The translations under genes and the position numbers were made by a program. A DNA stretch of 64,000 nucleotides from Planctomycetota bacterium (GTDB lineage Bacteria > Planctomycetota > Phycisphaerae > Phycisphaerales > Phycisphaeraceae), in NCBI GenBank assembly GCA_039193915.1, contig JBCCWH010000001.1, positions 7,668 through 71,667 of the forward strand, read 5' to 3'. Below, piece by piece: positions 1 to 64,000 of this stretch. How positions within the stretch are numbered: the stretch's first letter is position 1; every line of letters begins with the position of its first letter. The notes beneath the pieces were generated by a model. That model was given only the letters and a program-made list of their open reading frames with translations. It made no database searches and had not been told where the DNA came from.

Positions 1-2
1 CA

Positions 3-599
3 TGGACCGTCCCCGTCGTCATGGACGAAAACGGCAACCCCACCATGGACGACCCCACCGACCCCGGCACCTTCCGCCAAGGGTTCAACGGCTACCACTC
101 CGCAAAGATCGGCCTCTACTCACAGACCACCGGCGAGATGCACGAGATCCTCTTCGGGGGCATCTCGCTCCAGACCCTCGACGACAACGGCGACACCCTC
201 ACCGACGATTTCCTCCCCTTCGTCAACGACATCACCTCCGTGGTCATCGACGCCGACGGCAACTTCAGCCAGCACCACCTCGGCTTCTTCCCCGAGATCA
301 CCGACGACGAGGGCAACGTGATGCGCTTCGGCGCGAACGCCGAGTTCTTCGTGGCCGACGGCATCGCGATGCTCGAACACGACATCATCGACCTCGACGC
401 GCTCACCGGCGACACCGTCATCGGCTACATCGTCGGCGGGCTGTTCTCCAACGCCCCGCACACCCGCGGCGTCGATGGCGCGGTCTCCGGCGGCAACAAC
501 CAGGTCTTCGCCGTGACCTACACCGCCATCCCCGAGCCCGGCTCGCTGGCGCTGCTGGCACTCGGCGGCCTGTCGATGATGCGAAGGCGACGACGCTAA
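3..599 (+). CDS. PEP-CTERM sorting-domain protein, 5' end probably outside window
   Basis: Frame is open to the window edge; C-terminus IPEPGSLALLALGGLSMMRRRRR has the PEP motif, TM helix and basic tail. Confidence 0.9.
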   Translation, partial: WTVPVVMDENGNPTMDDPTDPGTFRQGFNGYHSAKIGLYSQTTGEMHEILFGGISLQTLDDNGDTLTDDFLPFVNDITSVVIDADGNFSQHHLGFFPEITDDEGNVMRFGANAEFFVADGIAMLEHDIIDLDALTGDTVIGYIVGGLFSNAPHTRGVDGAVSGGNNQVFAVTYTAIPEPGSLALLALGGLSMMRRRRR

Positions 600-656
600 A
601 CGCGGGGCAGATATGCCTGTCTGCCGTTCGACAAAGTCGAAAGACTGACTCGCCCC

Positions 657-732
657 AATAGCCGCATCGCTACGCGATGCCGGTTCTGCGCTCATCCGCC
701 GAAGCCCAGCGTTGCGTAGCAACGCGGCTATT
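657..732. repeat. REP-like doublet, family A (aatagccgc...gcggctatt)
   Basis: Outer inverted arms, each with an internal hairpin (gcatcgc-tac-gcgatgc; gcgttgc-gta-gcaacgc); second copy at 47718-47772. Confidence 0.75.
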
Positions 733-752
733 TCGCTTGCGCACCTCGATGC

Positions 753-1664
753 CTACCGCTGTACACCCGCGACTTGCCGAACCGGCAGCCCTGCGTCCGC
801 CATCGCCTGCTTGGCCTGCGCGATCGTGTACTCGCCGAAGTGGAAGATGCTCGCCGCCAATACCGCGTCGGCGCGGGTCTGTTTGAGCACATCGATCATG
901 TGCTGCGGCGACCCGCACCCGCCCGACGCGACGACGGGGACATCCACCGCGTCGGCGATGAGCTGGGTCACCTCGATGTCGTAGCCGTCTTTCGTCCCGT
1001 CGCCGTCCATTGATGTGAGGATGATCTCACCCGCGCCGAGTTCGACGACCTGCCGGGCGTACGTCAACGCCTCGACGCCGACCGGCTTGCGTCCGCCGTG
1101 GGTGTGGACCTCGAAGACGAAGGCGGATGGGCGATCGGGGATGGCCGAGGGATCGTGCAACGCTTCGGCCGGCAGCCATCCGCCATCGGACATCGGCCAT
1201 CCGCCATCCGGCGGCAACGCCCGGCCCGACGCATTGAAGTGCTCGACAAAAGCCGCCGGGGTCACACGTTTGGGGTCGATGTTCACCACTGTCGCGCACG
1301 TCCCGAACCGCTTGGCCGTCTGCGCGACGATGTCGGGCGTCATGATCGCGGCGGTGTTGATGCTCACCTTCTCCGCCCCCGCCTGGATCAGCCGGGTCAC
1401 ATCGTCGACCGTGCGGATCCCGCCCCCGACCGTGAAGGGCATGAAGCACCGCTCGGCCACCTGCCGGACCATGTCGTAGGTGATGTCGCGCGCCTCATGG
1501 CTGGCGGTGATGTCGAGAAACACCAGTTCGTCTGCCCCCGCCGCGTCGTACTGCGCGGCGATCTCGACCGGGTCCCCCGCGTCACGCAGGTCGACAAAGT
1601 TGACGCCCTTGACGACGCGGCCAAGGTTCACATCAAGACACGGGATGACGCGGTGGGTAAGCAT
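753..1664 (-). CDS. hisF: Imidazole glycerol phosphate synthase cyclase subunit with a ~45-aa internal insertion
   Basis: [70 protein letters not shown]; ATG at 1664. Confidence 0.96.
1122..1210. repeat. Inverted pair of degenerate 7-mer arrays inside hisF
   Basis: gatgggc/gatcggg/gatggcc (1126-1146) versus agccatc/cgccatc/ggacatc/ggccatc/cgccatc (1174-1208). Confidence 0.75.
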
Positions 1665-1679
1665 CACCAAAGTGTAGAG

Positions 1680-1711
1680 TAAAGCACGGGGGTGGCCACC
1701 CCCGTGCTTTA
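1680..1711. repeat. REP palindrome, left of the HUH transposase gene
   Basis: Perfect 32-bp palindrome taaagcacgggggtggccacccccgtgcttta; it contains the transposase stop codon. Confidence 0.9.
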
Positions 1712-2332
1712 GGTGCCCTCGAAAAGGAAACCCCTCCCCAGCATCCAAACCGCCGCACCCTGCTTCGCATGCCCCTGGATGTAACGGGCAGCATTGACCT
1801 GATGCCCCCGATCCCGGATCGGCTCGCACTTGGGCCGATCCGCCCAAACCTGGCTTGCGGGCTTGAGACCTGCGGCCGAGAGTGCGAACGACGCATGCCG
1901 ACGCGCTCGGCCAAGATAGTGCCGCGGCGCCGGGTCGCGCCCGTCGCTTAGCGTGACGCTATTGAGCCGTTTCAAATCTGCTGCCTCAAGCTTTGGGAAC
2001 CTGGCCAATAGGTGGAAGTGGTTGGACGCGACTGCGAGCACCACCGCGTCAACCTCATCGGACATTAGCCTCTCCACCATCGCCCGGCATAGACAATCGC
2101 GCTGCGCATCATCCAAAACAACCGGCGGATGTGAGAGTTTCGCCTTCCTCTCCGCAAAAACGGGTTCCCACACACCTGCCGGCGGCGGCTTACGGTAGTC
2201 ACCCTCGACATGCTCGCGGTGGCGGAACGTCCGAAACCCGCGCGGGTCGCCACGCAGCCAAGTGCCGTATGTCGATCCGACGCAGTGATACCAGTTGTGC
2301 CACGCGTTTGGATTGGGGCCGCCTGCAGGCAT
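1709..2332 (-). mobile_element. REP-associated tyrosine transposase (RAYT/TnpA-REP-like, Y1 HUH family)
   Basis: N-terminal YHCVGSTYGTWLRGDPRG, HUH motif SNHFHLL, C-terminal ARYI tyrosine; flanked by near-identical palindromes. Confidence 0.82.
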
Positions 2333-2349
2333 ACGACTCTCCTTGCATC

Positions 2350-2381
2350 TAAAGCACGGGGGTAGCCACCCCCGTGCTTTA
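2350..2381. repeat. REP palindrome, right of the HUH transposase gene
   Basis: taaagcacgggggtagccacccccgtgcttta, one mismatch to the 1680-1711 copy. Confidence 0.9.
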
Positions 2382-2401
2382 CAAACCCATTTACTAGAGC
2401 C

Positions 2402-3067
2402 TTACAGCAACCCCTCTTCCTGATAACGGTTCAGGCGGTAGTAGAGGGTGCGCAGGCTGATGCCCAGGGCCTCGGCGGTCTCGCGGCGGTTGCCGTCGTG
2501 GCGGGCGAGGGTCTGGAGGATGTGGTGGCGTTCGAGTTCTTCGAGCGAGGCGTTGGCAGGGAGTTGATCTTCTTCAATGCCCGGTGCCGCGGCGGGTGTG
2601 GGCGACGGGGGCGCGCTCGGTTCGCCACCGTCCGCGCGGGGCCTCACTTCCGGGGGCAGCGTCACCGTCTCTTCCGGCGGCGTAGCGGTGTCGATGCGTT
2701 GCCAGGCGCGCGAGAGCGCTTGTTCGAGCTCACCCAGGTGCGTGGGCTTGGTCAGGAAGTCGACGACGTCGAGGCGGATCGCCTGCTGCGCGGTGTCCAG
2801 GTCGCCGAAGCCCGTGAGCACGATCACCTGCGTCGCCGGCCAGCCCCGGCGGACCTGCTCGAACAGCTCCATCCCCTGGATGCCCGGCAGATTCAAGTCG
2901 ATGATCGCCACGCCCCGCGGCTTTTCGCGCAGCATCTTGAGCGCCTCTTCGCCCGACCCTGCGCCGTCACACACAAACCCCATCTGCACGATCCCGCGCA
3001 CCAGCACCTCGCGCAGGCGCTGCTCATCGTCGACTACCAGGACGTCAGGTTTGGTTTGGGTTCGCAT
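2402..3067 (-). CDS. Response regulator: receiver + Pro-rich linker + Fis-type HTH, no AAA+ domain
   Basis: VLVVDDE, IIDLNLPG, VLTGFG, FLTKP; C-terminal GNRRETAEALGISLRTLYYRL. Confidence 0.92.
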   Translation of the reverse strand: MRTQTKPDVLVVDDEQRLREVLVRGIVQMGFVCDGAGSGEEALKMLREKPRGVAIIDLNLPGIQGMELFEQVRRGWPATQVIVLTGFGDLDTAQQAIRLDVVDFLTKPTHLGELEQALSRAWQRIDTATPPEETVTLPPEVRPRADGGEPSAPPSPTPAAAPGIEEDQLPANASLEELERHHILQTLARHDGNRRETAEALGISLRTLYYRLNRYQEEGLL

Positions 3068-3100
3068 GGGAGAAGTTTACTTGAGACGGGGCTTTGTTTT

Positions 3101-3189
3101 TAACGCCAAGAAGCCAAGATTGCGGAGAGGAAGCCAAACTCAGAGTCGTTTATTGGCTCTCTCTTCCTGCGTTTGGCTTCTTGGCGTTA
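3101..3189. repeat. 17-bp inverted repeat in the kinase-regulator junction
   Basis: taacgccaagaagccaa (3101-3117) is the exact reverse complement of ttggcttcttggcgtta (3173-3189). Confidence 0.8.
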
Positions 3190-3198
3190 GAAAAACCC

Positions 3199-4629
3199 TC
3201 ACCCCCTCAGCAGCGTGATTGTAAACGTGCTGCCCTTCCCCACACCGTCTGATGCAGCCGAGAGCACTCCGCCCAGGTCGCTCACGATCGCGTGGCTGAT
3301 CGACAGCCCAAGCCCGAGACCCGGCGTCGAGGGGCTGTTTTTCTCGGTGTAGAACGGCTCAAACACCCGCGCCAGCGTATCCGCATCCATGCCCCGGCCG
3401 TCGTCACGCACTGCGACCGAGACCTCATCCCCCGAACCCGACACGATCAACTCGACCCGGCCGCCGGTGTCCGTTGCTTCCAACGCGTTGATCACCAGGT
3501 TGAGCAGCACTTGCCGGAGCTGCGCGGGGTCGCTCTGGGCCACCGCCGCGCCGGGCCCGCCCGACACGACGACCGCGCATCCCTCGTGCTGCGGCAAGGT
3601 GCGCACCAGCCCGGCGACCTCTTCCGCGAGTGCTTGCAGATCCACTGGCTCCTTCTTCCCGCTACCGGGCCGGGCCAAAGACAGCAGCTTCTGCGTGATC
3701 GCCTTGCAGCGGAACGCCTCGTCGCGGATCGCGGTGAGTGGCTTGCGTGCCTCCTCGTCCGCATCGTCAAGCAGCGCCATCAGTGCCAGCTCCGCCTCGC
3801 CGGCGATGATGCCCAGCGGGTTGTTGATCTCGTGCGCCACCCCCGCCGCGAGGAAGCCGACCGACGCCAGCCGCTCCGACTGCGCGAGCTGGGCCGACCG
3901 CACCCGCACCTTCTCTTCGAGCCCGGCATACATCCCCGCCAACTCGTCGGCCATGCGGCTAAAGTCGTCGGCCAGCTTCACGAACTCCTTGTCCCCCGTC
4001 GCCTTGAGCCGCTGCGTGAAATCCCCTTGCGCAAGGCGATCCACCCCGCGCGAGACCCGGCGAAGCGGCGTCATCACCGCGCGGTACTGCCAAAGCCCGA
4101 TCAGGACCGCGAGCAGCGCGACAATGCCCGTCGTCGAGAGTAGCACGCGTGTCACCGAGCGTCGGCGGGCGTCGGCGGTCTGCCCGACCTCGGCGATGCG
4201 CTCCTCGATCGCGGCGGCCTCGCCCATCAATCGGTTGGTCGCGGTGTTGAGCGGCCCGGCCAGCTCGTCGCGCGTGGGTGGGCCGTAGGTGCCTTCGCGG
4301 ATGGCGGTGTCGAGCTGCGCCAGGTCGCCGCGCAGTTCCCGGGCCAGCGCGGGGGCCAGCGCGAGCTCGCCGCCTTCGAGTTCCAGCAACGCGCGCTGGA
4401 CGAGCGGGCGCAGACGGGCTGTATTGTCCGGGTCGGTCGCAAGGACGACGCGGGTGGTCTCGACCTTATTCGCAAACGTGTACGTCGCCCGCAGCTTGTC
4501 GTACTCGCCCAACGCGTCGTCGAGGTCACGGTTCAGCCCACCCAGCCCCCACAGCGAAACCCCGGCCACCACCAGCAGCGCCACGATCAGCGCAGCGGTC
4601 TTCAGCGTCAGGCGGGTGGAGAGGGTCAT
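3199..4629 (-). CDS. Membrane sensor histidine kinase (HAMP, HisKA, HATPase; NtrB-like)
   Basis: Two TM segments, H-box AGVAHEINNPL, N-box QVLLNLVINA, DDGRGM, FEPFYT, GLGLGL; start chosen at MTLSTRL. Confidence 0.93.
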   Translation of the reverse strand: MTLSTRLTLKTAALIVALLVVAGVSLWGLGGLNRDLDDALGEYDKLRATYTFANKVETTRVVLATDPDNTARLRPLVQRALLELEGGELALAPALARELRGDLAQLDTAIREGTYGPPTRDELAGPLNTATNRLMGEAAAIEERIAEVGQTADARRRSVTRVLLSTTGIVALLAVLIGLWQYRAVMTPLRRVSRGVDRLAQGDFTQRLKATGDKEFVKLADDFSRMADELAGMYAGLEEKVRVRSAQLAQSERLASVGFLAAGVAHEINNPLGIIAGEAELALMALLDDADEEARKPLTAIRDEAFRCKAITQKLLSLARPGSGKKEPVDLQALAEEVAGLVRTLPQHEGCAVVVSGGPGAAVAQSDPAQLRQVLLNLVINALEATDTGGRVELIVSGSGDEVSVAVRDDGRGMDADTLARVFEPFYTEKNSPSTPGLGLGLSISHAIVSDLGGVLSAASDGVGKGSTFTITLLRG

Positions 4630-4633
4630 GGGG

Positions 4634-4671
4634 GATGGCCGATTGCGGATTGCGGATTGCGGATTGCGGAT
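4634..4671. repeat. 7-mer tandem array (gattgcg)x4
   Basis: Seen directly, just upstream of the kinase start codon. Confidence 0.9.
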
Positions 4672-4755
4672 CGTCAATCATTGCCGCATGCGGCTTCGCG
4701 CGACGCCCCAAGTCTACCCCCCAAGCCAGCCCACGCCCGCCCAAACGCCAAGGCG

Positions 4756-4768
4756 TGCAAAACATGCA
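4756..4768. promoter_or_regulatory. Putative regulator binding site TGCA-N5-TGCA
   Basis: tgca-aaaca-tgca dyad in the divergent gap between the two-component operon and the TonB receptor. Confidence 0.4.
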
Positions 4769-4855
4769 ATCCGCCGGACGCCCCCGCTATGGTCCCCCAA
4801 CCGGTGGGGGCACGGCCGTGGAAGTCGTGACCACCGGGCCCCCAAGGAGTTTCCT

Positions 4856-7012
4856 GTGTCGATCACCCGCCCCGCAACCGCCCTGCTGCTGTCCGCCCTC
4901 GCAGGATGGACCGCCTCCCCCGCCAACGCCGACCCACGCGCCCAGCGCGAGTCGGCCAGCCCCATCGAAGTCGTCTCGATCGACGACCCGCTCATCGTCA
5001 CCGCCAACGCCTTCGAGACCCCCGCCTTCGACCTGCCCTACATCACCGATGTGATCGGCCAGGACGAGATCCGCGGCTACGGCATCCGATCGGTCCCCGA
5101 GGCCTTGAAGTACACCCCCGGCGTGCTCGTGCAGCGCACGGCCCACGGCCAAGGCTCGCCCTACATCCGAGGGTTCACCGGCTACCGCAACGTCTTCCTC
5201 ATCGACGGCATCCGCCTCAACAACTCCATCTTCCGGTCCGGGCCCAACCAGTACTGGAACACGATCGACCCGTTCTCGATCGAACGCCTCGAAGTCATCA
5301 AGGGGCCGACCTCGGTCATCTACGGCTCGGACGCGGTCGGCGGCACGGTCAACGCGCTCACCACCAACCCCTACGGCTACGGCGACACCCCCAACCTCGC
5401 GGGCCGGGCACAGGTGCGCTACGCGAGCAACGAACGCTCCCTGGGCGGACGCGTCGAGGGCAGCTACACCACCGGCGACCTCGGCGTTCTGCTAGGCGGC
5501 AGCTTCAGCGATTTCGGCGACCTGCAGGGCGGCAGCGACATCGGCCGGCAGGACGGTACCGGCTACGGCCAGTACGCCGCGGATGCCAAGATCGAGTACT
5601 TCCTGGACGACAACAGCCGGCTGGTCCTCGCCCACCAGCGCATCCGGCAGAACAACGTGCCACGCACACACAGCACCGTCGACGGCATCTCGTTCGCCGG
5701 CACAACCATCGGCTCCGACCTCCAACGCGACCTCGACCAGGAACGCGACCTAACCTATGTGCAACTCCACGCCGACGCGGTCGAGGACGGCCTGATCGAC
5801 GCGTTCAAGGTCGGCCTGTCCTGGCAGAACACCTTCCAGGTCGAGGACCGGATCCGCAGCAGCGGCCGACGCGACCTCAACACCGTGCGCGTCGGCACGT
5901 TCGGGTTCTTCGCCCAGGCCCAGACCCACGTGAGCGAGAGCATCACGCTGACCTATGGCCTGGATTACTACCACGACCGGGTCACCACCGCCGGGTCACG
6001 CACGACCGCGGGCGTGACGACCAACCTGGTCCAGGGCCCGTTCGGCGACGAGGCGACCTACGACCTGCTGGGACTCTACCTGCAAGCCGACTTCGACCTG
6101 ACCGACCGGCTCAACCTCGTCTTGGGTGGGCGATGGAACTACGCCTCGGCGGATGCGGGCCGGGTCAACAACCCGGCCGTCCCCGGCAACGACCCCACCA
6201 ACCCCGCGGACATCATCTCGGTCTCGGATTCTTTTGATGCGTTCGTCGCCAGCGCCCGGCTGACCTACGACATCGAGCCCGAGAAGCTCGTCGTCTTCGG
6301 CGGATACTCCCAGGGCTTCCGTGCACCGAACCTGTCGGACCTCACGGGCAACATCAGCAGCAACGCCGCAGACTTCGAGATCCCCAGCCCCGGGCTGGAG
6401 CCGGAGTTCTACCACGCCTTCGAGATCGGCCTCAAAGGGCAGAGCGAAAACTTCCGCTGGCAGGCGTCGTACTACTACACCATCATCGACGACCAGATCG
6501 TCCGCTTCGGCACGGGCAACCCCAACGAGTTCACCCGAGGCAACATCGGCGACGGCTACGTCAACGGCATCGAGCTCGAAGGGGTCTGGCAGCCCACCGA
6601 CGAGCTGACCCTGTTTGCCAACGCGTTCTGGCAGCTCGGCGAGGTCGATAGCTTCCCGGTCGTGGGCGGCCCGGAGGTCCGGGAGTACATCGAACGCAAC
6701 CCGCCGATCACCGTCAACCTCGGCGTCCGCTACGACGTGCCCGACCACCCGCTCTGGGTCTACGGCACCGTGACCGTCGCCAACCGCGCACGCTTTGTCA
6801 CCTCGCGTGACGCCCGAGACACCCAGCGCGTCCCCCCCGGCGGCACCCCGAGCTATGTCCTGGTCAACATCGGCGGCGGCTGGAAGTTCTCCGAAAACAT
6901 GGAGCTCACCGTCACGCTCGAAAACATCACCAACGAGGACTACCGCGTCCACGGGTCCGGCGTCAACGGCGCGGGCTTTGGCGCGGTCGTCGGGCTGAAC
7001 TGGACGTTCTAA
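4856..7012 (+). CDS. TonB-dependent outer-membrane receptor
   Basis: aaggag RBS before GTG 4856; signal peptide; plug motifs IRGF..LIDGIRLN, IERLEVIKGPTSVIYGSDAVGGTVN; FRAPNLSDL; C-terminal LNWTF. Confidence 0.95.
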   Translation: MSITRPATALLLSALAGWTASPANADPRAQRESASPIEVVSIDDPLIVTANAFETPAFDLPYITDVIGQDEIRGYGIRSVPEALKYTPGVLVQRTAHGQGSPYIRGFTGYRNVFLIDGIRLNNSIFRSGPNQYWNTIDPFSIERLEVIKGPTSVIYGSDAVGGTVNALTTNPYGYGDTPNLAGRAQVRYASNERSLGGRVEGSYTTGDLGVLLGGSFSDFGDLQGGSDIGRQDGTGYGQYAADAKIEYFLDDNSRLVLAHQRIRQNNVPRTHSTVDGISFAGTTIGSDLQRDLDQERDLTYVQLHADAVEDGLIDAFKVGLSWQNTFQVEDRIRSSGRRDLNTVRVGTFGFFAQAQTHVSESITLTYGLDYYHDRVTTAGSRTTAGVTTNLVQGPFGDEATYDLLGLYLQADFDLTDRLNLVLGGRWNYASADAGRVNNPAVPGNDPTNPADIISVSDSFDAFVASARLTYDIEPEKLVVFGGYSQGFRAPNLSDLTGNISSNAADFEIPSPGLEPEFYHAFEIGLKGQSENFRWQASYYYTIIDDQIVRFGTGNPNEFTRGNIGDGYVNGIELEGVWQPTDELTLFANAFWQLGEVDSFPVVGGPEVREYIERNPPITVNLGVRYDVPDHPLWVYGTVTVANRARFVTSRDARDTQRVPPGGTPSYVLVNIGGGWKFSENMELTVTLENITNEDYRVHGSGVNGAGFGAVVGLNWTF

Positions 7013-7047
7013 CTCAACCGCACCTAACGCCTCCCTGGAGACGACGC

Positions 7048-8142
7048 ATACCGACGAGCCCAACGCCCCCACCCCCGCCCGCGGTCAAGCGTCCGCCGAC
7101 CAGGCCGAGCACCCTGAAACTCGCAATCGGGTGCTACGGCCTGTCGGTGTTGGCCCATAGTGCGCTCGCGGCGGCCTGCCTGGTTACACCGTTCAAGCAG
7201 GGACCAAGCCCCGACACAGGCCGGCACGCCATCGAGCTCCGGTTCTCGGCAGGCTCGGCGGTGGCGATGGAGCTGATGCGTTCCCAGCCGGGCCTGTCGG
7301 AACACGTCGACCCCGAAGCCGAGGCTAACGCGCGGCCGGTGGACCCCATCCTGCCCGAGGAGGTCCCGGAGTTCGTGCACCAACTGCCGGAACACACCGC
7401 CGAGCCCGAGTTGATCGATGAGCCCAGGCCAGATGATCCTAAGACACCAACGCACGAGACCCAAGAGCCGGCCACCCCTGTCGAGCCCACGCCCCGGGCT
7501 GAGCCCGAGCCCGTTGAGCCGGTCGAGCGGGTGGAGACTCCCGACAAGCCCATACCGCAGCCCGAACAGGCTGAAGAAGTAGCCCAAGACCCGCCCGCCC
7601 CGCCTACCAACCGCACCGCGCCCAGCGACCCCATCACCGACCCGCAGCCGCCGGGGGGAGCGACCCAGCCGACCGATCGACCCGAGCAGCCCAACCCTGC
7701 GGAGGTCGGGGCCGATCCGCCAGACAACCCCGCCAGCCCCGACGACAACGAACTTAGCCCACCGCCCGATCCGGCCGCCCCCAGCGAAACGCAAGAGACA
7801 CCCCCGACCCACGAGCCGCCGACCACCACCGACGAGCCCGAGGCGACGCAGGACGACACCGTCTTCAGCGAAGACGAGGTCGATACGCCGCTGCGTTTCG
7901 ACAGGCAGGTGGCCCCGACGGCCTCTGCCCGATCGCGTCGGCAAAACGAAACCGGGACCGTCGAGATCCTCGTCCACGTCGATGCGGAAGGGAACCTGGT
8001 CGACGTTCGAGTCCTCGACAACGCGGGGTACCCGCGCCTGGCCGACGCGGCGCTGCGGGCGCTATCAGCCTCGACCTTCCACCCCGCGACCCGCGACGGC
8101 CAGCCCGTCGCCAGCACCCGACGGATTGAGTACCAGTTCTAG
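7048..8142 (+). CDS. Energy transducer TonB family protein (start uncertain: ATA 7048 or GTG 7147)
   Basis: TM anchor with SxxxH (GLSVLAHSAL), long Pro/Glu-rich linker, TonB C-domain GTVEILVHVDAEG..GYPRLADAALRA..FHPATRDGQPV. Confidence 0.85.
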   Translation: MPTSPTPPPPPAVKRPPTRPSTLKLAIGCYGLSVLAHSALAAACLVTPFKQGPSPDTGRHAIELRFSAGSAVAMELMRSQPGLSEHVDPEAEANARPVDPILPEEVPEFVHQLPEHTAEPELIDEPRPDDPKTPTHETQEPATPVEPTPRAEPEPVEPVERVETPDKPIPQPEQAEEVAQDPPAPPTNRTAPSDPITDPQPPGGATQPTDRPEQPNPAEVGADPPDNPASPDDNELSPPPDPAAPSETQETPPTHEPPTTTDEPEATQDDTVFSEDEVDTPLRFDRQVAPTASARSRRQNETGTVEILVHVDAEGNLVDVRVLDNAGYPRLADAALRALSASTFHPATRDGQPVASTRRIEYQF

Positions 8143-8214
8143 TAACCTATCGATCGCCTAGGGCAAATCATCGGTCACATTCTGCTGAGCGCCTGCTATC
8201 CTGCCCGACTCGGG

Positions 8215-8601
8215 ATGAAGGCGAATGCACACATCACGTTCCGTTGGCTAGTCCTCGTGTGGTTTGCGCTCTGGATGGGTGTTCTCATGCCAGGCCACTC
8301 ACGCGGTGTCGTGCCCCTGCCGGGCACTGCGCCCCAAGACTCTCATGCGTGCTGCGGTTCGGACACGGCAAGGACCTGCGATCCCGTCCAGGGTCAACAA
8401 GAAGACGCCCCCGTTGACCCCGCCAAGTGCTGCGCGGTGTGCTACTTCAACGCGACGCTCAACACACCGCCCCCGGTCACACTGTACATCCCCTACCTCG
8501 GGCAGCTAGATGAGATCGCCTATCGGATGTGTGACGCGCTCGCGCCGCATCAGCGGTTAGCCCCTGACCTCTACCGTGGCCGGCCCCCGCCGACGGCCTG
8601 A
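8215..8601 (+). CDS. DUF2946-like small exported protein with CxxC and C-terminal RxPP
   Basis: Hydrophobic N-terminus, HACC, KCCAVC, ends YRGRPPPTA. Confidence 0.75.
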
Positions 8602-8702
8602 CATCGTCCCGCCCCTCACTAATGCGCACACACTCCCCGGGCTTCTCAGCCCGCGCGGTTGTTGTTCGCATTCACGTTCCATCTGTACAAGGAACCCCGG
8701 CG

Positions 8703-9389
8703 ATGCAACGCCAACACTCTGCTTTTACACATATCGAATTGCTGGTGGTCGTCGCGATCATTGGCGTGCTGGTGGCGCTATTACTGCCAGCCCTCGGCCG
8801 GGCCCGCGACTCTGCCCGACAGACGCAGTGCCTGTCGAACATGCGCCAACTCGAAGCCGCGCACCACACCTTCATCGCCGAGAACGACGGCCAGATGATC
8901 GGCACCCGGCACGGTGGTGCGGGCCGGGCGTGGGTCGAGGTGCTGCGGAGATACAGCGACATGCTGCTGTTGCGATCTCCGGTCGATACAAGCCCACACT
9001 TTGCGGGCGGAACCGCGATCGACGGGGTCTATCGGCAGACCAGCTACGCGATCAATTACCGTGTCTCGCCAGACAACCCCGTGGGCTACCACCGTATCGG
9101 GCAGGTGACCAACCCGTCACACACGGTCCACACGGTGATCAAGGTGTTCCGGGGTGATGCGGCCGTGGCCGACCACGTCCACCCGCGCTTCTGGCACAGC
9201 ACGATCCCCGGCGGCACGCCACAGAAGGCCTCGTTCGAGGTCCAAACCCATGCCTTCGGCGGCGACGCCGGAGCATGGGAAGCCATCAGCAACTACGGCT
9301 ACCTCGATGGCCACGCCGAGGCGCTACGCTTCGACGGCGTCTACACCGACGCCTCCAACAACGACTTCGCGACCGATGTCGCGGACTAA
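8703..9389 (+). CDS. Prepilin-type N-terminal cleavage/methylation protein (planctomycete H-X9-DG-like family)
   Basis: [37 protein letters not shown]; C-terminal [11 protein letters not shown]; internal DHVH. Confidence 0.9.
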
Positions 9390-9436
9390 CTCCATTGTTT
9401 CCATCTACCGCTATTTACACGAGAAAGAGAACCGGC

Positions 9437-10177
9437 ATGACATCGACTCATACCCTGACCATTTCACTCCTGACTGTGGTGCTCTCGTTGCCCGCGCTGG
9501 CCCACGACGGCCGACGCTTCGAGGTGCAGATCAACTCCGAAGGCCAACTCATTGCCCAAGGCGTCAATACCGGCGCGGACGATGGCGCGCCCGCGATCCG
9601 ACCTTACCTCAACGCGATCCACGGCCACTGGATCAACTTCCCGAGCCTGGGTGGCGCAGCCGCGAACCTGCCGGGGTTCGACCTGTTCAACCCGACCGAG
9701 GCACTTGAAGGTGCCAGCCTCACGCTTACTCTCGACAACGCCTTCCGCTGGACCGCCCCGCCGCCGATGCCACCCGCCGATGCGACCCCTGTCTTCGAGC
9801 CACTCGATGCCAGCGAATCGATCATCATCAGCTACGGCGGCTCGGCCGGGTCCACCCTCAGCACCGACAGCTTCGGCGGGTCATTGACGCTGCTCGACGC
9901 CGTCCCCGTCGGCGGGCAGGGCGACCTCGATCTCGGCTACGAGATCGGGCTGATCCCGGACGACACGATCTACATCCTCCAGTTCACACTCGGCACCGAT
10001 GCGCCGGGGATCACCGACAGCGACCCGGTCTACGCGATCATGCTGCCGCAAGGGCCATCGCTGCATCACGCCGGGCTGTTTACCGAGCGATACCTCGGGA
10101 CGCCCGTGCCCGAGCCGGGGTCCTTGGCGGTACTCGCAGTGGCCGCCGCAGCCTCGGGGACACGCCGTCGCCGCTGA
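9437..10177 (+). CDS. PEP-CTERM sorting-domain protein
   Basis: Signal peptide ending ALA|HDGRR; C-terminal VPEPGSLAVLAVAAAASGTRRRR. Confidence 0.9.
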   Translation: MTSTHTLTISLLTVVLSLPALAHDGRRFEVQINSEGQLIAQGVNTGADDGAPAIRPYLNAIHGHWINFPSLGGAAANLPGFDLFNPTEALEGASLTLTLDNAFRWTAPPPMPPADATPVFEPLDASESIIISYGGSAGSTLSTDSFGGSLTLLDAVPVGGQGDLDLGYEIGLIPDDTIYILQFTLGTDAPGITDSDPVYAIMLPQGPSLHHAGLFTERYLGTPVPEPGSLAVLAVAAAASGTRRRR

Positions 10178-10208
10178 CCATGCCCGCACATTAACACCTC
10201 AACCAATG

Positions 10209-10241
10209 CGCCGCCGGGACCCAACGCCCGGCGGCGTTTTC
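10209..10241 (+). terminator. Intrinsic terminator
   Basis: cgccgccggg-N-cccggcggcg stem followed by tttt. Confidence 0.7.
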
Positions 10242-10291
10242 TTGTGGACCACGGCTAAGCGGGGTGCGAACAGTGCGGCTAAAATCCCGGC

Positions 10292-11596
10292 ATGTCACGA
10301 AAAGTCACTATCACGGGCGTCGGCCCGGTCTGCGGTTTAGGGCTGGGCATCGGCGATGTCTGGCAGGGTCTGATGGAAGGCCGGGGCACCCTGGGGCCGG
10401 TCCAGGCCTTCGACGCCAGCCACATGGACAGCGCGATCGCGGCCGAGGTCCCCGCGTTCAAGATGCGCGACTTCGTGCCCAAGAGCTATCGCAAGCAGAC
10501 CAAGGTGATGGCGCGGGATATCGAGATCGCCGTCGCCGCCGCCCACCTCGCCGGTCTCGACGCCGGGCTCACCACGCACGGCTACGACCCGGACGCCGAG
10601 CCGAGCTACGACCCGACCCGCGTAGGCTGCCACATCGGGGCCGGGCTCATCGCCGCCGACCTCGACGAGCTTACCCTCGCGCTCAACGAGTCACGCAAAG
10701 ACGACGGCAGCTTCGACATCCACCACTGGGGCGAAGAGGGCATGCGCAACCTCACGCCGCTTTGGCTGCTCAAGTACCTGCCCAACATGCTCGCCTGCCA
10801 CGTGACGATCATCCACGACGTGCAGGGGCCCAGCAACACGATCACCTGCGCCGAGGCGTCGGGCGGGCTGAGCTTCGGCGAGTCGCTCCGCGTCATCCAG
10901 CGCGGCGACGCCGACCTCTGCTTCTGCGGCGGCGCGGAAAGCAAGATCAACCCCATGACCTTCTACCGACAGGTCCTGACGGGCAGGCTGACGACGAACA
11001 ACGACAACCCCGGCGAGGCGGTCCGCCCGTTCGATACCGGCGCAAACGGCACGGCCGTGGGCGAAGGCGGGGGCATCCTCACCCTCGAAGCCACCGACAC
11101 CTACACCCAGCGCGGCGGCACCAGCGCCTACGCCCACGTCCTCGGCTTCGGCGCGAGCCAGTCCGTCAACCGCGAAACCCGCTCGCTCGAACCCACCGCC
11201 GAAGGGCGGGGGCCACGTCTTGCGGTCGAGGCGGCGTTGCGTGAAGCGGGCATCAACGCCGACCAGATCGACGTCGTCTTCCCGTTTGGCTGCGGCCACC
11301 CGCGCTACGACGCCGCCGAGGCCGCAGCACTGAAAACCGTCCTCGGCGATCGGCTCGCCGACGTCCCCGTCTACTCCGCCAAGTCGATGATCGGCAACTG
11401 CGGCGCCGGCGCAGGCGCGATCGACCTCGCCCTCGCCGCCCAAGCGCTCAAGACACAGACGCTCCCCCCCATGGTCAACCGCAACGCACCGCTTGATGGG
11501 CTAAGCGCAACACAAGCCAAGCAACTCGACCACGCCCTCGTCGTCACCACCGGCTTCGGCGGACAGAACACAGCGGTCGTGCTGGGGAAGGCGTAA
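10292..11596 (+). CDS. Beta-ketoacyl synthase homolog lacking the catalytic triad (chain-length-factor-like)
   Basis: KS-fold motifs (VTITGVG, RPFD, GEGGG, TGFGGQN). TCAEAS, FGCGH and KSMIGN replace TACAAS, HGTGT and KSMLGH. Confidence 0.85.
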   Translation: MSRKVTITGVGPVCGLGLGIGDVWQGLMEGRGTLGPVQAFDASHMDSAIAAEVPAFKMRDFVPKSYRKQTKVMARDIEIAVAAAHLAGLDAGLTTHGYDPDAEPSYDPTRVGCHIGAGLIAADLDELTLALNESRKDDGSFDIHHWGEEGMRNLTPLWLLKYLPNMLACHVTIIHDVQGPSNTITCAEASGGLSFGESLRVIQRGDADLCFCGGAESKINPMTFYRQVLTGRLTTNNDNPGEAVRPFDTGANGTAVGEGGGILTLEATDTYTQRGGTSAYAHVLGFGASQSVNRETRSLEPTAEGRGPRLAVEAALREAGINADQIDVVFPFGCGHPRYDAAEAAALKTVLGDRLADVPVYSAKSMIGNCGAGAGAIDLALAAQALKTQTLPPMVNRNAPLDGLSATQAKQLDHALVVTTGFGGQNTAVVLGKA

Positions 11597-11635
11597 AGCC
11601 TGAGTCTTGAGGCCTGAGTCTTGAGGATTGAGTTT
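11597..11635. repeat. 7-mer array, left arm of the four-helix-bundle cassette
   Basis: tgagtct/tgaggcc/tgagtct/tgaggat/tgagttt directly after the stop at 11596. Confidence 0.85.
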
Positions 11636-11675
11636 TCAGAACAGCACCGCTGCACTTACCGATAGAGCCGTCCTC

Positions 11676-12038
11676 GTGAGCCGAGATCACCGCAAACTGC
11701 GTGCCTTCCAACTCGCCGACGAGTTTGTATTGCATATCTACAAAATCACGGCTCAGTTCCCCAACGACGAGCGGTTTGGCCTGACTTCTCAGATGAGGCG
11801 GGCTGCGGTCTCAGTCGCCGCTAACCTCGTAGAGGGTTGTGCCCGCGAAACCGAAAAAGACTACCGCCACTTCTGCACTATCAGCTTTGGTTCACTCCGT
11901 GAAACCGGCTACTTCATTGACCTCGCATCCCGGCTCGGCTACACCAAGCAGGAAGATGCCGAGACCTGTCTCGCGCTCTACGATGAAACCGCCCGAGTAT
12001 TGTCGGGTCTAATCCGTTCTCTCAAACCCAGCAGCTAA
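11676..12038 (+). CDS. Four-helix-bundle protein (23S rRNA intervening-sequence protein family)
   Basis: HRKLRAFQLA..IYKITAQFPNDERFGLTSQMRRAAVSVAANLVEG..GSLRET..LGY; visibly lower GC than its neighbours. Confidence 0.93.
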   Translation: MSRDHRKLRAFQLADEFVLHIYKITAQFPNDERFGLTSQMRRAAVSVAANLVEGCARETEKDYRHFCTISFGSLRETGYFIDLASRLGYTKQEDAETCLALYDETARVLSGLIRSLKPSS

Positions 12039-12040
12039 TC

Positions 12041-13390
12041 ATGAATACTCAGGACTCAAGCCCCAAGCCTCAAGCCGTTCGCATCGTCATTACGGGCATG
12101 GGCTGGATCACGCCCCTGGGGCACGACCTCGAGACTGTCTGGGCCGCGCTGCTCTCGGGCGCGTCCGGCGTCCAGACGACCCGGCACTTCGATGCCTCCA
12201 CCTTCCCGACGCAGTTCTCCGCGCCGGTCAAGGACTACGACCACAACGACTTTGTCAGCCACCCCGAACTGCACGAAGGCGTCGGGCTGAACACAAGCTT
12301 CGCGCTGGGCGCTGCGGTGCAGGCGTGGAAGCAGGCCGGGCTTGAAGACTACGCTTCCGGGGGCGCGCTGGACCGCGGCCGACTGGGCATCTACCTCGGG
12401 TCGGGCGAGGGTTCGTTGGACTTTGAGAACTACGTCGCCGCCAACCTCGCGGGGTGGGACGCCGAGTCGCGCAGTGTGGACGGCGCGAAGTGGGCGGACC
12501 AGGCGAAGCACTGCCTGCAGGCGCTCGTCGAGATCGAGCAGGAGCCGAACATGCCGCTGACCCACCTCGCGCTGGAGTTTGGCGCGGAGGGGCCGGCCTA
12601 CAACTGCCTGACCGCCTGCGCGGCCTCGACCCAGGCGATCGGCGAGGCGGCCGAGATCCTCAAGCGCGGCGACGCCGACGTCATGATCACCGGCGGGGCG
12701 CACACGATGATCCACCCGCTGGGCGTCACGGGCTTCAACCGGCTGACCGCCCTCTCGAACCGCAACGACGACCCGCTCACCGCGTCGCGCCCGTTCAGTG
12801 TCGATCGCGACGGGTTTGTCATGGGCGAAGGCGCGGGGATCATCATCCTCGAAACCCTCGAACACGCGACGAAGCGCGGCGCAACGCCGATCGCCGAGGT
12901 CGCCGGGTTCGGCTCCACGGCCGACGCCTACCGCATCACCGACATCCACCCCGAAGGCCGGGGCGGCGCGGGCGCGATGCGGCAGGCCCTCGACGCGGCC
13001 GGACTTCAACCCACCGACGTCGACTACATCTCCGCGCACGGCACGGGCACCAAGGAGAACGACTCGATCGAGACCAAGGCGATCAAGGCGGTCTTCTGCC
13101 CCGACGGCGACACCGCCGCCGCCCCGCCGGTCAGCTCGGTCAAGTCGATGCTCGGCCACCTCATCGCCGCCGCCGGGGTCTGCGAGGCGATCGTCTGCGC
13201 CCTGGCCATCCGTGACAACAAACTGCCGCCGACGAGCAACTACGGCACGCCCGACCCGGTGTGCGACCTCGACTACATCCCCAACGAAGCACGCGACCTC
13301 GGCGCAGCCGGGGGATCGGTCGATGTCTGCCTCTCCAACAGCTTCGGCTTCGGCGGGCAGAACGACACGGTCGTCATCCGGCAGGTGTAA
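12041..13390 (+). CDS. fabF: Beta-ketoacyl-ACP synthase (FabF/type II KS-alpha-like), catalytically intact
   Basis: LTACAAS, SRPFSVDRDGFVMGEGAG, SAHGTGT, KSMLGHLIAAAG, SNSFGFGGQN. Confidence 0.88.
   Translation: MNTQDSSPKPQAVRIVITGMGWITPLGHDLETVWAALLSGASGVQTTRHFDASTFPTQFSAPVKDYDHNDFVSHPELHEGVGLNTSFALGAAVQAWKQAGLEDYASGGALDRGRLGIYLGSGEGSLDFENYVAANLAGWDAESRSVDGAKWADQAKHCLQALVEIEQEPNMPLTHLALEFGAEGPAYNCLTACAASTQAIGEAAEILKRGDADVMITGGAHTMIHPLGVTGFNRLTALSNRNDDPLTASRPFSVDRDGFVMGEGAGIIILETLEHATKRGATPIAEVAGFGSTADAYRITDIHPEGRGGAGAMRQALDAAGLQPTDVDYISAHGTGTKENDSIETKAIKAVFCPDGDTAAAPPVSSVKSMLGHLIAAAGVCEAIVCALAIRDNKLPPTSNYGTPDPVCDLDYIPNEARDLGAAGGSVDVCLSNSFGFGGQNDTVVIRQV
12045..12076. repeat. 7-mer array, inverted right arm of the four-helix-bundle cassette
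   Basis: atactca/ggactca/agcccca/agcctca; encodes the TQDSSPKPQA N-terminus of the ketosynthase. Confidence 0.8.
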
Positions 13391-13461
13391 ATAGCAAGCA
13401 CCGCATACGGGATGCGGCGCTTGCCAGACTCGGTGGTTTGATTGTGCAGGAGGCGTTTGCC

Positions 13462-14178
13462 CTAGTCGTATAGCGACTGCGGCTCGGTGCCCTCGTAGAA
13501 GTCTTCGGGCGCTTCGCCCAGCGTGACCAGGACGACAAGGTCCTGGAAATCAGCCGCGCTGGAACCCACATTCGTCGTGCCGATCTCGAACAGGTAGATG
13601 GCTTGGTTCTGGTCCATCGTCATCTTGCCGGTGTCGTAGTCGATATACGCGCCCACAAACTCCTCGGCGTCTTGCTGGTTCTCGAAACCATCGATCTCGG
13701 GCGCATCGTCGCCGTCGCGCAGGACCTTGACCTGCCAGCCCTCGTCGTGCGAGTTGGCCGAGAGGTGGGTGCGCCAGTGGCTGTCGTAGACACCGCTGTA
13801 CCACCGACGTTTCTTGACCCACGACCGGCCCGAGACGGTGATGTTGATGCCGTCGTCCGCGTCGAAGACCTCGTCCACGATGTAGTGCCGCACCGGGCCG
13901 TGGTCGTTGACATCGCCGTTGGTCGGGCTGCCGTACGGGCCCCAGGGTTCGAGCGTCGTGTCGCCGAGGTGGACCTGCGCGGTCACAGGGATGTCATCCC
14001 CGCTCGACGTGATCGCGGCCCCGAGGACCGACACCATCACGGCGAAGTCCTCGCTCGGGACGACCCGGCCGTCGTCGATCTCAAACTCGATCTGCCCATC
14101 GCCCTCCTGGGCCTGGGCAGGCACGGTCGCCGCGACGAGCCCGAGGGCGCAGGAGGCGGCAAAAAGCTTGGAAGTCAT
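13462..14178 (-). CDS. Secreted acidic protein with a DFQDLVVLV motif, ends PQSLYD
   Basis: Signal peptide MTSKLFAASCALGLVAATVPAQA; strong codon bias; DUF4114-like C-terminal strand motif. Confidence 0.8.
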   Translation of the reverse strand: MTSKLFAASCALGLVAATVPAQAQEGDGQIEFEIDDGRVVPSEDFAVMVSVLGAAITSSGDDIPVTAQVHLGDTTLEPWGPYGSPTNGDVNDHGPVRHYIVDEVFDADDGINITVSGRSWVKKRRWYSGVYDSHWRTHLSANSHDEGWQVKVLRDGDDAPEIDGFENQQDAEEFVGAYIDYDTGKMTMDQNQAIYLFEIGTTNVGSSAADFQDLVVLVTLGEAPEDFYEGTEPQSLYD

Positions 14179-14280
14179 CACTACAGTTCCTTTCAAAGTT
14201 TCACGCGCCTCACCGAACAAGCCAGCCGAAACGGATCGACCGAAGCCAACCTAACTCTCACAATCAAACGCCCCGATGCC

Positions 14281-14324
14281 AAACAAAAATCGCCCCGCCG
14301 AGGAGTGTTCTCCACGGCGGGGCG
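14281..14324 (-). terminator. Intrinsic terminator of the fibro-slime gene
   Basis: cgccccgccg/cggcggggcg stem, followed on the minus strand by atttttgttt. Confidence 0.7.
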
Positions 14325-14358
14325 CTATATCCGTCACAGGCCCAGGGCCTTGGGGTGT

Positions 14359-15156
14359 TTAGTCGTACAGCGGGCTCGTCGTCGTCGGCGGGATCTCTTC
14401 GAGCTGCAGGGTCGTCTCGATACGGAAGTTCGACTGCGTCGTGTGTCGCTCGGCGAAGAACAGGACCAGCTCATACGTCCCGCCCGCTTCGAGGCCGAGC
14501 GCCTCGGCTTCGTCGTCGAGGTTGACGCTGCGGCGGGCCTGGCCGTGCACACCGCCGATGTCCACCGCGAGCTTGCCGTTGATGAAGACCCACACATCGT
14601 CGTCGCCGGTGAACTCGAACATCAGGTCGTAGTCGCGATCGTCCGGGTCGGAGTAGAAGAACGACATCTGCAACTCATACGTAAAGTAGAAGTTGTGCGT
14701 GCCTGTGCTGACCGTCTGGCTGTCGCCGAAGCCGCGCCCGTCGGCGGGGAAGAAGTATTTGTACTCCCCACTCATCTGCTTCTCACGGGCGTAGAAGAAC
14801 ACGTCGGGCTTGTCCGGGTGGGGCTCGAGCGTGATCGCGTACGGGAAGCTGACGTTGACGCCGGGCACGTCGCGGAACCACTGGTTGAACGAATCCGGCC
14901 CGGTGATCATCCCGCGGGTGTAGTCCGTCCCGGTGTTCAGGACAGGCCGGCCATCTTCGCCAAGCATGTCCAGCACCAAGCCGGTGCGCACCCCAAAACT
15001 CTTGCTGGGGTTCTGCATGTCGGGGTGGCTCTGGAGGAAGTCACGCACCACGCCTGTCAGGACGATGCATTCCTCCTCACCTTCGTCGGCCGAAGCCCCC
15101 AGGGGGAAGGCCAACAACCCACCCGCCAAAGCCATCATCAGTTTGCTGCGTTTCAT
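14359..15156 (-). CDS. Fibro-slime domain (PA14-like) secreted protein, ends TSPLYD
   Basis: TGVVRDF..HPDMQ, FNQWFRD, FTGDDDVWVFINGKLAVDIGGVH, FFAERHTTQSNFRIET; signal peptide; aaggag RBS. Confidence 0.9.
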   Translation of the reverse strand: MKRSKLMMALAGGLLAFPLGASADEGEEECIVLTGVVRDFLQSHPDMQNPSKSFGVRTGLVLDMLGEDGRPVLNTGTDYTRGMITGPDSFNQWFRDVPGVNVSFPYAITLEPHPDKPDVFFYAREKQMSGEYKYFFPADGRGFGDSQTVSTGTHNFYFTYELQMSFFYSDPDDRDYDLMFEFTGDDDVWVFINGKLAVDIGGVHGQARRSVNLDDEAEALGLEAGGTYELVLFFAERHTTQSNFRIETTLQLEEIPPTTTSPLYD

Positions 15157-15439
15157 GGCGAATCTCCTTTCGAGCCCTATACACCGCAAGTCAGTTGCGG
15201 ATGTAGGATCAGGGCATGGGTACTCTGTAGGATTCAAATGTCTATACAAACCTACGATTCACCACGACACAGGCAAGCGACATCGCCCAATAACTTCGGC
15301 GTTCAAACTCAGCCATTACTACAAGCCGCACACACCGCAGAACACACCCGGCACAACCCCCAACGAACAACGCCGCGGCCTCCTCCATGCCACGGCGTCG
15401 ATCGAATTTCGTTTTATACAAACGCGAAACGTTCCCGAG

Positions 15440-16075
15440 TCAGTCCAGCTTCCGCGGCATCGTTGACGCCACGACGCGGACCGGTGGAGTGCCGTCACCC
15501 TCGATCGCCAACGACGTATCGGCGTCCGGCATCACGGTGAAGTCCATGCTCCCACGCTCCATGACCCAGACCCCGTCGTCATCAAGCCGACGCGTCAACA
15601 CAAACTGACAAGCAGTCACGCCGCCAAGCAACGGCTCGGTCGTCGTCACGCTCCCGCCGTAAGGCGTCACACTGACATAGATCATCTCCTCGGCCGCGCG
15701 GTACTCCAGGCGGATCAAGTCCCCCTTGGGGTTGACCAGGTCGAGGTAGTGCGAGTTGATCGTGCGAATGCCGTCGAGTGTGACCGGCGGGGTCGTACTC
15801 GAGTCGGGCACGAGCGGGCCGTGCGCCGTCGATGTGCGCACCAGTGTCAGCGTGCGGTGGACAATCAGCCGTGTCGTGGTCTGGGTGCTCGCGCTCTCGG
15901 CGGCGGCGGCGTAGGCCTGGAAGCTTGCGTCCAGCGCCACCATGACCGCCGTCAACAGCATCGCCGTAATCGTCAACGAGATCAGCATCTCGACAAGCGA
16001 CAGCCCGACGCTGCGCCGCCTTCGGCGGGTCGCGCGGGGAGCGGGTCGCATGTTGGTCGAGGTGTGTCGTTGCAT
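15440..16075 (-). CDS. Minor pilin/pseudopilin (PilW/PulJ-like)
   Basis: Basic leader followed by G|LSLVEMLISLTITAMLL. Confidence 0.85.
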   Translation of the reverse strand: MQRHTSTNMRPAPRATRRRRRSVGLSLVEMLISLTITAMLLTAVMVALDASFQAYAAAAESASTQTTTRLIVHRTLTLVRTSTAHGPLVPDSSTTPPVTLDGIRTINSHYLDLVNPKGDLIRLEYRAAEEMIYVSVTPYGGSVTTTEPLLGGVTACQFVLTRRLDDDGVWVMERGSMDFTVMPDADTSLAIEGDGTPPVRVVASTMPRKLD

Positions 16076-16257
16076 CGGGCTACCACTCTTCTTGGGCCGC
16101 GAGGCCGGGTGTCTCCGGGCCTGCACGATGCGGGCGGACCGGGGGGAGGGGCTTGGGGGGTTCAAGACTCCCCAGCCCCACCTTCCCACGGTTCCCTCCG
16201 CCGCGCGGGTGCGCGGGGTTCCGTCTACTGTTTCATCGTGCGTCTGGTGTGTGTCGT

Positions 16258-18576
16258 TTAGTGCTGCCCACCTTCAAAGTAGGTGTCCCACATCGGGATG
16301 ACTTCGACCGGGCCGAGGATGCCGTCGGGCAGGGGAAGGTCGGGGTTGTAGCGGATGTGGATCAGGCCCAGCCCGTTGGTCGGGATCTCGGCTTCCATAT
16401 CGCCCTGCGCCGCGGAGAAGTAACCCAGCGTCGTGTTGAACTGTGGCGAGGTGTCGCCCAGCACCGGGCCGGTGTTGCGCTGCGGGTTGAAGGTTGTCAG
16501 CAGCGAGCCATTGATCTCCACTTGCCCACGCATATCGATCAGACCCGCGACGATCGTGCCGGTCAGCTCGATCTTCTCTTGGCCATCGTGCGGCGCGAGG
16601 AACGTGCCCATCTCGACCGAGTACTGCGGCAGCAGCATCGACGACCGCTGGAACAGTAGCTTCTCACCCGCGCTCAGTTCGGTCGAGTCCTCGATATCAA
16701 AGTGGGTCTGGCCGGTGAAGGTCACCTTGTTGCGTGTGTGCGTGTATTCCTCGGCGACATCGCTCACGAGCGCCCCTTCGAACGTGCAGTCGTCGAACCG
16801 CACGTTGTTCGAGATCGTCTTCGTGTCATAGACCTGCACGCCGCCGATCTCGACGAAGCGGTCGGGGTGCTTCTGGTCGCCCGAGGCGTCCTGCATCCCG
16901 GCGTAGTTGTAGTCCTGGCCGGTGTTCGCCGTCTCGGTCTCGACAAAGGTCACGCCGATGAATCGGCAGTTGATGAACAGCGCGTTGGTCCCCTTCGGGA
17001 TCGTCACATTGCGGAACGTCATGTTCTCGTAGACCGGGCGGTCGTAGTAGTCATACGGGTACGCCGAGCCGAAGGGCACCTCTTCGTTGCGGGTCGCGCC
17101 CAATGGCTGAGGCGTGGACGGGTCGCTGGGGTCATGGTTCGCCGCCTCGGCCACAGCCTGCGCGGCGAAGTCGCCCGTCGCCATCGCGCGGAAGGAGTCC
17201 ACGCTGAACTGGCTGGGGTCCAGGTCGTACTGGTCGTTCTCGGTCGAGTCGAACGTCACGGGCGTCTCGTTATGCCCCGGCACGATCGGCCCCTGCAGGT
17301 AGTCCTGATACGCGCCGTTGGCCGCGCCGTCGTTCCAGCCCGCCGCGTCGGTCGAGATCTGGATCTCGCCGCGGATCTTCGCGTAGCGGTCGAAGTCGTC
17401 GATCAAGCCGTCGCCGTAGCCCGCGCGGCCCGGATCGCCGAACGTATCAATCAGCTCCAGCAACTGGGCCGCCGCGAGCGGTGTCATCACGGCCTCAAGC
17501 TCGCTCTGCGAGATCTGACCGGGACTCGAACTGGTATCGAAGTGCGCTAAGAAAAAGTCGTATTCGTCGATGTAGCCATCGTTGTTGATGTCGTACGTCT
17601 CGGGGTTCGTGTAGTCGGCCACCTCGGTGGAGTTGTAGATGCTCAGGCGGTTGTCGCCGTTCTGGTCATCCGCGATGATCGAACCCATCAGTGCGTCAAG
17701 CTGCGCGTCCAGCGCGTCGTCGAGCCCGCGGAAGTCGGACATGACCTGGATCGGATGGCCGTTGATCAGGTCCGTATCCTCAAAGACCGTGCCGACACGG
17801 CCTTCGATCATGACGTTCTGACCGATCATGACCCGGCTGCGTGAGAGCACGGCGTAGTTGATCCGGCGGGTGATCTGGAAGTCCATCGAAATCGATCGGT
17901 AGACACGGTTGCCCACCGCGCCGTCGTATGCCGTGACGGTCACGCGCACAAAGCGCGCGTCGAGCGGCGTCGTCGAGCTGACCCCCATGTCGCCGTAGGG
18001 CGGCCGGGCGTAGTAGTCGCTGTCATAATCCTCACCCGCGATGGGGTGTGGCGTGAATGTCGCGGTGAAGGAAGGCTCGTTGGGGCCGACCGCGATCGGG
18101 CCGACGTGTACCACGCCGTCCGAATCGATGTACGGCTCCTGCTGATTGTGGAACTCACCGCCCAGCGACGTCACGAGGACGTCCGCGACCTCGTCCCAGA
18201 TCGCGTCGGCGTGGCCCAGCAGCACGTTGGTCGGCATCCCGGTCGTGTCGCCCGACAGGTCGGACGTGGTCAGCGTCGAGATGTACGACGAGTCGGCCGG
18301 GTCGTAGATCGCGCCCGAACGGGTGTAGACCACCGAAGCCGCATCGGCCAGGCGGTAGATCATCAGCCGCATGCCCGTCTCGGACGCGGCCTGCGAGCGG
18401 TTAACTTTGATGTGTGTGTCGGCGGTGTGCAGGTTGCCCTGCGACACGATCGCCATCGCCGCGGCGAGCGAACCGAAGATCACCAGGAACATCATCGCCA
18501 GCAACGCCGCCGCCCCGCGCTCACGCAAAGCCATGTGCGATGTCCGATGTGCGATGTCCGTTCGATTCCGTTTCAT
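16258..18576 (-). CDS. Large PilX/GspK-like protein with Ca-binding-type loops
   Basis: RERG|AAALLAMMFLVIF (no Glu5); DQNGDNRL, DINNDGYIDEYD, DGLIDDFD; GGAG RBS before ATG 18576 (alternative start 18534). Confidence 0.8.
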   Translation of the reverse strand: MKRNRTDIAHRTSHMALRERGAAALLAMMFLVIFGSLAAAMAIVSQGNLHTADTHIKVNRSQAASETGMRLMIYRLADAASVVYTRSGAIYDPADSSYISTLTTSDLSGDTTGMPTNVLLGHADAIWDEVADVLVTSLGGEFHNQQEPYIDSDGVVHVGPIAVGPNEPSFTATFTPHPIAGEDYDSDYYARPPYGDMGVSSTTPLDARFVRVTVTAYDGAVGNRVYRSISMDFQITRRINYAVLSRSRVMIGQNVMIEGRVGTVFEDTDLINGHPIQVMSDFRGLDDALDAQLDALMGSIIADDQNGDNRLSIYNSTEVADYTNPETYDINNDGYIDEYDFFLAHFDTSSSPGQISQSELEAVMTPLAAAQLLELIDTFGDPGRAGYGDGLIDDFDRYAKIRGEIQISTDAAGWNDGAANGAYQDYLQGPIVPGHNETPVTFDSTENDQYDLDPSQFSVDSFRAMATGDFAAQAVAEAANHDPSDPSTPQPLGATRNEEVPFGSAYPYDYYDRPVYENMTFRNVTIPKGTNALFINCRFIGVTFVETETANTGQDYNYAGMQDASGDQKHPDRFVEIGGVQVYDTKTISNNVRFDDCTFEGALVSDVAEEYTHTRNKVTFTGQTHFDIEDSTELSAGEKLLFQRSSMLLPQYSVEMGTFLAPHDGQEKIELTGTIVAGLIDMRGQVEINGSLLTTFNPQRNTGPVLGDTSPQFNTTLGYFSAAQGDMEAEIPTNGLGLIHIRYNPDLPLPDGILGPVEVIPMWDTYFEGGQH

Positions 18577-18668
18577 CTTCGTTTCTCCGCGCCTCTCCCG
18601 CGTTGCTGGTTCAAGCCGCGACATTCGATCCACGACATACTTCGCACATCGAACATCGAACTTCGCAC
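18533..18668. repeat. Inverted pair of 7-mer arrays at a pilin gene junction
   Basis: (atgtgcg/atgtccg)x2 at 18533-18560 versus ttcgcac/atcgaac/atcgaac/ttcgcac at 18641-18668. Confidence 0.85.
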
Positions 18669-18673
18669 CTCCC

Positions 18674-19255
18674 CTACCGGTCGGTCACGATCCACGTCAG
18701 GCGCGTGATCGGCTCACGCACGGACTTGTTCGGCGGCTGGTAGAACACATCCACCGTCACCCGCATCACGTCCGTCGAGCCCATCGGCTGCGAAAACGCG
18801 GCGTCGATGTAGTCCGGCAGGACACTCTCAACAGTCACCCGCTGCGTCCAACCATCGAGGTCATCGATCTCTTCACGCAAGGCATTAATCGGCGGGCTGA
18901 ATTCGGTCCCCGCGCCGGCCCCCGAGGTCACGACGCCGGCGAAGTCGTCCAGATCGTCGTACGCCACAACCGAGGACTCGTCGGTCTCGGGGCCGTAGCT
19001 CGTCTCGCCGGTGATCGGGTCGTGCAGCGGCAGCCCGAGTGTCAGCTCGCGCATCTCATTGGCCAGCAGCATCGCGGTCGTCGTCCGCGTGGCCCAGTTG
19101 TTCTTCATGTGGTAAGCCTGCTGCGCCGCAACGATAGCCAGAACCCCCGTGCCCACGATCACCGTCGTCAGCGCCGCCTCGATCAGCGTAAAGCCGGCCG
19201 AGCGACGCAGGCGTCGCGGGGTTCGGGTGCCGGGTTTCGGGTTTCGGGTACGCAT
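18674..19255 (-). CDS. Minor pilin/pseudopilin (PilV-like)
   Basis: RRSAG|FTLIEAALTTVIVGTGVLAIV; YDDLDDF motif. Confidence 0.87.
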   Translation of the reverse strand: MRTRNPKPGTRTPRRLRRSAGFTLIEAALTTVIVGTGVLAIVAAQQAYHMKNNWATRTTTAMLLANEMRELTLGLPLHDPITGETSYGPETDESSVVAYDDLDDFAGVVTSGAGAGTEFSPPINALREEIDDLDGWTQRVTVESVLPDYIDAAFSQPMGSTDVMRVTVDVFYQPPNKSVREPITRLTWIVTDR

Positions 19256-19409
19256 TATTCTTTTTCCAGCCGTGGCCAACTCAACCCTATGATTCAATCG
19301 GCCCTCCAGAGAAACCAATTCACTTCGGTTCAGCCCAACACGGATCATCACAGGCCGCACAGCCGGACCCGGCCTCACCCCGAGACCCGATCCCCCAGAC
19401 CCGGCACCC
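19217..19409. repeat. Inverted pair of 7-mer arrays at the pilC/minor-pilin junction
   Basis: cggggtt/cgggtgc/cgggttt/cgggttt/cgggtac (19217-19251) versus gagaccc/gatcccc/cagaccc/ggcaccc units (19363-19409). Confidence 0.75.
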
Positions 19410-20638
19410 TACTTGACCAGCGTCGACAGCTTGAAGATCGGCAGGATGATCGCCATCGCGATGAAGCCGACGATCGTACCCATACACACAATCATGATGG
19501 GCTCGATCATGCTCGTCACGACCTTGATCGCTTCACGAAGCTGCTTGGCGTAGAAGCTCGACACCTGGTCGAGCACCTCGCCAAGCTTGCCCGACTCTTC
19601 GCCCGCCCCGATCATCTGGATCACGGGCTTGGGCAGCAGCGTCGTCTTCGTCAGCGGCTGAACAATCTTTTTACCCTGCTTGACCGAGCTGTAAACGCCC
19701 CGCCACATCTGCTTGAACATCCGGTTGCCCGTGATCTCGCCGGTAATCGCAAGCGTGTCCAGCATCGGCACACCGGCGTTCACCAGCTCGCCCATCGTCT
19801 GCAGCGAACGGCTGATGTACAACGCGCGGAACATCCGGCTGAAGACCGGCACACGCAGCTTGAGCAGGTCAAACCACCAGCCGCCCGTCTCGGTTTTGGT
19901 CAGCAAAAACAGGAAGCCCAGCTTCACGAGGAAGGCGATCAGCACCGCCCACCACCACTTCACCATAAACGCCGACAGCCCCATCAGGAACACGGTCGGC
20001 CAAGGCAGCGCGGCCTCCTTACCCTCAAACACCGACGCAAAGCGCGGCAGCACGAAGGTCAGCAAAAACACCGTCGCACCGATCGCCAGCGAGGCGATCA
20101 CACTCGGGTAGATCATCGCACCGATGACCATCTGCCGGGTCTCGATCTCCTGGGCGAGGTACGCCGCGATACGGTCGAGCATCTGGCTAAACGAGCCCGA
20201 CATCTCGGACGCGCGGACCATGTTGATGTAGAGCGCGCCGAAGAGCTTGGGGTGTTTCGCAAGCGCCTCGGAGAAGGGCTTGCCCGACTCGACGTCCTGC
20301 TTGATCTGGTAGAGGATCTTCCGGAACTTCGGGTTCTCGGCCTGCTCGGCGATACCCTCCAACGCCTGGCGCAGCGAGATACCCGCGCGGACCATCACGG
20401 CCAACTGCGTCGTGAAACCCAGCACGTCCTTCTGCGAAGGACCCGAGGACACGTTAAGCGCCTTGAGCGTCTCCTTGAACGACCGCGCCCCCCGTGCGCT
20501 CCGCATCGGCGTGAGCTGCAAGACGGTGTTGCCCTGGTTACGCAGCTGCTGCGCAGCGTTGAGCGCGTTCTCGGCGGCGATGGTCCCGACCGAGACCTCG
20601 CCCCCTCCGGTGCGCATCTGGTAGCGATAGGTTGGCAT
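19409..20638 (-). CDS. pilC: Type IV pilus/T2SS inner-membrane platform protein (PilC/GspF)
   Basis: FTTQLAVMVRAGISL, YINMVRASEMSG, AMIYPS, MIGAGEESGKL, SMIEPIMIV..IILPIF. Confidence 0.92.
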   Translation of the reverse strand: MPTYRYQMRTGGGEVSVGTIAAENALNAAQQLRNQGNTVLQLTPMRSARGARSFKETLKALNVSSGPSQKDVLGFTTQLAVMVRAGISLRQALEGIAEQAENPKFRKILYQIKQDVESGKPFSEALAKHPKLFGALYINMVRASEMSGSFSQMLDRIAAYLAQEIETRQMVIGAMIYPSVIASLAIGATVFLLTFVLPRFASVFEGKEAALPWPTVFLMGLSAFMVKWWWAVLIAFLVKLGFLFLLTKTETGGWWFDLLKLRVPVFSRMFRALYISRSLQTMGELVNAGVPMLDTLAITGEITGNRMFKQMWRGVYSSVKQGKKIVQPLTKTTLLPKPVIQMIGAGEESGKLGEVLDQVSSFYAKQLREAIKVVTSMIEPIMIVCMGTIVGFIAMAIILPIFKLSTLVK

Positions 20639-20745
20639 TCCACTCTCCGTTGGCCGGGTCTGCCCCGCCGTTCATTCCTGAATCTGTCGTCATCGATGCC
20701 GTCACGCCACGCAGAGCCGCGACGGGACGCAAGCGGTCAAAACGT

Positions 20746-21801
20746 CTAGGCCGCAAGTGCGCGTTCGAGCTTCTCGGGGTACGCCGCCTGCGCGATCGCG
20801 TCTTCCTTGCTGATCATCCCGTTGAAGAACAGCTCGGCGATCGCGTTGTCCAGGGAGTTCATCCCCAACTGTCGGCTCGTCTCGATCACGTTGGGGATCT
20901 CAAACGCCCGGTCCTCGCGGATCAGGTTCCGAACCGCGGGGGTACACAGCATCACCTCGACCGCGGGCACCATGCCCTTCTGGTCGATGCGTTTGAACAG
21001 CGTCTGCGAGATCACCGCCTGCAGGGTGTTGGCCAGCATGGACCGGATCTGGTTCTGCTGGTCGGCGGGGTACATATCGATGATACGTTCGACCGTATGC
21101 GACGCGTTGACGGTATGCAGCGTGCTGAACACGAGGTGGCCCGTCTCGGCCGCGGTGATCGCGGCGGCGGTCGTCTCGAGGTCACGCATCTCGCCGACGA
21201 GGATGATGTCGGGGTCCTGACGCAGCACGTGGCGCAGGCCCGACGCGAACGAGGGCGTGTCCATCCCCAGCTCGCGCTGCTCGATGACACATTTCTCGGA
21301 TTCGAGCGTGTACTCGACGGGGTCTTCGAGTGTGATGATGTGCTTGCGGTAGCGCTTGTTCATCGCGTCGATCATCGCCGCGAGGGTGGTCGTCTTACCC
21401 GAGCCGGTGTCGCCCGTGACCAGCACGAGCCCGCGGGGCAGGTAGGTCAGCCGGGAGATGACCTCGGGGAGGTTGAGCGCGCCCAGCGGCGGGATTTCTG
21501 TTTTGATCGTACGCAGCGAGATGCCGACGCTGTTACGCTGCATATGCGCGTTGACACGGTAGCGGCCCAGGCCTGGGATCTCGTAGGAGAAGTCGGCGTC
21601 CTTGATCTTGTCGAAGACCTTGATGTGGTCCTCGCCCGCCATCTGCTTGAGGAAACGCATCGCGCCCTCCGGCGTGATGACTGGGAAGTCCAGCGGGGTC
21701 ATGTGTGTGTGGATACGTGCCATTGGCGGGTGGCCCGACACCAGGTGGATGTCGGAGGCGTCCATCTGCGCGGCGGTCTGAAGAATCTGCTGGAGTTCCA
21801 T
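20746..21801 (-). CDS. pilT: Type IV pilus retraction ATPase
   Basis: ASDIHL, GDTGSGKTTTLA, TLEDPVEY, LRQDPDIILVGEMRD, AETGHLVFSTLH, AVRNLIRE. Confidence 0.93.
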   Translation of the reverse strand: MELQQILQTAAQMDASDIHLVSGHPPMARIHTHMTPLDFPVITPEGAMRFLKQMAGEDHIKVFDKIKDADFSYEIPGLGRYRVNAHMQRNSVGISLRTIKTEIPPLGALNLPEVISRLTYLPRGLVLVTGDTGSGKTTTLAAMIDAMNKRYRKHIITLEDPVEYTLESEKCVIEQRELGMDTPSFASGLRHVLRQDPDIILVGEMRDLETTAAAITAAETGHLVFSTLHTVNASHTVERIIDMYPADQQNQIRSMLANTLQAVISQTLFKRIDQKGMVPAVEVMLCTPAVRNLIREDRAFEIPNVIETSRQLGMNSLDNAIAELFFNGMISKEDAIAQAAYPEKLERALAA

Positions 21802-22095
21802 CGGCGGGCTCGCTCGGGGGTGAGATCGATTACCGGCGCTCTGCCGGCCCTCGTCTTATCGTCGCGCCGCGCGGCCGAGATAAGCCCCGCGGCCTAACCA
21901 CCTTCACTACCCACGCCGACGCAGACCCCACGCCCGCCACCAATCGAACAACCCGCACAATCTGTGCAAACCCACCCAAGCACCATGCAAAAACCCGCGG
22001 GCACAACCCACGGGCCTGAGCATTGCTACGTTTTTTCAAGTCCGGAAGCGACCAGCACTACCCACCGCTGTTTTATCGGTGGTTCACTGCGCTGC

Positions 22096-22527
22096 TTAGG
22101 CCGCACCGACAAAAAGCCCGACATCGACGAGCTCGTCGAACTTCACACCGATCTCGTAGCCCTCGATATCTTCATCGAAGTATTCGATCTCGTTGCACCA
22201 GGTGACGACGGCCGAGAGGATGCGTCCCATCGCGCCTTCGGGCTGGAGGACGATCGTGCAGCGTGTGCCCGAGCGCAGGGGTTGGCCGTGGGTAAAGCGT
22301 AGCCCACCGGCGGAGATGTCCTGGGTCCGCACGACGAACGTCCCGGCCGCGTCGCCCAGACGGAGCATGCACCGGCAGGCGTAGTCGCTGCGTTCGTACA
22401 GGCGTCGGCAGTCGGCTTCGCTCTGTAGCGCGGGCTGGCCGCGCTGGACCCGTTCGAGGATCGCCAACCATTGCTGGTCCGAGACCCACAGCCGGGTGCT
22501 GTCGGTCTGCGTCCTGGGCGGCGCCAT
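22096..22527 (-). CDS. PilZ-domain protein (c-di-GMP effector type)
   Basis: RRLYER (RxxxR) and DISAGG (DxSxxG); ends YEIGVKFDELVD. Confidence 0.85.
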   Translation of the reverse strand: MAPPRTQTDSTRLWVSDQQWLAILERVQRGQPALQSEADCRRLYERSDYACRCMLRLGDAAGTFVVRTQDISAGGLRFTHGQPLRSGTRCTIVLQPEGAMGRILSAVVTWCNEIEYFDEDIEGYEIGVKFDELVDVGLFVGAA

Positions 22528-22731
22528 GTCTTCGTCGTACCGGTAAATCAAAGCCGTTCCCTTCGCCCTATAAAAGCGGGGTCTGGGAGGGTGATCGGTA
22601 CGAACTCGGCCGGCGTTAACACAGCGGGCCGGCGTTTTCGGACACACCGAACACCCATACGGGTCGTAAGGGTTAGGCAGACGCGAGTTGCGGCTACGCG
22701 GGCCTCGCAAGCCCGCTCTCCTGCCAGGCAA

Positions 22732-22974
22732 CTAGGCTCTGTCTGAAAACCAAAGGTGGGATGGGCGTCCCGCCCGTCACGAAGCTCAATCGACGGCCGA
22801 GACGGCCATCCCACCGTTTTCGGACAGAGCCTAGGTTGTGTCTGACGGCTCCTCATTGACCTGTATGGTGGCCGGGGTCAGGCGTAGCCTGCCCCCGGAA
22901 TGTGCTGGTGAGTTGTTCCGGGGGTTCGCTGCGCTCAACCCCGGCCACCATGTGAGCCTTCAGACACAACCTAA
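22732..22974. mobile_element. Two tandem MITE/REPIN-like elements sharing a central CTAG
   Basis: ctaggctctgtctgaaaac...gttttcggacagagcctag, then ctaggttgtgtctgacggctc...gagccttcagacacaaccta; each encloses an inverted REP-like doublet. Confidence 0.78.
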
Positions 22975-24506
22975 TCGCCAGGCTCGCGGACCTCGATCGA
23001 ACGGAAGGTAAAGCGTCCGCCGCAGCGCACCGCGATCGCGTTGCCGTGACGTTCCGACGGCGTGTAGTTGTCGCCGACCACGAGGTCTTCGATGCTGCCG
23101 ACCCAGCGGATACAGACATCGCCATCGACGTAGCCGACGATGCTCGCGTAGCCTTCGCGGAGCACGCGGACCTCGATACCGAGCTCGACCACGCGGCCGC
23201 GCGTGAGCATGAAGCCTTTCTCCTGGGTGCGCTCGACACCGTCGATCTGGATGCGGCTGTGGTCCCAGCGTGAGTACTGATAGACCGCCCCATCGCTCTC
23301 GCCCAGCGGCAGGTAGAAGACGATCCCATCCTCCCCACGATCGAAGCGGAACTGGATGCGGAGGTCGTAATTGCCCTCGGGTTGGAATGGGATCACGAAC
23401 CCACTGTTGGCGACGGAGAGTTGCCCGTTGCGGACAGTCGGGGCGTTCAGGATTGCGTGGCGTTCGGGGTCGATCTGCTCGATGACACTGCGCCATTCCC
23501 CACGGGTCAGGCGTTCTGCTGCGGAGCGGATCTCGTCGAGCTGGTTCTGCGCGTCTTCGCGTCGCTTCTCTACCCAGCCAGACAGCGCATCCTCGCGGGG
23601 ATAGGTGTCGAGGAACCGGTCGTAGTACACCGCCGCCTCGCCCAACAGGTACTCGACCATCTCGGGCTCTTGATCCGCCAGGCCGAAGTACCAGTCCGCC
23701 ACACGCAGCGCCTCGGCCGCGTCTGCGGCGTCGGGGCCACCGGCGCCCATCGTCACCGCGTCGATCAGGTCGGGGTCCTGCGTCAGGCCGACCACTTCAG
23801 CGGCGGCGGGCAGGTCCTTGCGGTGCAGCACCAGCAGCATCGTCAACTCGCGGGCCGCGCTGGTGTTTCGGTCGTTAATCTCAAGGGCGCTGGTGAGCGC
23901 GCGGATCCGGCCTTCGATCTGCGCCGCCGCGTTGATCCGCTCCATGCTCGCCGCGAGCGAATCCTCCAAAGGCGACCGCACCGACCGCGCGATCGAGAGC
24001 GCCTCGCGGTACAACCGCTGCGCCGACTCCGCGTTGCCCGCCGCCTCGGCCTCCTCGGCCTGCCGCACCATCAACGCCAGGTATGGCTCGGCGATCTCGG
24101 CGCGCTCGGCCCGGAGGGTCTCGCGGTACGCCTCGGCGTAGTAGCCCAGCAACGCCTCGTCGGTCGCCATCACCGCGTCCGGAAAATCCTTTTGAAGCTG
24201 AACCGCCGCGCCGATCGCGGGCAGATACGCCCCCGTCGACATACCCAACTCGATCGCTGTCTCGTAGATCCGCCGCTGCACCCCCGGCGAGTCGGGCACT
24301 TCCCGGGCTTTCTCGACCATCTCCGCGATCAGCAGTGCGTCGTCCTCCGTGCCACGCGTCCGGCGGACGGCGGTGATCTTGTCGCGGAAAAACGCATCGA
24401 CTACCCCCTGGTCCTCGGGCGTCGTCTCGTCTTGCGCGGCGATCGGCGCGGCATAAAAAAGACCGGCGGCCATCAACGGGATCAATACGAGACGCGGGGT
24501 CGGCAT
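22971..24506 (-). CDS. Exported protein: helical repeats plus C-terminal beta-sandwich; paralog of 25826-27421
   Basis: Signal peptide; YYDRFLDTYPRED, GEWRSVI, YDLRIQF, FYLPLG mirror the paralog. Confidence 0.75.
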   Translation of the reverse strand: MPTPRLVLIPLMAAGLFYAAPIAAQDETTPEDQGVVDAFFRDKITAVRRTRGTEDDALLIAEMVEKAREVPDSPGVQRRIYETAIELGMSTGAYLPAIGAAVQLQKDFPDAVMATDEALLGYYAEAYRETLRAERAEIAEPYLALMVRQAEEAEAAGNAESAQRLYREALSIARSVRSPLEDSLAASMERINAAAQIEGRIRALTSALEINDRNTSAARELTMLLVLHRKDLPAAAEVVGLTQDPDLIDAVTMGAGGPDAADAAEALRVADWYFGLADQEPEMVEYLLGEAAVYYDRFLDTYPREDALSGWVEKRREDAQNQLDEIRSAAERLTRGEWRSVIEQIDPERHAILNAPTVRNGQLSVANSGFVIPFQPEGNYDLRIQFRFDRGEDGIVFYLPLGESDGAVYQYSRWDHSRIQIDGVERTQEKGFMLTRGRVVELGIEVRVLREGYASIVGYVDGDVCIRWVGSIEDLVVGDNYTPSERHGNAIAVRCGGRFTFRSIEVREPGD

Positions 24507-24536
24507 GGGATGGGTTCCTTGCGGTGTCCGTCTATC

Positions 24537-25817
24537 CTACCGCCCCGACGCCCCGGCTTCGACCACATCAATCGCAAGCTCCACGGGGAACATGTACCGC
24601 CGGTCCCCGCGCTCGGCCAGGGTCTTTTCCAGTGTCGCGACGCTCCGCTCGACTTGGCCGTGGAAGACAACCCTGCCATTGCAGACCACGGTGATTTTCT
24701 GGTCGAGGTCGAGCATCGCGTCGTTGAGCCGGAGGTAGACGGTGTCGTAGCCCGTGACGTCGAGTGTGACGGTATTGGCGTCGCGGTCGAGTTCGGAAAT
24801 GATGCGGTCGGGCCCAGTGCCATCGAAAGTTTCGTCCGCGTCGATGGCGAGATAGTAGAACTGGTGCCGGATCGGGTTGCTGGATTCACGGACGTCGCCG
24901 TTCTGCTCCCACACAACGCGCTGCGGGTAGGGGTCGCGGGTGAAGCGAGCGAGCCAGCCGACGGTGGACTTGTCGTTGACGAACCGGCCCTGCCGCCAGT
25001 GCTCGATCTCGCGGAAGGTGTAGCCGCCGCGGTCGGCGTTGTGCAGCGCGTACAGCTCGTCGACGGCGATGCGGTTCAGGCCCGGCCGGTCGATCGTGTC
25101 GGGGTCGGCCTCGCCCCACTGGATGTCGATCGGGCAGTTGCGCAGGTTGGCAAGCGGCGCGCCTTCGTGGATCGCCTTCGTCGCCGACACCGCCGCCCAG
25201 CGGTCGGCCAGGATCGGCCCGAGCTGGTAGACGCCGTTGCCCCCCGAGCAGTAGCCGGTGAGGTAGATGCGGTCGGGGTCGATGTCGTCGCGCAGGAGGA
25301 CCGCACGGACCAGCCGATCGATGAGGCCGAACATGTGCGCCTCGTGCCAGTGGTCCCACGTATCGCGTGCCGAGCGGGGGCAGATGTAGAGCCCGCGCAC
25401 GGCCGGGTAGCGCTGCTGCTGGATCTCCCACTGCTCGTTGTTCTCGCCTGCGGTGAACGCCCCGCCGCCGTGCATTGAGATAAAGACCGGGTAACCGGCG
25501 TCGGGCATGGGGGTGTCTTCGTCCCAGTGGAGTGCGACGTGGACGGGCATCTCGTCGCGAGTAATCTCAGGGGGTTGACCGCTGCCGACAACAAGCCGGA
25601 TGTTTGCGGGAGGCGCTGAAGGGTGGGCATGGATCACGCCGTCTTCAAGCATCGCACCAAGCACGAAAGCCCGATCGCTTGTGCGGTATGTCTCCCACAT
25701 TGTGTCGGCGATCGCCTCGAATCGACGGGCCTCGCAGACACCCGATGGGCCATCGAACGGCGCGGTACATGCGGGGCCAAGCAGGAGTACAGCGATGAGG
25801 CAGAGTGATCGGTACAT
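24537..25817 (-). CDS. Putative lipoprotein alpha/beta hydrolase
   Basis: LLLGPAC lipobox-like; YPVFISMHGGG; IDPDRIYLTGYCSGG. Confidence 0.8.
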   Translation of the reverse strand: MYRSLCLIAVLLLGPACTAPFDGPSGVCEARRFEAIADTMWETYRTSDRAFVLGAMLEDGVIHAHPSAPPANIRLVVGSGQPPEITRDEMPVHVALHWDEDTPMPDAGYPVFISMHGGGAFTAGENNEQWEIQQQRYPAVRGLYICPRSARDTWDHWHEAHMFGLIDRLVRAVLLRDDIDPDRIYLTGYCSGGNGVYQLGPILADRWAAVSATKAIHEGAPLANLRNCPIDIQWGEADPDTIDRPGLNRIAVDELYALHNADRGGYTFREIEHWRQGRFVNDKSTVGWLARFTRDPYPQRVVWEQNGDVRESSNPIRHQFYYLAIDADETFDGTGPDRIISELDRDANTVTLDVTGYDTVYLRLNDAMLDLDQKITVVCNGRVVFHGQVERSVATLEKTLAERGDRRYMFPVELAIDVVEAGASGR

Positions 25818-25825
25818 AGATGATC

Positions 25826-27421
25826 CTAGTCCTCCGCCGCGCGTCGAATCTCGATCTGCGAAAACTCGTAGGTCGTCCCGACATCAACGCGGAAAATGTT
25901 GCCGTGGTGGCGGGGCGGGCGTTGTCGGTTGCCGACGCGTAGCTGGCTGATCGGGCCGGTCCACTCGAAGACATCTGTGCCGTCGAGCGCGAGGGTGAGG
26001 TGGACGTTACCCCGGTCGTCGGGGTGGACCCCGAGTGTCATGCCGACGGCGCGGTCTTCGGGGAAGCGGAAGCGTTCGAGCGCCTGGATCGGGCCCAGCC
26101 CCGCGAATCGGCTGCCAGCCTGACCGCCCTGCCCGCCGTGACCGAGGACCAGCCGCCCGCCGCCGCGCTCGCCGATGGGGAAGTAGATCGTCAGCCCCCG
26201 CCGGTCGTTGGCGTGGGTCAGGGTGATCGCCATGCGGAAGTCGTAGCGGTCGTCGAGCTCGACGGGGATGGTGAACGCGGAGCGGTGGGCGTAGACGGTG
26301 TTGTTGCGCACGCGGAGGTGCTGGCCTTGGACGAGGTTGCCGCCCTGGCCGGTCCGGGGCTCGGCGATGCCCTGTACCAGCGAGCGCCAGCGCCCGGCGG
26401 GACGGCGAAGCGGCTCGGGGCGCAGCGCATCGATGCGGGCGTTGAGCTGCGCAGCCGACTCTGCCGCGGCCAAGCGTGTGACGTCGCGTTGGGTGTAGGC
26501 GAAGAGGAAGTGCTGGTAATAGAACTGCGCCTCCTGCAGCGCGTGGCGCTTGCCCATGTCGAGCTCCAAGGCCGGGTCGTCGGCAAACGCATGGAACATC
26601 TCCGCGACCGCGAGCACCTGCATCGGCTCGATGTCCTGGACGGGCTGGGCCGCAAGCAGGAGCAGCGACACCAGCTCGGGGTCACCCGAAGCGTCGGCCG
26701 CCTGGGTCGCGCCGTCGAAGTCGCTGCGTTCGGCTGCCAGCCGGACCGCAAGCGCGTGCGCAGCTTCGGGGTCACTCTCGGCCCGTCGGCGCAGCTGTTC
26801 GAGGCGGTGCGACGCCCGCGTCAGGTCTGCGAGGGATCGGCCGTAGTCCTCCAAGACCTCGCGGTAAGGCGAACGCCCTGCCCGGGCAACCGTCAGGGCC
26901 TCGCGCTGCGCGGCGAGTGCTTCGCTGATCGCCCACACGCGCTCGTGCGCCCGGGCTTGCTCGATGAGTAAATCGATAAAAGGCTCGACGAGTGGCTCAC
27001 GCTGCGAGCGTGGTACGGACTCGTAGGCCGCGCGGTAGAACGCGATGCGCTGCTCCAGCGAGCACAGCCGATGCCTCGGCTGCGCCTTGGCCAGCCCGAG
27101 CAGGTAGCCCAGCGCCTCCCGCTCACCCCCCCGACGCTGGCCCGCCCGATCGATCAGCCGGACATAGCACGCGGACTGGGCCTCCGGCATCCCGCCCGAC
27201 ACCCGGGCGCACCGCAGCAGCAAGCGGTCGACCCGCGCATCGTCTTCATCATCGCGCGGGGTCGCTGCGGCGTTTTTCGCCATCCCGTCGAAGAAGATGC
27301 CCAGGGCCTGGTCGGCCGCGACTTCCTCGGGGGACAGGCCGTCCTGGGCCGACACCCCGCGCGCGGCGGCGAGCGACGCGAGCAGCACGAGACACACGGG
27401 GGTCAAACGAGTCATCCGCAT
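25826..27421 (-). CDS. Exported protein; paralog of 22971-24506
   Basis: Signal peptide; YYQHFLFAYTQRD, GRWRSLV, YDFRMAI, IYFPIG. Confidence 0.72.
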   Translation of the reverse strand: MRMTRLTPVCLVLLASLAAARGVSAQDGLSPEEVAADQALGIFFDGMAKNAAATPRDDEDDARVDRLLLRCARVSGGMPEAQSACYVRLIDRAGQRRGGEREALGYLLGLAKAQPRHRLCSLEQRIAFYRAAYESVPRSQREPLVEPFIDLLIEQARAHERVWAISEALAAQREALTVARAGRSPYREVLEDYGRSLADLTRASHRLEQLRRRAESDPEAAHALAVRLAAERSDFDGATQAADASGDPELVSLLLLAAQPVQDIEPMQVLAVAEMFHAFADDPALELDMGKRHALQEAQFYYQHFLFAYTQRDVTRLAAAESAAQLNARIDALRPEPLRRPAGRWRSLVQGIAEPRTGQGGNLVQGQHLRVRNNTVYAHRSAFTIPVELDDRYDFRMAITLTHANDRRGLTIYFPIGERGGGRLVLGHGGQGGQAGSRFAGLGPIQALERFRFPEDRAVGMTLGVHPDDRGNVHLTLALDGTDVFEWTGPISQLRVGNRQRPPRHHGNIFRVDVGTTYEFSQIEIRRAAED

Positions 27422-27485
27422 CTTCCTTTGTGATGCCCATACGCCGATGCCAGCCACAGACGAGACGGACGCCCCGATCGCCGCG

Positions 27486-28514
27486 TTACCCCACGCGTTC
27501 GGCTTTGGGGTCGCGTGACATCAGTCGGCTGATCGCCTCCAGCGGGTCGAGCCCTTCAAACAACACCTGGTTGACCTGCTCGCAGATCGGCATCTCGACG
27601 CGGTACTTCTTGGCCAGCGCGACGACCGCGCGGGCGGTCGGGACGCCCTCCACGATGCCGGGGATCTCGGCGAGGACGTCGTCGAGCTTCTTGCCCCGGC
27701 CGAGCATCTCGCCGCAGGTGCGGTTGCGTCCGGTGGGCGAGAAGCACGTCGTCGCCAGGTCGCCGACGCCGGTGAGCCCGAAGAAGGTCTCGCTCGAAGC
27801 GCCCATCGCGAGTCCCAGCCGGGTGATCTCGGCGAGCCCGCGCGAGAGCAGCGCACTCTTAGCGTTGTTGCCGGCCTGCAGCCCGTCGAGGATGCCCGCC
27901 GCGAGCGCGATGCAGTTCTTGGTCGCCCCGGCCAGCTCGACGCCGAGCAGGTCGCTGTTGGTGTAGACCCGGAACCAGTGGGTGGTGAAGGCCTCCTGAA
28001 TCGCCTTGGCGAAATCCGCGTCGTCCGACGCCGCACTGACCGTGGCGGGCAGGCACTTGGCCAGCTCATGCGCGACGGTCGGGCCCGAGATCGACGCCAG
28101 CGGCCTGGCGGGCCGGTCGGGGTCGTCGTGCGCTTTTTGCAGGACATCCGCGATGATCTGGGTCGGCCGAAGCAGCGTCTCCTTCTCCACGCCTTTGGAG
28201 ACCGAAGCGACGCCGACACCGCGTGGGACGAAGGGCGCGAGCCGACCCCAGACGTCGCGGATGAACTGGGTCGGGGTAGCGTTGAGGATCATGTCACAGC
28301 CCTCGAAGCAGGTCGCCCCTTTGGCCGTGAAGCGGATCGGGTCGGGCAGGCGGTAGCCCGGGAGGTAGCGCTTGTTCTCGCGGGTCTGGATGATGTCGGC
28401 GACGTGGTCGGGGTTGTTGCCCCAGACCGTGACCCCGATGCCCTTGGACTCGAGCAGGAGCCCGAGGACGCAGGCCATGGACCCATCTCCGACGATCGCG
28501 ACGTGTTTAGTCAT
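27486..28514 (-). CDS. gpsA: NAD(P)H-dependent glycerol-3-phosphate dehydrogenase
   Basis: RENKRYLPG, SKGVE, GVELAGATKNCIALAAG, GLTGVGDLATTC..RNR, VEMPI. Confidence 0.96.
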   Translation of the reverse strand: MTKHVAIVGDGSMACVLGLLLESKGIGVTVWGNNPDHVADIIQTRENKRYLPGYRLPDPIRFTAKGATCFEGCDMILNATPTQFIRDVWGRLAPFVPRGVGVASVSKGVEKETLLRPTQIIADVLQKAHDDPDRPARPLASISGPTVAHELAKCLPATVSAASDDADFAKAIQEAFTTHWFRVYTNSDLLGVELAGATKNCIALAAGILDGLQAGNNAKSALLSRGLAEITRLGLAMGASSETFFGLTGVGDLATTCFSPTGRNRTCGEMLGRGKKLDDVLAEIPGIVEGVPTARAVVALAKKYRVEMPICEQVNQVLFEGLDPLEAISRLMSRDPKAERVG

Positions 28515-28933
28515 AGCTTCCTTGGCGGTTGAGTGAGAATCGGTGTAGACGCTGCATGATAGTGTCTCAAACGGGCGGAAACCCGGTGTTATCGGACATC
28601 CGGGGCAGCCCTTCGGGTTACGGCGTGGGCCGCAGAAGAGAGGCGTTGCGACAATCCCGGCGTCGGCGCTAAGCTAGGCAAGGGGCACGGTCGATGTCAG
28701 GGGGGCGGGTTGTGCGGGGTGTCCCGCCGCCCGGCCGTGTTTTGAGGCGACCGCCGAGTGGCACAGGCCCGTGGCGCGTCTATGGATAGAGGGTGTCGCT
28801 CAATTTCTTTGCGTAGTAAAGGGTGCGTTAAAGTGGGCCAGACACTAAGATAGTGGTTCTCAACGAACTGTCCTGAACCCGGCCCGATAGCGGCCGGATA
28901 ACCAAGCCCTTACCTGATGCAGGGAGCCAGCAC

Positions 28934-30352
28934 GTGCAGCGATTCTTGACGATCCGAAAAACCCTGAAACTCGCCGCTGTCGGCATCCTCAGTGCCGCCG
29001 GTGTGATGGCCGGTGCCGGCTGTGAGATGGACTCCTTCATGGACCCCTCCGCACAGGGTGCCTTTGAAGCCACCGCCCGCGTCCAGCCCATCCTCGACCG
29101 CCTCAGCGTGATCGAGTCGGGCTCGGCCTTCGACCTGCCCACCTCGCAGGTCATGAAGGAAGACCTCATGCCCGACGTGCGTGAGTATGTGCTGGGCCCT
29201 GGCGACATCATCACCGCCACGATCTACGAGCTCCGCATCCCCGGCGTCGACGACATCCAGACCCTCCGCGTCAGCGAGACCGGCGAAATCCGCCTCGCGG
29301 TCGTCGGCTCGGTCATGGCGTCGGGCCGCAGCCCCAGCCAACTCGAAGAAGATATCCGTAACAAGCTCGAAGAAGACGGCATCCTGCGCGACGCGACGGT
29401 CGGCGTCATCGTGCAGCAGTCGCAGCAGAACACCTACAGCGTGTTCGCGCAGTCGGCCCAGGGCAGCACCCGGGCCGGCACCTACCTGATCCCCAAGCCG
29501 GACTTCCGCCTGATCGAAGCGATCACGCTGGCCAACGGTATACCCGGCCGCACCAAGCGCATCTTCGTGATCCGCCAGGCCGCGCTGAGCCCGGCCGTCA
29601 CCGGCGACCGCGAAGCCGACGACGCCGACGCCCCCCAGCGCCCCGCGCCGGTCGACCCGCTCGAACTGCTCGAAGGCCTCGAAGAAGGCCTCGATAGCGC
29701 AGGCCCCGACGCCGCCGACCGCGGTGCACCGCCCGCCGGCGTCGAAGCCGGCCTCGACTCGGGCTCGGGTGCCCAGTGGGTCTTTGTCGATGGCGAGTGG
29801 GTCCGTGTCGCGGCCCCCAGCGACGACGCGGATTCTGACGAGTCACGCCTGGCCGCACTCTCGGGCCTGGTCACCCAGCGCATCATCGAGATCCCCTACG
29901 ACCGCCTCAAGGCCGGCGACATGCGATACAACATCGTCATCCGCCCCGGCGACATCATCTCCGTACCCTCGCCCAACGCCGGCTTCGTCTACATCGAAGG
30001 CGCGATCAACCGCCCCGGCGCCTACACCGTGCCCGGCGAGCAGGAACTCACCCTCCGGCGCCTGATCCCCTCGGCCGGCGGGCTGTCCCAGATCGCCTGG
30101 CCCGAGCGCGTCGAGATCATCCGGCAGATCGGGCCATACGAACAGGCCATCGTCCGCCTCAACTACCGCGCGATCGCGGATGGCACCGAGCCCGACATCT
30201 ACCTCAAGGCCAACGACGTCATCAACATCGGCACCAACGGCGTCGCCGTCCCCCTCGCGGTCTTCCGCAACGGGCTGCGGGCCACGTACGGCTTCGGCTT
30301 CGTGCTCGACCGCAACTTCAACGACGACGTCTTCTCGGGCCCCGGCGGCTAA
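28934..30352 (+). CDS. Polysaccharide export lipoprotein (Wza/OPX-like, SLBB domains)
   Basis: AGAGC lipobox; YVLGPGDII, IRPGDIISVP, YIEGAINRPGAY, SAGGL, DIYLKANDVI. Confidence 0.88.
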   Translation: MQRFLTIRKTLKLAAVGILSAAGVMAGAGCEMDSFMDPSAQGAFEATARVQPILDRLSVIESGSAFDLPTSQVMKEDLMPDVREYVLGPGDIITATIYELRIPGVDDIQTLRVSETGEIRLAVVGSVMASGRSPSQLEEDIRNKLEEDGILRDATVGVIVQQSQQNTYSVFAQSAQGSTRAGTYLIPKPDFRLIEAITLANGIPGRTKRIFVIRQAALSPAVTGDREADDADAPQRPAPVDPLELLEGLEEGLDSAGPDAADRGAPPAGVEAGLDSGSGAQWVFVDGEWVRVAAPSDDADSDESRLAALSGLVTQRIIEIPYDRLKAGDMRYNIVIRPGDIISVPSPNAGFVYIEGAINRPGAYTVPGEQELTLRRLIPSAGGLSQIAWPERVEIIRQIGPYEQAIVRLNYRAIADGTEPDIYLKANDVINIGTNGVAVPLAVFRNGLRATYGFGFVLDRNFNDDVFSGPGG

Positions 30353-30677
30353 GCCCGACCCCCTTCCGGGCCTGAGCCAAAACGGCCACAGCCCCGGAAT
30401 CGAGACAAACGCCCCGCCTATGATCGGGTAGGGCCAGCAAAACCAATCCCGCGCCGCTCCGGCTAACGCCGGCGCGGCGGATTCAAACGCCGAGGCATGA
30501 GGGATGCCCGGCGACCCCTCAGCCATGAGGGTGCCCCCGGCCGGCGGACTCGATCATCCGTTGGTGTGCGTGGCTGATTCGATGTCAAGGATGACTCCCC
30601 GTGGCGGCTTGTCCGCGCCCGTATAGCCATGCGGTGCGCCCGGCATCCCGCCCCACCGGAGTGAAGCGAAAGAGGCG

Positions 30678-32792
30678 ATGACCAGCACCCCCGTCCCCAA
30701 CCTACCCGCCAGCACAGACACCCCCCTCCTGGGTAAAGCCGGTCGCGTCTGGGTCGTTGTGTTCGGCCTGCTGATCGTCTTCCTCCACCTGCAGTTCTTC
30801 CGCCGGATGACGATCATCGGCCTCAACGAAGGCAACTGGTCGCACATCCTCGTCATCCCTTTCATCTCCCTCTACTACATCTACATCAACCGCGAACGCA
30901 TCCTCGCCCAGCCCCGCCGGGTCTGCCTCTGGGGGCTCCCGCTCATCGTCGCCGGCATCTTCGGCTACGCCATGGGCATCAGCCCCATCCGCAACGACAT
31001 GGCGCAGGGCTACAGCATCATCCTCGCCATCTTCGGCCTGCTTCTGCTGCTGCTCGGGCCAAGGCCGATGCGCATCCTTTGGTTCCCGGTCGCCTTCCTC
31101 GTCTTCGGCGTCAAGGTCTCGGACGCGATCTGGTCCGTCGTCGCCGGCAAGCTCCAGTTCATCGCCGCCCGCGGCGCGGTCGTGTTCATCAACATGCTCT
31201 CGCCGCTGACCGACATGTACGCCGAGATCCGCGGCTCGACCATCGACCTCGACTACACCTACCAGGGCATCGCGACGCAGACCCCGCTCAACGTCGCCGA
31301 GGCCTGCTCCGGGCTCCGCATGCTCATGGCCTTCCTCGCGCTGGGCGTCGCGCTCGCTTTCCTCTTCCCCCGCCGATGGTGGCAGCGCGTCGCGCTGGTC
31401 CTGCTGGCCGCGCCGATCGCGATCTTCGTCAACACCCTGCGGGTCACCGTCCTGGCGCTGCTCTACCTCATCGACCCCAGCTACGCCCAGGGGCAGTTCC
31501 ACATCTTCGTCGGCATGCTGATGCTGATCCCCGCCGCCGCGCTGCTGATGTTCGCCGGCTGGTGCCTCGAAAAAATGGTCATCGGCGGCATCCACGAGAC
31601 CGTGCCGCAGCCGATCCCACACAAGCACGACCCCGAACGCTTCGAGGTCGACTGGCGGGCTATCGTCCGTGGGCTATGGGTCGGCGTCGCCACCATCGCC
31701 GCCGCCGGGCTCGCCTACCTTCTGCTGCTCAACCACATCACCGACGGCATCGTCAGCGAGGCGATCAACTTCCCCTGGCCCGCGTCGCTCAACCTGGTCG
31801 GCGTCGGCGCGATGCTCGTCGTCCTCGTCGCCATCGCGGTCTTCCTCCGTAAACTCATGGGACTGCCCAACAGCGAGTACCGCTGGTTCGCCGCGCTCGG
31901 GCTCGCCCTGGGTGTGCTGCTCACCGCGTCGGTCGGCAACGCCGCCATGACCAAGGCGATGAAGATCTCGCTTGTCAAGGCCCCCGTCCCGCTCCAGTAC
32001 AACCTCGCCGCCCAGTTCCCCCAAGCGTTTGGCGACTGGGTGCGGATCAGCCAGGACGCCCGGCTTAGTCACGACCTCGAAGAAGAACTCGGCGCAACCG
32101 AGTACCTCACCAGTTGGTTCCTCGACACCTCCACCGGGCAGACCGTCGAAGAACTCGAGATCGAGCTGGCACCCGACGGCAGGAGCATCGTCCGTGGCTA
32201 TGAGCCCGGCGAAGTCGTCGTGCTGCATATCGCCTACTACACCGGCATCGTCGATACCGTCCCGCACGTCCCGGACAAGTGCTGGGTGGTCGCAGGCGGC
32301 ACCGTCGCCTACCGGGGCCAGCACCAGATCAGCCTCGAAGGCGACCACTACCGCCAAGACCCCGAGTCGGACGGCCTCATCGCACGAAGTGCCTACGGCT
32401 ACGACGTCCGTATCCCACAAGACGAGATCGACATGATCGTCTTCGCCGCGGATTCCGAAAACGGCGCACGCGTCGCAGCGACTTATTTCTTCATCGCCAA
32501 CGGCCAGTGCATGGCCAGCAGCCACAAGGTCCGCTTCAGCTTCAACCTGCGGGACCGCTACGCCTACTACTGCAAGGTCGAGGTCCGGTTCCCCGGCATC
32601 AACGACCCGAAACTGCTCGAGGCACGCGCCCAGGACTTCCTCCGCGACGCCATGCCGCAGGTGATGGCGATGCTCCCCGACTGGACCGAGGTCCGCGCCG
32701 GCCGGTACCCCAATCCCGACGGTTCCGCCCCCCCGCCCCCCGCGCCCCAAGACCCCGACGCGGCTTCGCAAGACGAAGCGAACCAGGACTAA
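30678..32792 (+). CDS. Exosortase fused to an EpsI-like periplasmic domain
   Basis: Multi-TM; VAEACSGLRML (Cys), NTLRV (Arg), QFHIF (His); EpsI motif HVPDKCWVVAG. Confidence 0.92.
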   Translation: MTSTPVPNLPASTDTPLLGKAGRVWVVVFGLLIVFLHLQFFRRMTIIGLNEGNWSHILVIPFISLYYIYINRERILAQPRRVCLWGLPLIVAGIFGYAMGISPIRNDMAQGYSIILAIFGLLLLLLGPRPMRILWFPVAFLVFGVKVSDAIWSVVAGKLQFIAARGAVVFINMLSPLTDMYAEIRGSTIDLDYTYQGIATQTPLNVAEACSGLRMLMAFLALGVALAFLFPRRWWQRVALVLLAAPIAIFVNTLRVTVLALLYLIDPSYAQGQFHIFVGMLMLIPAAALLMFAGWCLEKMVIGGIHETVPQPIPHKHDPERFEVDWRAIVRGLWVGVATIAAAGLAYLLLLNHITDGIVSEAINFPWPASLNLVGVGAMLVVLVAIAVFLRKLMGLPNSEYRWFAALGLALGVLLTASVGNAAMTKAMKISLVKAPVPLQYNLAAQFPQAFGDWVRISQDARLSHDLEEELGATEYLTSWFLDTSTGQTVEELEIELAPDGRSIVRGYEPGEVVVLHIAYYTGIVDTVPHVPDKCWVVAGGTVAYRGQHQISLEGDHYRQDPESDGLIARSAYGYDVRIPQDEIDMIVFAADSENGARVAATYFFIANGQCMASSHKVRFSFNLRDRYAYYCKVEVRFPGINDPKLLEARAQDFLRDAMPQVMAMLPDWTEVRAGRYPNPDGSAPPPPAPQDPDAASQDEANQD

Positions 32793-32850
32793 ACGCCCCG
32801 TACGATCCCCGGCGGCTTGCCGCCTAGACCCAAAACAGAGAACGGCTCCT

Positions 32851-35800
32851 ATGGCCACCCGCATCAACACCAAGTTCGCCATCATCCTCGCCGTCGCCGT
32901 CCTTCTCGGGGGCGTTGGCAGTGTCTGGGCGGTTAAGACATTCATCTTCAAGAGCGCCGAGCAGCACGCCGCGATCGGTGAAGACGCCCTCGAAGAAGGC
33001 CTCGCCGCCTTGGCCGCAGGCAACGTCGAAGAGGCCAACGCCCTGCTCGACCGTGCGGCCCGCAAGTACAACGCCGCCCACCGCAAGGACCCGAGCAACA
33101 CCGAATACCTCTACCAGAGCATCATCGCCAACTCGGCCTACGTCTGCGATAGCACGACCGAAGCGCAGAACCGACTGAGCATGATCTACGGCGCACGCCA
33201 ATTCGCACACGACTCCATCCAGGCGACCGAAGAAGACAAAACCCGGTTCTACGAAGAACTCATGGCCCGTCACCGGATGGGGCTGGTGGTTGAGAACAAC
33301 CTCCCGTGGATCCCCAATATCTTCACCAACGCAGAAGCTCAGGTCGTTGTGGATGAAAACGACATCCTGGCCCGGCGGTGGCGCGGCATCGCGGGCGTCT
33401 ACCTCCTGCGCAACGACATGCCGCCCGAAGAACGCGCGGTCTCGCTTGACGACCTCAATGCAGCCCTGGCCCAGACGCCCAACGACCCGGTCGTGCTCCA
33501 CCATATCGCTGTGTGGCACATCAATGAAGCCCGCCGAATCCGTACCGCCCAGGGCGGTACGACGACCGACACAACCACCCAACTCGAAGCACAGAGCCAG
33601 GACTTCTCCGCCCAGGCCCTCGCGGCCGCCCCGGAAGACCCCTACAACGCCCTGAACCACCTCGACCTCCTGCTGAACCTGCCCCTGTCAGAGGAAGTCC
33701 GCACCGCCGTCACCGACAAGCTGCTCGCCCTGGGCCGGCAGCTCTCCGACAACGCCGACGCGCGTGCGCAGCTTTACGACAGCGAACTCTTACGCGTCAT
33801 TAGCTGGCTCGTCGCCCACCCCCAGATCATGAACGACCCCGAAGACAGCCGGGGCCCCGACCTGGCTGTGGCGATCGCAAACGCCATGGTCGACGACGCC
33901 CCCGACCATATGAGGAAGTACCACGCGCTGGGCAGCGCGCTGCTGGGTCAGAGAGACTACCAGGGCGCGATCGATGCGCTCGAGGCCGGGCTCGCCATCG
34001 AACGGCCACTCGGAGCGCAGGACTACCTGCTCGATCTGCAAGCCGACCTGTCGATGCTCTACCTGGTTGCAGAGACCTACACCACGATGGCCGCCGACGT
34101 GAACCCCGACGTCGAGCAGCGTGACGCCCTGCTTGCCAAGGCCGAAGAAGCCCTGGTGCGTTACGCCGCGTCCGAAGGCGGGGACAGCCGCCAGCACGAA
34201 TCCAGAATCGACTACCTCCGGGGCCGGGCCGCCTATGTGCAGGGCATCCCGCACCTCGCGATCCAGCACCTCGAAGCCGCCAACCGTTTCGCCCAGAACA
34301 CCAATCTCGATGTCCTGATGCTGCTGGCCAAAGCTCACGACCGCAACGGCAACACGGGCAAGGCGATCGAATACTACGAACGGCTGCTCGCGCCCGGCAT
34401 GCAACCCGGCGCGGTCAACGAGCGCTTCCGCCTCGTCAGGATCTACATCGGGCTGGGCGGCGAATACCTGGAACGCGCCAACGAACACATCAACCTGTTC
34501 CTCGAGTACAACCCCAACAACGTCCAGGCCCGACTGCTCAAGGCCGAGATCCTGGCCGCCGCAGGACGCTTCGACGCCGCGGCCCAGGTCGTCGCCTCCA
34601 TCGACCTCGAAGCCAACCCGCAATTCACCGGCACCTACGCCAACTACCTCGCCCAGGACGGCCGGGCGGAAGAGGCCTTAGCGCTGGTCCGCGAACGGCT
34701 GAACACCGAACCCAACGACAGCACAGCACTCAGCCTGCTGTTCTCTCAGGTCACAGACCCAGAGCAGCAGCAGGTGGAACTCGACAAACTGATCGCGCTA
34801 GGCCTGAGCGACGAAAACTCGGCACTGGTCCGACGTGTGATCGAGACCGAAGGGCAAATGACGATCGAAGACTGGCAGGCCTTCGAAACCGAGCGGGGCA
34901 CCCCGCAGCTCGACATCAACAAGGCGCTGTTCCGCAACTACCAACGGACCGGCCAGGACGAGAAGATGCGTGAGGTCCTCGCGACGCTGGTCGAGATGGC
35001 GCCCGACGACAAACTCGTGCTGACATGGCAGTACGAGTTGGCGATCGCCGACAAGGACTGGGCACAGGCCGACCGTTTCATTACAGAGATCCTGGCGCTC
35101 GACCCGTCGGAACGTCCCGCGATCGCGGCAAGCAACGGCGCGTTCATGCGTGCCAAGGTCCAGACGGGCCGGATGCTGGATGAGGCCGAGGGAGGCCAGA
35201 CCCCGAACCTGCGTGAGGTGGTCCGTGCCTACACCGATGCTCTCGAAGAGAACGACACCTTCGCACCGGGCTGGATCGCGCTGGGGCAGGTGTATCTCCT
35301 GCAAAACGATATCGCCCGGGCACGCGACGCATTCGACCGTGCCTACCGGATCCAACGCACCAATGTGGAAGCCGCCATCCTCCTGGCGCGGACCCTGCGC
35401 CAGACCGGCGAGACCGACGCGGCGCTCGACCTCTACCGTGAAGTCCTGCGACGCAACCCCAACAACTCGCGGCTCATGAGCGAGTACATCGCCCTCGAAG
35501 CCCAGAGCGGCAATCGCCCCACCGCGATCGCACAACTCGAAGCCACACGCGAGACACGCCCGCAAGACTCCGCGAACCGCCGGATGCTCGCCCTCATGTA
35601 TGCCCAGGACGACCGCATCGACGACGCGCTGGCTGAGATCGACGCGATCGTCAGCTACGAAGGCGAGACCCGTCAGTCGGCCGTTAGTCGTGCCGAGATC
35701 TACTCGATCAACAACCAGCCCGAGCAGAGCATTTCGCAGCTACAGGCCTACGTCGAAGGGCGGGGCGACGCCGTGAAAGAGCTCGACTACCTCTCCCTGG

Positions 35801-37593
35801 CCGAGTATCTGCTCCGGGGCGATGAGCAAGAAGAGGCCGAAGCGGTGATCCAGCAGGCCGTCGCGATCGAAGACCCCGCCACCCGTCAGTCCTCTCGCTT
35901 CTGGGCAGAGACCCTGGTCCGGATGAGTCGGATGGAAGAGGCGGCCGCGGTGTATCAGGACCTGATCCGTGCTTTCCCCGAGGACGCGTCCCTGAAGATG
36001 CAGGTCGCCAAGGTCTACATCTCGATGGCCGAGTCTGACCGCGCCCTGTCGATCCTCGACAGCGTCCCTGCGTCGGCGGAGAAGGAGTTCCTCCGGGCAC
36101 AGGCCGAGCGTTTCCGAGGTAACACCGAGACAGCACTCGCCATCGTGGTCAACGCCCAGCAGACCTACAGCAACGCGCCGGTCCTCCTGAACATGCAGGC
36201 CCAGCTCCTCACCATCCTGGGAGAGGCGGACCTGTCGGCCGGGGAAACCGAACGCGGCCAAAGCCGCTTCGAGGAGGCCTTGGCCATCTATAGCGGGCTG
36301 GTCGAGCGCAACGCCTCGCTCTACGACATCCGCGTGCAGATCGCCAGGATCCGTAACGTGCTGGGCAAGACCGATGAGGCCATCACCGATCTGGAACAGG
36401 TGCTCGACGAGAAGCCCGACCATACGCCCGCCCGCCTCGCGCTCTTCGGCGTCTATCTCCAGCAGGCCCGCACGCTGAGCACGAACGACACCCGCCGGGC
36501 CGGCCTGGCGGGCTCCGCCCTGGCGGTGATTACGCCCGTGATCGAGGCGCAACCCGAAAACGCCAGCGCCCTGCGTGGCGGGGGTGAAGCCGCGCGCGAA
36601 GCCGGGCAGTTCCGCCAGTCGGCGGTGTACTTCGAAAGGGCGTTCGCGATCACCGGCGCGACCCAGGACCTCGGCCAGCAGGTCACCGCATTGCTGGACG
36701 ACCGACGCCCCGCCGACGTGATCACGCTGCTCGAAAATCCGGACTACGCCACACACCTCCGTGACTCCCTGGTCCTCCGCGCGATACAGGCCCGTGCCTT
36801 GGCCAACACCAACCAGACCGACGAAGCCCGCAACCTCTTCCGCAGTGTGCTGGGCCGCGCCGAATCGGTCGAGGAACTGGCCGAAATCACGCAACAGCTC
36901 TCGATCTCTGCACTGCGCAGCGAGACACCCGAGATCGTTGAAGACGTGCTGGGCGATGACCTGCCCACCGAGATCGAGTACAGACTGGTGCAGATCGAAC
37001 GCGCCAGCAAAGACTGGGAAGCCCTGATCGAACGCCTCAGCCGCTACGACGGCAACCCGACGGGCAACGCCGAGTTTGATCGGCAGTCGATGATGGCGCT
37101 CGCCCTGGCCTACCAAGAGCTCAACGACGACCCGGCCAACCTGCTCCAGAGCAAGCGGATCTACGAGCGCCTGCTCGAAAACCCCGCCAACGCGGACAAC
37201 ATGGAGCTGCTCAACAACCTGGCCTACCTGCTGTCCGACCAGCTCGAGGGCGAAGAGTACGGCCGACAGGCCGTCGTCTACGCACGGCGTGCCGCTGACA
37301 ATCTCAAATCGGACGACCCCGATCTGTACCGGGCCCAGATCCTGGACACGCTGGGCTGGGCGTTGTTCCGTGCAGGCGAGATCGACGAGGCCCGAAACGT
37401 CCTTCGCCAGAGCATCGAGACCCAGTCGATGGGTGTCAATAACATGCACCTTGGGCTGCTCTTTATGTCGCTGGGCGGCGAGAACAACGACCTCCAGGCC
37501 GAGCGGTATCTTGACGATGGCCGTCGTGCCAGCAACGACCCCGCCGAACGGGCCAAGATCCAGCAGTACCTCGACGAGATCGATCGCCGATAA
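32851..37593 (+). CDS. Large membrane-anchored TPR protein of the exosortase/EPS locus (PrsT-like)
   Basis: N-terminal TM; TPR-like helices throughout; LLNNLAYLL, LDTLGWALF. Confidence 0.88.
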   Translation: MATRINTKFAIILAVAVLLGGVGSVWAVKTFIFKSAEQHAAIGEDALEEGLAALAAGNVEEANALLDRAARKYNAAHRKDPSNTEYLYQSIIANSAYVCDSTTEAQNRLSMIYGARQFAHDSIQATEEDKTRFYEELMARHRMGLVVENNLPWIPNIFTNAEAQVVVDENDILARRWRGIAGVYLLRNDMPPEERAVSLDDLNAALAQTPNDPVVLHHIAVWHINEARRIRTAQGGTTTDTTTQLEAQSQDFSAQALAAAPEDPYNALNHLDLLLNLPLSEEVRTAVTDKLLALGRQLSDNADARAQLYDSELLRVISWLVAHPQIMNDPEDSRGPDLAVAIANAMVDDAPDHMRKYHALGSALLGQRDYQGAIDALEAGLAIERPLGAQDYLLDLQADLSMLYLVAETYTTMAADVNPDVEQRDALLAKAEEALVRYAASEGGDSRQHESRIDYLRGRAAYVQGIPHLAIQHLEAANRFAQNTNLDVLMLLAKAHDRNGNTGKAIEYYERLLAPGMQPGAVNERFRLVRIYIGLGGEYLERANEHINLFLEYNPNNVQARLLKAEILAAAGRFDAAAQVVASIDLEANPQFTGTYANYLAQDGRAEEALALVRERLNTEPNDSTALSLLFSQVTDPEQQQVELDKLIALGLSDENSALVRRVIETEGQMTIEDWQAFETERGTPQLDINKALFRNYQRTGQDEKMREVLATLVEMAPDDKLVLTWQYELAIADKDWAQADRFITEILALDPSERPAIAASNGAFMRAKVQTGRMLDEAEGGQTPNLREVVRAYTDALEENDTFAPGWIALGQVYLLQNDIARARDAFDRAYRIQRTNVEAAILLARTLRQTGETDAALDLYREVLRRNPNNSRLMSEYIALEAQSGNRPTAIAQLEATRETRPQDSANRRMLALMYAQDDRIDDALAEIDAIVSYEGETRQSAVSRAEIYSINNQPEQSISQLQAYVEGRGDAVKELDYLSLAEYLLRGDEQEEAEAVIQQAVAIEDPATRQSSRFWAETLVRMSRMEEAAAVYQDLIRAFPEDASLKMQVAKVYISMAESDRALSILDSVPASAEKEFLRAQAERFRGNTETALAIVVNAQQTYSNAPVLLNMQAQLLTILGEADLSAGETERGQSRFEEALAIYSGLVERNASLYDIRVQIARIRNVLGKTDEAITDLEQVLDEKPDHTPARLALFGVYLQQARTLSTNDTRRAGLAGSALAVITPVIEAQPENASALRGGGEAAREAGQFRQSAVYFERAFAITGATQDLGQQVTALLDDRRPADVITLLENPDYATHLRDSLVLRAIQARALANTNQTDEARNLFRSVLGRAESVEELAEITQQLSISALRSETPEIVEDVLGDDLPTEIEYRLVQIERASKDWEALIERLSRYDGNPTGNAEFDRQSMMALALAYQELNDDPANLLQSKRIYERLLENPANADNMELLNNLAYLLSDQLEGEEYGRQAVVYARRAADNLKSDDPDLYRAQILDTLGWALFRAGEIDEARNVLRQSIETQSMGVNNMHLGLLFMSLGGENNDLQAERYLDDGRRASNDPAERAKIQQYLDEIDRR

Positions 37594-37680
37594 CCACGAC
37601 CCAAACCATCGGCCTGCACCCCCGGCGCAGGCCCCCTAAACGACCGATGATACCCGCAGGGGATTGAAGGAATAGACACG

Positions 37681-40056
37681 ATGAGCGCGAACAACCCACT
37701 CTCTAACATCCCGCCGCTGGGCGCAACCTCAGGCATGGCGCCCGGCGCCGCGACAGGCCGGTTCCGCCAGATCGACCCCGTCCGCGTGATCCGCACGCAC
37801 ATCGTGCTGCTGATCGCGGCGCTGGTGGTCGGCGCCATCATGGGCGCGGGCTCGTGGTTCATGCTCGACCGCAGCATGGCGCAGTTCACCAGCCACGCAA
37901 CGCTGAGCGTCAACTCCGGGATGACCAACGCCAACGAGGCTGGCGTCAACCAGCTCAGCAACATGCGCGACCTCGAGCCCAAGATCCTGACCGAGGTCAA
38001 CGCGATCCGCTCGCAGGAGATCCTCGACGACCTGCTCAAGCAGAAGCCGATCCGTGAGCAGACCGACTGGTTCAAACAGTTCAACGCCGACCTCGAGGCC
38101 GCCCGGACCGACCTCGAAGAAGAGACCGTCCGCGCCAGCCATATCCGTGACACCACCCTGATCCGTGTCTCGGCAACAACCGCCAATGGGACCGACGCTC
38201 AGACCATCGTCAGCGAACTCGCCCGCGTGTACCTCCTGCAGGTCGAGAACCGGGCCGAGTCGCGCTACAACCAGGACCGCGTCGCGTTCCAGCGTCAGTT
38301 CGAAGACGTCGTCGCACAGATCGAGCTGGTCGAAGCCCGCATCAACGGCCACCTGCGCAACCACCCGCAGGCCGCGATGGATCAGCGCAACGACGCCCCG
38401 ACGCAGGAACTCATGTTCCTCAACGCCAAGAAGTCCGAGGTCATCGAGCTGCTCTCCGCAGCGACCGCCAGCTACCAGCAGCTTGCCCAACGTCTGGAGG
38501 ACGGCGACTACACCCCTTCCGACGACGAAGTCCAGATCATCGAAACGTCCATCGCGATCCAGCAGATCGACGCCGAACTCCGCCAGCTGCGTGTCGAACG
38601 CCAGACGCAACTCGACGGCGGCAAGCTCGAGTCACACCCGATGGTCGAGAGCATCGACAGCCGAATCCGCCACGTCGAACTCGAGCGTGAAAACGCCTTC
38701 GACAACCAGGCCCGCTCGCTGTTCAAAGCCAAGCTCGAGATGGGTGCTCAGGCCGTCGCCGTGTATCAGGAACAGATCAACACGTTCGAGCCCCGGATCG
38801 CGGAGCTTCGTGCGAAGATCGAAGACATCCAACGCGCCCAGGCCGACTACGAGACGCTGCTGCGTAACCTCGAGTCCCTCGAGAAGCAGCGCGACGACGC
38901 GCAGGCCAAGCTGCGTGAGCTCGACGTCCTGATCCGCCGGGCCGGCGGCATCACCGTCGAGATGGCGAGCCCCGCAACGACGGCGAAGAAGTCCTTCCCG
39001 CCCCACTGGGCGGTGATGATCCCCGGCGTCACGCTGCTGTTCACCGGCCTGGTGACGGGCCTCGTGTTCCTCCGCGAACTGCTCGACCAGCGTGTCCGCG
39101 CCGCGGCAGACATCAAAGCACTCAACGACACGACCCTCCTGGGCATCATCCCCAACGCCGGCGAAGACCCCTCGGGCAAAGTCCCCGCCGAACGTGTCGT
39201 CGAACGCCAGCCCACCGGCCTGCTGGCCGAGTCGTACCGACAGGTGCGGACGGCTGTCCTCTCCAAGATGGACCGCCGGGGCTACAAGACCCTCGCGGTC
39301 GCCGCCGCCAAGCCCGGTGCCGGCACATCGAGCATCACCCAGAACCTGGGCGCGAGTATGGCGATGTCGGGCCGACGTGTGCTCGTCATCGACACCAACT
39401 TCCGCCGGCCACACCAGAGCGATCTGGTCGGCGCCCCCGAAAGCCCGGGCCTGATCGAGCTGCTACGCGGCGAACAGAGCGACCCGGCCCAGTGCATCCA
39501 CACGGTGGAAGGGCTCTCGCTGTCTCTGCTGCCTGCGGGCGACACCGTCGGCGCTGCCCCCGAGTTGCTGGAGACCCCGGCCTTCCGCGACCTGCTGGCC
39601 CGGCTCGAATCCAGCTTCGACATCATCCTCATCGACTCCCCGCCGGCGCTGCTGACCTCCGAAGCTCAGCTGCTGTGCAAGCACGTCGATGCGATGGTCC
39701 TCGTCGCCCGGGCACGCACCGACACCCGCGGCATGCTCCAGCGGATGGTCGGCCAGCTCGACGGCCAGCGGGCCGACATCCTCGGCGTCCTGCTCAACGA
39801 TGTCCTCGCGGCGGCCGGCGGCTACCTCCGCCAGAACTTCCGCGAGTTCCACCGCTACCACGGCAAATCCAATGGCAGCGCTGCCAAGAGCACTCGGCCT
39901 ATGGCCGGCGTGACATCGGGTCCGGCCCCCAGCAACGGCGCCACGCCGTCGCCGGAACGCCCCTCGCCCGACAGCGAAGACACCGTCATCGTCGAGGCGT
40001 TGCAAGACCGCGACGAACTCGATGACCTCGATGAATTCGACGAGGACATGGCCTAA
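37681..40056 (+). CDS. Wzc-like polysaccharide co-polymerase with a degenerate BY-kinase domain
   Basis: TM-coiled coil-TM, ELLDQRVR, LLGIIP, AESYRQVRT, VIDTNFRRP, IILIDSPP. Confidence 0.92.
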   Translation: MSANNPLSNIPPLGATSGMAPGAATGRFRQIDPVRVIRTHIVLLIAALVVGAIMGAGSWFMLDRSMAQFTSHATLSVNSGMTNANEAGVNQLSNMRDLEPKILTEVNAIRSQEILDDLLKQKPIREQTDWFKQFNADLEAARTDLEEETVRASHIRDTTLIRVSATTANGTDAQTIVSELARVYLLQVENRAESRYNQDRVAFQRQFEDVVAQIELVEARINGHLRNHPQAAMDQRNDAPTQELMFLNAKKSEVIELLSAATASYQQLAQRLEDGDYTPSDDEVQIIETSIAIQQIDAELRQLRVERQTQLDGGKLESHPMVESIDSRIRHVELERENAFDNQARSLFKAKLEMGAQAVAVYQEQINTFEPRIAELRAKIEDIQRAQADYETLLRNLESLEKQRDDAQAKLRELDVLIRRAGGITVEMASPATTAKKSFPPHWAVMIPGVTLLFTGLVTGLVFLRELLDQRVRAAADIKALNDTTLLGIIPNAGEDPSGKVPAERVVERQPTGLLAESYRQVRTAVLSKMDRRGYKTLAVAAAKPGAGTSSITQNLGASMAMSGRRVLVIDTNFRRPHQSDLVGAPESPGLIELLRGEQSDPAQCIHTVEGLSLSLLPAGDTVGAAPELLETPAFRDLLARLESSFDIILIDSPPALLTSEAQLLCKHVDAMVLVARARTDTRGMLQRMVGQLDGQRADILGVLLNDVLAAAGGYLRQNFREFHRYHGKSNGSAAKSTRPMAGVTSGPAPSNGATPSPERPSPDSEDTVIVEALQDRDELDDLDEFDEDMA

Positions 40057-40133
40057 CCACCCCCGGGGTATCGGCCCGCGCTGCGTGGCGGGGGCGGAGA
40101 ATCGGCGGCCAGAGCGCCAAGGAGTTTGTTGTT

Positions 40134-41504
40134 TTGACGCCGAGCGTTTGGATCTTGGATGGCGCGGGCCTGCCGGGCTTGTTGCCGACGCTGCCGACCC
40201 TCGGCGCCGCGTCGGCGTACCACGCGCTGCTGCCGATACTCGCGGTGCTGGGGATCGCCTTCCTGGTCTCACTCATCATGACGCCCGTGATGCGCCGCCT
40301 CGCCTTGGCCGGCGGCATCGTCGACTGGCCCGACGCCAAGCGCAAAGCCCACGCCAAACCCGTCGCCTACCTCGGCGGGCTGGCCATCTTCCTCGGTTGG
40401 CTGGCGGGGGTGGGCTACTTCATTTGGATGCTCGCGCCCGACATCTTCGGCGCGGCCCTCGAATTGCCCGAAGGCGTCCCGGAATTCCCACGCCAGGGCT
40501 TCCCGCTCAGCATCGTGCTCGGGGCTGTGGCGATCCTCCTCACCGGCCTCTTCGATGACATCTACGGCATCAGCGCCCGCGTCAAAGTCGGGGGCCAGCT
40601 CTTCGCCGCCGCCGCCATCGCGATGGAAGACGTCGGCATGAACCTGACCATCGAGTCGTTCAAGCTGATCGGCATGGCCGACATCCTCCCCCCGTCCGCG
40701 GCGTACTGGCTAGGCACCGCCGCCATCGCCGGGCTCATCATCGGCGGGTGCAATGCGCTCAACCTCATCGACGGCCTCGACGGGCTCGCCTCCGGTGTCA
40801 CCGGCATCGCGGCCATCGGCCTCGCGGCCATCGCCGTCCTGTTCATCACGACCTCCGGCTACATCGACGCCATGCCCCGCGGCGTCATCCCACTCGTCAT
40901 CTGCCTCGCCATGCTGGGCGGTGTCCTCGGATTCCTCCCCTACAACTTCAACCCCGCCTCCATCTTCATGGGCGACACCGGCTCGCTCCTGCTGGGCTAC
41001 CTCACCGTCACCGCCATCCTGATGTTTGGCGATTGCCGTGGCTGGGCACCCATGATGTTCTCCGCCGGCATCGTCTGCTTCGCCCTGCCCATCACGGACA
41101 CCGCCCTCTCGATCGTCCGCCGCAAGCTCCAGGGCAAGCCGATCTTCGCCCCCGACGCGATGCACATCCACCATATGTTCCGCCGCAGCGGGCTAAGCGT
41201 GAAGCAGGCCGTCTTCGCGATGTACTCCATCGCCTTCGTCTTCGCCGCCCTCGGCGTCACCACCACCGCGCTCCGGCTGCCATGGAAACTGGCCATGGGG
41301 CTCTTCATCGCACTCGTCGCCCTCATCATGGCCGTCGGCTACCGCACGAGCTGCAAGCTCCGCGCCGATGAAAAAACCGCCGCCTCCCCCATCGAGGCTC
41401 CCGCGCCCGGCGAGGAACACGGCGCACACGGGGTCGAGCCCCCGACCCTGGGCAGTGCCGCCGACCCCGACGCGACCCCCACACCCACCCCCCCCTCCCA
41501 GTAG
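40134..41504 (+). CDS. WecA/TagO-like polyprenyl-phosphate HexNAc-1-phosphate transferase (GT4/MraY superfamily)
   Basis: RKAHAKPVAYLGGLAI, GLFDD, NALNLIDGLDGLA, YNFNPASIFMGDTGS, PDAMHIHH. Confidence 0.93.
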   Translation: MTPSVWILDGAGLPGLLPTLPTLGAASAYHALLPILAVLGIAFLVSLIMTPVMRRLALAGGIVDWPDAKRKAHAKPVAYLGGLAIFLGWLAGVGYFIWMLAPDIFGAALELPEGVPEFPRQGFPLSIVLGAVAILLTGLFDDIYGISARVKVGGQLFAAAAIAMEDVGMNLTIESFKLIGMADILPPSAAYWLGTAAIAGLIIGGCNALNLIDGLDGLASGVTGIAAIGLAAIAVLFITTSGYIDAMPRGVIPLVICLAMLGGVLGFLPYNFNPASIFMGDTGSLLLGYLTVTAILMFGDCRGWAPMMFSAGIVCFALPITDTALSIVRRKLQGKPIFAPDAMHIHHMFRRSGLSVKQAVFAMYSIAFVFAALGVTTTALRLPWKLAMGLFIALVALIMAVGYRTSCKLRADEKTAASPIEAPAPGEEHGAHGVEPPTLGSAADPDATPTPTPPSQ

Positions 41505-41860
41505 CCCGGGAAACACATCGATTCCGCCCGCGAGCCGCCCTCCCCATGACCCCGCCCGGGGCTTGCGGGACCGCCCTTCCCCGTGCTACACTGTTGGATC
41601 GCGGATCGCCCGACCCGGGTCGCCGCATCGGTGGCTTTGTGCCCCACCCTGCCCCGGCAGTGTGAGACAACACAAAGATCTACAAGCCGTTCAGTATCGC
41701 CGGCGGCGAGTCGATCGCCGGCCCTTATTCATCCTTTCGCCGTAACGACGCGGCGGCCCATGCGGCGGACCCGGTCCCCCCGCTTTCAGGCCACACCGGC
41801 CATGGGATTTTTTTGACCGGATAAGCGCGGCTCGTTTGCAAGCCCCGCACGGAGCAACCC

Positions 41861-42697
41861 ATGTCCCTCGCCAAAGAACTCGTTGACGCCGGCATCCACT
41901 TCGGCCACCGGTCCACCCACTGGAACCCGAAGATGGCCCCCTACATCTTCGGCAAGCGCAACAAGATCCACATCATCGACGTCAAGGAAACCATCAAGGG
42001 CCTCCTGCTCGCCCGCAAGTTCCTGACCAAGGTCGTCGCCGACGGCAAAGACGTGCTCTTTGTCGGCACCAAGCGCCAGGCCCGCGGCATCATCGAGCAG
42101 TACGCCGGCGAAGCCGGGATGCCCTACGTCACCGAACGCTGGCTCGGCGGCACACTCACCAACTACATGACCATCCGCCAGCGCCTCAAGCGGCTCGAAG
42201 AACTCGAACGCATCGAAGAGTCCGGCGAGATCGAAAACTACTCCAAGAAGATGGAGTCACAGCTCAACCGCGAGAAGTCCAAGATCTCCCGCAACCTCGG
42301 CGGCATCCGTGAGATGCACAAACTCCCCGGCGCGATCGTCATCGTCGACGTTGCCCAGGAGCACAACGCCGTCCGCGAGGCACGCAAGCTCGGCATCCCC
42401 ACCGTCTGCCTGATCGACACCGACTCCGACCCCAACTTCGCCGACATCCCGATCCCCGGCAACGACGACGCGATGCGCTCGATCGAAGTCGTGATCCGCT
42501 CGCTCATGGCTGCGGTGAACGAAGGCAAGACCCAGCGCCGCGAGAAAACCGGCGACGGCAAGGACGGCAGCGGCGAAGCCGAGGCCAAGCCCCGCAAGCG
42601 CAGCAGCCGAGCCCAGTTCTCCGCCGACGCCCCGGCTCAGCCCCCCGCCGGCGAAGATGCCCCGGCCTCTGAGCCCGCCGCCGCGCCGGCCGAGTAA
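41861..42697 (+). CDS. rpsB: 30S ribosomal protein S2
   Basis: [38 protein letters not shown]. Confidence 0.98.
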
Positions 42698-42856
42698 ACC
42701 GCCCGCCGATGTAACCGCTACGCACACCGGGCACGAAACGCAAGTGTGACCGCACGCCCGGCTCTACACCCGCCGTCGTTGCGTGCCCTGTGGCTGCTTC
42801 CCAAACCCCACCGACCCCAAGAAGACCGCCGACCCCGGCGTCAGGAGAACCCCACG

Positions 42857-43660
42857 ATGTCATTCACCGCCAAAGACGTGATGCAACTGCGTAAGGCCAC
42901 CGGCCTGGGCATGGCCGACTGCAAGAAGGCCCTCGAAAAAGCCGAAGGCGACCTCGACAAGGCCGCCGAAATCGTCCGCGCCGAATTCGGTGCCAAGATG
43001 GACGGCCGCGCCGACCGTGAGTCCGGCGAAGGCCGGATCGCTATCGCCGTCGCTGACGATAAGTCCAAGGGCGCTATCGTCCGCGTCAACACCGAGACCG
43101 ACTTCACCGCCAAGAACGACGCCTTCGTCGCGATGACCCAGAAGGTCGCCGACCTCGCCCTCGACCAAGAGCCCGGCGACGTGGCCGCGAACGACACCAT
43201 CGAAGACACCCTCAAAGAAGTCCGCCTGACCACCGGCGAGAACATCCAGTTCGGCTCCGGCACGGTGTACGGCGGCGCAGGCCACACCGTCGGCAGCTAC
43301 GTCCACTTCACCGGCAAGGTCGGTGTCCTGATCGACCTCGAAGGCCAAGCCGACGAGCAGCTCTGCAAAGACCTGTGCATGCACATCTCGGCGATCGTCC
43401 CCGAGCCGATGGGCGTCAACGAAGAAGACGTCCCCGCCGACATCATCGAGAAGGAAAAGCAGGCCGCCAAGGCCGAGGCCATCGAATCCGGCAAGCCCGA
43501 AGACATCGCCGAGAAGATGGTCGTCGGCAAGATGCGTAAGTACATGGACTCGATCGTCCTCCTTCGCCAGCCGTTCGTGAAGGACGACAAGCAGCAGATC
43601 CAGGACATCCTGCCCGAAGGCGTCAAGATCAAGAGCTTCACCAAGCTCGCGATCGGGTAA
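42857..43660 (+). CDS. tsf: Elongation factor Ts
   Basis: LRKATGLGMADCKKAL, NTETDFTAKN, GKPEDIAEKMVVGK, QPFVKD; aggag RBS. Confidence 0.97.
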   Translation: MSFTAKDVMQLRKATGLGMADCKKALEKAEGDLDKAAEIVRAEFGAKMDGRADRESGEGRIAIAVADDKSKGAIVRVNTETDFTAKNDAFVAMTQKVADLALDQEPGDVAANDTIEDTLKEVRLTTGENIQFGSGTVYGGAGHTVGSYVHFTGKVGVLIDLEGQADEQLCKDLCMHISAIVPEPMGVNEEDVPADIIEKEKQAAKAEAIESGKPEDIAEKMVVGKMRKYMDSIVLLRQPFVKDDKQQIQDILPEGVKIKSFTKLAIG

Positions 43661-43694
43661 CCCGGCCCGGCTCCAAGACAACCTGAATATCGCC

Positions 43695-43722
43695 AAGGCC
43701 CGCGACACGCGTCGCGGGCCTT
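43695..43722 (+). terminator. Stem-loop after tsf
   Basis: aaggcccgcgac-acgc-gtcgcgggcctt perfect 12-bp stem; U-tail is weak. Confidence 0.55.
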
Positions 43723-43837
43723 GCTATGCGCTGGAGACCACAGGCTTTCGCGGCGGGGACCCGGGCTCGCCGGCCCTGGGGAACAGGCAGGCCCCCACGG
43801 TCGCACGAAAAACTTTTCGTATTTTTTAGAGGTCGAT

Positions 43838-43863
43838 GCATCCGGTCGGTGTTTGCCGGCGAA
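43838..43863 (+). promoter_or_regulatory. SigK-type ECF promoter
   Basis: GCATCC-N16-CGAA upstream of the fasciclin gene; matches the mycobacterial SigK-type CATCC...CGAA spacing. Confidence 0.65.
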
Positions 43864-43955
43864 AACAGTCTTGAGCACGCCACAAGGGCCCGTGACGTGC
43901 CGCGTTGACTGACTGTACCGACTGACCCACACCACCAACCCCAAGGAAACACACC

Positions 43956-44906
43956 ATGCCACGCCTGACCCACACCCTCCTCGCCGCTCTTCCCGCCCTC
44001 GGATTCGCCTTCGCGACGCCCGCCGTCGCCGGCGACTGCCACCGCAGCTGTGACCGTGACGCGACGCCACTCGAAGCCGTGACCGCCGAGATGGACATCG
44101 TCGAGACCGCGGTCGCCGCCGGGTCGTTCGACACCCTCGCGGCGCTGCTCGAAGCCGCAGACCTTGTAGAGGCGCTCCAGGGCGATACTTCACTGACCGT
44201 GTTTGCCCCCACCGATGAGGCGTTCGCCGCCCTGCCCGAGGAAACCGTGACGTTCCTGCTCGACCCCGAGAACAAGCACGTGCTCCAGGCCGTCCTGCTG
44301 TATCACGTCGTGCCCGGGGCACTCGAAGCCGAAGACGTCTTGGCGGCCGACAAACTCGTCACGCTCAACGGCCAGAAGCTCGACCTCACCGCCGAAGGCA
44401 GCGTCATGGTTGACGACGCCAACGTCACCGCCACCGACATCGGCTGCACCAACGGCGTGATCCACGTGATCGACAAGGTCATGGTGCCTAGCACGCAGGA
44501 CCTGATCGAGACCGCCGTCGCCGCCGGGTCGTTCGAAACCCTCGCGGCAGCGTTGGAAGCCGCCGGGCTGATCGAAGCACTCCAGGGCGAAGGCCCCTTC
44601 ACCGTCTTCGCACCGTCGGACGAAGCGTTCGCCGCACTGCCTGAGAGTGTCGTGGCCGACCTGCTCAAGCCGGAGAACAAGGACCAGCTCATCGCGGTGC
44701 TGACGTACCACGTCGTCGCCGGCCGGGTGTACGCGGTAGATGCGATCGCGGCCGAGCACGCCGAAACTCTGCAGGGATCGAAGATCACGATCGAGCAGCG
44801 TGATGGTCAAGTGTTTATCAACGACGCCCGTGTCATCAGCGCCGACATCGACGCAACCAACGGCGTCATCCATGTCATCGACAAGGTGATCCTGCCCAGC
44901 GAGTAA
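43956..44906 (+). CDS. Secreted protein with two fasciclin (FAS1) domains
   Basis: Twice TVFAP(T/S)DEAFAALP..YHVV..NGVIHVIDKV; signal peptide. Confidence 0.96.
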   Translation: MPRLTHTLLAALPALGFAFATPAVAGDCHRSCDRDATPLEAVTAEMDIVETAVAAGSFDTLAALLEAADLVEALQGDTSLTVFAPTDEAFAALPEETVTFLLDPENKHVLQAVLLYHVVPGALEAEDVLAADKLVTLNGQKLDLTAEGSVMVDDANVTATDIGCTNGVIHVIDKVMVPSTQDLIETAVAAGSFETLAAALEAAGLIEALQGEGPFTVFAPSDEAFAALPESVVADLLKPENKDQLIAVLTYHVVAGRVYAVDAIAAEHAETLQGSKITIEQRDGQVFINDARVISADIDATNGVIHVIDKVILPSE

Positions 44907-44919
44907 CCCACCCATGACC

Positions 44920-44957
44920 GGCCGTTCGGCTCCGAAAGGGGCCGAGTGGCTTTTTGT
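44920..44957 (+). terminator. Intrinsic terminator after the fasciclin gene
   Basis: ttcggctcc-gaaa-ggggccgag stem, then ctttttgt. Confidence 0.7.
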
Positions 44958-45105
44958 CCGGGCGTGCGAATCGGTTATACCCCCCCGCCGGTCGTGCGTC
45001 CGGATTTGCAAGATGAAAACGCTAACCGCCCACAGCTTGACACCCACCATGAGAAGCCCGAGCATAGAGCCTCTCGGGGGGGTATCCCGAGAACGAGCCC
45101 GTGTC

Positions 45106-45660
45106 ATGTCACAATCAACAGGCCTGCTAGAACGCGTCGCGTCGGGCGACGAATCCGCGGTCGCCGAGGTGCTCGATACCTACGGCGGCCTCGTGTGGTC
45201 GATCGCGCGGCGGTCCTTCCACGACCAGGCCGAGGCCGAGGACGCCGTGCAAGACGCCCTGATCGCGGTTTGGAAAGGCGCGGCGAAGTACGACCCCGCG
45301 ATCGCGAGCGAGTCGACCTTTGTCGCGATGATCGCCCGGCGTCGCGTCATCGACCGTGTACGCAAGCAGGGCCGACGCCCACAGACCCAGCCGCTCGAAC
45401 CGATGCACGAGCCCGGAGACGAGCCGATCCAGCCTGCCGAACTCAGCGAAGAATCGCAGCGGGTCCTCGCCGCAATCGATGCGCTCGATCCGCCTCAACC
45501 CGAAGTCATCCGGCAGTCGCTGATGGAAGGCCTGACCCACGCACAGATCTCCGAGAAACTGTCCCTGCCGTTGGGCACGGTCAAGACACATATCCGTCGC
45601 GGGCTCAACAAGGTCCGCGCCGCACTGGGTGTGCACAAAGGAAGCGGGGTGCCGGCATGA
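45106..45660 (+). CDS. ECF RNA polymerase sigma factor (SigK-like)
   Basis: AEDAVQDALIAVW, IARRRVIDRVR, LPLGTVKTHIRRGL; stop overlaps the next ATG. Confidence 0.93.
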   Translation: MSQSTGLLERVASGDESAVAEVLDTYGGLVWSIARRSFHDQAEAEDAVQDALIAVWKGAAKYDPAIASESTFVAMIARRRVIDRVRKQGRRPQTQPLEPMHEPGDEPIQPAELSEESQRVLAAIDALDPPQPEVIRQSLMEGLTHAQISEKLSLPLGTVKTHIRRGLNKVRAALGVHKGSGVPA

Positions 45661-46490
45661 ACCAGCACCCGCAACTCACGCCCGAACAGATCGAAGACCT
45701 GCTTGCTGCCCGAGCGACACAGGGGCTCGATCCCAGCGAACAGCAACACTACGACGCTCTTGTCGCGCAGGACCCCGCAATCGCGCGGCAGGCGGAGGCC
45801 TTCGAGGCCGCGGCGGCGTCCGCGACGGTCGCGCTCATTGACCGGGCGGGCAGGCACGCGCTCCCGGCCGCCCTGCGCGACCGGCTGCTCCGCGATGCTT
45901 CGGACCAGCTCCAACGCAGCACAAACCCAGACCTCAGACTCGCCGGGACGGCAGCCGCCCCGCCGCCGCGCCCCGCGCTCTTCAGCCCACAGGCGATCGG
46001 TTGGTACGTCGCCGCCGCCGCGCTGCTCGGGCTCGCGTTTGTCATGTTCAGCCCCGGCCCCGAAACCAGCACCAGCCCGGACCCCACACCGGCGCAGCAG
46101 TACACCGAGCTCGCCGACGCACCCGCAACCGTCACCGCGAGTTGGGGCTTCAACGCCGACGGCGGCGACCCGCGCTTCGCCAACGCGACCGGCGAAGTCA
46201 TCTTCAACCCCGACCAGCAGGCCGGCTACATGAAGCTCACGGGGCTGCCCGTCAACGACCCGACCAAAGAGCAGTACCAGCTCTGGATCGTCGACGCCTC
46301 ACGCACCGGCCAAACAACCGATCGTGTCGACGGCGGGGTCTTCGATGTCACCGACACCGGCGAGGTCATCATCCCCGTCACCGCCGCGATCCGCGCCGAC
46401 CAGCCCGTCGTCTTCGCCATCACCGTCGAGAAGCCCGGCGGCGTGGTCGTCTCGAAAGGCCCGCTGCAGGTCGTCGCCGCCGTCGAGTAA
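45657..46490 (+). CDS. Anti-sigma factor, RskA family
   Basis: N-terminal anti-sigma helix, TM, YQLWIVD..DGGVF..FAITVEKPGG. Confidence 0.92.
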   Translation: MNQHPQLTPEQIEDLLAARATQGLDPSEQQHYDALVAQDPAIARQAEAFEAAAASATVALIDRAGRHALPAALRDRLLRDASDQLQRSTNPDLRLAGTAAAPPPRPALFSPQAIGWYVAAAALLGLAFVMFSPGPETSTSPDPTPAQQYTELADAPATVTASWGFNADGGDPRFANATGEVIFNPDQQAGYMKLTGLPVNDPTKEQYQLWIVDASRTGQTTDRVDGGVFDVTDTGEVIIPVTAAIRADQPVVFAITVEKPGGVVVSKGPLQVVAAVE

Positions 46491-46734
46491 ACCAGCAACA
46501 CCCACCACCAGGCACGAAGCTCCGGCGCATGACCGCGGACTATTCTCCCGCTCACGCGCCGGTGCTTCGTTTCAGTATTGCATGAGTCAACTTCGTCGGC
46601 ACCACGCTCGGCGTGTGGCATATCGCGTGGCTTCAGCCCATGCCGCCGACCGCCCTCGCAGTCACGGGCGAGAAACAACCGGTCGACCGACCGACCCGCG
46701 GGCTATAATCCAGGCCGAACGAAGGAGCAGGCCA

Positions 46735-47703
46735 TTGAACCCCACCCCACCCCCCTCCGCACACGCAGCGCCGTCCGGGTCAAATTCCACCCCACTCACC
46801 GAATTGGGCCAGGTCTGGCTCAACGGCCAACTCGTGCCCGGCGAACACGCCGCTGTCTCCGTCATGGACCACGGCGTGCTCTACGGCGACGGGGTCTTCG
46901 AAGGCATCCGCGCCTACCACGGCAAAGTCCTCAAACTCCGCTCCCACCTCCAACGCTTTTTCGACTCCGCCAAGGCCATCCGCCTTTCACTCCCGTACAC
47001 GATCGACCAGCTCGAATCCGCCGTCCGCGAAACGCTCAACGTCAACGGCCGAGACAACGGATACATCCGCCTCTGCGCCACCCGCGGCGTCGGCACCATG
47101 GGGCTCAACCCCTTCCTCTCCCCCACGCCCAACATCTTCATCATCACCTGCGACATCAAGCTCTACCCCCAGGAACTCTACGACCAGGGCATGAAGGTCA
47201 TCACCAGCAGCGTCACCCGCAACCACCCGGCTGCGCTGTCGCCGCGCATCAAGAGCAACAACTACCTCAACAACATCCTCGCCAAGATCGAGGCCATCGA
47301 CGCCGGCTGCCTCGAAGCCGTCATGCTCAACACCCAAGGCCTCGTCGCCGAGTGCACGGGCGACAACATCTTCATCGTCCGCAGACCGATGGGCAGTCAG
47401 CAGGCCGAGCTCGTGACCCCCCCGCTGCACGCGGGCATCCTCGAAGGCATCACACGCAACCTCGTCATCGACCTCGCACACGACGCGGGCGTCACGGTGC
47501 GTGAACTCGACCTCAGCAAGCACGACCTCTACACCGCCGACGAGATGTTCCTCACCGGCACCGCCGCCGAGGTCATTGCGGTCACCGAGATCGACGGCCG
47601 CAAAATCGGCCACGGCGAAACCGAAGGCAAGCCCGGCCCGATCACGCAGCAGCTCAACGGCACGTTCCGGAAGATGCTAGAAAATGGCGCACCTGAGGAT
47701 TGA
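46735..47703 (+). CDS. ilvE: Branched-chain amino acid aminotransferase
   Basis: HGVLYGDGVFEGIRAY, IKSNNYLNNILAKIEA, AECTGDNIF, LEGITR, FLTGTAAEV; aaggag RBS before TTG 46735. Confidence 0.94.
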   Translation: MNPTPPPSAHAAPSGSNSTPLTELGQVWLNGQLVPGEHAAVSVMDHGVLYGDGVFEGIRAYHGKVLKLRSHLQRFFDSAKAIRLSLPYTIDQLESAVRETLNVNGRDNGYIRLCATRGVGTMGLNPFLSPTPNIFIITCDIKLYPQELYDQGMKVITSSVTRNHPAALSPRIKSNNYLNNILAKIEAIDAGCLEAVMLNTQGLVAECTGDNIFIVRRPMGSQQAELVTPPLHAGILEGITRNLVIDLAHDAGVTVRELDLSKHDLYTADEMFLTGTAAEVIAVTEIDGRKIGHGETEGKPGPITQQLNGTFRKMLENGAPED

Positions 47704-47717
47704 TCTGACGCCTCGCT

Positions 47718-47772
47718 AATAGCCGCGTTGCTACGCAACGCCGGACCAGCGACGCGTAGCGTCGCGGCTATT
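47718..47772. repeat. REP-like doublet, family A (second copy)
   Basis: aatagccgcgttgctacgcaacgccgg...gcgacgcgtagcgtcgcggctatt. Confidence 0.75.
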
Positions 47773-47788
47773 CACCCCCGCGATGCCG

Positions 47789-47816
47789 ATCGAACATCGC
47801 ACATCGAACATCGCAC
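47789..47816. repeat. 7-mer array (atcgaac/atcgcac)x2 abutting the truD ATG
   Basis: Same units as at 18641-18668. Confidence 0.85.
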
Positions 47817-49079
47817 ATGCCCCTCACCGATACTCTCGCCTACCTCACGCCCGACCTGCCCGGGGTCGGCGGCGTGCTCAAAGAACGGCCCGACGACTTC
47901 CTCGTCGAGGAGCAGCCGCTGTACGAACCCTCCGGCGAGGGCGAGCACCTATACCTCTACATCGAGAAGCGGGGGTTCACGACGACCGAGGCCGTTCGGC
48001 GGATCGCCGCAGCGTTCAAGACCCAGCGGCGCAACCTCGGCTACGCGGGGCTCAAGGACAAGCATGCCGTCACCCGCCAGCACATCTCCGTCTGGCTGCC
48101 GGGTGTGCCCGACGCCGTCGTCGCCGAGTCGCTCGAACGCCTGCGCGAGAACACGAAGCTCAACGTCCTCTGGGCCGAGCGCCACGGCAACAAGCTCCGC
48201 CGCGGCCACCACGGCGGCAACCGGTTCGTTCTCCGCCTGCGAAACGTCGAACCCACCCACGTCGTCCGCGCTAAAGCGATCCTCGACGCGCTCGAACAGC
48301 GCGGCGTCCCCAACTATGTCGGCGAGCAACGCTTCGGCTACCGCCAGAACTCGCACGTCCTCGGCCGGCTGCTGCTGCAAAACGAATACGCCGCGTTCCT
48401 CGACGCCATGCTCGGCTCGGACTACGCCACCGAGTCCCCCTACATCGTCGAAGGCCGGGCCCACTACCGCGCAGGTGACTACCAAGCCGCGCTCGACGTC
48501 TGGCCCAAGACACTGCGCTACGATCGCCAGGCGCTCGACGCGCTACGTCAAGGCAAGCCCCCGGAAGAAGCGGTGCGGTGTATCGACAAGGCGCAGTGCG
48601 CGTTTCTCATCTCGGCATGGCAGTCGGCGGTGTTCAACGATGTCCTTGATGCGCGTGTCCGAGCCGGGACATTCGACAAACTACTTCCGGGGGACCTGGC
48701 GTGGAAGCACGGCAACCGCTCGGTCTTCGCGGTCGATGAAGCGACGGCGAAGCAGGAGAACGGGGCCGACGGCCGGGTCCCGCGCGGCGACGTCTCGCCC
48801 AGCGGCCCCAACTGGGGCGGCAACATGACCCAGGCCACCGGCACCCCCGGCGAAATGGAACACGCCGCGCTCGAGCGCACCGGCATCACCGTAGCGCAGC
48901 TCGCCAAAGTCGAGGGCGGCCGCCGACCAATGCGCATCATGCTCAAGCACCCCGAAGTCGCCGCCGGCGTCGACGAGCACGGCCCATACATCAAGGCCAG
49001 CTTCGAACTCACCCGCGGCGCCTACGCGACGATGGTCATGCGCGAGGTGATGAAGGCGGAGGCCAACCCCCACAACTGA
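47817..49079 (+). CDS. truD: tRNA pseudouridine(13) synthase
   Basis: PDDFLVEE, GEGEH, GYAGLKDKHAVTRQ, GVPNYVGEQRFG, FELTRGAYAT. Confidence 0.96.
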   Translation: MPLTDTLAYLTPDLPGVGGVLKERPDDFLVEEQPLYEPSGEGEHLYLYIEKRGFTTTEAVRRIAAAFKTQRRNLGYAGLKDKHAVTRQHISVWLPGVPDAVVAESLERLRENTKLNVLWAERHGNKLRRGHHGGNRFVLRLRNVEPTHVVRAKAILDALEQRGVPNYVGEQRFGYRQNSHVLGRLLLQNEYAAFLDAMLGSDYATESPYIVEGRAHYRAGDYQAALDVWPKTLRYDRQALDALRQGKPPEEAVRCIDKAQCAFLISAWQSAVFNDVLDARVRAGTFDKLLPGDLAWKHGNRSVFAVDEATAKQENGADGRVPRGDVSPSGPNWGGNMTQATGTPGEMEHAALERTGITVAQLAKVEGGRRPMRIMLKHPEVAAGVDEHGPYIKASFELTRGAYATMVMREVMKAEANPHN

Positions 49080-49119
49080 AACGCGACACCCCTTAGCCGG
49101 CGGCCTGCGGACGCCGGTC

Positions 49120-50430
49120 TCACGGCTCCACGATCGCGGGGGGCGTGTGCACCTCCATGATGTAGCCCCCCGACCGGCGGATCAGTACGTCCAGGTCTTG
49201 GATGCGCTGCCGGGCTTCATCGCGTCGCAACTCAAACTGGTCGAGCTCACGCTGTATGGTTTCGAACTCCGCAGCCGCCGCCTCGAGGGCTTCCAGACGG
49301 GCTCGGAGTGCTTCGATCCGTGGGGCGAACAAGACGGACTGCTCCCGATAGACTGCTGCGGACTGTGCCGCCGCCTCCACCTTCGCGTTGTACAGATCGC
49401 GGACTTGGTTGTCGAACTCGGTCAGGCGCTCACTCTCCAAGGCCTGGATCTGAACAGTGATCTCCTCGACCTGCGGGTCCATCTCGTCCAGCCCGCCATC
49501 GAGCAAGACCTCGCGCGAGACCCGGAGCTGACGTATCTGCGCATCGATCTGCTGGATCGGCAGCGACAGACTGATCATTTGGACTTCGTCCGGAGAGGGT
49601 TCGTACGGCTCCGCGTTTCGCGCGAGCAGTGCGCGGTGGGCCGCCTCCGCGGCAACCAAAAACGCATCGATCTCACGCTTCTTGGCATCGAGGAACAGAA
49701 GTTCCCGCGTCGCGGCGTCGATGCGATCGGCCGTCTCCCCGGCTGGCTGGTCGGTCAGGTGACGGCGTATCCGTGCCTCTATGTTCTGGATGTCCGCCTC
49801 GATCGCTTCGAGTTGCCGCTGGAACGCCTCGCGGTCCGTGAAGCATCGCGACTCGGCCCGCGAATCCACCGCTTGCAGGTAGACCCCGATCCATGCCTGA
49901 AGGATGGCCAACGCATCTTCGCCGGATTCCGTCGTCGCGGACACGCGGACCAGCGTGGTGCCTTCAACATGCACGGCCTCGAGTACGTGGTCCAGCATCA
50001 CGCCATTTGCGGTGGTTTGGTCCACCTGCCCTTGGTACCAGCCGGTCTGCCGGACCGCCTCGGTATCGAGCAGACGCTGGATCGTCAGGTCGGACTGGAG
50101 GTGGTGGCACTCGGTGAGGACCATAGGCAACATCGACCCGGCACTGGGTTGTTCGGTCTGCCTAAGTTCTCCTGCAGAATCCGAGGGCTCGATACGTGAG
50201 AGCTGCAAGGTCGCTGCGGCGGTGACGAGGGTCGGCCCCTCTTCCTCGACATCCTCGCCCGGCTGCAGGTCGGGCGCCTGGGGCTCCGCTGACGGGGACG
50301 CGGGGGCATCTGGCGTGGCCTCGCCTTGCGAGGGAGACGACTGACCGCACCCTGGCAACCCGACCCCGAGCATCATGACCAGCACGACCCCGAACAGGGC
50401 ATGTGAAACCTGTGAAATGGATGCCGACAT
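49120..50430 (-). CDS. Lipoprotein homologous to the periplasmic domain of the Wzc-like protein at 37681
   Basis: LPGC lipobox; near-identical blocks such as AFQRQ, IQQIDA, RQLRV and LDVLIRR(S/A)GG; no second TM and no kinase domain. Confidence 0.85.
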   Translation of the reverse strand: MSASISQVSHALFGVVLVMMLGVGLPGCGQSSPSQGEATPDAPASPSAEPQAPDLQPGEDVEEEGPTLVTAAATLQLSRIEPSDSAGELRQTEQPSAGSMLPMVLTECHHLQSDLTIQRLLDTEAVRQTGWYQGQVDQTTANGVMLDHVLEAVHVEGTTLVRVSATTESGEDALAILQAWIGVYLQAVDSRAESRCFTDREAFQRQLEAIEADIQNIEARIRRHLTDQPAGETADRIDAATRELLFLDAKKREIDAFLVAAEAAHRALLARNAEPYEPSPDEVQMISLSLPIQQIDAQIRQLRVSREVLLDGGLDEMDPQVEEITVQIQALESERLTEFDNQVRDLYNAKVEAAAQSAAVYREQSVLFAPRIEALRARLEALEAAAAEFETIQRELDQFELRRDEARQRIQDLDVLIRRSGGYIMEVHTPPAIVEP

Positions 50431-50721
50431 AGGTGCCTCCGATCAGAAACCCCTGCGACGACAGGATAGCACACACCGGTTTCAGCCCAGCGGGTGGGGA
50501 GTCCGGCGATGGCAGGGCGATCGCACCTGGCTGTTCGCAACCGCCGGGCCACGCCCGGGGGCCATGCATCAGGCGAATGGGGGGCCGCCCCCGCGTGGTG
50601 ACGCGGCGGTTTCTACCCGATGCGATGGCCCTGACGGCGATGGCGATCGCTGGGCTTTATCTGCGGGTTTTGGCTATAATCCCGGGCTCGATTGAACCCC
50701 CACGCAGCGGAGCCAGCAACG

Positions 50722-51276
50722 ATGAAAGCCAACGACCTCAAGCCCGGGAAGGCGATTGTTCAGGACGGGCAGGTCTGGATCGTGACCAAGACCGAGCACG
50801 TCAAGCCCGGCAAGGGCGGCGCGTTTGTGCAGGCCAAGGTTAAGTCGATGAAGACCGGCAGCGTGCAGGAAAAACGGTTCCGCTCGTCGGACGATGTCGA
50901 CGGGATCAACCTCGACCGTCGGGAGATGGAGTACCTCTACTCCGACGGCAGCGGCGCGATCTTCATGGACTGCGAGACGTTCGACCAGGTGACGCTGCCC
51001 GAGGACGTGCTGGGCGATGCGCTCAAGTACTGCAAGCCCAACGAGAAGATCAACGGGCTGCACCACGACGGCCAGTGCCTGTCGATCGAGCTGCCGCAGA
51101 CGGTGGAGCTCGAGGTGACCGACGCCCCGCCGGGCGTGAAGAACGCGACGGCGACGAGCGTAATGAAAGAGGCCCAGACCGAGACCGGGCTGGTCGTGAA
51201 GGTGCCCGAGTTCATCAACATCGGTGACCGGATCCGTGTGAACACGGAGTCGGGCGAGTACCAGTCCCGGGCGTAG
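50722..51276 (+). CDS. efp: Elongation factor P
   Basis: HVKPGKGGAFVQ, YLYSDG..FMDCETFDQ, ETGLVVKVPEFI..RVNTESGEYQSR. Confidence 0.97.
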   Translation: MKANDLKPGKAIVQDGQVWIVTKTEHVKPGKGGAFVQAKVKSMKTGSVQEKRFRSSDDVDGINLDRREMEYLYSDGSGAIFMDCETFDQVTLPEDVLGDALKYCKPNEKINGLHHDGQCLSIELPQTVELEVTDAPPGVKNATATSVMKEAQTETGLVVKVPEFINIGDRIRVNTESGEYQSRA

Positions 51277-51509
51277 GCGGGTTTTTGGGCTGTTTCTGTT
51301 TCTAGAGCAACCCGGCCATGCCATGGCCGGGCTTTATGAGATGCCTTCTAGCCGGGTTTTCAACGGGAATCGCACATCTGCGGCCTAAACCGGGGGTTGT
51401 TCCGGGGCAGGCGATGAGTCGCGGCCCGGGCTGCTATGATGCCCGAGCTAAAGCCGTAGTGGGGTTTAGTTGGGCAAGCGAAATTGATGGGGGCAAGAGG
51501 GTGTCGCAC

Positions 51510-52376
51510 ATGCTGCCACGCCGCAGTTTGAGTTTTTCGTTGGCGGGTTTGCTCGCGGTGGCTGCGTTGCAGCCGGGCTGTGTGGTGCGCGACCGGGTGG
51601 TGATCGTCCCGTGGGACTGGTCAGACCGGCCGGCGGAGGACGACACCAATCCCGACCCGCAGCGCCCCGGCGGCCGCGTCGGCACCAACGCCGTACTGTC
51701 GGACACACCCCGCCCGGTCCCGACGGAGGACGAGGCGGGCGCCCCCGGTATTGAGCCGAAGCCCGACGCCATAGCCGAAACAACGGGCGATACCGACGCG
51801 CCGCAGGAGCCGGACGCCGCCGCGAGCGATGATGCCGCCGCGCAGACCGCGCCCGACACCGATCAAGCGACCCAAGACGAGGCCGACAGCCCCGCCGTGC
51901 CCGAGCCCGAAACTGCTGCGGCCACGACGCTGGACCCGCCCCTTCACCCGGCCTGGGCCGAGGACAGCGACTACAACCGACGATACATCGCGGGGTCAGA
52001 CCCGGCGACGGCCTCGGGCGAGATCGAAGCGGTGGGCACATTCGTCCCGGCCGAAGGCGCTTCCCCGGGGCTGCTGTTGACGCTGAACAGCGGGGGCACC
52101 ACGGTGGATATCCACGTCGCGCCGCTGCGCTACCTGCGAGCGCTCGAGCTGCGATTCGACTTCGGCGAGTCGCTGACCGTCACCGGCCGATGGGCCAACA
52201 TCGACGGCAAGCGCGTCCTGCTCGCGCAGTCGATCACGCGCGGCGAATCCGAAATCGTCGTGCGTGACCCGCAAACCGGTCGGCCGGCGTGGGTCGACCC
52301 GCTGCCCAACGAGGGCGACGTGGAAGCTGCCCCCCTTCCCGCCGATGACTCGACCCACGACGCGCCGACGGCTTGA
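51510..52376 (+). CDS. Putative lipoprotein with a low-complexity linker and OB-fold-like C-terminal domain
   Basis: LQPGC lipobox; acidic linker; VDIHVAP..GESLTVTG..LLAQSI..VRDPQTGRPAW. Confidence 0.7.
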   Translation: MLPRRSLSFSLAGLLAVAALQPGCVVRDRVVIVPWDWSDRPAEDDTNPDPQRPGGRVGTNAVLSDTPRPVPTEDEAGAPGIEPKPDAIAETTGDTDAPQEPDAAASDDAAAQTAPDTDQATQDEADSPAVPEPETAAATTLDPPLHPAWAEDSDYNRRYIAGSDPATASGEIEAVGTFVPAEGASPGLLLTLNSGGTTVDIHVAPLRYLRALELRFDFGESLTVTGRWANIDGKRVLLAQSITRGESEIVVRDPQTGRPAWVDPLPNEGDVEAAPLPADDSTHDAPTA

Positions 52377-52524
52377 TGCCCTTCATCCAACCATCGTTAG
52401 CCGAGCCGCACCCTCCCTGCCCAGGCTCTGGTTTTTCTCAGTGATTGAAGTAAAAACCGACCCGCCACGATGAAGTGACGAGCCGGCAGTGGGGGCGAAA
52501 TCCAAGGAGGTGAAACGCCGAGGT

Positions 52525-52863
52525 TTACTCGGGGGCTTCTTCGGAGACGCCGCGGACGTTGACGGCCAGGCCGTTGGCGTGCTCAACGGTGACCGAGCGT
52601 TCTGCGATGAGGACGGCCTCGGCGGTCGAGGTCTCGCCGTCGAGGGTGAACGACGTGTCTTCGTTCCAGTCCACGTCGATCTGTTCGAGGGGGGCGACTT
52701 CGAGGGTGAACTGCCAATTGTCGGCATCCACCGACAGGACCTTGCCGCTGGTGATGGCGAGGTCTTCTTCGATCACCGGGGCTGGGCCGTCGGCGAGGAC
52801 GATCGCGGTGCCGAAGACGGGGGTGACGCCGAGGGCGACAATGAGAGCGGTCTGCTTGAACAT
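52525..52863 (-). CDS. Small exported beta-barrel protein (DUF5666-like)
   Basis: Signal peptide; SGKVLSVDA..FTL..NEDTSFTLDG..VTVEH. Confidence 0.72.
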   Translation of the reverse strand: MFKQTALIVALGVTPVFGTAIVLADGPAPVIEEDLAITSGKVLSVDADNWQFTLEVAPLEQIDVDWNEDTSFTLDGETSTAEAVLIAERSVTVEHANGLAVNVRGVSEEAPE

Positions 52864-53005
52864 AGGGGTGCCTTTCGTGGTGGGGTCTTGTGCCCCGGGT
52901 GTTTTCTATCCGCCGGTGGCACCACGCACGATGCCAGCGGTCGGCCGATACCGTCCTGCCCGGGCGAGAGCGCTCCAGACGGCATCGCTTCTTTCAACAC
53001 GAGAC

Positions 53006-53048
53006 ACCATACGGAGCGCGGATGAAGCGGCCCTAAAGACGGGATTAA
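53006..53048 (-). promoter_or_regulatory. OmpR/PhoB-type direct-repeat box with -10 element
   Basis: Minus strand TTAAT-N6-TTTAG-N6-TTCAT (11-bp period), then 10 nt, then TATGGT. Confidence 0.55.
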
Positions 53049-53073
53049 CGTCCGCTAATACGGGCCGGCCATA

Positions 53074-54603
53074 TCAGGAACCTGCGTTTTCTGCCGGCAA
53101 TACCGCGCTGAGCGTGACGGTGAATCGGCAGCCGCTGGGTGATAGGTTCTCGACACTGAGCCGACCGCCGTGGAGCTCGGCGACGGTGCGTGCGATCGAT
53201 AATCCCAGGCCGTGCCCGCGCGCGCTGTCGCTGGCGCGGGCCTGCGCGAAGCGGTCAAAGATGCGCCCGATCGCCTCGGGCGGGATGCCCGGGCCTTGGT
53301 CCTCGACGGCGACCCGGATGCACTCCGCGTTGTGCGCGGCCGACACATGCACGACCCCACCCGTCTTGGGCGAGTACGAGATCGCATTGCGGATCAGGTT
53401 CGAGACCATCGCCGTGACCAACTCGGGGTCGCCGAAGAACAACGCATCGTCGTCGGCCACGCTGTCTTCGGCAGCCGCATCGGCATCCATGTCGGTGCCC
53501 GCGCCCGTTGCATGGCCGGCCTCACCACCAAGCGTCAACTCAAGCGACACCCCTGCCTCCCGCGCGATGGGTTGGCATCCACTCACCGCCGCGACCACCG
53601 CGTCGTATGCCGAGGCCTCCTCGGCCTGGGCCATATCGCCCGTCGCCTCCGCCCGCGCAAGCGCGAGCATGCTCTCGACCAGCCGGCTGAGGTGACGCGC
53701 CTCTTCGCCAACGCTCGCTGCAAACTCCCGCGCATCCATCGACAAGTCCTTGCGGATCTGGACCACCTGCGCCTCGCTCGAAAGCACCGAGAGCGGCGTC
53801 TTCAATTCGTGCGACACGTCCTGGATAAACCGCTCGCGCGCCCGCAGCCCGTCCGCCACCCGCGCGAGCAGACGGTTGAGGTCGGCCGCAAGCCTGCGCA
53901 CCTCCGGGTCGGGCGTCGGCGGCACGATCGGCCTTTCACCCAGGTCATCCAGACCTACCGCGCGCACCGCGTCGGCGATCTGCCCCAGCCGAGACATCGC
54001 CCGCCCCGCCGCCAGCCACGACGCCGCGGCCGCCGCCAGCAGCGCCACCAGCAGCCCCGTCCACGCAAGACGGTTCATCAGCGACAACGGCTCACGCACC
54101 GGCCCAAGGTCCGACGCCACCTGCACCACAAACGGCTCGATCCCAGGCGAGGCGTGATGCAGCGTCGCCACACGGAACGGCTCCGCCGGCTCACCCGTCG
54201 TCCACTCCACCGACGACGTCTCCAGCATCGGCTCGCCTTCCATCCACGCCGCACCCGCGTCACTCAACGGCAGGTCGCGCCCCTCCAAACTCTCCGAACG
54301 TGCGATCGGCTCCCCCGACTCCGAACGCACCTGCACGTGGAAACCCCGGAAGTAAACCGTCCGCGACTCGGCCTGCGCCGCCTCCCCCAAAGACTCGATG
54401 GTAAACGGGTCCTCGCTCTGCACCAGCGCCGCCACCATCTGCCGCGCACGGTCCTGCAGTTCGCGGTCCAACTCGCCGCGCACCGAGGATCGAGCCACGC
54501 CGAGCCCGACCACGACCACCGCCGTGAAGACCAGACCAAACACAAGCAGGTACGCCGCAGTCAACTGGAACCGAAGCGAACGCAGATAGCCAGCCGCCCC
54601 CAA
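53074..54603 (-). CDS. Sensor histidine kinase (CusS/QseC-like)
   Basis: Two TM segments, FIQDVSHELKTPL, NLIRNAISYS, DQGPGI, IFDRF, GHGLGLSI. Confidence 0.93.
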   Translation of the reverse strand: MGAAGYLRSLRFQLTAAYLLVFGLVFTAVVVVGLGVARSSVRGELDRELQDRARQMVAALVQSEDPFTIESLGEAAQAESRTVYFRGFHVQVRSESGEPIARSESLEGRDLPLSDAGAAWMEGEPMLETSSVEWTTGEPAEPFRVATLHHASPGIEPFVVQVASDLGPVREPLSLMNRLAWTGLLVALLAAAAASWLAAGRAMSRLGQIADAVRAVGLDDLGERPIVPPTPDPEVRRLAADLNRLLARVADGLRARERFIQDVSHELKTPLSVLSSEAQVVQIRKDLSMDAREFAASVGEEARHLSRLVESMLALARAEATGDMAQAEEASAYDAVVAAVSGCQPIAREAGVSLELTLGGEAGHATGAGTDMDADAAAEDSVADDDALFFGDPELVTAMVSNLIRNAISYSPKTGGVVHVSAAHNAECIRVAVEDQGPGIPPEAIGRIFDRFAQARASDSARGHGLGLSIARTVAELHGGRLSVENLSPSGCRFTVTLSAVLPAENAGS

Positions 54604-54605
54604 CG

Positions 54606-55292
54606 CTACGCCCCGCCTTCCATCGGCGAGCCAAACCGATACCCCGCGCCGACCACCGTGTGGATCAGCCGAGTACCGAACGGCTTGTCGACCTTCTTAC
54701 GCAAAGCCGACACGTACACATCGATCACGTTGCTGAACGGGTCCAGGTTCATGTCCCACACGTGCGAACCGATATCCGCACGCGTCAGCACGCGGTCGGG
54801 GTTGCGCATGAAGTACTCGAGCAGCGCGAACTGCTTCTGCGTCAGCTTGATCGGCTGGCCGTCGCGCGAGGCGACGCGTTTGCCCAGATGTAGCTCGAGC
54901 CCATCGCGCCGCAGCACCGCCGCGTCGACGTCCGTGCTCCGCCGCATCAACGCACGCAGCCGCGCCGCGAGTTCCTCAAACTCGAACGGCTTGACCAGGT
55001 AATCGTCCCCGCCCGCGTCGAGCCCATCGACCTTGTCCCGCGTACCCGACAGCGCGGTCAGCATCAGCACCGGCGACTTGATCCCCCGCCGACGCAGGTT
55101 CCGACACACCGCCAACCCGTCCTGCCCCGGCAGCATCACATCCAGCACGATCGCGTCGTAGGGCTCACTCGCCGCCTGCTCTTCCGCGTCGTGCCCATTG
55201 TCGCACGCATCCACAACAAACCCGTGCTCCTCAAGCCCCCGCTTGAGCGCCGCGTTCATCTTCGGGCTGTCTTCAACAACAAGTACACGCAT
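54606..55292 (-). CDS. OmpR-family response regulator
   Basis: MRVLVVED, LDVMLPG, GLDAGGDDYLVKPF, SNVIDVYV..LIHTVVGAGY. Confidence 0.95.
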   Translation of the reverse strand: MRVLVVEDSPKMNAALKRGLEEHGFVVDACDNGHDAEEQAASEPYDAIVLDVMLPGQDGLAVCRNLRRRGIKSPVLMLTALSGTRDKVDGLDAGGDDYLVKPFEFEELAARLRALMRRSTDVDAAVLRRDGLELHLGKRVASRDGQPIKLTQKQFALLEYFMRNPDRVLTRADIGSHVWDMNLDPFSNVIDVYVSALRKKVDKPFGTRLIHTVVGAGYRFGSPMEGGA

Positions 55293-55342
55293 CGGGGCAT
55301 TGTACCCCAAGCAATCCGTGGACCCGCCGGACACCCAACGGC

Positions 55343-55477
55343 CTAGGTTATGTCTGACGGCTCTACTTGGTGGCCGGGGTTGAGCGCAGCGAACCCCCGG
55401 AACGACGACCCCACCCGTTCCGGGGGCAGGCGGTGCCTGACCCCGGCCACCAGGTAGAGCCGTCAGGCACAAGCTAG
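55343..55477. mobile_element. CTAG-bounded MITE/REPIN-like element (copy of 22831-22974)
   Basis: ctaggttatgtctgacggctc...gagccgtcaggcacaagctag with inner gtggccggggt...accccggccac doublet. Confidence 0.8.
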
Positions 55478-57369
55478 AGGTCCGAGCCCCCGGCCTGCTC
55501 GGCGTCGTGCTCATGCCCCTTGTACAGCTCAACCGGCTTATACCCGCCGATGCTGCGGAAGTACAACGCGATGGCGATGAAGCTCACCACCAAGATCGCG
55601 GGGAAGATCGCCGCGAACTTCAGCACATCACGCCCGGCGGCGACCTGCAGCTTCCCGTGCGTCGCCATCGCATCGGTGTAGGCCGCCAGCCCGTCCCGGC
55701 TCGCCTCGGGCATCGCGTCTTCAAGGGCCTCCAAAGCCGCTTCCTTTTCGGCCTTTTCTTCGAGATCAGCCACCGCGCTGTTGCGAGCAAGAACGTACGT
55801 GTTTACCGCGGCGAGGTCTGCCTGGCTGATACCCAACTCGGCCCATTGCTCAGCGACTGCCGGATCGGCCGCCTGCTCGTCAAGCCCCGCATTCATCTTG
55901 GCGACAGACGCGACCAGCTTTTCATCCGCCTCAACCCTCGGCTCCAGCGCCGCGATAATCGCCTCACCCTCACCCGCGACTTGTTGAGCGCCATAGAGCC
56001 CGAGTCGGTCGGCCTTGATGATCGTATTGGTCATCCATAGGTACGAGGATTCGCCCTGCGTAACCTCAACAACTTCAGGGGCAAGCGCTTCCTCCGCCTG
56101 GCTGTAGATCGACTTGTCGCTTGCAACACCCAGGATCGGCGTGCCCACCATGCCCAGCGAAAGCAAAGCAAGCGCAGAGACGAGGTTGAGCGTCAGGGCA
56201 CCGCCCTTGGGGTACTGCTCGGAGACAAAGCCGAGGATGCAGGGCCAGTAGTACGTCTGCCCGATCGCGTAGATCAGGAAGGCGACGAAGATCGCGATGC
56301 CCGCCGCATTCGCGCCAAGCCAATACAGGCCCACGGCTGAAAGGACGCCGCTGGTCGCCATGAGCATCGGTGGGTTGAAGACCTTCAAGATCCCACCCGC
56401 AAAGGTCCGCAGCAGGAACATCACACCGGCAGAAAACACAATCGCCCAGGCGGCATCGATCTTGTAGTCCGCCAAGACCGGAGTCATCAGAGGTTTGATC
56501 CAGTTGTCGGTCGACAGTTCAGCCGTCGCGACGGGGATCATGAGCAAGCAGAGCAGGAAGAACAGGGGCTTGCCCAGCGACTTGACGTACAGGCCAAACG
56601 CCGCGCCGATTGCGAGACCGATGCCGAGGCTGATGAAGAAGAAACTGCCGCCACCGGGAAGCTTGAAGAGGCCGAAGACACCGGAGAGCACCTCGCCGCC
56701 GATCTGGTAGACCAGCATGAACGAGGCGAGGGTCATGCCCATGAAGCCGACCTCTTTGAGCATATCCATAAAGGGGACGCCGGCTCTAACACGCTCGTCG
56801 ACCGGAAACCGGCAGGGGACGAACATCAGCCCGTAGATCGCGGCCGGGACGACGATCCAGAGCGCGTGGAACCGCCAGCCGACATCGGCGACGGCATCGG
56901 CACCGATGACCACGAGCGTGCCGCCGACCAAACCGGCGGGCCAGGCCGCGTGCAGGATGGTCAGCATCTTGGTCTTGGGATACACCGCGGCGCAGGCGGG
57001 GTTGATCACCGCTTCGATGATGCCGTGGCCCAAACCCGCGAGGATGGCGGTCGCCAGCAGCATCTCGTAGCTGTTCGCCATCGCCGTGCCGATGCCTGAT
57101 GCGATCTGCAGGACCGCGGCACAGAGCATGGGGATTTTGTAGCCGGTCTTATCGACGACCAAGCTAAAAAGAATCATCGTGATCGCGATCGGCCAGAAGC
57201 AGGACCCGGCGATGTTTCCGATCTGTTGGCCGGTCAGCTCAAACTCTTTGCCGTAGCCCTCAACCATGTAGGCAATGCGAAACGCGAAGCCCACACCACA
57301 CGCAGCCAACGAGAGGAAGCTAGCCCAAAAAAGAAGCCGCTTCTGAACTGCCGAGAGGTCCTGCGCCAT
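55474..57369 (-). CDS. MFS transporter, probable sugar permease, with a large extracytoplasmic insertion
   Basis: About 12 hydrophobic segments; GHGIIEAVINP, HAAWPAGLV, ELSTDNWI, C-terminal GGYKPV; divergent from xylA. Confidence 0.88.
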   Translation of the reverse strand: MAQDLSAVQKRLLFWASFLSLAACGVGFAFRIAYMVEGYGKEFELTGQQIGNIAGSCFWPIAITMILFSLVVDKTGYKIPMLCAAVLQIASGIGTAMANSYEMLLATAILAGLGHGIIEAVINPACAAVYPKTKMLTILHAAWPAGLVGGTLVVIGADAVADVGWRFHALWIVVPAAIYGLMFVPCRFPVDERVRAGVPFMDMLKEVGFMGMTLASFMLVYQIGGEVLSGVFGLFKLPGGGSFFFISLGIGLAIGAAFGLYVKSLGKPLFFLLCLLMIPVATAELSTDNWIKPLMTPVLADYKIDAAWAIVFSAGVMFLLRTFAGGILKVFNPPMLMATSGVLSAVGLYWLGANAAGIAIFVAFLIYAIGQTYYWPCILGFVSEQYPKGGALTLNLVSALALLSLGMVGTPILGVASDKSIYSQAEEALAPEVVEVTQGESSYLWMTNTIIKADRLGLYGAQQVAGEGEAIIAALEPRVEADEKLVASVAKMNAGLDEQAADPAVAEQWAELGISQADLAAVNTYVLARNSAVADLEEKAEKEAALEALEDAMPEASRDGLAAYTDAMATHGKLQVAAGRDVLKFAAIFPAILVVSFIAIALYFRSIGGYKPVELYKGHEHDAEQAGGSDL

Positions 57370-57642
57370 GGACGGGCTCCAAAGATTGCCGGGGGAATAG
57401 GGTGTGGCAAGGACAAAGTGTCCCGACCACGTGCATGCGTGAGTTGAGTCAATGCAAGAACGGCGATTCGCTACAATCGATCGGGAAGAATCTAAGCCCG
57501 GGCCTACGCGCTGTCAATCAAACAACGAACAGGACTTCGCCACAACACCGATCCTGTACGGACTCACAGGAAACCGAGAAACAAGTTCCACCTCGCCTAT
57601 CGCTCGCAACACACAACCTCAAACGAATCCCGGACACCGCCC

Positions 57643-58836
57643 ATGCCCAAGCGCGACCCCTACGCCCCGTCCCCCGATGACCGCTTCACCTTCGGGCTCT
57701 GGACCGTCGGCAACCCCGGGGCCGACCCCTTCGGCGGGCCCACTCGCCCACGGCTCTCGCCCGCCGAGACCGTCGACCTGCTCGGCGAAGTCGGCGGCGA
57801 TTCAAGGGGGGTCTACGGCGTCAACTTCCACGACAACGACCTCATCCCCATCGACGCCACCGACGCCGAAGCCGCGCAGATTAAACGCGACTTCCGCGCC
57901 GCGCTACGCCGCAACAAGCTCAAGGTCCCGATGGCGACGACCAATCTGTTCAGCGACCCCGTCTTCAAGGACGGCGCGTTCACCAGCAACGACGCCGAGG
58001 TCCGCGCCTACGCGATCCAAAAAACGATGAAGGCCATGCTGCTGGGCAAGGAGTTCGGCGCGAAGACCTACGTCTTCTGGGGCGGCCGGGAGGGCACCGA
58101 GTCCGACGCGACCAAAGACCCCGTCGTCGCCGTCAAACGGTTCCGGGAATGTATCAACTACCTCTGCGCCTTCAGCAAGGCCGAGAAGCTGAACTACAAG
58201 TTCGCCTTCGAGGCCAAGCCCAACGAGCCGCGCGGCCACATCTACATGGCCACGACCGGCAACTACCTCGCCTTCATCGAGACCCTCGACGACCCATCGA
58301 TGTGCGGCGTGAACCCCGAGTTCGCGCATGAAACGATGGCCGGGCTCAACTTCGTCCACCACGTCGCACAGGCCCTGGAAGCCGGCAAGCTCTTCCACAT
58401 CGACCTCAACGACCAGGAGATAGGCCGGTACGATCAGGACTACCGCTTCGCATCCGTCAGCTACAAGGCCGCGTTCTTCCTATGCAAGCTGCTGTGCGAC
58501 TACAAGTACAAGGGCATGAAGCACTTCGACAGCCACGCCTACCGGCAGGCCGACCGCGACGAGGTCAAGGCCTTCGCCGCCGGGTCGATGCGCTCGTGGA
58601 AGATCCTCGAGGCCAAGGTCACGAAGTTCAACAAGGACCGCAAGATCCAGTCCCTGATCCGCCAGATCAACCGCGGCGAGCAAGCCGCCGCCACGAAGCT
58701 CGCAAAGAAGTACAGCAAGACCAACGCCAAGAAACTCCTGGCCGCCCCACTCGACCGCGAGAAACTCGCCAAGCGCAAACTGCCATACGAGCAGTTGGAT
58801 CAACTAACGATGGAACTGCTGCTAGGCGTGCGGTGA
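57643..58836 (+). CDS. xylA: Xylose isomerase (short, class I)
   Basis: FTFGLWTVG, FHDNDL, FKDGAFT, WGGREG, EAKPNEPRG, VNPEFAHE, GKLFHIDLN. Confidence 0.96.
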   Translation: MPKRDPYAPSPDDRFTFGLWTVGNPGADPFGGPTRPRLSPAETVDLLGEVGGDSRGVYGVNFHDNDLIPIDATDAEAAQIKRDFRAALRRNKLKVPMATTNLFSDPVFKDGAFTSNDAEVRAYAIQKTMKAMLLGKEFGAKTYVFWGGREGTESDATKDPVVAVKRFRECINYLCAFSKAEKLNYKFAFEAKPNEPRGHIYMATTGNYLAFIETLDDPSMCGVNPEFAHETMAGLNFVHHVAQALEAGKLFHIDLNDQEIGRYDQDYRFASVSYKAAFFLCKLLCDYKYKGMKHFDSHAYRQADRDEVKAFAAGSMRSWKILEAKVTKFNKDRKIQSLIRQINRGEQAAATKLAKKYSKTNAKKLLAAPLDREKLAKRKLPYEQLDQLTMELLLGVR

Positions 58837-58843
58837 GGGGACG

Positions 58844-58916
58844 TTAGCGGTTAGCCATTCGCTTTTAGCTGATTGCTGAGTGCTGAGTGCTGAGTGCTGA
58901 TTGCTGATTGCTGATT
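58844..58916. repeat. 7-mer tandem array after the xylA stop
   Basis: ttagcgg/ttagcca/ttcgctt/ttagctg/attgctg/(agtgctg)x3/(attgctg)x2. Confidence 0.9.
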
Positions 58917-59062
58917 CCCCCCCAAGCCGTACCTGAGCGCAGCGAAGGTGCGGACCCTCCCACTTCTCCCCCATCCCGGGAATAAACCCCACCCCCCGCC
59001 GGTTCCACAGGCGGGACGCTATCGTGTGGGGGTTGTCAGCCCACTACGCCACGGAGCCCACC

Positions 59063-60511
59063 ATGACGCGCCCAACCTACTCCGCCCTCCTCCTGCTCGT
59101 GTGCCTGCTGATGACCGTCGCCACCCCCACACCCGCCACCGCCGGCCCCGCGCAGACCGCCGTGGGCGAGCCCTTCCCCGACCTCGTCTTCCCCACCGTC
59201 GATGGCGAACAGACCGTCCGGCTGTCGGACCACCGGGGCAAACGCGTCCTCCTCATCGAGTTCGCCTCCTGGTGAGCGGGCTGCCGAGCACGCACGCCCG
59301 GGTGGCGTGACATGACCCAGCCGTTGATCGAGTCGGGCGACCTTGTCGTCCTCGGTTTAGTTCAAGAGCAACACCCCGAACGCGCCCAGCTCTACGCCCA
59401 GTGGCAGCAGCTCGACTGGCCCATCCTCTGGGACCCGTTCAACACCACCGGTGCCACGGCCGTCCCCAACGCCTACCTCATCGACGAGCACGGCGTCCTG
59501 CAGGGCAAACGGCTGAACGCAGAATCGCTCGCGGCGTTTATGGAGGCGGAGTTTGAGACGCCAGAGTCTGATGTACAAACTAGTCCACTCAAGGAACAGC
59601 TTTGGCAAACCCCTGACGTGTCCGAAGAGGCACTGCGATGGGATCCTAAGCTTTCCGTAGAGATAGCCTACTGGCTGTCACTTAGCAATGCGATATGGGT
59701 TCGCAACGAACATGAAGCCGTCGATCATCTCGGCGGGATGTTTGGGCTGGGCGAAGGCGCTCCAGCCATGATCCCGGATGGGGATGACTACTTCCGCCTA
59801 GGCGTCGCCTACCGCATGCGATACGACTCCGACGGTCGCCAGCCCGGAGATTTTCAGGCCGCCATCGACGCGTGGGAACGCGCCTTGGAGATGGCCCCCA
59901 ACCAATACATCTGGCGTCGCCGCATCCAGCAGTACGGCCCAATGAGCGACAAGCCCTACCCGTTCTATGGCTGGGTCGCCACCGCGCAGCGCGAGATCAC
60001 CGAGCGCGTCGAAACGCCAATCGAAATCCCGCAGGCGCTGACACAGGCGGAGCTCGGCACCGAAGGCTCCGCGTTCGTGCCTGAGGGCGAGCCGGCCAAC
60101 CCCGACCCCGACGCGCGCATCACCACCGACGCCGGCATCGTGACGATCACCAGCGCGACCACGCCCGACACCCAAAATCCAGGCACCCGGCGTGTCCTGA
60201 TCGAGTTCATCCCCGGAAGCACGGGCCATTGGAACAACGAGGCCGAGCCATTGACGGTATGGATTGACGCGGAATCCCTGCCCGAGGGCTGGTCAGTCGA
60301 GTCGCCGATGCTCATCCACCAGCCCGGCGACGACATCGCCGCCAGCTCCGACGAACCCCGCATCATCGACTTCGGCCTCACCCACCCGGCCGACGCGGCG
60401 GGCACGTTCACCCTCACCGGCTACGCGCTCTACAACGTCTGCGAAGCCGACGGCCTCGGGCAATGCCTTTACCGTCGGCAGGCCTTCGAGGTCGTGGTCG
60501 AGTTGGAGTGA
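59063..60511 (+). CDS. Probable selenoprotein: exported TlpA/AhpC-like thioredoxin fold (UxxC) + TPR + C-terminal Cys-pair domain
   Basis: ORFs 59024-59275 and 59312-60511 share one frame; the TGA at 59273 reads VLLIEFASW-U-AGC; downstream WPILWDP..AVPNAYLIDEHG completes the fold. Confidence 0.85.
59276..59309 (+). other. Candidate bacterial SECIS hairpin
   Basis: cacgcc-CGGGT-ggcgtg stem-loop; the loop begins 23 nt after the UGA and has G at position 2. Confidence 0.6.
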
Positions 60512-60518
60512 GAACGAA

Positions 60519-60664
60519 GGGCAGGCACCCTGCTTGTCGGTCGTGGAGCTACCTGAATCCGAAGCCCACAGATTGCATCTGTGGGCCACCCAGCCATGCA
60601 ATGGCTGGGCTTCTTGTGGCGGATTGTTCAGATTGCCCCACGACCGACAGGAATGCCTGCCCCA
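60519..60664. repeat. Nested REP-like element
   Basis: Outer gggcaggca..tgtcggtcgtgg / ccacgaccgaca..tgcctgccc; inner cccacagattgcatctgtggg and cccagccatgcaatggctggg hairpins. Confidence 0.72.
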
Positions 60665-60690
60665 CGGCTCGCCCGCCCTACAATCCCACC

Positions 60691-61212
60691 ATGCCCATCC
60701 GCCGCGCGACAATCGACGACGCCGAAGCCATCGCCGCGATCTACAACGACGCGATCGAAAACACCACGGCCGTGATGTACCACGACCCGCAACCGGCTTC
60801 ACTCTGGCGTGACCAACTCGCCCAACAGTGCGAACCACAACACCCGTTCCTCGTCTCGACGACCGACGGCCCAAGCGAAACCGCTGGCGACACCCTCGCC
60901 GGCTTCGCGAAGCTCGACGCCTTCGACCCGCGCTGCGGGTACGACGATATCGCCGACGTCGCGATCTACATCGCCCCCGACCACCGAGGCCAAGGCCACG
61001 GCCGCGCGCTGCTCACCGCCCTCATCGACGCCGGCCAAGCCGCCGGCCTGCACAGCATCCTCGCACGCATCACCGCCGACAACGCCGCCAGCATCAAGCT
61101 CCACGAATCCCTGGGCTTCGCGCTCGTCGGCACCTACCACCAGCTCGGCCGCAAGTTCGGCAAGCGCCACGACGTCAGCGAGTACCAGTTGGTGCTGCGA
61201 AACGATGTTTAG
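60691..61212 (+). CDS. GNAT N-acetyltransferase (Pat/YncA-like)
   Basis: IAAIYNDAIENTTA, IYIAPDHRGQGHGRALL, NAASIKLHESLGF..GRKFG. Confidence 0.92.
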   Translation: MPIRRATIDDAEAIAAIYNDAIENTTAVMYHDPQPASLWRDQLAQQCEPQHPFLVSTTDGPSETAGDTLAGFAKLDAFDPRCGYDDIADVAIYIAPDHRGQGHGRALLTALIDAGQAAGLHSILARITADNAASIKLHESLGFALVGTYHQLGRKFGKRHDVSEYQLVLRNDV

Positions 61213-61240
61213 CAGGCGACGCGCAGCGTCCCGCGAACCT

Positions 61241-61969
61241 CTACCGATTCACAAACGTCAGCAGGTATACCGTCTCGTACTGCTGGCCTTCGTGCTCGAA
61301 GCGCAGGTAGCCGGGCAGTTCATCGGGCTTGTTTGCGTAAGTCCGAAGCACCACCGCCTCGCCGGGACGCAAGAAGAAGTGGAACGCCTTAAGAACCGTG
61401 CCTTGATCCGCCCCCGCAAAGAGTGCGCGCGGACGAAGCGACATCTCCCAGCCCTCCTCGAAACTCCCTTCGCGTTCCAGCACGATATGCGTCGCCGTGG
61501 CGGGCGTCGGCGTGCCGTCCCCTCCAACATCCGTCGGACGAAACATCATCCGCGGCGTCCGTGCATCCTCAGGCAGCTCGATAGCCTGCTCCATGCCACG
61601 CTGCGAGTTGAACTCGTAACGCCGCTGCGTCGTCCGGCGGATCGTCTGCTCGGCATCGGTCTTGCGCATCGCGCGCTCAAGCCCGGGACGCACCGCCATC
61701 AATTCTAAATCGTTGTAAATCAGCTGCCCCGTGCCGTCGGGGAAGACCACCCGGCCCGGCTCGTAATAATCCGATACACGCGAGAGCGCGGCCGTGTTTC
61801 GCACATCGATCTCGAAACGCTCGACCACGATCTGCGCATTATGGCTCCGGTACGCCCGCTCCCAACCCGGCGGGTCCTTCAGCCCAAGGTCCACCGCGCT
61901 ACAGCCCATGCCGAGCACGGCAAATGTGAAAATGAGAAACGTCAATACAAAACGCTGGAGATGCTGCAT
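61241..61969 (-). CDS. Hypothetical lipoprotein
   Basis: Hydrophobic leader ending LGMGC; fills the gap between neighbours. Confidence 0.65.
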   Translation of the reverse strand: MQHLQRFVLTFLIFTFAVLGMGCSAVDLGLKDPPGWERAYRSHNAQIVVERFEIDVRNTAALSRVSDYYEPGRVVFPDGTGQLIYNDLELMAVRPGLERAMRKTDAEQTIRRTTQRRYEFNSQRGMEQAIELPEDARTPRMMFRPTDVGGDGTPTPATATHIVLEREGSFEEGWEMSLRPRALFAGADQGTVLKAFHFFLRPGEAVVLRTYANKPDELPGYLRFEHEGQQYETVYLLTFVNR

Positions 61970-62056
61970 CGTCTGCCCCTGAACAGGAAGTAGAAACCGA
62001 AACACGACAAGCACCACCCTACCAAGACAGGCGGCCCGGGGACAGCATGACTTGCA

Positions 62057-62680
62057 TTATCCGCCGTCCGAATCGCCGGCGTCACTTGCATCGCCGTCGG
62101 CTTCGGGCCTGCGGGTCAAGCAGCCGACCAGTACCGCCCCCAACAACAGCAAATGCCCCACCGTCTCGCAGCTCTCCTCCATCGGCGTGCGCATCTTCTG
62201 CCCCGAAGCATCCAGCACATCCGACAAAAACTTCAAGCCGCCCCGCGCGATCGTCTGCGACAGCACGTACATCACGCACATCGTCGCAAGCGCCGGGAAC
62301 AGCCCGGCGGCGCGGATCCACGGCCGAACACGCTCGCGCCAGCGATACGCCCACACCCCGATCACCACCAGCCCGACATACACCCCCTTCTTCGCGCCCG
62401 GCAGGTGGTCGTCCGACCCCGGCACGCTCGCCTCACGCAGGAAGAACAACAGCCCCAACGCCCCGAGCAGCCAAAGCAGCTCGTTGCGGCGGACCGCCGC
62501 GCCGATCAGCGCGATGAGCCCGGCCGACAGCGTCAGCGTCGGCGGGATCGGGCCGCCGTCGTGCGCCCGGATCGCCTCGCCCACCGCCGAGTCGCGCGTC
62601 AAGAGGACGAGCATAATCGCCGCCGGCCCCAGCAGCACCGGCCACCACGCGAGCACATTCTTCGAAGCCGACTGCGTCAT
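62057..62680 (-). CDS. Hypothetical integral membrane protein
   Basis: About six hydrophobic segments; FFLRE and EESCETVG motifs. Confidence 0.75.
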   Translation of the reverse strand: MTQSASKNVLAWWPVLLGPAAIMLVLLTRDSAVGEAIRAHDGGPIPPTLTLSAGLIALIGAAVRRNELLWLLGALGLLFFLREASVPGSDDHLPGAKKGVYVGLVVIGVWAYRWRERVRPWIRAAGLFPALATMCVMYVLSQTIARGGLKFLSDVLDASGQKMRTPMEESCETVGHLLLLGAVLVGCLTRRPEADGDASDAGDSDGG

Positions 62681-62697
62681 CGAAACCCCCTCTCGGC

Positions 62698-63999
62698 CTA
62701 CTCGGCCAGCTTCGCGTCAAGCCACGCGCCGACCTTGTCGATGTGGATGCGTTCCTGCGCCAGCGTGTCGCGGTCGCGGACGGTGACGGTCTGGTCGGTC
62801 AGGGTGTCGCCATCGATGGTGAAGCAGAACGGCGTGCCGATCTCGTCCATGCGGGCGTAGCGTTTGCCGATCGACTGCTTGCCGTCGTACTCGACGACGT
62901 GCTTCTGGCGAAGCTCGTTGTAGAGCTTCTTCGCGACCTCCGGCATGCCGTCCTTGTTGACCAGCGGGAAGATGCCCGCCTTGACCGGCGCGAACTTCGG
63001 CTTGAAGCTCATGATGTACTTGCTGCCCTCCCGGTCCGGCGTCGGCGTGAACGCCTCGCACAGCAGCACCAGCACCGCGCGCGTCAGCCCGCTGGCGGGC
63101 TCGATGACGTGCGGGACGTAGCGTGACCGCGCCTTGATCTCGTCCTTATCGACGCCCTCGTTCTGCAGGCGAACCTGGAGTTCCTGGTCGAAGTAGTCGA
63201 GCTTGCTGTTGGAGTCGCGGTTCTTTTCTTTGTCCTTGGAGTGGGCGGTGAGGTCGTAGCAGCCCCGGTGCGCGACGCCCTCGAGTTCGCCGAAGCCGGG
63301 GGCGGTGAAGGGGTACTTGTACTCGACATCGACGCAGGCGCTGGAGTAGTGGGCCAGTTCGTCGTCGTCGTGGTCGCGGAGGATGAGGTTTTCTTCCGCG
63401 ACGCCCAGCGACAGCCACCACTGGTAGCGCACATCCCGCCAGAATTCGTACCACCTCTGCGAATCTTCCGGCGGGCAGAAGAACTCCATCTCCATCTGCT
63501 CGAACTCGCGCGAACGGAAGATGAAGTTGCGGGGGGTGACTTCGTTGCGGAAGGACTTGCCGATCTGCGCGATGCCGAAGGGCACCTTGACGCGCATGGT
63601 GTCGAGGACGTTTTTGAAGTTGAGGAAGATGCCCTGCGCGGTCTCGGGCCGGAGGTACGCCTTGTTCTCCTCGTCCCGGATCGGCCCGGGGTAGGTGTCG
63701 AGCATGAGGCTGAACTCGCGCGGCTCGGTCAGCGTGCCGCCGCAGTGGGGGCAAACGGCGACGAAAGTTTCGGACTGATCGCCCGCCGCGACACGCTGCG
63801 CGGCATCCGCTACGGCGCTGGCATGTGAGCTTTCTTCCTTCAGCGCTTCGGCAAGCCCGGGCGCAACCTTCTTGAGCCTGTTCGATGTCGCGAACTGAGA
63901 TACGCAGTCCGAGTCGGCACCCGCATCACCCGGCGCTGACTCATTCAATGCGGCGATCCACGGCGACTCGTGCAGCATCCCCAACACGTGGTCCGCGCG
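62698..63999 (-). CDS. glyQS: Glycine--tRNA ligase, homodimeric type (5' end outside window)
   Basis: AYLRPETAQGIF, GKSFRNEVTPRNFIFRSREFEQMEMEFF, ELEGVAHR, PHVIEP, IGKRYARMDEIGTPFC. Confidence 0.96.
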   Translation of the reverse strand, partial: RADHVLGMLHESPWIAALNESAPGDAGADSDCVSQFATSNRLKKVAPGLAEALKEESSHASAVADAAQRVAAGDQSETFVAVCPHCGGTLTEPREFSLMLDTYPGPIRDEENKAYLRPETAQGIFLNFKNVLDTMRVKVPFGIAQIGKSFRNEVTPRNFIFRSREFEQMEMEFFCPPEDSQRWYEFWRDVRYQWWLSLGVAEENLILRDHDDDELAHYSSACVDVEYKYPFTAPGFGELEGVAHRGCYDLTAHSKDKEKNRDSNSKLDYFDQELQVRLQNEGVDKDEIKARSRYVPHVIEPASGLTRAVLVLLCEAFTPTPDREGSKYIMSFKPKFAPVKAGIFPLVNKDGMPEVAKKLYNELRQKHVVEYDGKQSIGKRYARMDEIGTPFCFTIDGDTLTDQTVTVRDRDTLAQERIHIDKVGAWLDAKLAE

Positions 64000-64000
64000 C

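Follow-up and report, generated by a model that had tools for sequence, protein, structure and literature searches.

This study concerns a reading frame, interrupted by a single in-frame TGA, within a stretch of 64,000 nucleotides (the window). The locus raises the question of whether the TGA ends a gene or is read as selenocysteine (Sec) inside a longer one, and what the longer product would do. A first-pass annotation, made without database searches, had proposed an exported Sec redoxin with its own relay domain. The coordinates of the features are summarized in Table 1.

Table 1. Features of the predicted selenoprotein gene and its flanks, in window positions
Feature	Position	Strand	Basis and remarks
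GGAG motif, candidate ribosome-binding site	59053..59056	+	6 nt ahead of ATG; sequence only
Whole gene, 482 codons plus stop	59063..60511	+	One in-frame TGA; sequence and read-through translation
Predicted signal peptide, residues 1-27, ending A-T-A	59063..59143	+	By eye; hydrophobic stretch in 104 of the 115 loci with enough upstream frame; pLDDT <50 for residues 1-19
Thioredoxin-fold domain, ResA/TlpA/DsbE type, about residues 34-161	59162..59545	+	Pfam, fold search, conservation
In-frame TGA, predicted Sec71, first position of UxxC	59273..59275	+	TGA in 120/123 loci, Cys in 0
Cys74, second position of UxxC	59282..59284	+	Cys in 120/120 TGA loci (TGC 88, TGT 32)
Predicted SECIS hairpin within the coding frame; stem of 6 bp, GG tip closed by a C-G pair, bulged U	59293..59309	+	Covariation; consensus fit
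Hypervariable linker and helices, residues 161-240	59543..59782	+	GC3 0.55; elsewhere in the gene 0.86-0.87
TPR helices and the family's most conserved segment (PNQYIWRRRIQQYGP...KPYPFY, residues 279-304)	59780..60004	+	Conservation, model, Pfam, structure search
C-terminal Ig-like beta-sandwich, residues 340-482	60080..60508	+	Model (pLDDT 95.5, domain alone); fold and profile searches
Cys460-x7-Cys468 pair on the last hairpin	60440..60466	+	x6 in most homologs
Terminator-like hairpin downstream of the gene	60589..60609	+	Consensus scan only

Gene structure and annotation

The frame begins with ATG at 59063 and closes with TGA at 60509-60511; the internal TGA (59273-59275) is codon 71. The codons at the site are TTC GCC TCC TGG TGA GCG GGC TGC, which give the peptide IEFASW-U-AGC when TGA is taken as U. 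In the ORF list made with the standard code the same frame is broken into 59024-59275 and 59312-60511. The first-pass annotation had joined these two ORFs, placed the TGA at the first Cys of the F-A-S-W-C-x-x-C site and expected that pipelines would split the gene. The read-through translation of 482 residues agrees with the first two points, and the databases agree with the third: among the best 120 protein matches, 117 align to 80-85% of the query, the portion that follows the TGA; of the other three, one is a fragment of 50% and two span the full length. An NCBI record 67% identical to the window protein (P0008) is stored as a 408-residue ‘hypothetical protein’. A search with residues 25-110 yielded no annotated read-through form among 106 candidates, but was insensitive and missed the homolog P0019 as well. 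Judged from the sequences, the two pieces very likely make up one selenoprotein, which the databases divide.

The family is large. At E<=1e-10, 1837 of 7998 scored database proteins were matched, and 31 of 300 sampled genomes of the phylum (about one in ten) carry the gene. The correction of split selenoprotein genes is established practice (bioRxiv 2022.07.06.499078); here it concerns members whose database records, named ‘TPR’ or ‘hypothetical’, lack the catalytic head. The congener G002 has an orthologue with TGA in the same gene neighbourhood. Clustering of neighbours gave no conserved partner gene or operon, the best cluster comprising 7 of 48 long loci. In four of these loci (L095, L108, L122 and L133; upstream in L133) a neighbouring AhpC/TSA-like ORF begins just past its expected active site and is possibly another TGA-split selenoprotein.

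Two small observations concern the DNA itself. About seven tandem 7-nt units (GCTGAGT/GCTGATT, 58869-58917) lie between the xylose isomerase gene (57643-58836) and the selenoprotein gene. At 60009 the window has T and a contig of sequencing run X1 has G, which changes Val to Gly316, the family consensus; this difference is a strain variant or an assembly error.

Conservation of the TGA codon

The site was compared in 123 homologous loci, which come from genomes and metagenomes and include the copy in the window. A script found TGA at this column in 120 of them; one more was recognized by eye at a contig edge, and two are cut. Two of the searches that collected loci used queries lacking the site, so they did not select for TGA, while one of the three patterns of one locus search included C460, so that the 80 loci from it are biased toward keeping that residue. 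Three further regions were seen, two with TGA and the third a partial second copy in which no site was seen. The first-pass annotation had named a lack of Sec machinery together with TGC or TGT in all close homologs as the sign of a nonsense mutation or sequencing error; as to the second half, no Cys codon was found at the column in any of the 123 loci.

Behind the TGA, Gly+2, Cys+3 and Arg+4 are invariant in all 120 TGA loci, with synonymous variation in the Gly and Cys codons, and 86 of these loci lack an in-frame ATG within the next 39 codons. The codons past the TGA therefore appear to be translated, and the UGA occupies a redox-Cys column with coding constraint on either side. Twenty homologs cover the site and have no TGA; one of these is of the Cys type (P0019, CxxS) and none has CxxC. 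Distant ResA/TlpA folds carry CxxC.

SECIS element

The hairpin noted after the TGA in the first-pass annotation (CACGCC-CGGGT-GGCGTG, -8.5 kcal/mol) has a 6-bp stem and a 5-nt loop that begins 23 nt past the TGA. These values lie within the bacterial SECIS model as given in PMC13188914 (loop of 3-9 nt with G in its two initial positions, stem of 4-16 bp, spacing of 16-37 nt, MFE <= -7.5). The folding energy of the 61-nt region was not above chance (z = -0.72), and the minimum-energy structure there differs from the hairpin. The SECIS assignment is thus made because of covariation, not folding energy. Sites 27 and 30 are synonymous, being third bases, one in a Pro codon and one in the codon that follows, and both can vary freely. 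They form Watson-Crick pairs in 114 of 115 distinct sequences, as four pair types (C-G 68, G-C 40, A-T 5, T-A 1), where shuffles gave a mean of 54.7 and a maximum of 74. Third positions taken as a control pair are complementary in 51 of 91. In 41 rows derived from genomes, 98.3% of cells are paired, with two-sided changes at five of seven pairs; slid controls gave 27-55%. The amino acid changes of the window gene, V-P..W-H to T-P..W-R, are compensatory within the stem. The counts come from related sequences and are not independent, though the four pair types recur nonetheless. The earlier suggestion of a SECIS-like hairpin is borne out by these compensatory changes and by the fit to the model.

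Selenocysteine machinery and decoding of the TGA

The first-pass annotation had called for a search for selA, selB, selC and selD. In the window's own assembly (87.7% complete, 150 contigs) selA, selB, selD and tRNA-Sec were not found above cut-off. This is the chief finding against a Sec reading and the half of the annotation's refuting condition that came true. Other carriers of the gene do have sel genes, and unlinked sel contigs occur at matching depth in run X1. The three full-length carriers among 60 relatives (G002, G039 and G053) all have selA and tRNA-Sec, against a background of selA in 12 of 61; so do, as regards selA, all ten genomes behind loci L044-L053. In the phylum sample, selA is present in 30 of 31 carriers and 187 of 269 non-carriers (Fisher p=5e-4, overstated by kinship), and the 31st carrier, without selA, bears selB at the end of a contig. 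G039 and G053 have the gene and tRNA-Sec about 1.2 kb apart, beside selA. Overall, selA was found in 217 of 300 genomes of the phylum versus 12 of 61 in the order of the window organism.

The sel genes of congeners are packed into a single block of about 9 kb (selD-ABC transporter-selB-selA-selC), so that one gap removes all of them. The ABC transporter amid these genes (G002 L036:11290-19620; L041-L043) is a candidate selenium importer.

Of the words sampled from the window, 94% occur in run X1. Its contigs cover parts of the G002 sel block at a depth of 10.4-12.5 and 84-87% identity, one of them bridging the selB-selA junction; orthologous DNA of the own assembly and G002 is 74-90% identical, and the X1 contigs that match the window (0-1 differences) have a depth of 9.1-12.6. 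The sel contigs are short (375-1755 bp) and unlinked to the bin, and a second relative occurs in the run at a depth of about 5.5. Among the window-matching contigs listed, the one nearest to the TGA starts at 59293, with the TGA codon outside. The missing cluster was not located by synteny, and no fragment of it was seen at contig ends of the own assembly. The own genome also contains six more genes with in-frame TGA, two of which score above curated selenoprotein cut-offs with the TGA at the Sec site (NF041383, 350.9 vs 275; TIGR02174, 53.4 vs 34.2). Genome-wide TGA scans are noisy (242 and 41 candidates) and the real-looking genes were chosen by eye, so the list is a minimum. Because of these six genes and the X1 contigs of matching depth, the absence of sel genes from the own assembly is likely a binning gap.

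Given TGA in 120 of 123 loci, coding constraint across it, a co-varying SECIS and the co-occurrence with Sec machinery in other carriers, codon 71 very likely encodes Sec, as the first-pass annotation had it. The best surviving alternative is that the lineage of the window has just lost its Sec machinery and that the gene here is a silent relic ending at FASW in a family that is otherwise still a selenoprotein. The missing sel genes and the absence of selA from 10 of 14 congeners would agree with such a loss; it is nonetheless improbable, given seven TGA genes with open frames in the own genome (among them a DsbD with TGA versus Cys in the 30 relatives examined), the sel contigs of run X1, and a sel cluster in the congener G002, which shares the gene. 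Still less room is left for a real stop or an error, be it a nonsense mutation, a sequencing error or a pair of genes in which a TPR protein restarts downstream of a short thioredoxin N-fragment: public gene callers do produce exactly this split, yet the same TGA recurs across the phylum and beyond, the residues right after it are invariant while a restart ATG is not conserved, the SECIS co-varies and the predicted fold runs unbroken across the site. A suppressor tRNA or variant code that inserts Cys or Trp, which the lack of tRNA-Sec in the own assembly would suit, can be dismissed just as firmly, since TGA also terminates the same gene, the standard tRNA scan gave no tRNA with UCA anticodon (a relaxed scan gave many low-score UCA candidates, which are not trusted), carriers track selA and the hairpin matches the SECIS model.

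Domain structure of the read-through protein

An AlphaFold model of the read-through protein (pLDDT 89.7, pTM 0.89) begins with a thioredoxin fold, continues through helices and ends in a beta-sandwich. The signal peptide of the first-pass annotation is upheld by inspection and by the hydrophobic stretch in the homologs (Table 1), and to judge from these sequences the protein is very probably exported.

Pfam matches extend across the TGA (residues 34-150; AhpC-TSA 42.4 bits vs a cut-off of 26, Redoxin 33.9 vs 26.6) and place the N-terminal domain in the AhpC-TSA/Redoxin thioredoxin-fold family. Its fold matches 4grf with Z 12.4 (rmsd 1.8, 129 residues aligned), and the V134-P135 loop and a QEQH motif are kept. 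A peroxiredoxin was considered and rejected: the active-site motif of that group is PxxxTxxC(U) (PMC3322552, PMC13188914), the site here is FASW-U-AGC, and PRK09437 scored 21.5 vs 140.

Residues 161-240 are 8-34% identical to nine close relatives that are elsewhere 64-100% identical, and differ even between relatives of 70% identity. Recent replacement or diversifying selection of this helical cassette is possible. The TPR-like segment reported earlier was recovered: TPR stays below the Pfam cut-off in the window protein itself, yet TPR_2 is found at E<=0.05 in 90 of 119 aligned members, and sequence searches of solved structures returned TPR proteins only, or nothing.

The C-terminal pair YNVCEADGLGQCLY is present as first described and corresponds to C460 and C468; both are Cys in 118 of 119 aligned proteins, and in 94 of 95 of a second alignment. 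In the modelled structure they lie on the last hairpin of an Ig-like fold, as in DsbD-alpha (PF11412). The fold search gave generic Ig-like domains, the top match being the Ig domain of a glycosidase (9fyo, Z 9.4), with SOQ1 (7djl) fifth (Z 7.8) and DsbD-alpha (1jpe) 31st (Z 6.8). On 95 members, Pfam found DsbD_N on six (best E 0.0088) and NPCBM_assoc on 22; an Atlas lead (0.88) has DsbD_N on 11% of members. A profile of the domain matched 28 DsbD N-terminal domains of relatives at E=0.0027 (score 24.9, 117 columns, probability 11; 12 controls <=15.1), and the C-terminal domains of thioredoxin-NHL proteins with the motif CCINC at E=1.3e-4 (score 32.5, probability 54, a remote match; 10 controls <=18.5), with the cysteines aligned in both cases. 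The CCINC set comprised the last 135 residues of 13 proteins, five of them confirmed as thioredoxin plus NHL and two without the domain but still included; DsbD-alpha scored 22.0 against the same set. A profile search for the domain gave 622 proteins, and the 150 matches listed were unannotated, with no link to DsbD. The earlier label ‘DsbD-alpha-like relay domain’ has moderate support, from the profile match with aligned cysteines; the fold search is not specific and the thioredoxin-NHL domains match better. The domain thus resembles DsbD-alpha weakly, and the C-terminal domain of the SOQ1/NHLRC2 type somewhat better.

Loss of the nucleophile and of the cysteine pair

The 20 homologs without TGA include 19 that have lost the nucleophile, with Ser, Asn or Asp in its place. 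Twelve of these have lost both C-terminal cysteines and one the second only, and six have no C-terminal domain in the record; the sole Cys71 homolog keeps both. In a quick tree the nucleophile label changes three times, all within one subclade of 22 rows, so the losses are not fully independent; Sec-bearing members of that subclade keep the pair. Three loci keep Sec without the pair (L189, L190 and L195); Tyr in place of C460 was found three times, in one sequence. A coupling of the two domains is supported by the near-universal pair and by its loss alongside the nucleophile. The full-length paralogs P0073 and P0270-P0287 have SxxC, SxxS, NxxC or DxxS, have lost the C-terminal cysteines and have kept the fold; by their sequences they are apparently a catalytically dead pseudo-enzyme branch, and such natural variants could be used as controls.

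Comparison with known families

The chemistry of UxxC in a thioredoxin fold is well known, and UxxC redoxins are among the 119 known or predicted selenoprotein families of PMC13188914. Two predicted families in Table 1 of that paper, ‘Prx-like thiol:disulfide oxidoreductase’ (PF00578) and ‘Redoxin family protein’ (PF08534), have the Pfam domains, UxxC and a SECIS right after the UGA in common with the window protein, which adds TPR helices and an Ig-like domain with a Cys pair. The words ‘TPR’ and ‘tetratricopeptide’ are absent from the main text. The three-part architecture was found neither in the family table of PMC13188914 nor in literature searches, and term searches in the main texts of deep-Sep (PMC12013277) and BSepDB (PMC13326102) gave no matches; the genome list of BSepDB includes Planctomycetota, and members may be filed there under a generic redoxin name.

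In the fold search the N-terminal domain comes closest to the periplasmic reductases ResA, TlpA, DsbE and CcmG (Z 10-12.4), which also have a signal peptide. The window protein differs from them in having U for C and two extra domains, and scores far below the NCBIfam equivalog cut-offs (ResA 34 vs 170, TlpA 31 vs 230). The best NCBIfam match is another ResA-like Sec protein, the ‘ResA-like WAxxUGC motif’ selenoprotein NF041054, at 56 bits versus a cut-off of 300; the window protein has W-U-A-G-C, with Sec first, and no UGC motif.

The order thioredoxin fold, repeat scaffold and Ig-like domain with Cys pair is that of SOQ1 (plant thylakoid lumen), human NHLRC2 and bacterial CCINC thioredoxin-NHL proteins. 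SOQ1 acts outside the compartment equivalent to the cytoplasm, and the window protein is predicted to be exported. It differs in having UxxC, encoded with Sec, in place of the CCINC motif of that family (PMC6107167), helical TPR in place of the NHL beta-propeller, and neither a HAD domain nor a membrane anchor. DsbD has the same two domain types (the thioredoxin domain cDsbD, which passes electrons to the Ig-like nDsbD), with cysteines that align in the profile; the window protein is soluble, with no transmembrane domain and the reverse domain order. What is new here is the SOQ1-type link and the co-loss of nucleophile and Cys pair.

Proposed relay and its main alternative

Taken as a whole, the reading of one gene with Sec at the TGA, whose exported product is a self-contained reducing relay, is judged probable. 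Its internal step, from Sec to the Cys pair, is slightly favoured on the strength of sequence patterns and analogy. SelB would read the hairpin, Sec would be inserted at codon 71 and the signal peptide would direct the protein to the periplasm. There the U71-C74 site would be reduced by a membrane electron carrier, probably the separate full DsbD that the own genome encodes; DsbD is named by analogy with the DsbD/ScsB-TlpA pathways (PMC3322552). Sec71 would then reduce the C460-C468 disulfide, as the thioredoxin domain of SOQ1 does with its C-terminal domain (CTD) and cDsbD with nDsbD, and the reduced pair, or Sec71 itself, may repair oxidised envelope proteins gripped by the TPR and variable helices. 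The precedent is SOQ1, with its thioredoxin domain, NHL propeller and structurally nDsbD-like C-terminal domain with Cys pair (bioRxiv 2021.03.16.435614), for which electron transfer in vitro from the thioredoxin domain to the CTD and methionine sulfoxide reductase activity are reported (bioRxiv 2024.11.01.621559). Against the relay counts that the domains of NHLRC2 show no stable association (PMC6107167). Complex prediction for the thioredoxin and C-terminal domains of the homolog P0019 scored 0.00, which is given no weight either way.

A less probable but serious alternative is a genuine exported selenoprotein that is an ordinary TlpA/ResA-like reductase. Sec71 would act on outside substrates directly, and the Ig-like domain would be an accessory for binding, its C460-C468 disulfide being structural. 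Exported proteins often have disulfides in hairpins, the fold matches of the domain are generic, NPCBM_assoc is found on more members than DsbD_N, and the three loci that keep Sec without the pair fit this alternative too. A structural disulfide should, however, outlast the catalytic residue, and the pair is lost wholly or partly in 13 of 13 full-length nucleophile-less homologs; moreover, in the profile alignments the two cysteines fall on the redox pairs of DsbD-alpha and of thioredoxin-NHL proteins.

If the relay exists, it would offer a small soluble bacterial model for the thioredoxin-to-Ig-domain relay proposed for SOQ1 and NHLRC2, the biochemical function of the latter being described as undetermined (bioRxiv 2024.11.01.621559). 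A wider reading, which is speculative and rather doubtful, takes the family for a bacterial equivalent of the SOQ1/NHLRC2 relay, widespread and almost Sec-only: a periplasmic enzyme would use its Sec to regenerate its DsbD-alpha-like domain, and that domain, possibly a non-Msr reductase of methionine sulfoxide or disulfides, would serve clients picked by the fast-evolving helical cassette. Were this true, the enzyme would in this lineage belong to an envelope chain based largely on selenium (Sec-DsbD, Sec-redoxins, Sec-MsrA-like fusion), and the family, without a CxxC twin, would be largely invisible to gene finders that rely on Cys/Sec pairs.

Other TGA-containing genes of the genome

Six of the seven TGA genes found in the own genome (G000) are envelope-directed by look. 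The DsbD gene (G000:C47:10091-12094, minus strand, TGA at 10360; L034, P0122) encodes W-U-L-T-C within its periplasmic thioredoxin domain and has a hairpin of 8 bp tipped by GGUC. The site is Cys in all 30 relatives examined (29 loci and G021), Sec users among them, which suggests, as far as sequences can tell, a recent gain of Sec from Cys. In G021, a genome without selA, the search gave one TGA inside a DsbD match (C266:9859-11070); after realignment the Cys site was intact and the aligned part free of stops. The selenoprotein gene of the window points to selenium use in the bacterial envelope, with a DsbD apparently Sec-bearing only recently.

A protein with FG-GAP repeats, a signal peptide and a W-U-C motif (G000:C37:17318-18517, minus strand, TGA at 18208; L202) keeps its TGA in G001, G002 and G005, all with selA. 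It has no NCBIfam match, ‘FG-GAP’ is absent from the text of deep-Sep (PMC12013277), and the protein is possibly an undescribed selenoprotein family. L201 (G000:C4:82598-83764, plus strand) is a member of the VPGUxxT type-2 family (NF041383) with TGA at 82865 and 83213, the second within an MsrA-like F-U-FWEG motif, and with a signal peptide by eye. The remaining genes encode an AhpC/TSA-like lipoprotein with W-U-P-F-C (G000:C50:17000-17662, minus strand; TGA common to G002), an HMA-domain protein with signal peptide and GMT-U-GGSC (G000:C3:69015-69365, plus strand) and a SelW/Rdx protein with C-G-M-U (G000:C144:2433-2663, minus strand). At the end of another contig (G000:C28:93-2610) eleven tRNA genes lie within 2.6 kb, which is typical of a tRNA array on a mobile element.
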